A DNA stretch of 63,519 nucleotides, filler included, from Octopus bimaculoides (taxonomy: Eukaryota): the NCBI RefSeq assembly GCF_001194135.2. It is 9 parts of 8 records of this genome, joined end to end, with 100 filler letters (N's around TTAATTAATTAA, not from the genome) between each part and the next. Parts side by side here need not be neighbours in the genome. Positions count along the whole stretch, not along the records: positions 1 to 16,288 come from NC_068981.1; 8 more parts are not named here. The stretch is one strand, 5' to 3'. Both the position numbers and the translations under genes were made by a program. Below the pieces are notes generated by a model. The model had not been told where the DNA came from. It was given only the letters and a program-made list of their open reading frames with translations, and searched no databases. Below, one piece after another: positions 1-63,519 of the stretch; position 1 is the stretch's first letter, and each line of letters starts with the position of its first letter.

Positions 1-115
1 TGACTAGTGAGTCATCTTCAGTGTTGTGATTGGTAAATGCTTCTGTGAGTCTTAATTTTCTACAGAATTCTGTTATACTGTCCTTCACTTCATTTTGGTT
101 GGCTCTGCGTGGAGT

Positions 116-283
116 TGGGTTAGGGTTAGGGTTTTAGGGTTGGGTTAGGGTTATGGTTATGAGTATTTTGGAAAAATACTCATAACCCTAACCCTAACCC
201 TAACCCTAACTCTAAAACCCGAACCCTAACCCTAACCCTAACCCTAACTCTAAAACCCGAACCCTAACCCTAAAACCCTAAAG
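116..283. repeat. Telomere-like (TTAGGG)n/(CCCTAA)n inverted array with a central hairpin, probably part of a non-autonomous repeat extending to about 630
   Basis: Degenerate TTAGGG units at 116-160 and CCCTAA units at 185-283. Perfect 15-bp stem 155-169/173-187 with a GGA loop. Confidence 0.8.
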
Positions 284-1506
284 CTAAAACAAGTACAAAC
301 GCACGAACGATGTCATAAATAACAGTACCGCCGATAGTTGTTGTTGACAAACAACAGCACTAATTTTATTCAGGGGAAAAGATCCCATTACACCGTCACA
401 ACGTGTTGTTTACATTCCACAGCAGTAATTGTTTTCACTTCAACAGACGTCAGTGATTGGTTGAAATTACTGAAATACGACAATTTTAACACGAAATAAC
501 TTTAAAAAGATAAAATTTTCTCAATAACAGTAAGAGCAAAAGATGTTTTATATGACACATTCTACCAGTGTCCCAAGTTTGAAAGTGTTTCGTTAGAAAA
601 CAAATGGTGTCCGCCAAATCAGAAAGATCCACATTATTCTAGAAATAAGCATTATAAGGTTTCTTTTTATATAAAATTAGTGTACTCTTATGGTTTAGAT
701 TGTTTTATGTATTCTTCTTCTCTTACTGAACCCTTAAATCCTTTTCTATATTTCAATATTTTAATAGATAAATTTTGCTAAGTTTAGATGCACATTTTTC
801 CCGTACTTTTTTCCTGTACTTTTAATTCTCACACTTAGATCTCAATGTGACCTCCTTTGGTCTCCATTTTAGGCCGCTTTTAGTTAATAATCATAATATG
901 CTAAGTCACCACTGACCTTCCTCTTTTTGGTTATCATCTCGTCTCTACATATCATTATCTTGCTAGCATCTTCTGAGACATATTCTTTTATGTAGGTATG
1001 ACTGATTTTATGGTCATGGCGAAATAGGGGTAGGTAAGCGTATCTGACATTAATTAATTTATCACCAACAAGAACTGAACTGTCGATTCCTAATGGTTTT
1101 AATTCTAAGGGTATGTAGACTACTTGCTGCATCAGGTCTTTCGAATGTGATAAGGATAGAGATGGATGTAGATATATCACCATTCCTCTTTCTTGACCAC
1201 CATTATTTCCTTCTGCCACTCAAAATTATAGTAGGCTTTAGGTATTTTCTCCCTAAATTCATACTGCTATAATAATAGCAAAAAAGAAGCAATGTATTTT
1301 AGTCTCTAATACTGATGAAAAATTTGCTAAAAAATTATAATGGATTTCCTATATGTTGGAAATCTATATGATCGTACGCATCCGATGAGTACGGTTTATT
1401 TCAAATTGATGTAATGTTTGCATTGATCGATTAAATGGAACCGCTTGAAGCGGCCGTAATGCACTGATACCTGGACATTCTTGTTTTACTTATTTGCTTA
1501 CGCACA

Positions 1507-1561
<55 letters not shown>

Positions 1562-1734
1562 GTAAATATGAGAGCTATAGTATTTAAAAAAAATATTATC
1601 GCTGGTATATATAAAATAGATACGTATATATTTTATAAAATGAAATTGAAATGTACCGATAGGCTCTGTCTGAGTTGTAAGAGAAAGGGTGAGGGGTATT
1701 GAGATAAGTGGATTGTGTTAGATGTTTGGGGATT

Positions 1735-2400
1735 TTACGCCAGCTGCTCGTTCAGATAAACACGTTCTTCTGTCCATGACATAGTACCATATATAACACC
1801 AGGAAACGCTGTTGGTTTGCTGGTGATATCATTAATGATTAGTACGGTGAGTTTTGATTCTTATAATCAGAATTCGACTGATATCTATTGAATTATAATG
1901 GAATTAAATCTTGCATAATGTCGTTTCGGGGTATTAGGAATACATGTTCATAAACCACTTAGGGATTTTGCAATTCCGAAAAAGTATAGGGTAACATTTT
2001 AGAAGCATTTTCTGAGAATTCTAGATATACTGAAAGACACATGTTTTTGAATTATAAAACCATTAGTCTCGCTTACACCTGGAAACTGACCATTGCCCCT
2101 GTTTGAAGTAAAAGCTTTGCAATTTAGGCCGCTGAGACATCTGTAATAAGGGCCACTGTAATTTTGGTAGAATGATGTTTTTCTCTTCTGAAAATAAAGG
2201 TTTCTTCGGGACATGCTTTCAACTCATCAGCAGATGTAACTATTGTGGTGACAAGCAGAGTTTGCCTGAATTTACCAGGAATCATTTCAGGTGCGACCAA
2301 GAGACTCACATGAATGTCTGTAAAACATTCTGCTCGAGAATCTAGAGTGATGTTATACCATGGATATTATATAAGTTCTGTCTATTTCAACAGATTATAA
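1735..2400 (-). pseudogene. Possible decayed immunoglobulin-like domain coding sequence
   Basis: One frame reads LNCKAF...SRILRKCF*NVTLYFFGIAKSLSGL*TC. The two Cys are about 58 aa apart and the end resembles the Ig F-strand DxGxWxC. Several stops and frameshifts. Confidence 0.3.
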
Positions 2401-2885
2401 AAGATTTCTGATTTATTGATAAAAATCAATGAGCTGTTTCAAATATATGATTCTTATTTCTCAGAAGTCGCAGAGGGCGAAACATTGCAAAAACGGATTT
2501 CTCGATTCAAAATATATTATAGAAAGAAAAGAACGATGGCACATACTACAGATTACATAATGATCGGCAAAATATTGATATTGAAAATAAACAAATGACT
2601 GCGAGTAGTTACAAAGAAACATGTTTTTTGTTAATGTAAGTTAAAAGTTATTATGAATATTTACTGAAAGTAATAGCAACTTACTATAAAGAAATCTCTC
2701 TCTCTCTCCCTCTCCTTTCTCTCCCCCCTCTCTCTCTCTCTCACACACACACACATGCACACACACACATGCACACACACAAATTTATAATTTTGATGAG
2801 TATGTGCAAAGGAGAATATTAGAAAATGTTCTTTCGGTGACACCGATATAAAATTGAAATATAATTCAAATCGATCACACTATTA

Positions 2886-3120
2886 TTAACCTTCTTGTAT
2901 AGATTTTTTAAGATTATTCCAGAAAACATCACTTGTTGGGTTCGTCGTCGGAAAACATATATAACTCTGCATTTTGATTTGATGCTGTAATTGCAAAGGT
3001 AGAATGTCTACAGAGAGTTCTTCGAGCATTATGACAATTACCAAATCTCTTTCAGCGTGAACACATTCCATTTTAGCCATGTTATATTCAAACATACACC
3101 ACTCACTTGACAAAAAGCTC
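2886..3120 (-). CDS. TLR: Toll-like receptor, coding exon 2 (C-terminal half of TIR)
   Basis: Acceptor TTTAATTTCAG|G at 3121/3120. The phase-2 join AG+G=Arg gives LLSR-SFLSSEWCMFEYNMAKME...DVFWNNLKKSIQEG*, which supplies the TIR SxWC and box 3 FW motifs in frame. Total length 825 aa. Confidence 0.95.
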
Positions 3121-3282
3121 CTGAAATTAAACGTAATTATACATTGATATTATAACTTAATATATACATTAACAAATATCAAAATTTACTGGTAAAAACT
3201 AGAGGAGAGATGAAGACATGGGTGGGAAGAAGAAAGATTGAGAGGGAAAGAGGGTGGAAGTTATAATAATAATTATTATTAT

Positions 3283-3369
3283 AAGGCGGTGTGCTGGCAG
3301 GATCATTATCACGCCGGGAAAGATGCTTAGCGGCATTTCGTCCGTCTTTACCTTCTGAGTTCAAATTCT
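3283..3369 (+). mobile_element. SINE family A 5' fragment, inverted relative to the adjacent copy
   Basis: AAGGCGGTGTGCTGGCAG...GAGTTCAAATTC head. Confidence 0.75.
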
Positions 3370-3602
3370 TATTTCTTTATTGCCCACAAGGGGCTACACA
3401 TAGAAGGAACAAACAAGGACAGACAAAGGGATTAAGTCGATTACATCGACCCCAGTGCGTAACTGGTACTTAATTTATAGACCCCGAAAGGATGAAAAGC
3501 AAAGTCGACCTCGGCGGAATTTGAACTCAGAACGTAACGGCAGACGAAATACTGCTAAGCATTTCGCCCGGCGGGCTAACGTTTCTGCTAGCTCGCCGCC
3601 TT
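3370..3602 (-). mobile_element. tRNA-derived SINE, family A (GGCGGCGAGCTGGCAGAA head), near full length, in the TLR intron
   Basis: Matches many copies in the window, with the GAGTTCAAATTCC B-box-like motif and GTCGACTTTGCCTTTCATCC body. Confidence 0.85.
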
Positions 3603-3970
3603 ATTTTTTTTCTCTCTTTTTAAATAAAAAAAAAATTTTTTATTGTGACAGAGCAAACAATGAAGATCCCAAACTGGGAATACCCAGTTCTGGATGGAGN
3701 NNNNNNNNNNNNNNNNNNNNNNNNNNNNNNNNNNNNNNNNNNNNNNNNNNNNNNNNNNNNNNNNNNNNNNNNNNNNNNNNNNNNNNNNNNNNNNNNNNNN
3801 NNNNNNNNNNNNNNNNNNNNNNNNNNNNNNNNNNNNNNNNNNNNNNNNNNNNNNNNNNNNNNNNNNNNNNNNNNNNNNNNNNNNNNNNNNNNNNNNNNNN
3901 NNNNNNNNNNNNNNNNNNNNNNNATAGGTATCCCATTATTCCTTGTCCCGCAGTTATCGCCCTTTGATGA

Positions 3971-4043
3971 TGACGTCATAGCCGCCATCTTGTCACTGCC
4001 ATCGATTACATGGAGAATATTTCCTTCATCCGGTTTATATAAA
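3971..4043 (+). promoter_or_regulatory. Putative viral capsid promoter: CRE, YY1 site, TATA box
   Basis: TGACGTCA at 3971-3978, GCCGCCATCTTG at 3981-3992, TATATAAA at 4036-4043; VP ATG at 4072. Confidence 0.6.
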
Positions 4044-4071
4044 TAGACATGACCAAAGCTGTCTCGTCATT

Positions 4072-5245
4072 ATGCCACCGCCAAAGAAGCGGAAAGGATC
4101 CGACGACGAAGAGCCTTCCATGTCTAAGATACCATTCAGAAAGAAGAAAAAGTTATCTAAACCTGTCAATCGAACTTTACCAGGATACGACATTTTAGGA
4201 CCCGGGACAGATCGCGAAAAAAAAAAAAGAAATACTACCCAGCAAAAAGCGAACTAGATCAAGTCACGAAAGAGCACGATCTAGCCTATGGAAACCCAGA
4301 CGTTGATACTTGGGAAGTAGATAAACAATCCATTGGTAAAGCAATTGCACCAGGTCCAACTGGAATACTCGCATGTGCAGCAATCGCTGCAAAACATTGC
4401 GCAGGACTTGACTCCTACTTTCGTCCTACTCCTACTGACACTACTGATTTTGACGAAAATATGGCGGCTATGGATACTAGCGAAGAAACACCTAAGCAAG
4501 ATGGAGGAGGTGGATGGCAGGGATTCCGCTTAGGTGACGAGCCGGACATCCCCATCCCAACAGGCCCTTTCAAAAGAACAGTCACGTTCACTCGAAAATA
4601 TCACAATTGCATAAAAACCAATGACATGATTTCAGCGCAAGGAGAATTCGAAAGATTAGATTTCGATTCTACTGTCACTACAGGACCCACCAACTTCAAC
4701 AAAGCCTACGCACCAGGTTCCTGCAAATCGACAGACTACATCGTACCATACTACCTAACGACATGGGTGAAACCAATCGAATGGGAATGCATGCTATGAC
4801 CTGCCACGTCGTACAGAGTGAAGGAGTGCGGATTCAAAATCAAAAATATCACGTGTTTTCAGAATGGTTAATCAGCAAAAACGAAGACCAGTTCATAAAC
4901 AACCCACTTCCATACTTTCAAATTTATATCGACAGAGGCAAATATATCGGATACAACAATTTACGCGGGATTAGCCAGATACCAAACTCTGGATTTCAAA
5001 ATTGTTTCCCGACAACAGTCGAGCAACTCATACTATCAACATATGACTATCATTATGTTGCAAGCGTAGCATATTTAGAAGATATGGGCGTCGACTTTTC
5101 AAGTAGTACAGGCACAATACCCATGTACAAGCTACACGATTGGAGAGAAATGCACGATGTGCAAGAACTACGACAGAGAGATTCATTCGTCCATAAATGG
5201 ACAAACCACTCCCTTCTGAAAACGCCTCTCACAAATACAGAATGA
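4072..5245 (+). pseudogene. Endogenous parvoviral (densovirus-like) capsid VP1/VP2 gene, decayed and 3'-truncated
   Basis: MPPPKKRK NLS, then TLPGYDILGPG and, after a frameshift in A12 (4217-4228), ELDQVTKEHDLAY (parvoviral PLA2 motifs). The frame stays open from 4230 through a putative VP2 start at 4461 (GGGG, TVTFTRKYH). In-frame TGA at 4797, then PATSYRVKECGFKIKNIT, a second frameshift near 4860, then FINNPLPYFQIYIDRG. It ends where a SINE fragment begins, at about 5250. Confidence 0.88.
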
Positions 5246-5249
5246 GAGG

Positions 5250-5360
5250 CGTTCAAATTCTGTCGAGGTCGTCTTTACCTTTCATCCTTTCGCGGTCGAT
5301 AAAATATGTGCTCAATGTAATCGACTCATCTCCTCCCCGCAAATTGCTGACTTTATGGGA
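5250..5360 (+). mobile_element. SINE family A fragment at the 3' junction of the viral insert
   Basis: GTTCAAATTCTGTCGAGGTCGTCTTTACCTTTCATCCTTTCG resembles the family body. Confidence 0.7.
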
Positions 5361-5777
5361 AAATTTGAAACCATCTTCCTTTGTGTCTCCGTCTATACCG
5401 CTAAATTAGATGTCCTATAAATAGATATTAATAGAAAACACAAGACTAACAAACTGAAATAAGTTGATGTAATAAGAGAAATACTAGCATTTGAGGTTTG
5501 TGCTGCAGTATGACCACAGTCAAAATATTAAAGCCAATAAAAGGGTAAAAATATAAAACTCAATTTAAAGAAAATCTAAATTTTCTGTTTGAGAGCAAAT
5601 GATTTACTTAAACACTTCAAGCAAGTGTAGGGATTGACGGTTTAAATTTCTTTAAAAAATGGCTAAAATTTATCAAAACGTAAGGAAGCTTTGTTCATAG
5701 GCGAAAATAAGAGGAAAAAAAATTCGAAATGAGATTAATGCATTTTAACGGAATACTAATGAACTGTAAATATTTAC

Positions 5778-8020
5778 CTGCTAAGTAAAATAAGACATTT
5801 TCGACTGGACTGGATAGCAGACAATATATTTTCAGCAATCTGTTTACCTGCGGGAAAATCTCGATGATGGATATTCAGTTTAAACGTATCCTTTTCTTCA
5901 AGTTCTGGAATTAGATATTCAAAAACACAACCTCGATCTTCTTCTGCATAAGATACAAAAGCGTCATAAAGATATTCTCCAGTTTGTATTCTCTGATATG
6001 CGTATCGTTCTCGGATCATGTAATACAAATATCGTAGTTTCCATCTAAAATGGTAAACAAGAGCTCCGAAAGAAAAGCAACCCAGAAGCACAATAAGACA
6101 TGCTACAGTGATAATTATACCGATAAATGATGAACAACTGTGGTTAAGATAGGTTATAATCAAAGGAAGCCGGCTGTCTGTCAACTTCCACACTGTTCCG
6201 TTAGGATGAGTACATTTCGAGTACATTATTTTCAAATGTGCTGAATTGCGTACTTTGTGCAGCCAAGTGAGAAATCTAATTTGCGCACAACCACATTTCA
6301 AATTATTGCTTTGTATGTTGACAGTGAGTTTATGGTATTCAGATATCTTTTCAATAGCATTAAAAGTGTTTTCTGACAGTTCCTGTAAAATGTTTTTAGA
6401 TAAATCTAAATATGATAAATTTAACATATGACTAATCTTTACATCAAACGATTCCAATAAATTGATGTGTAAATTTAAGATTCTGAGATTTTTCAGCTGT
6501 AACAAACTGTTGTTTGATAAATATCGAATGTGGTTATTTGAAAGATATAATTCTTCGAGGTTGGTTAAATTTAGAAAAGCTTTACTGAAACCTTCTTCGG
6601 CAACTTGCCCTGAAATTCCTATTGCGTTATTTTCGATATTCAAAAGTCGCAGACCAGTGAAAAATGTGAAGAATTCGTTACTGATATTATTGCATTGATT
6701 GTGACTTAAATCCAGAATTTGTAATTGTTCTAAGCCTCGGACTGGGCCACTCCATGGACAAAATAAATTATTCGTTGCATTAATTAATCTTATTGCATTT
6801 GCATCTCTTATATGGAATGGTGGTATGGGAAATTGATAGTGGCAACCTTGTAGTAAGAGTGTTTTAAGAGATTTGGAGATTGTAAAACTGTAAGTAATAT
6901 CCCTATTGAATAATTTATAACGAAATAATGGAAGGTTTTTATGTGATAATGTCGTACTAATGTCGATTAATTTAATGTTGGATAAAGTCTTGATTTCAAA
7001 CAAATATTTTCCATATGTTAATATATTATTTTTCAAATATGCGTATTCCAATGTTTTGGGTAAAGAAGAAATAAAATTGGGCTCTATATATTCTAGTCTG
7101 TTATAGTTAAACTCAAATCTTTTCAGTGATGTATAATTTAGATAAAATGCTTCTCTCGCATATAAGGGCATTCCAAGGATATTCCTAACATTGATATTAT
7201 TGAGGGCAAGATATTCAAGATAATAAGTGGTGTGAAAATTTTTGAAGAAACTATTGTATCCCAAGCGAAAATTATTATATGAAACATCAAGAACTCTTAG
7301 ATTATTGAAACGTTGAAATATACGTGTACTAGCTGAATGTATTTTAGAGTAACTGAGATTCAAGAAGGCAACATATGGCGTATTCAGAAATATAACGTCA
7401 GTGAGGTGATTTATTTCTGAACTGTTCCGCTCTGTAGCAAAGCTAATATACTTTAACTTTGACAGTTTTAGATATCCCACTCCAAATACAGACTTTGAAG
7501 TCCCTGTTATATATAAATATTCCAGTGAAATTAAATGAGAAATAGTTTTATCGATATAGGTTGTAGACTGTTTTAAGAGGTTACCTCGTATTTTCAGAAT
7601 TTTCACTCTTGTTAAATTTCGGAAAAGTTTTATAGGAAAGGAACAATATCTGATAGATAGTCTGTTGTGCTCTAACGAGAGTTCTCTCAAAGACCACAAA
7701 CCTTGAAAGGTGGTCGGTTGTAAATATTCAAGGAGATTATCGTCAATTTTCAGCACCTCTAATAAATTCAAATGTCTCAAACTATCCGCTGAAATACTTT
7801 TAATACGATTTCGACTTAAATCTATTGACGTAACATTCTTTGGAAAAGTATCAGGTATTTGAGTTAGATTTTGGTCTGTACAGATTACAGTACAGCGGTT
7901 GAAAATAATCTCAGTACAGTTGCAAACATCAGGGCAGTCTGTTCGACAATTTGCAGTCACTTTAATAAATGTTTTCATGAAGTAAGCAAAAACCATAATG
8001 AATATTCTCTTCATTGTCAT
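5778..8020 (-). CDS. TLR: Toll-like receptor (single cysteine cluster type), coding exon 1: signal peptide, LRRNT, LRRs, LRRCT, TM, N-terminal half of TIR
   Basis: 748-aa ORF. Contains LRRNT CPDVCNC, many LxxLxLxxNxL repeats, LRRCT NNLKCGC, TM IGIIITVACLIVLLGCFSFGALVY, TIR box 1 YDAFVSY and BB loop HHRDFPAG. The ORF stops at a GT donor (AG|GTAAAT; intron starts at 5777). Confidence 0.97.
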
Positions 8021-8671
8021 ATAGATATTTTCATACCTATAATAAAAGAAATATAAATAGTTTTAGCTTGGCAATATTTAGTAAAATCTATGATAGCTCA
8101 AAGTCTGATGATATATGAACATGATAAGACGGAAAGAAAGATATCTTACAAGTGATACGGGGAAAACTAAAAAGCGGAAAAATATTTGTTGTTAGTCTTA
8201 AGCGAGCTGTAATTGAAAATAGGTAATTTTTAAAGTCATATAAAATATGAAATAATGAACGCAAGTGTTTTAATGAGTTAAGGTATGGATATATTCTTAT
8301 ATTCAGTGTAGTTTATTCACTTCATTATAATTTATCAATTAGCATTTATTCATCATTTTGTACACGTTTACTAGTAATACGACTATATAGAGAAATTAAA
8401 CGTTGGAGAACTAGAATCATTTCATGGTATCCTTTCACGGAGTAAACTATTTACTTTATTCTAGCAATCATAAAAATGGTTATAAAATACTCATTTCATT
8501 GAAATCATCGGCGAGTAGAGTTTTATGGCCTTTCATATAAACAGAGACGTCTACTGTCAGAATTTCGACGTAAATTTGCGTCATTACATATCTTTTGAAT
8601 TTCCGCTGTTCTAAACATCATTTTATCGCATCGAGCACATACGAGGTGGTATCAAAACTTTCCCACACTAG

Positions 8672-8743
<72 letters not shown>

Positions 8744-8902
8744 ACATATATACATATATAACACAAGATGTGAGTCTGTCTGTGTGTTTGTCATGTCGTT
8801 AAAACTCGAGATTCATACAACCAATTTAATGGAATTTTACACATGCATTACATTGGGTTCATGGCGAGTTATGGGCCAAAGAAATTTTCAACTTCTTACC
8901 TG

Positions 8903-9300
8903 GGCACAGGAGTGGCTGTGTGATAAGTAGCTTGCTTACCAACTACATGGTTCCGGGTTCAGTCCCGGGCAAGTGTCTTCTACTGTAGCATCAGGCCGAT
9001 CAAAGCCTTGTGAGTGGATTTGGTAAACAGAAACTGAAAGAAGCCCGTCATACATGTGCATATATATATATATATATATGTGCGTGTATACGTTTGTGTG
9101 AGTGTGTTTGTCCCCCCCCACCATCGCTTGACAACCGATGCTGGTGTGTTTACGTCCCCGTTACTTAGCGGTTCGGCAAAAAGTGGCCGATAGAATAAGT
9201 ACTAGGCTTACAAAGAATAAGTCCTGGTGTCGATTTGCTCGACTAAAGGCGGTGCTCCAGCATGGCCGCAGTCAAATGACTGAAGCAAGTAAATGAGTAA
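8903..9300 (+). mobile_element. tRNA-derived SINE, family B (GGCGCAGGAGTGGCTGTGTGG head)
   Basis: A-box/B-box-like motifs TGGCTGTGTGG and GGTTCAGTCC, an internal (TA)n tract and a GAGTAA tail. Similar copies lie near 14380, 18060, 27590, 40985 and 45849. Confidence 0.85.
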
Positions 9301-10994
9301 ATGAGTAATGCGGGCCGAGGGGCAGATAAATCGCATTTTTAAACATTTTCCCAGCGTTAAGGCTCGTAACTCGAAGAGTATCCAGTCGCTTTCCTCCAAA
9401 TTTGCAACAAACATTAATCAGGGTCCTCGAATTGCTGTTAACTAAAAAAAAAATTTCTGTCGCTGACTTTGCCCCCCACCACCACAAATGCAGATTAATC
9501 AGATTTGAGTATACTACACTGGGCTTTATCTTTGTTTTAGGCCATTTTCCGACGATAAAATATTGACAGTACTTATGCATCATAAGTAGCGTATAATATT
9601 TCATGAAAACGTGTTTGTCCAATTTGGCAGCGGGAATGAGAACATTAACATTTCTGTCGGCACCCTGTTGATGCTTCATGTTAACATCACGCGCACCACC
9701 GAGCCATGTGCGTGCGTGTGCGGCTGGGTAAAGGCGCAACACACCCATTCATCCATTCTCCAGAATTGCCCTGTTGATGTTTCACGTTTCCAGTCCTGCG
9801 CAACGAAGCATGGCCCGGCAGTATGTCTTTTTTCTATGTTATCCGTATCTAAACTAAATAATGCATAATGTTCATACAAAAAAACAAACAAAAAACTGCT
9901 GTTGTGACTCACAGCCATTTGAGTTTGACCGCGTTTCCACTTCCGGAAGCTACACTCATCACCTGCAAATAGTCCCCCCACCCCGTGTTCCCTACCTCGT
10001 TTAGTCGGACGAGTAAATACAGAGTGTCCCAGATTTAATGATGATTTGCGTGAAATCGGATGCATTTTTTTAAAACTCACTTTTATTTACGTTTATTATG
10101 TTTAATATCTATTAAAAGTGTATAAATTTTGAATTTTGTTTATAATTTTATTTTCATTCCTGTTGGACCCCTCTTATTTGTCCATGACAGTTTTTTTTCA
10201 ATTTGGCAGCAATCATTTCCTTTACCTCCATCCCCAAGATGAAGCAATCGTTTAGCTGAGCGTAAAGAACACGTTTAACTAGCAGTGCAGGAGCTAACTC
10301 CTGAAATGCTTCAAAATGTGTTTCACAACGCTAAGGAGAGATTTGGAGTATGCAGACATACAGACATGCTGAAAACTTTTAATAAAAGTTTGACGTAAGA
10401 TTTATAAATTTATTTGTTTTGGTAATAAACATAAAATTTGTCAGATTTTAAAAAAGAATTGCTTAATTTCACTGAAACAGATAGTTAATTCTGGAGCACT
10501 CTGTCTGGCGTAGCGTTGTTAGTTGTTGCGTTGCTCGAGTAAATATTCCCATCTTTTTGTTAAGCATATTGTATCAATGAGTATAGTATCCAAAATGTAT
10601 CTCTCTTTTATAGGCGGCGCTGTGTGGTTGAGAAGCTTGCTTTCCAGCCATGTCACCTTGGGTTCAGTCCCGCTGTGCGGCACGTTGGGCAATTCTCTTT
10701 CATTACAGCTCCGTGCCGATAAAAGCCTTGTGTATTATATAATTGCCATTACTGTATTGATATGTAAAATGACACATACAGCTCACTTATTGTCATATAA
10801 TAAACAAACAGAAGTTCGTGTATAAAACTGATCTTTTTCAACCTCAATTATTACATGTTTTTTTCTTATACAATACACACATACAGGAGGATTAAGTCTA
10901 TGAATATAACAACACTTTGAGGAAGAGTAAAAGTAATTACCCGATCAACGACCGGTATTACTGCTAGTGTTTAATAAAATTCAACTTATTTACC

Positions 10995-25229: not shown

Positions 25230-25830
25230 GTTCAGGTATGGCTGTGGTTAACATCTCTGCTTTGAAACTACATGGCTCCAGGTTTGGTTCCAGCCATAAC
25301 AGTCTTCTGTCATCTCTTCAGCATCTTGAGACTGGCTTCCACTACTTTGTCCCATGTCTTTTTATGCTTCCCTCTTTCACAAGTGCCACCCTCTTTAAGT
25401 TATTGGTGCTTCTTTATGCATTTGTTCTCATTCATCATCACCTCACCAGACCAGCAAAGTCTTCTCTCTCACAGATTACATTAAATGACTACTGTCATAC
25501 ATGCACACTGACATTGCACATCCAGCAAAGCATATTAACTTTGGTCCTCTATATTCTTCACATATCCTCTGCATTTAGAACCCAAGTCTCACTACCATGT
25601 AGCATTGCTATTGGTACACAAGCATCATTTATTCATCATTTCACTCTAAGAGACTTCGTTAACAACAGAGGCAAAGGCTCCCTGAACTTTCCCTATCCTA
25701 TTCTTATTCAAGCAACTACTCATTCAGAACATCCTCCTCCACTGATAATCAGGTCACTTAGGTAACCATAATTATCTTCTACGTCTAGAGAGCCTCCAGT
25801 GCGTTTGAGAGAAATCACTTTCTTGAGTAT
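25230..25830 (-). mobile_element. RTE-clade LINE 3' fragment
   Basis: Minus-strand frames give RRLCWSGEVMMNENKCIKK...EGGTCEKG, which resembles the RTE RT C-terminus (LRWYGHVxRM...GxRxRGRP). The 189-aa plus-strand ORF is its antisense shadow. Confidence 0.7.
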
Positions 25831-26689
25831 CTGTAGTCTTTATAGCTACTGTGCAAATTCCACACATGAACACTACTTCTTACCAGCAGCAAAACTGAAG
25901 GCTAGCATTTATATTTGAATCTAAATAAAGAATAGATACAACAAGCATGTGCAAATGAAGATACTGAAGGCAGTAGCCCTGAAACATCTAATGACTAATA
26001 CATGTATTTCATCGCTTGGGGCTATGAAACACAACATGCATAGTAAATACAACTCCACAAGCAATTGTTAATTTTGTTCACATGCTGGTGGCATGCGGCT
26101 ATAAACTAGTTACTAAAATTGATTATTTGATTCTACGGATTACAATGTAAAATGTCCAAAACATCCAATGAATCCATGTTATGGATTTAGATTCGTAAGT
26201 TGGAGCCTGTTCAACTCCTCTCCAGGTAAACAAGTAAATATAAGTTTGAAACAAGAAAGCTTCATTATCAACATATGGTACTAGTGCAGTGACATATCTT
26301 CTGCACTATACACCCTACGAATAAAAGTGTGTATGTGAAAAAAATGATGCATTCTTTTATCTTTTACTTGTTTCAATCATAGAAATGTGGCCACACTGGA
26401 GCAACATCTTTAAAGATTTAGTCAAATATATCAGCATCAATAGTCGTTTCCTTCACACTCTTTTACCAAATTGCCAAGTAATTTGGATGTAATTAATTGG
26501 TAATCAATGGTGCTTTTCTTCCACCTATCCATAAATGTGATCTGATCAATAAGTATACGGATTGTTGCCGTGGTAAAGAAGGTAAAGCACATGGAGTGAA
26601 GTAACTTGGCAAAGACTAACCCTGAACTCTGCTGCACATGCGCACTAAGTCTTAAGGTTCTAACTCACCTCTGCTGTTTACAGAAGTGC

Positions 26690-26812
26690 ATGGGAGGGAG
26701 TGTGTAGCACATGATCATCACGTTGAACAGGACAGAGACAGTAAAGTAGAGAATTGGCATCAAATATTGTGAAAAGCTTGGTGAAACCAGCTCAAAGGCC
26801 TACACAAATATA
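26690..26812 (+). mobile_element. Mariner transposase N-terminal fragment
   Basis: RIGIKYCEKLGETSSKAYT resembles the mariner QRxxIKFCxKLGxxxxExY motif. Confidence 0.5.
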
Positions 26813-26831
26813 TATACATACCTATGTGTGC

Positions 26832-26870
<39 letters not shown>

Positions 26871-26991
26871 NNNNNNNNNNNNNNNNNNNNNNNNNNNNNN
26901 NNNNNNNNNNNNNNTTAATTAATTAANNNNNNNNNNNNNNNNNNNNNNNNNNNNNNNNNNNNNNNNNNNNTCCTCCTCCTCCTCCTCCTCC

Positions 26992-27031
<40 letters not shown>

Positions 27032-27495
27032 TACCATCATCATCAATGCCTTCAACATCATATACTTAATGCATGATAATGGTCAGTCTCATGCTCTTCT
27101 TTTTAGCAAAGCATCGTCTCTCTTTCATTCTCTTTGTCTCTCTCTCTATATACACACACAAACAACACGCACAAACATTCACACACGCACGTACGCACAC
27201 ACGCGTGTGTGTGTGTATATGTGTGTATAGCTTTTCGCCTACCTCAGCCGATGAAATTCACGCTGTATGTGGAACCTACTATTTCTTACCTAAACGGATG
27301 CACGTTTGTGTTAGATGAGTGTACTGGAATGTAACTCTCTTAGTGTATGTGTGTATGCATATATATGCACGTGTGTGTGTAATGCTATAATAAATACCAC
27401 CAGTCCTGTGACAAACAGCTATCCAGGGTTTACTGGCCGAAGCGATGTATTTCGCCAGTTTACAAGCTGAGAACACAACCATTCATCAGTTGCTA

Positions 27496-27536
<41 letters not shown>

Positions 27537-27757
27537 CTCTCTCTCTCTCTTTCTCTTTCTCTTTCTCTCTCTCTCTCAATACACACACACAGCCACGCCT
27601 GCGCGTATATATATGTGTGGTAAGAAACTTGTTTCCCAACCACATGGTTCCGGGTTCAGTCCCACTGCGTGACACCGTCATCAAATGTCTTTTATAGCCC
27701 CGGGCTATAGGCTTGTGAGTAGATTTGGTAGATGGAAACTGAAAGAAACCCGTCTTA

Positions 27758-27823
<66 letters not shown>

Positions 27824-28355
27824 ATTGTGCCTCGGTGCTTGTACCACACCGCTACTTGGCTACCGGTGTTGGCTTGTTTACTTCCTCGTAACTTAGCGGT
27901 TCAGCAAAAAATGACTGATAGAATCACATGGTTCTTGGCTCAGTCCCACTGCATGGCAACTTGGGCAGATGTCTTCTACTATAGTATCGGTTCGGCCAAA
28001 GCTTTGTAAGTGGATTTGGTAGAAGGAAACTGAAAGAAGCACGTCGTACATGTTTATATATATACGATGGGCTTCTTTGAGTTTCCGTATACATACATAC
28101 ATACATATATAAACCTGTGTGACCCTTCTGTCCGTCATTCGCCATGATAGATCGCTGACCACTACACATTTTTTTTCTCTCCTTGTTTCTCTCCTTGTTT
28201 CTTTCTCTGTTCCTTTCTGTTGAAGAGCGTAGACTCGAAACGTTAAAGACTTTCTCTATTTCCGAGCGTTATACTAATACATCCATTTGTTGTTTACACC
28301 ACCTGTCTTCGTTTGTTGTTTTTTCGTGAATTCTCCCTGTATATATATATATTAT

Positions 28356-28487
28356 TTATGCTAGAAGTAGACCACCCACGGTATCTTTTCATTTCTCTTG
28401 CTCGCTTACGTTCTGGCGTTTGCTGAATTTTGTTGAGAACAATCTCTTCTTAGTGGTCAGACCATAGGTGGTCTACTTCTAGCATAA
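28356..28487. mobile_element. 132-bp miniature inverted-repeat element
   Basis: Perfect 21-bp inverted repeats TTATGCTAGAAGTAGACCACC (28356-28376) and GGTGGTCTACTTCTAGCATAA (28467-28487). Confidence 0.6.
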
Positions 28488-28918
28488 TGGATGTCGACTT
28501 AGTGGTCATCCCTCTTATATGTATGTAATATAATTTTTCTGAATCTTCAGATTTAGATTTTTCAATATGCTAGGCCACTGATTTTAAATTAATACTCAAG
28601 TTTTCACCCTTATTATATATATATATTTCTTCAAGCCTTATCTATTGCATTAGATGTAATCTCTGTAATAAATTCTACGTTGGTCAGACGGGCCACACGC
28701 ACACATGACGGGCTTCACAGTTTTCACCTACCAAATTCACTTACAAGGTATTGATCTCCCCAGACTTATTACTGAAGGTACTGTGCAGTGGGACTGAACT
28801 CGGAATCACATAGCTGTGAAACGAGCTTCATAACCACACAGCCACGTTTGCTTTCATTATGTGTACGTCATGACAATCTGTAAGATATCTTGTGTTGTGT
28901 TATGCTTGAGTGTATGCA

Positions 28919-28962
<44 letters not shown>

Positions 28963-28990
28963 TGTGTGTGTGTGTGTGTGNNNNNNNNNN

Positions 28991-29032
<42 letters not shown>

Positions 29033-29206
29033 CTATATGAGTCTGTGTGCATATCTATGTGTCTACATGCATGATTCTGAGAAATATACGTGTGCAACTA
29101 ATGCAAGTGGTTTTGCATATTTGCTTGGTATTCGCTGCTATTAAATTAAATGCATGATGCATGTATGTCAATGCGTGGGCGTGTTAGGATCTGTGTGTGT
29201 GTGTGT

Positions 29207-29237
<31 letters not shown>

Positions 29238-29683
29238 NNNNNNNNNNNNNNGTGTGTGTGTGTGCTCGTGCACCATTAGGAAAATGTGGGGGGACGTGCG
29301 TGTCGTGTTCGTGTCACTATGCTTCCGTTTGCAGGTCGAAACCTGTCTGGGTATATCATTAGTTTGTAACGACATGTATGACAAACGGAAACAACGACGG
29401 CTACGAAGACAACAGCAACAGCAACAATATTACAAGGAGAGGAAGAAGAAGGAGGAGGAAGGAGGAAGGAGGAGGAAGGAGGAGGAAACAGATCATAATA
29501 TTTAATAATGGCATTCAATAATGATTCTTCTTTGGAATTTTTGGGAAGCACGTAGATGTAAATGGGGAATAGAAATGAGAATGGGAATTGAGTAGAAAGG
29601 ATGGGAGAGGCTATGCCAAGTTTGGCATCAGATCTGCTGATTAAAGATAGAAATAAATGGAGGGGAAGTGAAACGAGATAGAT

Positions 29684-29730
<47 letters not shown>

Positions 29731-29992
29731 CAGAGAGAGAGAGAGAGAAAGTAGGAGAGAATGAAAGAGAATATAAATGAGACATAGAGAATTGCTAATC
29801 TTAATGAAGAACTGCTTGCTTACGATATATGTGTATATATATATAATTTAAATATATATATGTGTGTGTGTATATATATAATTTATATATATATATATAT
29901 ATACGTGTGTGTATATATATACACATATATACATATATGTACATACATATATATACATATATGTATATACATATATATATTTATACACACAG

Positions 29993-30025
<33 letters not shown>

Positions 30026-30067
30026 AGTATATGTGCGTGTGTGTATGTGATAACGTTTGTATGTATG

Positions 30068-30133
<66 letters not shown>

Positions 30134-30715
30134 TCAAAGAGAAAGAGATTAGATAAATAGCTATACACAGGTAGCCAGAGACTATATATATATNNNNNNN
30201 NNNNNNNNNNNNNNNNNNNNNNNNNNNNNNNNNNNNNNNNNNNNNNNNNNNNNNNNNNNNNNNNNNNNNNNNNNNNNNNNNNNNNNNNNNNNNNNNNNNN
30301 NNNNNNNNNNNNNNNNNNNNNNNNNNNNNNNNNNNNNNNNNNNNNNNNNNNNNNNNNNNNNNNNNNNNNNNNNNNNNNNNNNNNNNNNNNNNNNNNNNNN
30401 NNNNNNNNNNNNNNNNNNNNNNNNNNNNNNNNNNNNNNNNNNNNNNNNNNNNNNNNNNNNNNNNNNNNNNNNNNNNNNNNNNNNNNNNNNNNNNNNNNNN
30501 NNNNNNNNNNNNNNNNNNNNNNNNNNNNNNNNNNNNNNNNNNNNNNNNNNNNNNNNNNNNNNNNNNNNNNNNNNNNNNNNNNNNNNNNNNNNNNNNNNNN
30601 NNNNNNNNNNNNNNNNNNNNNNNNNNNNNNNNNNNNNNNNNNNNNNNNNNNNNNNNNNNATATATGTGTGTGTATATATATATATATATGTATGTATGTA
30701 TGTTACGTATATATA

Positions 30716-30759
<44 letters not shown>

Positions 30760-32559
30760 TGTGTATGTGCGTTTTTAGATATATACACGTGTATGCATGT
30801 ATATATAATGCGCATCAAAGAGACAATGAAAACAAAAGAAAATAAAACTACATGGAAAAACAGAAAGGAGTAGCAGTTATACCAACAACAGCAATAACGC
30901 AAGCAACAAGAAATAACCTAAGAGAAGGTGAAGAAAATATAATAACAGATAAATAAAATAACATAGAATACCCCATCAAAACCAAGCAAAGCAAATCAGG
31001 GATAAAATCACACACATACTAGACAAAACAACAACAAAAAACAAAAGAAAAGGAAAAATAAATGAAACACAAGCAGCTACGATAGAAAAGCGTACCAAAA
31101 AGTTATTCACGAAATAAAAGCCTATCGTAAAATTTCTCTTACTGTATTGGATGTGATCTTGTTATTTTTCAATTTTTGTGGAGCTTTTCTATACGTTTTT
31201 CTTTAACGTACGGCTTTGCAAAGATAGCCATCTCTTGGATGCAAAAAGCTATGCTGTCTCTGCTTCATGTTTATTTATCAATGTTTCATTAATAACCTTA
31301 CCGTGAAGTAGATACAAAAGAGGATGTTATAACGGTAGACGGTGTGTGTGTGTGTGTGTGGTTGTGTTGTGATTAGTGGGTGTATTTGTTCCTTGTGTGA
31401 TTTCTCTGTACGTAGTATGCGTAAAGTGAGTGTCCGTACGTAGAATCCGTAGTGGGTAATAGTATGAAAGTTTCCGTTAGGTATGTAAAGTGTTGGGTTA
31501 GCGAAATCGTTTGAGTATCGAATTTGATGCGGATCTTCACTTTTTGAGTTCGAATCTCCTGTGGTAAAACGCTTGCTTCCCAATCAGATGGTTTTGCGTT
31601 CAGTCCCACTGCGTGGCACCTTGGGCAAGTGTCTTCCACTATAGCCTCGGGCCTACTAAAGCCCTCATAACTTTCTTATTTTTCGGAAAGAAGCACGTCG
31701 TATATATATATATATATATACCGTTTATATATTTGTTTTGCAAGATTCTTGATGTGAAATCGTGTGTTGAAACAGATATTGTTGTATTTGGGGATGGTCA
31801 TGTTGCCAGTTTAGCCAATAAAAACACACGCACTATATATTTGGTGTTAATTTGCTTCAGCTTTATATTACATTAATCGTATTTCGGCCAGAGTTCTTTC
31901 GTCACACTTCTGTGACCTCNNNNNNNNNNNNNNNNNNNNNNNNNNNNNNNNNNNNNNNNNNNNNNNNNNNNNNNNNNNNNNNNNNNNNNNNNNNNNNNNN
32001 NNNNNNNNNNNNNNNNNNNNNNNNNNNNNNNNNNNNNNNNNNNNNNNNNNNNNNNNNNNNNNNNNNNNNNNNNNNNNNNNNNNNNNNNNNNNNNNNNNNN
32101 NNNNNNNNNNNNNNNNNNNNNNNNNNNNNNNNNNNNNNNNNNNNNNNNNNNNNNNNNNNNNNNNNNNNNNNNNNNNNNNNNNNNNNNNNNNNNNNNNNNN
32201 NNNNNNNNNNNNNNNNNNNNNNNNNNNNNNNNNNNNNNNNNNNNNNNNNNNNNNNNNNNNNNNNNNNNNNNNNNNNNNNNNNNNNNNNNNNNNNNNNNNN
32301 NNNNNNNNNNNNNNNNNNNTATGCTTGACTATGTTTAGTAAGTGCATGTGTGTGTATGGGGAGTGCCTGTATTATCTGTATCCCCTGTTTATACATGTTC
32401 GTTTAATTTGTTTTTATTTATTTGTTCATGTGTTTATACCTACTTTTCTTTTGTATTTAATTTAATTTTGTTAACGTATGTAGTTATTTAATCCCATTTG
32501 TTTATCTGTGTATTGTATTATATTTTGTTCATATTGTTATCAGTTTATGGGGATTTTAT

Positions 32560-33361
32560 TGTCATATGTTGTGGTTTGTTGGAGGTGTGTGCTAGTGTTC
32601 CATTCCAGTTTCCTATTCAGGCTAGGTTTATCTTCTATTATATGTGTAGCTTCTGTAATTTGTCTAAGTGCTGCGTCAGTTCTATGTGTGGTCAAGATTT
32701 TACTTTGTATGTTGTTGAGTGAGCCTCCGTGTTCCTGCTCAGCGTGCTGGTACAGAACTGATGAGCTCTTCTCTTTCTTAAGTTCCCTCCAATGTCATTT
32801 ACCCTCTCTCCTATGCTCCGTGCTGTTTCTCCTACGTACGCCGTTGTCTTGTTACTGCATCGTCCCTCTGTACATCTTATACTATAGACCACATTTCTGG
32901 CTTTACAGTTTATTTGTGGGTTAAATCTACATACAGTACAGTTCCTATCAGTACAGGGGGTTCTGCTAAAAGGGTAGGCTCTACCGATAAGGGATTTGAT
33001 AGGGTTGCATGGCCTTTCAACAACCTTAATTCTTAGCTTAAGTTTGTCTAGGGCCCTTCTAAAGCGGTACGCCAGTTCGCCTCTAGGGGTGGTGTCGACG
33101 AACATGACGCTCTGGTATTTGTGCCTATCATACCATGAGTTGGCCTTCCCTATTTTCTTCTTAATACTTTTAATGGTGTTCCATGATTTGCTCCTATAAA
33201 TTGAGCAAATCCCATTCCTATCGTTACGTTTGATGGTTTCAAATTTCCTCATAGCTCCTTTGTATACTTTGATCCTTTCTTTATGACTGTAACCTGAGAA
33301 CTGCATGCGGTGAACGAAATGTTGTATATGTCTATTTAACTCTGTAGGGTCGCACATACGG
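32560..33361 (-). mobile_element. Penelope-like retroelement relic (RT C-terminus, linker, GIY-YIG)
   Basis: RMQFSGYS, VMFVDTTPRGEL, KVVER and CKARNVVYSIRC...YVGETARSIGER motifs. Confidence 0.88.
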
Positions 33362-33789
33362 NNNNNNNNNNNNNNNNNNNNNNNNNNNNNNNNNNNNNNN
33401 NNNNNNNNNNNNNNNNNNNNNNNNNNNNNNNNNNNNNNNNNNNNNNNNNNNNNNNNNNNNNNNNNNNNNNNNNNNNNNNNNNNNNNNNNNNNNNNNNNNN
33501 NNNNNNNNNNNNNNNNNNNNNNNNNNNNNNNNNNNNNNNNNNNNNNNNNNNNNNNNNNNNNNNNNNNNNNNNNNNNNNNNNNNNNNNNNNNNNNNNNNNN
33601 NNNNNNNNNNNNNNNNNNNNNNNNNNNNNNNNNNNNNNNNNNNNNNNNNNNNNNNNNNNNNNNNNNNNNNNNNNNNNNNNNNNNNNNNNNNNNNNNNNNN
33701 NNNNNNNNNNNNNNNNNNNNNNNNNNNNNNNNNNNNNNNNNNNNNNNNNNNNNNNNNNNNNNNNNNNNNNNNNNNNACACACACATCTA

Positions 33790-34330
33790 TTCCTTTATGC
33801 AGTTATCTTATTGGATATTTGAGTTCAATGAGTGTCTCAGTAGTTAAATTCTGTTTCGTAGTATTTTTTAGTATGAAAGTTGTCGTAAAGCTTTGTGAGT
33901 TCGACATTATGAAGTTTTGGGTCTTTGGAGTAAGATATTCCTCACTGTAGTTCCAAGAAAATTATTCCATAAGTATATTGGTTTCTTTCCTATGAGTTAA
34001 TCATATTATCGGATACTTTTTGAGCGTGTGCAGGCATGTAGGCGTGTGAAAACGCGTTAGGCGGGATGTTGTTAGTCATTGATAAAAGTCTGTCATACTT
34101 AAGTAATAGCATAGCTTTGAGACCCGATTATATATCGTATGGGCTGTTGTATATTGTTGCAGTACAACGCATTTCTTGTAATTTAAGCTGTTGGTGGTAA
34201 GCTTTTGAAAATATCAGCTTCATCAAATGCAATGATGCAGAGATATTTCTTTCAGAAAAAAATAGGCTGTTTCATTATGATGATAAGTTAAACGGTTCAT
34301 CGTATATCCAAAATTATTCTTCGGACACTT
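33790..34330 (-). pseudogene. Decayed leucine-rich-repeat (possibly TLR-like) coding fragment
   Basis: Frame-shifted pieces MNRLTY, DIFKSLP, NNIPPNAFSH, SDNMINS, IYLWNNFL and ELTKLYDN resemble LRR units. Confidence 0.4.
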
Positions 34331-35345
34331 TTCTTTCTTTTTTTTTCAGAATCCAAATATTGCATTTCGTAGTTAGTGGTTGAACGTTTCAAAATAATAA
34401 TAGAAGCTATTTTACTTGCGCGTCGAAAAGTGAATTTACGTGGTAACTTGATGAGAGTCTTTTCTATCCTAGGTACAAGGCCTGAAATTTGGGGGGAAGG
34501 GGCCAGTCATTTAGATCGACCCCAGTACCCAACAAGTACTTAATTTATCGACCTCGAAAGGTAAAGTTGACATCGGCGGAATTTGAACTCAGAACGTAAA
34601 GACAGACGAAATACTGGTAAGCATGTCTCCCAGCGTGCTAACGTTTCTGCCAGCTCACCACCTTAACAGCTTGAGGAGAATGTAAAAAGAATTATAAAGA
34701 GCAACCCGGAATGAAAATGAGAAAGCGAATTCACCGCATCGCGAGCGAATTCGATCTTCTAGTTATAGACAAATATATTTCAGTGAACACATACACACAC
34801 GCACACACATATATTTGGTATCATCGACCAAATTTTAAAATAGATTTTTTTTTTTATCTATTAGCACAGTGACAGCCATCAGAACATGAAGCGATGAATA
34901 AGAAGACTATATTTACTGAAAAATACTGACTACATTCAAATATTCATATTTGATTAATTTATATCTTTATTAGCATTATTAACTGAAAAAAAAGGAATAT
35001 TCCACTTATTACCTGTCTCGTTAATAATAACAATCATCTATGTACATAAAATATAAGCAGTAAAGTTCGCATTTTGGCAGGAACATGAGGGTTTTTATAT
35101 AGAGTTTATGTAGTTATAGCTTTGCGCAGAGGTAAGAAAGTAAATGGCGAAATAAATAAAAATCATCAAGTAAGTAAAAGACTGAGCAAATCTTTCGTTT
35201 TCTGGAAACATACACAGTTGTTCTATGGCCCAAAGTAAATACAATTTGCATATCTAAGACGAAAGTATTCGTTTTGTGACATCTTTTCTGTACATTGAGC
35301 CGAGACTACATTTTCGAATACATACTTCAACTATATATATATGTA

Positions 35346-35463
<118 letters not shown>

Positions 35464-36208
35464 TGTGTGTATGAAAGAACGAATATTATGATTTTGCTTA
35501 GGCATAACGATATTAATAACTTGTTAGAACTCAATATACGTATACTTTCGAATAAAGCATGAGGGCAACTCAAAATGTAATCTGAATTAATTGAATGGCA
35601 AGAAGAAGGCATTACACTGTCAGCTTCATTAGATTACACAATCATTCAACTTTGCATACATTACTTCTTATAGTAGAATCAGCCGTAAGATAATGAAATT
35701 AATTTCGCATTTTCTGTTCCCTTGTCATTTCATTTATTTTTACGTATATGTGTATACGTTTTTTCGATTGTTATACATGTCTGTTAGTTTCTCATATGTG
35801 CGTGTAAGACATCTATCCAAGTTGTTGCACTTAGAATTCGAACCTGGAAAAGTAATGAATAGCCACCATAAAATTTTGCACAGTGAGTTGATTCCTTTCT
35901 CTCAGCTTATTTGTTCATAATCCTCGTTTTCTTTTTCTCTCAGGTACACGTAATCCTTTTTTCAATCACTATCATTCTTTCACACTCACACCCTCACTCA
36001 CAAATACATGAATTCTTTCTGCAACTCTTTGCCATACTGTTTCACTCTTCCCCTCCATTCTTCTATCATACTGCCGATAATTGAACTAGTGGCTGAAATT
36101 AATCACTGTCGAAATGAGTATTCATTTCACTGCTTAAAAAGACTTGTTTATCTATACTGCTTTCTGTGTGTATATCTCTATGTAGATGTCTGCTTGCATA
36201 CATACATG

Positions 36209-36287
<79 letters not shown>

Positions 36288-37948
36288 NNNNNNNNNNNNN
36301 NNNNNNNNNNNNNNNNNNNNNNNNNNNNNNNNNNNNNNNNNNNNNNNNNNNNNNNNNNNNNNNNNNNNNNNNNNNNNNNNNNNNNNNNNNNNNNNNNNNN
36401 NNNNNNNNNNNNNNNNNNNNNNNNNNNNNNNNNNNNNNNNNNNNNNNNNNNNNNNNNNNNNNNNNNNNNNNNNNNNNNNNNNNNNNNNNNNNNNNNNNNN
36501 NNNNNNNNNNNNNNNNNNNNNNNNNNNNNNNNNNNNNNNNNNNNNNNNNNNNNNNNNNNNNNNNNNNNNNNNNNNNNNNNNNNNNNNNNNNNNNNNNNNN
36601 NNNNNNNNNNNNNNNNNNNNNNNNNNNNNNNNNNNNNNNNNNNNNNNNNNNNNNNNNNNNNNNNNNNNNNNNNNATATGTATGTATGAATATATATATAT
36701 ATATATATGTACGTAAGTTTATGCGTCCATATGTGTGTTATTTTGCGCGTCATACTTTTTAAGACGTATTAAACAAGTTGTGTGACGTGTGTGTGTGTGT
36801 ATGTGTTTGTGTGTTTGTGTGTTTGTGTGTGTGTGTGCGTGTGTGTGTGTGTATGTGTGTGTGTGTGTGTGTGTTCGTATAAAGTCTTGAGTCTTTTAAG
36901 ATATCTTTAACCACTTATAGAACAAGATGTGATGTCAAGTTAATACCTAAGAAGCAGACAGGCAGCATTCATTTCTTCACAACACACGCGCGCGCGCGCA
37001 CACACATACATACATATATACATATGTCATACATGTATATCATACATAAGTGCATTTGTTCTTATATGCAGATGATAATATACGTGTAATTTTAAATGGA
37101 TTATTTAGCTAAATGCTTAAGGCTGTCCTATTAGATATTTCAAAATTATTTTGTTTGTGGTGCATTTCATCTTATTTACTAATTTACTAAATTCTTAAGA
37201 TTTCTTAAAGTGCTGAAGAAATCTTCATACTGGAAACGGTTTTTGTCGACATTACATTCTCAATTTCTATAATTGGATTTCAACCTTCTTTCATTTTTCT
37301 TTTTCTACGGAAGCAATCGTAGTTTAACTTCATAACTCATCGATTTCCTTCTCTATTTTTTTATACCATAATTGACTTATATGAATTAGCGAAGTAAGTA
37401 ATATGACAAGCCAACGTTAAGTAAAAAAAAAAATGTAATTTAAACAAACCTATATACTAGAAATCTCAACATTTCTAGTGTGCTTCAAAATATTCCAAGA
37501 TTTTATAAGAAATTAATTTTGCTAATATTAAAACTATAAAAATATAATTTGTTGCGAAAATTTAAATGCAATTGCTTCGAGAGAAAAAAAATTCGCAAAT
37601 CCTGTTATATATACTCATACACAGTCTCACACGCAGGAACATACAAAGTGACACATACGCATTGTCAATGCGAAATTAAAATTATTATTTTTAACGCAAG
37701 TTCAAAAAAACACACAATATTTACTAACTGGAAGACATTATATACTGAAGGCACGGCCAAATCTATAAAATTCGATTTGACTGAGATTTTAAGTTTTATC
37801 TGATAGTTTGTTTAACTCGGGTACCTGAACAAGCATCCAGAGACTAAGTTTAAATTTTCACTCATAGTAAATTTAATAATACCTACCTGTCTGTCTATCT
37901 ATCAATATATACGCATAAACATAGAAACATACATACATACATACATAC

Positions 37949-37986
<38 letters not shown>

Positions 37987-38088
37987 NNNNNNNNNNNNNN
38001 NNNNNNNNNNNNNNNNNNNNNNNNNNNNNNTTAATTAATTAANNNNNNNNNNNNNNNNNNNNNNNNNNNNNNNNNNNNNNNNNNNNCA

Positions 38089-38120
<32 letters not shown>

Positions 38121-39503
38121 CACATCTGAACAATTTCTGTCCCTAATTCACTCACAGGGCATTGTCAACCTGAGGCTTGAGGAAAAGACTCTTGTCCAAG
38201 GTGCCATGCAGTGGGACTGAACCGGAAACTACATAGTTGCGAAGCAAACTTCCTAACCACACAGCTATGCCTTTTTTTTTATTTTTTTTATTGTTCATTG
38301 CCTGTTTTTTTGTTCTGTGGTTTTTTGTTTTTTTTTTCTATAGCCTTCATTGTTTGTAATAGACAGCAGCAGCTGTGATTGGTGAAGTGTTCTGAAGTAC
38401 TTCTTTACCATTGGACGATACCATTCTCAGCTGAACCTACATGATGTCAATAGTTATCTTGACGTCATCATCTGCACAGATGATGTCTGTCTGCTAAGTG
38501 CAACTATCAACACTTACTGCACAGTAGTGAATCAGTTGCTGGTTTTAATCTCTAAGGATAACACTAGAAGAAGCTAACCAAGTTTTTCTCCATTGCGAAA
38601 TAATCTGACAAACAACAGCAGCAACAACAACTTCTACAAAAACAACAAGAAAAACAATAGGTTTCTTATACAGCTAAGTATGGCTGTGCCAATGACGAAA
38701 CCTCTATATGGTTATTCGATCTGCTAGAAATAGCAAACATAGCAACCGAATCTTTCTCAAATCATGCTTTCACCAAATTAAATAGAAAATATATTGGATA
38801 ATGTAGATCCTAATGTTAATTAGAAAATATTTTTAAAAATTAAAAAAAGGAATGGTCCATACTGTTCTTGTTGTTGTTGCTGCTGTTGTTACTTAGCCCA
38901 AAGTCAACTATGGTCAAGCGAACCTATGATTAAAGGGTGTCCACTCATGAGGAACCTGCCATTTTGTTTATCAAAAGCTACATTGTCCATTTTGCTTTTA
39001 ATATGATGTGTGTGTGTGTTTGAAGGAGATTTGACTGCTGTTTCTAGCAGACTGAGCAACTATGCAGAGGCTCCCTTATTTCTGTTGTTTATCCTCACAA
39101 AACAATCCTGGACAAGCAGAGCAGAATCTATGATTAAAGGTGATCCAGACATGACCATCTCATCTTTATGCTATCAAAAGACTATGTTATTCCTAGGTGT
39201 TCTTCATTTATTTATAAGATGGTAGGGTTGTGATTTGAGGAAGATTTTTAGCTGTTATTTCTTGCAAATTGAGTGACCACATAGAGATTCTCTTATTGTT
39301 GTGCCTGTTTTTTTTTACGTTTTCTGTCTAAACAGAATTAATATCGTTTATAGATGGATGTGTGGTCAAGAAGTTTGCTTTCCAACTGCATGGTTTCAGG
39401 TTCAATCCCAGTAATGGAACATTGGCCAAGCATCTTCTATTATAGCCCCATGTCAATCAAAGCCTTCTGAGTGGATTTGGTTGAGGAAAACTGAAAGAAA
39501 CCT

Positions 39504-39542
<39 letters not shown>

Positions 39543-42500
39543 CTTAATGGTTAGGGTATTTGGATCATGGTCATAAGATCATGAGTTCAATTCCCTGTGG
39601 TGCATCATGACCCTGAGCAAAACACTTTATTTCCAGTTGTTCCAGTTGACTCAGCTGGTTAAAATGAGTAGTATCTGTAATTCAAAGGGCCAGCCTTGTC
39701 AGACTTTGTGTCACGCTGAATCTCCCTGAGAACTATGCTAAGGGTACATGTGTCTGTGGAGTGCTCAGCCACTTGCACGTTAATTTCATGAGAAAGTTGT
39801 GTCATTGATCGGATCAACTGGAACCCGCGTTGTTGTAACCAACCAAGTGCCAAGAGAAAATGATGATGATGATGATGATAATGATGGTGGTGGTGGTGGT
39901 TGTGGTGGTGGTGGTGGTGGTGGTGGCAACAATGATAATGATGAAGAACGCAAGTGAGGAAGAAAACTAGGCAACAATGCTTGAGCATCCATATAAATAA
40001 ACTAAGTGACAGTTATGTACCAAACTTGGTATCTTGCACCAGTGCCATAAATAATACAATGGATATTTAGTAACTTAAATAATATAATAGAATATAACAT
40101 TGGTTAATAACACATTCTGTACAGAGATATTTATGTAACTTTAAATCTAAGATATTACCTGTCTGTAAGTAGAGGAGTTTCAAGGTATAAATTCTGAAAC
40201 AGATTTATGTAAGTATTTTTTAAGATGCATGCAAAGCACCACATTAATATAATAATAAGCAATAAAAGTTAGTTGTTCTATGAAATCACTTTGAGTTGAG
40301 GATTATCTTAGAATTTAAACTAAGATAGTGAGCTGGCAGAATTGTTAGAGTGTGAGAGAAAAGTGCTTTGTGGTATTTTTTCCAGTTCTTTACATTCTAA
40401 GGTCAACTTTGCCTTTCATCCTTTTAGGATTGATAAGATAAATTACCAGTTGAGAACCAGGGCCAATTTTATCAACCAACTTACCCTTTCTCTCAAAATT
40501 GCTGATCTTGCATCAAAAAAATACTTAGCAATTCTTTGTTCTGAGCTCAAATCTTGCCGAGGTCAGCTTTGCTTATCATCTTTCCAGGGTTGATAAAATA
40601 GGTACCAGTTGAGTGCTGGGGCCAATGTAATCAACTAACCCACTTCCCCTAAAAATTGCTGACCTTGTGCCAAAATTTGATATCCTCATTTTAGAATTTA
40701 ATTAAAATGGAATAAATTTAATTAAAATGTATACAGAGTGTATTTTAGTTAGAAATATAAGAACAAAATGGTTGAAGTTTTTTTTATGAGAAAAGGAAAA
40801 ATTTCATAAAAGTCTGAATACAGTTCCAATGTGGATCAAATTTTAAAGGGATTTGATAGCAAGGAGGGCAATGAATGTCAAGGGATAGTAGGCAGTGCAT
40901 CAGTCTCATAATTAAGCAAAGTATGTAGAGGAATCTTTTGAAAGTTGTGAGTTCAATCCTCACCTGGGGCGTGTTTTTTATAGGTGCAGGTGTGGCTGTG
41001 TGGTAAGAAATTTGCTTCCCAACCACATGGTTCTGGGTCCAGTCTCACTGTGTGGCACCTTGGGCAAGAGTCTTCTACTATAGCCCTGGACCAACCAAGC
41101 CTAGAGAGTGGATTTGGTAGAAGTACATGACATATATATACATGTATGTCGGTCTGTGTGAGTTTGTGTCTGTTTGTCTCATATCACCACTTGACAGCTG
41201 GTGTTGGTGTGTTTACATCCCCATAACTTTGTAGGGGGTTGGTAAAACAAGTACTTGGCTTAGAAAAAAAATACTGGGGTCAATTCATTTGACTAAAATT
41301 CTCCAAGGCGGTGCCCCAGCATGGCCATAGTCTAACTACTAAAACAAGTAAAAGATAAAAGACAAGACAAAGGGGTCAATGAACTGGTAGAATCATTAAG
41401 GCACCCGAGAAAATGCTTTGTGGTTGTAGTCTTGCTCTATACATTCTGAGTTCAGATACTGCTGAGGTCAACTTTGCCATTTGTGCTTTCAGGGTCAATA
41501 AAATAGATACCATTTGAACACTGGAGTTGATATAATTGCCTGGCTCCATCCCTCAAAATTTCAGGCCTTGTGCCTATAGTAGAAAGAATGAATTATTTCA
41601 AGAAAGAGAGCAGCAAGCTAGTGGAATCATTAGAGCATTGGAGAAAACTGTTTTATAGTATTTGTTCTGGCTCTCTACATTCTAAGTTCAAATCCTAATA
41701 AGGTCAAATTTGCTTTTCATCCTTTTGGGGTCAATAAAATAAGCACTAGTAGAGCTCTGGGGCCAGTGTAATCGACTTGCCCTTCCCCTCAGAATTGTTG
41801 GCCTTGTACTGAAAATTAGAAAGATATTTATTCCAGCTCTTTTTGCTCTGAGTTCAAATCGTGCCTAAGTCGACTTTGCCTTTTACACCTTGAAGGTTGA
41901 TCAAATAAAGTACCATTGGGGCTGATGGTGTCGGCTAAATTCCTCCCCTCAAAATTTCTGGCCTTGTACCAAAATTTGAAACCCTTATTTATTTCAGTAA
42001 AGGGTTTGCCAAAATTGAAGTGTGAATTATAGTCTTTTGTCGCTGATGAACTGCTGTCAAATATGGTACATAATAGTTTCAAATTTTGGCACAAGGCCAG
42101 CAAGTTCAGGTAAAGTTACCTTTTCGAGTCATGCCAACTGATAAGGACCATTTTCCCGGTTTCATGGCATATAAATTCCCCACCTGGATGGGATACCAGT
42201 CCATCGCAGAATTACTCATTTTTGCCAGCTGAGTGAACTGGAGCAATGTGAAGTGAAGTGTTTAGCTCAAGAACACAATGTGTCACCCCGTCCAGGAATC
42301 GAAACCACAATCTTACGATTAGTTCAACATCCTAACCCTAAGTTCAGGGAATGGGGCTCAGTCAATTACAATGACCTTAATGCTCAACTGCTACTTATTT
42401 TATCAACTCGAAAAGGATGAAAGGATACGTCAACCACAGCAGAATTTGAACTCAGAACATAAAGACAGACAAAATGCCACTAAGCATTTTGCCTGGCTGG

Positions 42501-43020
42501 CTAATGATTCTGCCAGCTCACTGCCTTATAAATATGATACATAATGAGATGGCTAAATTAATAGGGTAACGAGCAAACCAATTAAGAGGTTGAGGGTTTG
42601 AATTTTGCCACTGTCTGTGATCAATGTAAACAACATAGTCGTTATACCTGTCTACCAAGCTATAAATAGCCACTACAGGATAGAAACAACTTACCGTCAT
42701 TGAAATACATTCCAGTTTTGATGATTCTGTTTATTTGTATATCAAGGACAATGTTGTCTAATGTGTCCTTCTTTATTTAAGACAATAAATAGAGTGATTT
42801 GTGGGAGATTTGGCTGCCATTTCTAGCAGTTTGAGTGACCATGTAGAAACATCCCCATAAGATTAAAAAGTGGTCTGTCCTATTGCAGCATTAAATTCAA
42901 ACACCTTTTGTTGGTGTGGGTTGAAGAGGAGTGGGCTTCACTTCAGTAGACTAATTTGTTCCAGATAAGAATAACATGACATACAGACAATGGTGTGCTC
43001 AATAAATTACTGCTGCATCA

Positions 43021-43054
<34 letters not shown>

Positions 43055-43537
43055 GGTGGTGGTGGCAGTGGTAATGATGTTGCTGCCACCGACAATGATG
43101 ACGGTCATGATGATGATGATGATGATGACAACAATGTTGCTGCTGCTGCTGTCAATGATAATAATGATGATGATTGCAGCTGTGGTGGCTGCTGTTATGT
43201 AAAGACAGATGTAAATACCTGTCTGTGTTTATCTTTGTGAACAGAAAAAGAGAGAGAGAGAGAGAGAGAAGAGTAGTTTCAATTCTACGCTAAGACTTCA
43301 TCAGTGAATAAGTATCTTCATTATCTTCTCACACTGCTTATAAACCCACTATCACATGGCCTGGCTGTGTGGTTAAGAAGTTTGCCTCTCAGCCATGTGG
43401 GCTTGGGTTCAGTCCCACTGCGTGGCACACTTTGGGCAAGTGTCTTTTACTATAACCTTGGGATGACATCAAAGCCTTGCAAATGGATTTGATAGACAGA
43501 AACTGAAAGCACATCATATATATATACATACATACAT

Positions 43538-43588
<51 letters not shown>

Positions 43589-44765
43589 CACTTGTGCCAG
43601 TGGAGCGCTAACAGCACCATCCAAGTGTGATCATTGCCAGAGCAGCTGTCTGGCTTCCATGCCGGTGGCNNNNNNNNNNTAGAGTGAGGTCATTGCCAGT
43701 GCCGCTGGACTGGTTCCTGTGCAGGTGGCACTTAAAAAACACCATTTGAGCGTGGCCGTTGCCAGTACTGCCTGACTGGCCCTTATGCCGGTAGCATGTA
43801 AAAGCACCCAATACACTCTCGGAGTGGTTGGCGTTAGGAAGGGCATCCAGCTGTACAAACTCTGCCGGACCAGATTGGAGCCTGGTGTAGCCATCCGGTT
43901 CGCCAGTCCTCAGTCAAACTGTCCAACCTATGCCAGCATGGAAAGCGGACATTAAACGATGATGATGATACACACACACACATGAATTAGAAGCACCTCA
44001 TGATATATAAACAAAATCGAAGACACATACACAAGATGTGTGTGTTGTTGGTTTGTGGGTTGGCTGCATTTTAGGTGTAAGAGAATATATTCTCGATGTG
44101 CCTGATGTTAAAAACACTTGAAGGTAAGTCATAGGCAGACAAGACAACTCACATCAGGTCCCTTCTTGGAGCGACAGACATTGATGTTTTGTCATTGTTG
44201 TGTCTTTTCAATGCCACGTACCAAACAAGGCCTGCAGCAAGCCATATCGCTGACTATGACTATATGCAAAATGGTTTGAGAACCATCTGCAGACATGTCC
44301 CAATGTTTCATGTCATGGAAAAAAATTCAATATGAATTAGAAGCACTCCAAGGTCTATAAACAAAACTGAACACACATACACAAGGTGTGTGTTAGTTCA
44401 TGGGTCAAGGGTATTTCTGTCTTCTAAGGATATTTACCTATTTTCTCAGCTATTCTGCATTTGAGATTTACTTTATTTCCCATAAAGTATGTGTGTGTGC
44501 GTGTGTGTGTGTGCTTGTCTTGACATTATGTAATGGCTGTAAACAAGCGTAATGTACATTTCCAGTCTTCCATGAAAAATGTGCCTAGCCATGGGGAAAG
44601 TAATTCCTTGCTTGGAAACAGCAGGGTGTTATTTCCCCATATGAGGTGAGGTGAGGAAAAGCATCTTGGCTGTAAAAAAATTCACTTCTACAAATTCTGT
44701 CTGATGCATGCAAGCACGGGGAAAGTGGACACTAATGATGATGATGATGGTAGTGGTCGTGGGAG

Positions 44766-44806
<41 letters not shown>

Positions 44807-45241
44807 TTCAAAATGAAATTGTTTGAAACCAAGCTTTGTCAAATGTCAAATATTTTTCTTTTTTTGCACACACTAGACCAAACACATCAGCATCATTTAG
44901 TTTCTTTCTTGTTATTTATCAATACATCTTGGTCACAACATCTATAAGACTGGTATCATCATCATTATCATTGTTGTTGTTGTTTACATCTGCTTCTTTG
45001 ATGCTGGCATGGGTTAGATGTAATTTATGAATACAGTATTTCACAGTGGATCTTTCCTTGTTTTACACATAAAGTATTTTTATTCCATTAGTCTTAGCAT
45101 ATTCATCATCACCATTGTCATCATCATCTTCATCATCATCACCACCACCATCGTTATCTTCATCATCATCATGAACTGCTAAGCATTACTTTTTCAAATC
45201 CTAGTATTCATGGGGCTGGTTGCCTGGTTTCCATGGTGTTT

Positions 45242-45655
45242 GCCCTTTAGTATTTTGACTCTAGTGTACGTGTTAGGGGCCACATTGACGACAAGTTAGG
45301 GTTTGTTTTGACCCCACTATAGAGTTAGGAGCTACACTAACTCTCTTATGCAAGCTAGTGGTTACATTTATTCTGCTATGCAAGTTAAAGGTACATCGAC
45401 CCTACCATACATGTTAGGGGCTATGTTGACTCTGCTATAGAAGATAGGGATTACACTTAGTCTACTACACAAGCTAGGGGCTATATTGTTTCTTATACTC
45501 AAACTAGGGATTACATCGACTCATCTGTACAAGTTAGAGGTTACATTGACATTGCTATTCAAGTTAGAGGATATTCTTATTCTGTTATTGAAGTTATGAC
45601 AGCATTGATTCTACTATACAAACTAGGACCTACATTGTGCCTACATTACAAGCTT
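45242..45655. repeat. Diverged 30-bp minisatellite, about 14 units
   Basis: Units such as GTTAGGGGCTATGTTGACTCTGCTATAGAA and GTTAGAGGTTACATTGACATTGCTATTCAA. Confidence 0.85.
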
Positions 45656-45703
45656 GAGAAACCTCAGCATTATTATATTCATAGACAATTCTATCATAAA
45701 AAA

Positions 45704-46046
45704 CAGTGGTTCTTCACCATTTTCTATCTATGGACCCCTTTGATTTTTAGCCATTTGATGTTTAAAAAATCCCATTATAGTTTTTGTAATTAAATATTAT
45801 CAGGAATTGTATTAAAAAATTGTTAAAATATTTTTCATATTGTAGAAATAGGCGCAGGAGTGACTGTGTGGTAAGTAGCTTGCTTACCAACCACATGGTT
45901 CCGGATTCATTCCCACTGCGTGGCACCTTGGGCAAGTGTTTTCTACTATAGCCTCAGGCCGACCAGAGCTTTGTGAGTGGATTTGGTAGACAGAAACTGA
46001 AAGAAGCCTGTCGTATATATGTATATATATAAATATATATATATAC

Positions 46047-46082
<36 letters not shown>

Positions 46083-46368
46083 CTGTGTTTGTTCCCCCAA
46101 CAAACACAGTGGTGTGTTTACGTCCCCGTAACTTAGCAGTTCGGCAAAAGAGACCGATAGAATAAGTACTAGGCATCCAAAGAATAAGACCTGGGGTCGA
46201 TTTACTCAACTAAAGGCGGTGCTCCAGCATGGCCACAGTCAAATGACTGAAACAAGTAGAAGAGTAAAAGAGTAAAAAGTATATAACAAATTCATTGCAG
46301 ATAAACTTTAACAATAAAATCTTACATGGATCCCCAAGGGCCATATGGACCTCAGTTGAGAACTACTG
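45704..46368. mobile_element. hAT-type MITE interrupted by a family B SINE (about 45849-46275)
   Basis: Termini CAGTGGTTCTTCACC and CAGTTGAGAACTACTG resemble hAT/Charlie TIRs. Confidence 0.65.
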
Positions 46369-46642
46369 ATGGAAAAGTTTGTAATGGTTGAGGTGAATAA
46401 GAGAACATTTAGCTGTTAATTCTCCAGAAAGAAAGGGAAGTCTATGTATAAATCATTCATGGATTTTGGTGAGGCACAAAGCGAGCTTTCATAAAACACA
46501 GCTGAGTAAACATACATAATATGTCCGATAGATTCAGGTTCATATTTTATTGATTGTAGAGAAGAAAAGTCATGTTGACTTCACTGATGTTTGAACTCAG
46601 AACAGTGAAGTACTTAATTAATTATGGTAGAATACTATAGTG

Positions 46643-47164
46643 CAGGGGTTTTCAAACTGTGGTCCGCAGACCACAGGGGGTCCGCAAGGACAAGACAAGG
46701 GGTCCGTAGACAGCAAATACTTTTTATGGGCAATTTGATTTTATACATGGTTTTTAATCGAAATCTTTTAATTGACAATAAACCTATTTGTTAAATACTG
46801 TTAAATAAATAAATGTAAAAATATATGTTATTTTAACCCTTTAGCATTTAAACCGGCCATATCCGGCCAACAGTATTCTGCCTATTCTATGTTCAAACTG
46901 GCCAGATCTGGTCTCTCATACCAACCCTACAATATCGTTTTAAAAATTAACAGCTACCTCATCAAAATCTCATAGCTACGAGTTAATGCATGATTAGTTC
47001 AAAACAATGTGGATAAAAAAGCATTAATTATGGCAGAATAATGTGAACACTAAAGGGTTAAGCAAATATTTATGTATAAATTTCATAAGCATTTATAAGG
47101 GGTTCCCTAAGGTAGAGCCTGAAATATAAAGGGGTCCGCAAGTCAAAAAGTTTGAAAACTCCTG
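46643..47164. mobile_element. hAT-type MITE with a perfect 8-bp target-site duplication
   Basis: TIRs CAGGGGTTTTCAAACT and AGTTTGAAAACTCCTG; CTATAGTG duplicated at 46635-46642 and 47165-47172. Confidence 0.9.
46837..47057. mobile_element. piggyBac-type MITE nested in the hAT MITE
   Basis: TTAA-CCCTTTAG...CTAAAGGG-TTAA. Half copies lie near 19536 and 23800-23916. Confidence 0.85.
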
Positions 47165-48644
47165 CTATAGTGCAAAATATTACAGTCATGGTTATTTCCA
47201 CTGCTCTGTGAATTATAATGCATCATACCGGTTTCAAGTGAATAGATCATCATCATCGTCGTTGTTGTTGCCATCATTTAACATCCGTTTTCCCTGCTGG
47301 CATGGGTTGGATGGTTTGACAGAAGCTAGTCAGCTGAAGAGCTGCCCAGGCTCCATGTTTGCTTTGACTTGGTTTCTATGGCCGGATGCCTTTCCTAACA
47401 CCAACCACTTCACAGAATGTACTGGGTGCTTTTACGTAGTGCTTTTATATGGCACTGCAAAGGTGCTTTTACATGGTACCTGTACAGGTGCTTTTTACAC
47501 AGTACCAATACCCACAAGCCTGCAAGGTTCATCATCATCATCATCATCATCATCGTCATCCTTTACTGTCCATTTTCCATGCTGGCATAAGTTGGACGGT
47601 TTAACAGGAGCTGGCTAGCTGAAAAGCTTCCTGGGTTCCATGTCTGTTTTGGTATGGTTCCTATAACTGGATGCCCTTCCTAATATCAATCGCTTTACAA
47701 AGTGTGCTGGGTACTTTTACGCAGCACTGGCATGAGAGCTTTTATGTGCAACTGGCTCGAGGGCATTTTATATGGCACCAGCTCCAACAAACCTGCAAGA
47801 TTAGGATCACTCAGCTGAAAAGGGATGTAGGGGACTGTTCAGTTGAACAGATATTTTAATCAATTTCTGGAAATATAATATTAATCTGACTAATGAAGAT
47901 TATCAGATAAGTTATTGAACATGTGTGTGTGTGTGTGTGTGTGTGCATGTGTGTGTGTGCATGTGTGTGTGTGCATGCGCATGTGTTTGTGTGGATGTGT
48001 TTGTGTGGATGTGTTTGTGTGGGTGTATGTTTGTGTGTGTGTGTGTCCAGAAATTTTTTGCTGATTTTACTGAGGGTAGAGTTNNNNNNNNNNNNNNNNN
48101 NNNNNNNNNNNNNNNNNNNNNNNNNNNNNNNNNNNNNNNNNNNNNNNNNNNNNNNNNNNNNNNNNNNNNNNNNNNNNNNNNNNNNNNNNNNNNNNNNNNN
48201 NNNNNNNNNNNNNNNNNNNNNNNNNNNNNNNNNNNNNNNNNNNNNNNNNNNNNNNNNNNNNNNNNNNNNNNNNNNNNNNNNNNNNNNNNNNNNNNNNNNN
48301 NNNNNNNNNNNNNNNNNNNNNNNNNNNNNNNNNNNNNNNNNNNNNNNNNNNNNNNNNNNNNNNNNNNNNNNNNNNNNNNNNNNNNNNNNNNNNNNNNNNN
48401 NNNNNNNNNNNNNNNNNNNNNNNNNNNNNNNNNNNNNNNNNNNNNNNNNNNNNNNNNNNNNNNNNNNNNNNNNNNNNNNNNNNNNNNNNNNNNNNNNNNN
48501 NNNNNNNNNNNNNNNNNNNNNNNNNNNNNNNNNNNNNNNNNNNNNNNNNNNNNNNNNNNNNNNNNNNNNNNNNNNNNNNNNNNNNNNNNNNNNNNNNNNN
48601 NNNNNNNNNNNNNNNNNNNNNNNNNNNNNNNNNNNNNNNNNNNN

Positions 48645-48720
<76 letters not shown>

Positions 48721-50090
48721 TATTTATATACGATGGGCTTCTTTTCAGTTTCTGTTTACCAAATCCATTCTCAAAGTATTAGTCGGCCCGAGACTATAGT
48801 AGAAGACACTAGCCCAAAGTGTCACGCAGTAGAACTGAACCTGGAATCAAGCTTCTTACCACACAGCTATGTCTGTACCTTGATCTTTTTAAAGATATTT
48901 TGCAGTGTTTGCTCGAGTGTGAGGGCATCCAGCCGTAAAAACCAGGCCACAGCAAACTGTGGAGCTTAGTGCAGTACTCTGGCTTACCAATTCCTGTTAA
49001 ACCATCCAACCAATGCTAGTATGGAAAACAGATACTAAATGATAATGACGATGATGATGATGATACATATATGTGTGTGTGTGTGTGTGTGTGTATTTAT
49101 TTGACATCATAAGAAACTAAAAATTTTCAAGAGAACGTGAAATAATTCGTTTTTGGAACTGGATCGTGAAGTACAAATAAAGCTATAAATATAAACATGT
49201 AAATATTGGTTTGAAAAACAGTTTTGGATACAAAAATTCAAAGCCTACTCATGAATAGGGTTTTTTTTTCAACCCCATATATACATGTTGTTATTCATAG
49301 CTTTACATGTACTTCAAGATCCAATTCCAAACAGGAATACAGGAATTATATATNNNNNNNNNNNNNNNNNNNNNNNNNNNNNNNNNNNNNNNNNNNNNNN
49401 NNNNNNNNNNNNNNNNNNNNNNNNNNNNNNNNNNNNNNNNNNNNNNNNNNNNNCACACACACACCGGTACATGTTACACCTTTCCTTCTGCTATCATTTC
49501 TTTGCCATTGTACTTAGTTAAGTTAAGGCTTCTGCAGATAAGGAAGGTTATCATGTGACCATTTAGATATTCCTTAAAGCCATACATGTACACATGCGTG
49601 AGTGCATATGTGTGTGTGTGCTTTATGTGTGTGTGTGTGTGTGTGTGTTTTGTGTGTGTGTGTGTGTGTTTGAGAATGTAGGTAGCATTAACATTATATG
49701 ACAGGGAAGAAGGATATATAAACAGAGTTGATTTCATTTTGGTGAAATGACAGTTATGCTGTTGCCTACAACATTATTGCATGGGCGTGTAAATGTGTGA
49801 ATGTGTGTGTGTGTGTGTATGTGTATGGATGTAGATGTATATATGTATATGTGTGTTGTATATATGTGTGTGTGTGTGTATGGATGTAGATGTATATATG
49901 TATATACATATATGTATGCATATATGTATGTGTATAAATATATATATGTATCTGTATAGATGCATATATATATATATATATATATATATANNNNNNNNNN
50001 NNNNNNNNNNNNNNNNNNNNNNNNNNNNNNNNNNTTAATTAATTAANNNNNNNNNNNNNNNNNNNNNNNNNNNNNNNNNNNNNNNNNNNN

Positions 50091-50128
<38 letters not shown>

Positions 50129-51404
50129 GCAAATATGCAAACACCCACAATAATGCCCGCTAGCCATCGGGAAGACTAGGAGGTCAACGATAGTTGCTCC
50201 GCAATGAGACGCACGTGACATAACGTTAGTCATATTACGACATCTCGATTAGACTATGATCTCCTTTTCGGTTTCTGATTATTTTTTTCTCAATGTGAAC
50301 TCTTATAAATTCGGGAGCGCATTTTTTAATGTTTATTCTTGCTTTTAAATAATCTTTCCTATCCAAAACAAAACATTTCTGTAAAATCAATTTTACGATC
50401 CAAATTGGACAGAGCATCGATGGAAGATAGTCAAAAAAATTTGGACATTTATGGAAACTGAGAACAATGACGTCGTAAAGTGTGATTTGCACTTCTTTAG
50501 TAACGTTCTATTGCAAATGAAACCGACCTCTGTTGCGGTTCGTACAGCATGAATTTATTTCCAAACGTAGAACTGAAAATAGCTTGTTATCCCATAAATT
50601 TGATATGCGTGAAATTATTGACGAATTGCGTGAAAATCAAATGACTAATAAGGAGGTGTGGTTTGTTCGTTTGAATTTTGATCAAAACAGTATTTTTTTT
50701 TCTCCCGAAAAGTATAAAAACAAGATACGAGATAGAGGTGTTCAGTAAAGATGTCGCAATCTCATTCGTCGCAGTGCCGTGAACCAGAGCAACGACAGTC
50801 CTAAATATAAAAGGAATTGTTACCATGTTATGTATATTTTTTCTTTATCTTTTTGATTCCGGCGTCATTTTCAGAAATGTGTTCTACTCTCTGAGTAAGA
50901 CAAACACATGAACAAGAATTATCTTGAATATCCAGACACGTTCAAAAGATGCAGCACGAAGGCAGAATCTTAAAATTTGGCGTAGCAAAATCTGGATAAT
51001 AAAACTACAACACACAGGCGAACGAAGTCCTAAACAAAACACCAATTGAGAAGAGTGACTCAGTCTATAAGCTTTCCCTAAACTTTTTTTTTTCTTTTTG
51101 TTGCGGACCTTAAACTCATATAAAATGTACCGATTTCAGAAGAAAGACACTTAAATGAAAGATGACAACGAAAAGCGCACGTTAATGTCGAAAACTTAAT
51201 CAATGATGTTTCGTAAGCTGGGGAAGAAAACCAGTTTAGAAACGGTTTATAAACAATGTACGAAACAAGGTTGAGGAAGATAAACTTGATTAAATTATAA
51301 GTAAAGCAATAAATTTGAGTTTNNNNNNNNNNNNNNNNNNNNNNNNNNNNNNNNNNNNNNNNNNNNNNNNNNNNNNNNNNNNNNNNNNNNNNNNNNNNNN
51401 NNNN

Positions 51405-51444
<40 letters not shown>

Positions 51445-51589
51445 TATATACACACATACATACATACATACATACATACATACATACATACAAACATATA
51501 TGTATTTATGTATATAGTATATAATAATTAATGCAGGATAGGAATATGTACTATATATGTGTGCGTATGTGTACACACACATACACACT

Positions 51590-51640
<51 letters not shown>

Positions 51641-52086
51641 GTGTGTGTGTGTATATATGTATATATTTCATTATTTTTTTCAAAAATGTTTGTTGCGTCT
51701 TGTAAACTTTTCAATAATCGTTGACTCTGTCGGTTATCTCAGTTGCATTCTTTTTGTTTGTTTGTGCGCATGTGTGCGAGAGTGTGCATGTGTATACACA
51801 TATGTATGTGTGTAAGTATGTCTGTGTATATATATGCATGTGTGTGTATGCATATATACTCATACAAACCCACTTCCATGCAGGGCCTCAACATAGGGGC
51901 GGGCAAACGACTGAAACAAGTAAAAGATAATATATATATATATAATAAACTTTTATAGTTTGCTTCATGCATCGTATATGGACTATAATGTTGAAAGATG
52001 TAAAAGGCTAAACAATATAAACAGATTTGAAGATGAGGTAACGTAAACTAAAAATAAGTTACCTGGCAATCTTTGTTCTTATGTGT

Positions 52087-52125
52087 ATCCAATATTTCGG
52101 GACATACACGTCCCTTCTTCAGGGT
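52087..52125 (-). ncRNA. Minimal hammerhead ribozyme-like motif
   Basis: CC-CTGAAGA-A-GGGACgtgtatGTCCC-GAAATATT-GG: intact core, 5-bp stem II, palindromic ATAT stem III, short stem I. Confidence 0.55.
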
Positions 52126-53207
52126 TAAAAAGGAACTGTCCTTGGTTAGATGTTTCCTGTCGAAGATAAAATAATTTTATGATTATTTGAATTTTTAACC
52201 GTTTCTCTTTAAATATTCATAAATATATATACATATATTCCTTTATGCGTTTATATACATACGTTTATACATACATACACACATATGTATATGCACATGC
52301 ACACTTATGCACACACATGTGCACAAACAAACAAAAAAGAATGCAGCTCTGATAATGGACAGAGTCAACGACTATTTGCAAGACGAAACGAACATTTTAG
52401 TAAAAAAAAAATAAGCAAACGATTGGAAATCCACACAGTGGTATATATACAAGAGAAGAGTAGTAGAAAGAGAAGGAAAGAAAGAAAGGAAGAAAGCGAT
52501 ATCTCAGTGATGGAGAGACGGGGTAAAACGGAGAGAAAGGAAGATAAAAATACCATATATTTTACAATGTTTGAACTGCGGAGCACTCATTCCATCTGTT
52601 GCGAAGGAGTAGATGAAAAAAGATGTCACATATCCTTCTCCCGTGTCTTATTTTGAGCAATTCCTTTCCGTAATGACGCTACGACATCACTTCCGGTTTT
52701 ATTTGGTCCACATCAAGGCACAATTTTCTAATTGACATGTTCCTAACTTTATGAACGTATGTACGTACGAAAGAACGCAGATTTTGTTTCTCGTACGTAA
52801 AAATCATCATCATGCCCAATTGCAAATACTATTTACCTCTGCAAATATTATTTACCTTCATTTTAAAGCATTTATTTCATTAATATTGTTTTTCATCAAG
52901 TTTCTAAAACAGGACAGTTGTGGCTTAGGAGATTTAAGATCACCTACATTCTGTTATCTAACGTACAACTTGTTTTTATTTTCTTTCTCATATATTGTTA
53001 AATGAAACGCTGCCTCTCTTCAAGAACTTATGTAATTTTATGTGCCCTCTGAAATTTGACTGCTATTTCTAATTTATCAGAGTTCACCTTGAGAAAAATA
53101 CATAATTATTTTGTGAGACTGCTCCCACATCGTGATCGTAATCTGATGATAGTTTGGCTTATATTTCTAGCAAATTAGCAAATTCATTCATTTTATTTCT
53201 CTTTCTC

Positions 53208-53239
<32 letters not shown>

Positions 53240-53871
53240 TCTAAGTCTTCTCCTCCACTTCCTATATTTTCCTCTTCCTCTTCTTCGTTTTATTTTATTT
53301 CTTTTCATTATTCGTCTAATCCTTGTTCTTCTACTACTTTTCTTCTTATCCTCCTCTTGTTTTTCATCTTTTTCTTCATCCTCTCTGTCTTCACCTCCTC
53401 ATCCTCACCTCTTCTTTCTTTTTCTTCTTCTTATTCTTCTTCTTCTTCTTCTTCTTCTTCTTCTTCTCTTTCATCTTCTTCATTTTCTTCTCTGTCTACT
53501 TTTCCTTCAGCTTCTCGTTTTTATCTTCTAATTCTTCTCCTTTCTCTCTACATCCTAACCTCCTTCACCCCTCCTTCTCCAAGTCCTTCTTCTTCTTCTT
53601 CTTCTTCTTCTTCTTCTTCTTCTTCTCCTCCTCCTTCTTCTCTCCATCGTTGTCTAAAATCATCATTTTTCCTGCATTGCCATAGTCAAAACAATGTCAA
53701 GTGACGTCCAGAAATATTTCCCGATTTATAGCTGACTGCATTCACGTTTAAATGCTCGGCCATGTTCGGTCTTCGACAGACTAGCGTAATGTTTTCCAAA
53801 GGATATCTCATTAATCTCAAATATGTGACTTTCAACCGATCTAGAAGAGAAACAACTGCGCNNNNNNNNNN

Positions 53872-53907
<36 letters not shown>

Positions 53908-54124
53908 CATACGTGCATGTATGTGTTATAGGTATGCATACACACATATATATATTTTTGTGCGTGTATTTATATATATGTCTGTAAGTATGTATGTATA
54001 TATATAGATATATAGATATGTTTATTGGTGCATGTATGTGTATATATATGATATATATGTAGGTATGTATACATACATATATATATATTTGTGTGCGTAT
54101 ATATATATTCATAAATGAGTACAC

Positions 54125-54165
<41 letters not shown>

Positions 54166-55895
54166 TATACATATATATGTATATATGTAGCGTGAGGGTG
54201 GGAGAGAGGGGGAGAGGAAACGTTGAAAATCAATGTCATCTTTAGCTTTTGAATAATGGATTTAATATTTTGATAGAAACTCTGAAGAAGAATTCTATAA
54301 CATTCATTTATTATCTTCGGCACAAGAATCTCTCAAATGCTTTAATCACGAACACATACGTTGTCCTCTCTTTAGCAGGACACAACACGTTTGATGTTTT
54401 TATGTTGAGATTCATAGTTAAATACCAGATATTTTAGGTGACTACAAGCAGTGGTTGATGTTGCAGTTGTTGATCGTAGTGTGGGTGGTAGCGGAGGCTT
54501 GTGTTTGGTTGTAGTGGTGGTGGCATTGGCGGCCGCGTTGCTGGTGGCGCTGCTGGTGCTGGCGGTGTGCTGGTGGTGGTGGTGGTGGTGGTGTTGCTGC
54601 GGATAGTCGTGATGGTGGTTGTTGTAGCNNNNNNNNNNNNNNNNNNNNNNNNNNNNNNNNNNNNNNNNNNNNNNNNNNNNNNNNNNNNNNNNNNNNNNNN
54701 NNNNNNNNNNNNNNNNNNNNNNNNNNNNNNNNNNNNNNNNNNNNNNNNNNNNNNNNNNNNNNNNNNNNNNNNNNNNNNNNNNNNNNNNNNNNNNNNNNNN
54801 NNNNNNNNNNNNNNNNNNNNNNNNNNNNNNNNNNNNNNNNNNNNNNNNNNNNNNNNNNNNNNNNNNNNNNNNNNNNNNNNNNNNNNNNNNNNNNNNNNNN
54901 NNNNNNNNNNNNNNNNNNNNNNNNNNNNNNNNNNNNNNNNNNNNNNNNNNNNNNNNNNNNNNNNNNNNNNNNNNNNNNNNNNNNNNNNNNNNNNNNNNNN
55001 NNNNNNNNNNNNNNNNNNNNNNNNNNNNNNNNNNNNNNNNNNNNNNNNNNNNNNNNNNNNNNNNNNNNNNNNNNNNNNNNNNNNNNNNNNNNNNNNNNNN
55101 NNNNNNNNNNNNNNNNNNNNNNNNNNNNNNNNNNNNNNNNNNNNNNNNNNNNNNNNNNNNNNNNNNNNNNNNNNNNNNNNNNNNNNNNNNNNNNNNNNNN
55201 NNNNNNNNNNNNNNNNNNNNNNNNNNNNNNNNNNNNNNNNNNNNNNNNNNNNNNNNNNNNNNNNNNNNNNNNNNNNNNNNNNNNNNNNNNNNNNNNNNNN
55301 NNNNNNNNNNNNNNNNNNNNNNNNNNNNNNNNNNNNNNNNNNNNAGTAGTCGTGGTTGTCCTTGTAATGATGGTGGTGGTGGTGGTGGCGGCGGTGGCTA
55401 TGGTATTTATGGTTGTGGTGGTGTTGTGTTTTTATTGTTGTTGTTGTTGTTGGTTGCGGTGGTGGAGCAGGTGATCGAGGTCTTTGTCTTCCTGTTGGTG
55501 TTGTTGCCGGTATCGGTGGTAGTGGCGATGTTTGCAGTGGTGGTGGTGTCCATGGTGACAGCTGGGGGGTGCTGGATGTAGTAGTATTAGATGGTGCTAG
55601 TAGTGATGGCGGTGGTATAGTTGACGCTGGAGATGGTTCTAATGAAGGTGGTTGTGTTGGGGATGGTGGCGTGCGTTTTGTTCAGGTGCAGGTCAGAAAT
55701 TCATTGATGAATAGACATATTCCTAAAATCCATTCCACACGTGCCCATCAAGTCAGTTTATTACTAAGCAGGACAGTGTTTATAGATTTGTCCTTCCGTT
55801 AGATATAAAGCAGACAGGGACTTTAAGACTTCGGCGTGGCTTGTAAGCATTTGATGTATCTACTGCTACTAATAGTGGTGGCGATAGTAGTAGTG

Positions 55896-55959
<64 letters not shown>

Positions 55960-56111
55960 GAATAGCAGCAGCAGCTGCAGCAGTAGTAGTAGTAGTCGTA
56001 GTAGCAGCAGCAGCAGCAATAGTAGTAGTGGTAGTAGTAATATTATTATTAGTAGTAGTAATTTGACTTTATTTACATAAGTATCTTTTGGCACACACAC
56101 ACACAGACACA

Positions 56112-56142
<31 letters not shown>

Positions 56143-57103
56143 GCGCACACAGACATATATATATATAAAGCCTGGCTGGTAATCCGACCTTCCGAGATTC
56201 TTTACAGGGCTTAGAAAACTTGAAGGTCCGCTGCAATAAGTGTGTGTATCTGAGAGGGGGTATATATTTAATGAGGTCATAATTAACTGATCCTTCTGTA
56301 TTTTCTTTTACCCAAATCTAGAACCCGCGACCCGGTCATGACAAAATTTCGTGCAGCACGAAGTTTTGTCAGTGAACAGATAGATCGATAGATAGATAGA
56401 AAAATAGGAAATATAGATAGACGCTTGCGTTTATGTATGTATAGTTGCTTGTGTACGTGTTTGTGCGTTTGCTTAATATGGATGTGCTTGCATACATGTA
56501 TTTAGTCAATAAGTTCAGTTGTCTAAAACTAGATGACTCTAGTAAGTTATGGTTTTATATTGCAGTGAATTGTATTCATCCGTAATATACTAGCGACAGC
56601 ACTGTTGTTCGTAATGGTACCATTAAACAATATTTATGTTTATGTGATATATATATATATATATANNNNNNNNNNNNNNNNNNNNNNNNNNNNNNNNNNN
56701 NNNNNNNNNTTAATTAATTAANNNNNNNNNNNNNNNNNNNNNNNNNNNNNNNNNNNNNNNNNNNNAATAACGACAAAAACAACAACAACAACAATAATAA
56801 TAATAATAATAATAACAACATCAATAATAATAATGATAATAATAATAATAACGACAACAACAATAATAATAATAATAATGATGATGGTTTCAAAATTTTG
56901 GCTCGAGGCCAACATTATCAGGGGAGGGCACAGGTCGATTACATTGACCCCACTGCTCAATTGATACTTAATTCATCGATCTCGATTGGATGAAAGGCAA
57001 AGTCACCTTCAGAGGAATTTGAACTCAGAGCATAAAGACTGACAAAATGTCACAAAGCATTTTGTCCGGCGTGCTAACGCTTCTGCCAGTTCCCCGCCTT
57101 CGC

Positions 57104-57212
<109 letters not shown>

Positions 57213-57721
57213 NNNNNNNNNNNNNNNNNNNNNNNNNNNNNNNNNNNNNNNNNNNNNNNNNNNNNNNNNNNNNNNNNNNNNNNNNNNNNNNNNNNNNNNN
57301 NNNNNNNNNNNNNNNNNNNNNNNNNNNNNNNNNNNNNNNNNNNNNNNNNNNNNNNNNNNNNNNNNNNNNNNNNNNNNNNNNNNNNNNNNNNNNNNNNNNN
57401 NNNNNNNNNNNNNNNNNNNNNNNNNNNNNNNNNNNNNNNNNNNNNNNNNNNNNNNNNNNNNNNNNNNNNNNNNNNNNNNNNNNNNNNNNNNNNNNNNNNN
57501 NNNNNNNNNNNNNNACATCTCGTGTGTCCTTTCTATATTAACCAAAATGAAGTAGATTGACAAATTTATTTTTTGAACCAGTTGAAGACACACGAGATGT
57601 CGAAATATCGTTCACCAGATAACAAATGGCACTCTTCTTTTAATTTTGACTCTATATCTTCAGGAGGAGTTACCTCAATCCTTTCTATATTAACCAAAAT
57701 GAAGTAGATTGACAAATTTAT

Positions 57722-57759
<38 letters not shown>

Positions 57760-59470
57760 CCTTTCTACTATAGGCATAAGGCCTGAAATTTAAGGAGGGT
57801 GGGTGCTAGTCGATAACATTGACCCCAGTACTTGCCTAGTACTTATTTTATCAATCCTAAAGAGATGGAAGGCAAGGTCAACCACAGCGGAATTTGAACT
57901 CAGAACGTAAAGACAGACGAAATACCGCTAAGCATTTTCTCTGCGAGGGGAAGAAAGCAAAGGAATGAATGAGTAAAAAATTGTTTGTAATATAGAAACA
58001 AGGCATGGAATTTAGGAAAAGAGTGCTAGTTGGTTGGTACTTTATTTTATCGACCCTGCAGGGATGATAGTCAATGTTGACCTCAGCAAGAATTGATCTC
58101 TGAGCACAAAGAGCTGGGACAAATACCGGTGAGTTGGCAGAAACGTTAGCGCGTCGGGCGAAATGCTTAGCGGTATACGTCTGTCTTTACGTTCTGAGTT
58201 CAAATTCCGCCGAGGTCGACTTTGCTTTTCATCCTTTCGGGGTCGATAAATTAAGTGCCAGTTGCGTACTGAGGTCGATCTAATCGACTGACCCCCCCAC
58301 CTAAACCTCTCGGGCTGTGCGCCTAGAGTCGAAAAGAAATGCCACAATGACTGCGTTTTCCCGGTTTAAGTAAACATTAAAACTAAAAGTTAAAATAGAA
58401 ATACAAAATAAACATGACGTGACACCAAACAATAAAGAAATATAAAAATTGAGTTTCTCCTCTAAGTGCTGGTTATCCGTCAGTGGCGACGATGAGCCAA
58501 CGGCATTCCTACTTCTGTGATTAACGTGAAAGTAGACGAGGGTTCGCAGTGCTGAACGTAGTAAGACTTCTCAGATTGAATTATTATGATTCACTGAGAC
58601 AAGGCTGCGACGTTAGAATTACTGGTATCATCTAAGGAGGAAAAGATTCGACCCTCACTGTAGCACTGGTATCATAAATTATCGACACCCACAGCAACAA
58701 CAATAACGACAAACACAATAGCAGGAATAAAAACAACAACGCCAGCATTAACAACAACAACAACAGTAGTGGTTGGGGTGTTGGTTGTGGCGATGGTATT
58801 AATGGTGGTTGCGTTTGTGACTGTGATGGTGGTAGTAGTGGTGGAGTTGGTGGAGGAGGTGGTGATGCAGGTGGTGGTGGTAGTAGTAGTAGTGGAGGTA
58901 ATGGTTGTGGTGTTGGTGGTAATGGTAGTAGTGGTTGTGGTAGTGGAGGTGATGGTAGTGGTAATGGTGGAGCTGATGGTTGTGGTGGTGTTGGTNNNNN
59001 NNNNNNNNNNNNNNNNNNNNNNNNNNNNNNNNNNNNNNNTTAATTAATTAANNNNNNNNNNNNNNNNNNNNNNNNNNNNNNNNNNNNNNNNNNNNCACAC
59101 ACACTCACATATATATACATATATATACAAACATACATATATATACATATATATACGCATATATCTGATTCTCCCAGTCTGGCTTTGTAGTTTTGTACGT
59201 CTTTCTCTACGAGTATATTTTCCTGTATCTAAACCTGGATATATGTGGCTATGCGTATATACGTATGTGTATGCCTAAAGCTGTGTCCATAGTTGTGTGT
59301 GTATGCATGTATAAGCCTATATGTGTCCGTCTGGTTTGTTTTGTTTTGCGTATGTAGTCCATTACGATTGTATGTTTATGCCTGTGTGCGAGCACCCATG
59401 TGTATATGTATATACACATGGCTTCCTGTCTTTCGCTTCGAGTCAGTGTTTGCGTATTTTTAGCTGCATG

Positions 59471-60683
59471 TACAGTAATGCCACGATATATGAGCTGATC
59501 TGTTTCTGGAGGTCGTTCGTAAAGCGAAAACTCGTAAAACAGAACGATAATTTCCCATAGCAGCAATGTTATAAATTGTCATTCGTTTCCAGAAACATAT
59601 TTTACCTATAAAATTTATAATAATCGTCAATAAATGACAATGAAACAACAGTAGACTGTAAAGAATATTTTATATAAAGTAAAAAGAATGTAAAGATCAT
59701 TTATAGCAGAAAATATTATTATAATCGTTTTCTAAATCACTTAAACTAGACTCGCGCACACCATCACTTGTAGACGCGATCGCCGATTCACAAGCACTCG
59801 TAGACGGACTTGTAGATTTCTTTAAAAGAAAAACAAGTTTAGATGTGTTCGCGTAGAAGCTTTTTTCGCTCCCTATAAATTTCTCGGTAACACACAGTAA
59901 CATTTGTTATGGTAGCGGCGAGCTGGCAGAAACGTTAGCACGCCGGGCGAAATGCTTAGCGGTATTTCGTCTGCCACTGCGTTCTGAGTTCAAATTCCGC
60001 CGAGGTCGACTTTGCCCTTCATCCTTTCGGGGTCGATAAATTAAGTACCAGTTACGCACTGGGGTCGATATAATCGACTTAATCCGTTTGTCTGTCCTTG
60101 TTTGTCCCCTCTGTGTGTAGCCCCTTGTGGGCAGTAAAGAAATAGGTATTTCGTCTGCCGTTACGTTCTGAGTTCAAATTCCGCCGAGGTCGACTTTGCC
60201 TTTCGTCCTTTCGGGATAGACAAATTAAGTACCAGTTACGNNNNNNNNNNAGGTCGACTTTGCCCTTCATCCTTTCGGGGTCGATAAATTAAGTACCAGT
60301 TACGCACTGGGGTCGATATAATCGACTTAATCCGTTTGTCTGTCCTTGTTTGTCCCCTCTGTGTGTAGCCCCTTGTGGGCAGTAAAGAAATAGGTATTTC
60401 GTCTGCCGTTACGTTCTGAGTTCAAATTCCGCCGAGGTCGACTTTGCCTTTCGTCCTTTCGGGATAGACAAATTAAGTACCAGTTACGCACTGGGGTCGA
60501 TGCAATCGACTTAATCCATTTGTCTGTCCTTCTTTGTCCCCTCTATGTTTAGCCCCTTGTGGGCAATAAAGAAATATGAAAGGTTAGCGCTTCTTTCAAA
60601 ATTCGTTTCTTGAGCTTGATGAATAAAACTCGTAAACCCGATGTCTCGTAAAGCGTGTCCTCGTAAAGCAAGGTATTACTGTA
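59471..60683. mobile_element. pogo/Tigger-like non-autonomous DNA element carrying a family A SINE insertion (about 59925-60575)
   Basis: Left end TACAGTAATGCCACGATATATGAG and right end CTCGTAAAGCAAGGTATTACTGTA are imperfect inverted repeats with terminal TA. Subterminal TCGTAAA repeats occur on both sides. Confidence 0.65.
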
Positions 60684-61124
60684 TGTATATACGTATGCGT
60701 ATGTGTCTGTATATCTGTCCCTCTCTAACTGTATGTTTGTAACTGAATGTGTGAATATATATGTCTTTCTGTCAGTGTATGTTTGTGTCTCTATAACTTA
60801 TGTATGTACATGTAAGTGTATACGTGTTTCTCTATATCTATCTATGTCGACCTATGAACATATACGTATGCTTGTATGAGTATTCGTTTGTGTCTTTCTA
60901 TCATCTTCTTTGAGTTTGTGCCTGTATGCCTATAGCCGTATGTATACTCGCATGCGTATATGCGAATATGTTTCTGATAGTTATCTCCCCCTGTGTCTAC
61001 GGGTGAGTAAGTGTACATATGCACNNNNNNNNNNNNNNNNNNNNNNNNNNNNNNNNNNNNNNNNNNNNTTAATTAATTAANNNNNNNNNNNNNNNNNNNN
61101 NNNNNNNNNNNNNNNNNNNNNNNN

Positions 61125-61179
<55 letters not shown>

Positions 61180-61296
61180 ACATATACATAAATTCACATG
61201 TGTGTGTGAGACTGATATGCACACACACACACACACACATTAATATATATATACATATACATATATATTTTTTTTCTGTATGCTTATATATATTTA

Positions 61297-61367
<71 letters not shown>

Positions 61368-61464
61368 AAATATATATATACATATACAATATATATATAT
61401 ATATACATACATGAATTTATATATACATATATATGTGTATATATATATATATATATACATATAT

Positions 61465-61498
<34 letters not shown>

Positions 61499-61554
61499 GG
61501 TATACATACACACATACATATATTCGTACGTACGTACGGACATACAAACGTAGA

Positions 61555-61588
<34 letters not shown>

Positions 61589-62073
61589 CGTACGTACGTA
61601 CGTACGTACATACATACGTACGTACATACATACATACATACATACATACGTACGTACGTACATACGTACGTACATACATACACACATACATACGTACGTA
61701 CGTACGTACGTACGTACGTACGTACATGCATACATACATACATACATACGTTCGTATGTACATATACACACTGGTGCTAACGCTGGCAGTTATGTTGGGG
61801 GTAAAATCGTAACATTTTCACCCCCACGCCACTCCCCCACTAGAGGTGATGGGAATGATGTTAGTGGTGATGGAGGTGTGGATAGAGAGAGAAAGAGGGA
61901 AAGAGACAAAGAGAAAAAGAGATAGAAAGAGAGAGAGACCAGCAAATTTTTGCTGGTTTACAAGTTTTATTACTCATTTTGCGGAGATGTTTATCAGTGC
62001 TCTTGTAGATTCCGCGTGGATGATGCTGATAACGGTGACGATGTTGTCATTGATGATGATGATGATGATGATA

Positions 62074-62142
<69 letters not shown>

Positions 62143-62688
62143 GTGATGGTGGTGATGGTGATGATGGTGATGATGATGATAATGATAATGATGATGAGGA
62201 GGAGGAAGAGGAGGAAGACGACGACGACGACGACGATGATGATGATGATGATGGGGGAGGGTACTGGTGGTGGTGGTNNNNNNNNNNNNNNNNNNNNNNN
62301 NNNNNNNNNNNNNNNNNNNNNTTAATTAATTAANNNNNNNNNNNNNNNNNNNNNNNNNNNNNNNNNNNNNNNNNNNNGGATAAATCAATTACATCGACTC
62401 GAGAATTCAGTTGGTAGTTACTTTGACGACGCCGAATGGATGAAAGCAATATGAAACCAGGACATAATTAGAATTGAAAAGGTTAAAACAGACGAAATAC
62501 CGTTAAGCATTTCGCTCGGTGTGCTGACGATACTGCCAGCTCGGTGCCATACCATCATTCATATCTTATTAAAAAGGGAATACATGTTTGGTTTTACTTC
62601 AGTTGCATTCTTCCCGAGGGTGTAATTTCGAGATTTGTCTTTGTAAGGGGACAACGAAAGAAAACGGAATTTTTACTATTCAAGTTTT

Positions 62689-62736
<48 letters not shown>

Positions 62737-62928
62737 NNNNNNNNNNTCCGAGTAATCTACTCAGCGTTCCCAAATCAACAGCAATCCCAAACGGCCATTT
62801 ATAAAATTCCCTTCGCTATGAAATATTTGGAGGGTGTTGTTTTTTTATTATTATATTGTGTTATTAAAATCGGGAGAAGCAGAAAAAGTGCTGGACAATC
62901 GGGTAGAAGAGGCCAAAGACAAACTTAC

Positions 62929-63165
62929 GTCCAAATACTACAGGATTCGGAGGTTCAATTACTACAGGATTCGGAAGTTCAAATACTGCAGGATTCGGAG
63001 GTTCAATTACTACAGGATTCGGAAGTTCAAATATTGCAGGATTCGGAGGCTGGGAGTCACACACCTTACAAGATTTCTTACAGTTAGTATACATGTAGTT
63101 ATGGTCCTTTCCACATTCTCCGATGCCGGCCCAATAAGGACACTGTTCGTTTTGATCAAGACAAT
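62929..63165 (-). CDS. Internal exon encoding an ShK (ShKT) domain plus a Pro-rich repeat linker
   Basis: Acceptor GATTTCAG|AT and donor GGAC|GTAAGT; 237 bp, phase 1-1. Translates CLDQNEQCPYWAGIGECGKDHNYMYTNCKKSCKVC followed by (PPNPAIFE/LPNPVVIE)-type repeats. Confidence 0.9.
62930..63049. repeat. 24-bp tandem repeat x5 with an alternating 48-bp period, inside the ShK exon
   Basis: TTCAAATACTRCAGGATTCGGAGG alternating with TTCAATTACTACAGGATTCGGAAG. Confidence 0.92.
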
Positions 63166-63289
63166 CTGAAATCGTTCACAACAACAACAGCCATGACAAT
63201 AATTCTGATAACAACAACAACAAAAACAACAACAACAAGAATAATAATGATAAATGCACTGATGCGATACCAACATTGAGTCATACTTT

Positions 63290-63505
63290 TCTTTCCTACT
63301 GTAGGCAGAAGGCGCGAAAGTTTTGGAGAGGCGCCCAGTGGATTAGATCGACGCCAGAACGCAACTGGGACTTAATTTATCGGCCCGGAAAGGATGAAAG
63401 GCAAAGTCGACCTCAACAGAGTTTGAACTCAGAGCGGGAAGACAGACGAAATACCGCTAAGCATTTCATCCGGCGTGCTAACGTTTCTGCCAGTTCGCCG
63501 CCTTA
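63290..63505 (-). mobile_element. SINE family A copy
   Basis: Colinear with 3370-3602. Other copies lie near 34460, 40330, 41385, 41605, 42340, 56890, 57760, 58130 and 62380. Confidence 0.85.
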
Positions 63506-63519
63506 ACGTTCAGACATCT

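What the first reader, a model, noticed from the sequence alone, without database searches (positions are those of the whole stretch)
3924..5777. Densovirus-like capsid gene integrated antisense inside the TIR-splitting intron of a Toll-like receptor
Seen: the TLR exons join in frame across a canonical GT-AG intron (5777-3121). The viral VP (4072-5245, +) lies inside that intron, with no gap between it and exon 1. Every TLR pre-mRNA would therefore carry about 1.2 kb complementary to viral capsid mRNA. Established: in Aedes mosquitoes, antisense endogenous viral elements give rise to piRNAs, and TLRs are innate immune receptors. Inference: this could be an immune-regulated source of antiviral antisense RNA hosted by an immune receptor, or simply a neutral fossil marking past densovirus infection of the germ line.
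Basis: partly seen in the sequence, partly recalled or inferred. Interest (0 to 1): 0.92.

Follow-up and report, generated by a model that had tools for sequence, protein, structure and literature searches.

The report
Dead parvovirus capsid fragment in octopus TLR intron
An intron of an Octopus bimaculoides Toll-like receptor gene holds a broken, partial parvovirus capsid gene on the opposite strand; it looks like a neutral fossil that arrived with a SINE in one retrotransposition-type event, not an immune device.

Summary
On the minus strand lies the two-exon O. bimaculoides TLR gene (the joined exons match XP_014770880.1 at 100%). Its TIR domain is split by a phase-2 GT-AG intron (3121-5777). 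On the plus strand of that intron lies about 1.18 kb related to a parvoviral VP1.

- **What the viral piece is.** It covers only the first ~60% of a ~608-aa VP. It has two frameshifts and one or two in-frame stops, and the window has no NS1.
- **"Densovirus-like" is not shown.** Only the VP1u/PLA2 region is recognisable. Profile hits in the PDB are Parvovirinae VP1 proteins, and no Denso_VP4 or Parvo_coat Pfam family is hit. The closest relatives (38-46% aa) are unnamed ~4.4-kb contigs and cephalopod genomic copies.
- **How it got there.** The insert (3370-5250, including a 224-N gap) is absent from the orthologous O. vulgaris intron. It splits an older SINE and is flanked by an 11-nt target-site duplication. 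One end is exactly the canonical 3' tail of a second SINE. This points to LINE-type retrotransposition of a chimeric RNA carrying antisense VP, probably a secondary copy of an older EVE.
- **Function.** Nothing supports an antiviral small-RNA role.

This is an ordinary EVE with an unusual mode of arrival.

The parts
5778..8020 (-). TLR exon 1 (coding part): signal peptide, LRRNT, LRR ectodomain, transmembrane segment and first part of the TIR domain
   Evidence: The ORF is listed. Pfam finds LRR_8, LRRNT and TIR. The joined product is 100% identical to XP_014770880.1.
3121..5777 (-). Phase-2 GT-AG intron that splits the TIR domain. Its true length is unknown because of the N gap.
   Evidence: The donor AG|GTAAAT and acceptor TTTCAG|G are read. 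O. sinensis (10.9-kb intron) and O. vulgaris (8.5-kb intron) have the same two-exon structure.
2886..3120 (-). TLR exon 2 (coding part, including the stop codon): second part of the TIR domain
3283..3369 (+). Left half (tRNA-like head up to the B-box-like GAGTTCAAATTC) of an older intronic SINE, preceded by an (ATA)n microsatellite. It is orthologous to an uninterrupted SINE in the O. vulgaris intron.
   Evidence: blastn, the O. vulgaris sequence, and the alignment.
3359..3369 (.). Target-site duplication, left copy (GTTCAAATTCT)
   Evidence: O. vulgaris has a single copy.
3370..5250 (-). Inserted block, absent from O. vulgaris. Read on the TLR-sense strand it runs: antisense VP fragment, VP upstream region, N gap, A-rich stretch, full-length SINE.
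3370..3604 (-). Full-length SINE in TLR-sense orientation. Its canonical 3' tail abuts the left TSD copy, and it has no TSD of its own.
   Evidence: In one search, independent copies in O. vulgaris and O. sinensis lose homology at exactly this end. The O. vulgaris copy has an ordinary 9-nt TSD there.
3605..3699 (.). A/T-rich stretch of unknown origin between the SINE head and the gap. On the minus strand it contains AATAAA followed by an A-rich run that ends at the SINE head.
   Evidence: Read. No significant match in any fetched locus.
3700..3923 (.). Assembly gap (224 N)
3924..4071 (+). Non-coding region upstream of the VP start, with TGACGTCA and a TATA-like box. Probably virus-derived promoter DNA. 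It shares only short motifs with the upstream regions of relatives, and the match is not significant.
   Evidence: E about 0.2.
4072..5250 (+). Partial parvoviral VP1 pseudogene. It covers the N-terminus, the VP1u PLA2 region, a Gly-rich linker and the first part of the capsid body, corresponding to residues 1 to about 367 of a 608-aa relative. It has two frameshifts, one or two in-frame stops, and the 3' ~40% is missing.
5251..5261 (.). Target-site duplication, right copy (GTTCAAATTCT)
5251..5336 (+). Right half (body) of the older intronic SINE
   Evidence: (I14).

Best explanation
**What it is.** A dead, partial copy of a parvovirus VP1 capsid gene (an endogenous viral element, EVE) sits in the TIR-splitting intron of an intact O. 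bimaculoides TLR gene, antisense to it.

**How it arrived.** It did not arise by a virus integrating at this spot. A ~1.9-kb block (3370-5250) was inserted into a SINE already present in the intron. The inserting event has the signature of LINE-type target-primed reverse transcription:
- reverse transcription started at the 3' tail of a SINE RNA;
- it ran through the SINE and on into RNA lying 5' of it, either a read-through host transcript or a second template reached by template switching;
- that RNA carried the antisense strand of a VP-bearing sequence;
- copying stopped inside VP, which produced the truncation;
- an 11-nt target-site duplication was left behind.

The source was most likely an older EVE elsewhere in the genome that was transcribed antisense in the germ line.

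**What it does today.** The fragment is transcribed passively as part of the TLR pre-mRNA and removed with the intron. It has no function.

**Shown versus inferred.** Shown: the gene model, the parvoviral homology, the breaks, the empty site in O. vulgaris, the TSD, and the insert ending at the canonical SINE tail. Inferred: the RNA intermediate, the source locus, and the lack of function.
For: Parvoviral origin:
- Relatives found with the window's own piece carry Pfam PF08398 (the VP1u PLA2-like domain) above the curated cut-off.
- A profile of these relatives hits parvovirus VP1 chains in the PDB, E = 1e-8 to 5e-4.
- Full-length relatives sit next to a Parvo_NS1 (PF01057) gene.
- The window's translations keep the LPGY..LGPG and HDLAY motifs.

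Decay:
- Homology runs through three reading frames, includes stops, and ends at about residue 367 of 608.
- tblastn finds no NS1 and no VP C-terminus anywhere in the window.

Lineage-specific insertion:
- The O. sinensis and O. vulgaris orthologous loci have no VP-like sequence.
- O. vulgaris has one uninterrupted SINE exactly where the window has two halves, with an 11-nt repeat at both junctions.

Retrotransposition signature:
- The insert ends at the canonical SINE 3' terminus. Two independent copies define this end, and one of them has a normal 9-nt TSD there.
- The inner SINE lacks a TSD of its own.
- The other end of the insert is a truncation inside VP.

TLR gene intact.
Against: - The 224-N gap lies inside the block, so contiguity of the SINE and the VP part within one inserted unit is inferred, not read.
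- No source copy could be searched for, because no tool here covers the O. bimaculoides genome.
- Retro-copying of sequence 5' of a Pol III SINE is uncommon and needs read-through transcription or template switching.
- The O. sinensis site could not be resolved because of microsatellite noise.
- Lack of function is an argument from decay and distribution, not from expression or small-RNA data.
Confidence: 0.62

Rival explanations
1. Direct integration of viral DNA. During a germ-line infection, a fragment of parvoviral DNA was captured at a staggered double-strand break in the intronic SINE by host end-joining. Fill-in of the overhangs gave the 11-nt duplication. The inner SINE either arrived separately or was already attached to the captured DNA.
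For: - Parvoviral EVEs are generally thought to arise by DNA-level capture (own knowledge).
- The region upstream of the VP start, with TATA-like and TGACGTCA motifs, is retained, so the fragment is not a copy of a processed VP mRNA.
- The gap could hide a more complex structure.
Against: - The insert's end coincides to the base with the canonical SINE 3' terminus, and the inner SINE has no TSD of its own. Under this model that is an unexplained coincidence.
- An 11-nt TSD is in the range seen for an ordinary insertion of this SINE family (9 nt).
Confidence: 0.2
2. Functional antisense source. TLR transcription supplies RNA antisense to VP, which is processed into piRNA- or siRNA-like guides against a related virus.
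For: - The geometry is right. The whole VP fragment is antisense within the TLR primary transcript.
- The insertion signature itself implies that an antisense VP-bearing RNA once existed in germ cells.
- EVE-derived antiviral piRNAs are established in Aedes, and molluscs express piRNAs in soma and germ line (own knowledge).
Against: - There are no small-RNA or expression data.
- The locus is a single intron, not a known piRNA cluster.
- The insert is absent from O. vulgaris, and no VP-like sequence is found at the O. sinensis locus, so there is no sign of retention by selection.
- The nearest known relatives are only 38-46% identical in protein, so no known virus could be targeted by base pairing.
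- The orientation is already explained by the insertion mechanism.
Confidence: 0.06
3. Artefact. Viral or contaminant reads were mis-assembled or mis-scaffolded into the TLR locus.
For: - This is a draft assembly with an N gap directly beside the viral stretch.
- Exact look-ups of two window ORFs found no second record.
Against: - The VP fragment is contiguous, without any N, with a host SINE half, ~440 nt of intron that aligns to the O. vulgaris and O. sinensis introns, and TLR exon 1.
- The matching SINE half and the TSD on the far side of the gap fit the O. vulgaris empty site to the base.
- The gene is decayed, as expected of host DNA.
Confidence: 0.03

Closest known systems
Parvovirus-related sequences and EVEs in invertebrate genomes, including Octopus bimaculoides (François et al. 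2016, PMC5013282)
   Same: - It is a fragmentary, stop-containing parvoviral gene embedded in host DNA.
- That paper's supplement already lists an O. bimaculoides WGS hit and an NS1-like protein.
- It places marine-mollusc sequences outside the known genera, nearer to the vertebrate parvoviruses. This matches the Parvovirinae-only PDB hits found here.
   Different: - This copy is a VP1 fragment, not NS1.
- Its exact position, the empty orthologous site, the TSD and the SINE-tail end are worked out here. I found no sign that they have been described.
LINE-mediated retrocopies: chimeric retrogenes made by template switching, 5' transduction, and L1-mediated endogenisation of bornavirus N genes (own knowledge)
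   Same: - Target-site duplication.
- An intact 3' end at a retroelement tail.
- 5' truncation.
- A viral sequence carried passively by host retrotransposition machinery.
   Different: - The virus here is a DNA virus, and the strand copied is antisense to the viral gene. The template was therefore probably a host transcript of an older EVE, not a viral mRNA.
- The 3' end is a SINE tail, not poly(A).
- The partner LINE is unknown.
EVE-derived antiviral piRNAs in Aedes mosquitoes (own knowledge)
   Same: A viral fragment oriented antisense to the host transcription unit.
   Different: - There the EVEs lie in piRNA clusters, derive mostly from RNA viruses, and match circulating viruses closely.
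- Here the fragment lies in a single intron of a protein-coding gene, no small-RNA evidence exists, and no close viral relative is known.
IHHNV-derived EVEs in crustacean genomes (PMC12287923; abstract only)
   Same: Parvoviridae-derived EVEs, both ancient and recent, are scattered through the genomes of aquatic invertebrates.
   Different: - That is a different subfamily (Hamaparvovirinae, whose VP lacks PLA2; own knowledge).
- The fragment here keeps the PLA2 motifs.

Membership tests
Parvoviridae (VP1 capsid protein) | N-terminal VP1-unique region with the PLA2 motifs (Ca-binding YxGxG loop, catalytic HDxxY) | tested here: met
   - The motifs LPGYDILGPG and HDLAY are visible in the window's translations.
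- Relatives retrieved with the window's own piece score above the PF08398 cut-off.
- A profile of these relatives hits parvovirus VP1 chains in the PDB, E = 1e-8.
- The window's separate pieces alone give no Pfam hit, because a frameshift splits the domain.
Parvoviridae (VP1 capsid protein) | Jelly-roll capsid body recognisable as Parvo_coat or Denso_VP4 | tested here: not met
   - There is no Pfam hit outside PLA2 for the window pieces or for full-length relatives.
- The full-length profile matches PDB capsids only over VP1u.
- The AlphaFold model of the best relative is too poor (pLDDT 38) for a fold search.
Parvoviridae (genome context) | NS1/Rep with an SF3 helicase encoded next to VP | tested here: met
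   This holds for the relatives only. L001, L002, L007 and L008 carry a PF01057 Parvo_NS1 gene beside VP, and it hits AAV Rep40/68 in the PDB. The window itself has no NS1.
   - There is no Denso_VP4 hit.
- All named hits are Parvovirinae VP1 or Rep proteins.
- No phylogeny with classified members could be built, because no named densovirus came back from any search.
- The host is an invertebrate, which is the only 'denso' trait.
Endogenous viral element | Virus-derived sequence contiguous with host DNA, decayed, and with an empty orthologous site in a related species | tested here: met
   - It is contiguous with host intron sequence and TLR exon 1.
- It has frameshifts, stops and a truncation.
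- The empty site is present in O. vulgaris.
LINE-type (TPRT) retrotransposition insert | Target-site duplication flanking the insert | tested here: met
   The 11-nt GTTCAAATTCT occurs at 3359-3369 and at 5251-5261, and as a single copy in O. vulgaris.
LINE-type (TPRT) retrotransposition insert | 3' end of the insert is the 3' end of a retroelement RNA; the 5' end is variable or truncated | tested here: met
   The canonical SINE tail lies at 3370, as defined by independent copies. The other end falls inside VP.
LINE-type (TPRT) retrotransposition insert | An identifiable source locus or source RNA | not testable with these tools
   No tool here searches the O. bimaculoides genome. Exact-protein look-ups found nothing.
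piRNA-producing EVE (Aedes type) | Antisense 24-32-nt small RNAs with 1U bias; location in a piRNA cluster | not testable with these tools
   No small-RNA data are available.
piRNA-producing EVE (Aedes type) | Close nucleotide match to a circulating virus | tested here: not met
   The best relatives are 38-46% identical in protein, and the IMG/VR scan found none. Viruses that have not been sampled cannot be excluded.
Toll-like receptor | LRR ectodomain, single transmembrane segment, cytoplasmic TIR domain | tested here: met
   Pfam finds LRRNT, LRR_8, LRR_4, TIR and TIR_2. Named TLR orthologues exist in Octopus, Argonauta and bivalves.

The most novel reading that the evidence does not exclude
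The VP fragment is a fossil of an antisense EVE transcript. A germ-line RNA carrying the complement of a parvoviral capsid gene was reverse-transcribed from a SINE tail and pasted into the TLR intron. A DNA-virus EVE was thus multiplied by host retrotransposition. The fragment also belongs to an undescribed cephalopod parvovirus lineage whose intact relatives encode VP upstream of NS1 on the same strand, the reverse of every classified member of the family that I know of.
Probability: 0.35. Interest if true: 0.55.

Novelty: new member of a known kind. Interest (0 to 1): 0.3.

Why it matters
Parvoviral EVEs in invertebrates, including this octopus, are already on record, and one landing in an intron of an immune gene is expected by chance. 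The biological weight of the headline claim is therefore low.

Two side results may be useful:
- **A base-exact example of EVE spread by retrotransposition.** Here a DNA-virus remnant appears to have been moved by SINE/LINE retrotransposition. EVE counts in genomes rich in retroelements may therefore overstate the number of independent viral integrations, and datings that treat each copy as an infection would be biased.
- **An undescribed cephalopod parvovirus-like lineage.** These sequences have recognisable PLA2 and NS1 domains but an unrecognisable capsid body, and a consistent VP-then-NS1 gene order. This deserves a proper phylogenetic description.

Tried and rejected
Searches that found nothing or could not be used:
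- Pfam, PDB (phmmer) and PHROGs on each reading-frame piece of the window's VP gave no hits.
- The word-indexed protein search with the last piece gave no hits.
- The AlphaFold2 model of the best full-length relative, built from a 15-sequence alignment, had pLDDT 38. It was unusable, so no fold search was run.
- The full-length VP profile matched PDB chains only over VP1u.
- The IMG/VR scan with the VP alignment found nothing.
- Exact look-ups of two window ORFs in public assemblies, meant to bridge the gap or find transcripts, found no record.
- Rfam and tRNA scans of the window found nothing, so the SINE head is not recognised as a tRNA.
- Four literature searches for cephalopod or octopus parvoviral EVEs found nothing. 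Only François et al. 2016 lists O. bimaculoides.

Partial or weak results:
- Alignment of the region upstream of VP with the relatives' upstream regions shows only short shared motifs, which are not significant.
- The empty or filled state of the O. sinensis site could not be resolved because microsatellite matches swamp the comparison. tblastn shows only that no VP-like sequence is in that locus.

Readings rejected:
- An intact or expressed capsid gene, because of the breaks and the truncation.
- A separate later insertion of the inner SINE, because it has no TSD of its own.
- Loss of the insert in O. vulgaris by precise excision, which is far less likely than a gain in the O. bimaculoides lineage.

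Disclosure: my early notebook entries and some script outputs show the coordinates of the reading-frame pieces I used as queries. This report does not repeat them.
Full report
**Host gene**

The window is Octopus bimaculoides DNA. The 748-aa minus-strand ORF (5774-8020) has LRRNT, many LRRs and the first third of a TIR domain. A 77-aa stretch at 2886-3119 carries the next part of the TIR.

Exon 1 ends AG|GTAAAT, with the GT at 5777-5776. Exon 2 starts after TTTCAG| at 3120. The join is in frame (phase 2) and reads LILLSR/SFLSSEWCMFEY. The 825-aa joined product matches XP_014770880.1, 'toll-like receptor 4 [Octopus bimaculoides]', at 100% identity over 100% of its length. It has 84% orthologues in O. 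sinensis and O. vulgaris and a 65% orthologue in Argonauta hians, all with the same junction sequence. tblastn places the same two exons in the O. sinensis (L003) and O. vulgaris (L004) loci, 10.9 and 8.5 kb apart.

**The viral-like stretch**

Three-frame translation of 3925-5460 shows a plus-strand reading that starts with ATG at 4072. It carries LPGYDILGPG and, further on, HDLAY, a Gly-rich stretch, and sequence that runs on to about 5240. This reading is spread over three frames.

None of the separate pieces hits Pfam, PDB or PHROGs on its own. The exhaustive HMMER search with the largest piece found 18 proteins, the best a 608-aa protein at E = 3.9e-23 and 38% identity. Five of these relatives score above the curated cut-off of PF08398, the PLA2-like domain of parvoviral VP1. 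A profile of 13 of them hits 32 parvovirus VP1 chains in the PDB (adeno-associated viruses and others), E = 1e-8 to 5e-4, always over the VP1-unique region.

Full-length relatives lie on 4.1-4.5-kb contigs assembled from public sequencing runs. A gene with the Parvo_NS1 helicase domain (PF01057) lies directly beside VP and also hits AAV Rep40/68 in the PDB. The stretch is therefore parvoviral beyond reasonable doubt.

**How much of the gene is there, and in what state**

tblastn of the 608-aa relative against the window covers its residues 1 to about 367, at 38-46% identity, E = 1e-35 and 3e-33. The VP gene has:
- two frameshifts;
- one or two in-frame stops, depending on where homology is taken to end;
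- no 3' ~40%.

No NS1 and no VP C-terminus occur anywhere else in the window.

**Is it a densovirus?**

This was tested and not shown.
- No window piece or relative hits Denso_VP4 or Parvo_coat.
- The full-length profile matches solved capsids only over VP1u.
- Every named hit, for VP and for the neighbouring NS1, is from the Parvovirinae.
- A structure prediction for the best relative was too poor to use, pLDDT 38.

François et al. 2016 (PMC5013282) already reported parvovirus-related sequences in O. bimaculoides. They also found that sequences from marine molluscs fall outside the known genera and nearer to the vertebrate parvoviruses. 'Parvovirus-family, subfamily unresolved' is the supportable label.

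Other relatives are genomic copies in O. vulgaris (a 'Phospholipase A2-like domain-containing protein' on an 84-Mb chromosome) and Acanthosepion pharaonis, plus a 76-kb ENA contig of unknown species. This is a cephalopod-wide family of EVEs.

**How the fragment got into the intron**

Neither orthologous locus contains VP-like sequence. blastn of the intron against O. vulgaris gives a colinear series on the exon-1 side down to 5251. Window 5251-5336 and window 3263-3368 match adjacent, slightly overlapping parts of one O. vulgaris SINE.

Reading the O. vulgaris intron and aligning the pieces separately shows one uninterrupted SINE after an (ATA)n microsatellite. In O. bimaculoides the same microsatellite and SINE head run to ...GAGTTCAAATTCT at 3369. 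The SINE body resumes with GTTCAAATTCT... at 5251. The 11 nt are present once in O. vulgaris and twice here, which is a target-site duplication. The insert is therefore 3370-5250. The split SINE also validates the scaffold join across the 224-N gap.

The 3370 end of the insert is the 3' tail of a second, full-length SINE (3370-3604) lying in TLR-sense orientation. Independent copies of this SINE in O. vulgaris and O. sinensis lose homology at exactly that base. The O. vulgaris copy shows an ordinary 9-nt duplication (ACGGATATC) hugging head and tail. In the window the inner SINE has no duplication of its own. The partner of the tail-side duplication lies 1.65 kb beyond the SINE head, on the far side of the VP fragment.

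Read on the TLR-sense strand, the insert is: 5'-truncated antisense VP, VP upstream region, gap, a stretch with AATAAA and an A-rich run, SINE, then the TSD. This is the pattern left by LINE-type target-primed reverse transcription that starts at the SINE tail and continues into RNA 5' of the SINE, either a read-through transcript or a second template after a switch.

The strand copied is antisense to VP, and the region upstream of the VP TATA-like box is included. The template was therefore not a viral mRNA. The simplest source is an older EVE elsewhere in the genome, transcribed antisense in the germ line. This last step is inference. The gap and the lack of a searchable O. bimaculoides genome leave it untested.

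**Function**

Nothing else supports a role.
- The fragment is decayed and truncated.
- It is absent from a congener.
- Its orientation follows from the insertion mechanism.
- It lies in an ordinary intron.
- The nearest known relatives are about 40% identical in protein, so no known virus could be recognised by base pairing.

Octopus genomes are rich in introns and retroelements and hold many copies of this EVE family. One copy antisense in an intron of one of many immune genes is therefore not surprising (inference). I rate the functional reading at about 6%, the artefact reading at about 3%, and direct DNA capture at about 20%.

**Verdict**

The element is a new member of a known kind. The base-exact evidence for retrotransposition-mediated spread of a DNA-virus EVE, and the unusual gene order in the relatives, are the only parts likely to interest a specialist.

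Noticed in passing
L001 228-3645; L002 251-3867; L007 337-3778; L008 263-3973; L006 5610-11352: In every contig that holds both genes, the VP gene lies upstream of the Parvo_NS1 gene on the same strand, with 37-510 nt between them. This is the reverse of the NS-then-VP order of the classified parvoviruses I know of. In the genomic contig L006 an NS1 C-terminal fragment also precedes VP by about 1.1 kb, which suggests a head-to-tail array. VP and NS1 are intact in L001 and L002 and broken in L006 and L008.
   Followed up: partly
L008-L011 (runs SRR8281678, SRR8281665, SRR8281675, SRR29271462): The same degraded VP product (a 288-aa piece followed by a 338-aa piece) recurs in contigs from four different sequencing runs. 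It is a fixed genomic copy, or a transcribed EVE, of an unidentified host. The run metadata were not available to me.
   Followed up: no
window 171-284: Interstitial telomere-like repeat, (TAACCC)n with variants, near the start of the piece.
   Followed up: no
L004 19417-20277 and the N-terminus of P0003: O. vulgaris has a partial second copy of TLR exon 1 (75% identical in protein) about 11 kb upstream of the orthologue. The annotated 880-aa O. vulgaris protein begins with a TIR fragment. This suggests tandem TLR paralogues fused in the gene model.
   Followed up: no
window 3375-3380 and 3640-3650 (minus strand): The insert brings two AATAAA signals into the intron in TLR-sense orientation. 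If they were used, they would give transcripts that end before the second TIR exon. No expression data were available to check this.
   Followed up: no
window 8967-9301 and 14438-14770: Two copies of another dispersed repeat, 81-85% identical over 150-240 nt, each next to (TA/TG)n microsatellites. The family was not identified.
   Followed up: no
window 10994-11682 (minus strand): Short ORFs whose sequence reminded me of a mariner-type transposase remnant. Pfam gave no hit at E <= 0.01, so this stays a recollection, not a finding.
   Followed up: partly
window 3121-5777 versus L003 8236-19153 and L004 33434-41941: The TIR-splitting intron is about 2.7 kb in this assembly (gap size uncertain), against 10.9 kb in O. 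sinensis and 8.5 kb in O. vulgaris. Most of the extra sequence in the other two species is microsatellite and SINE.
   Followed up: partly
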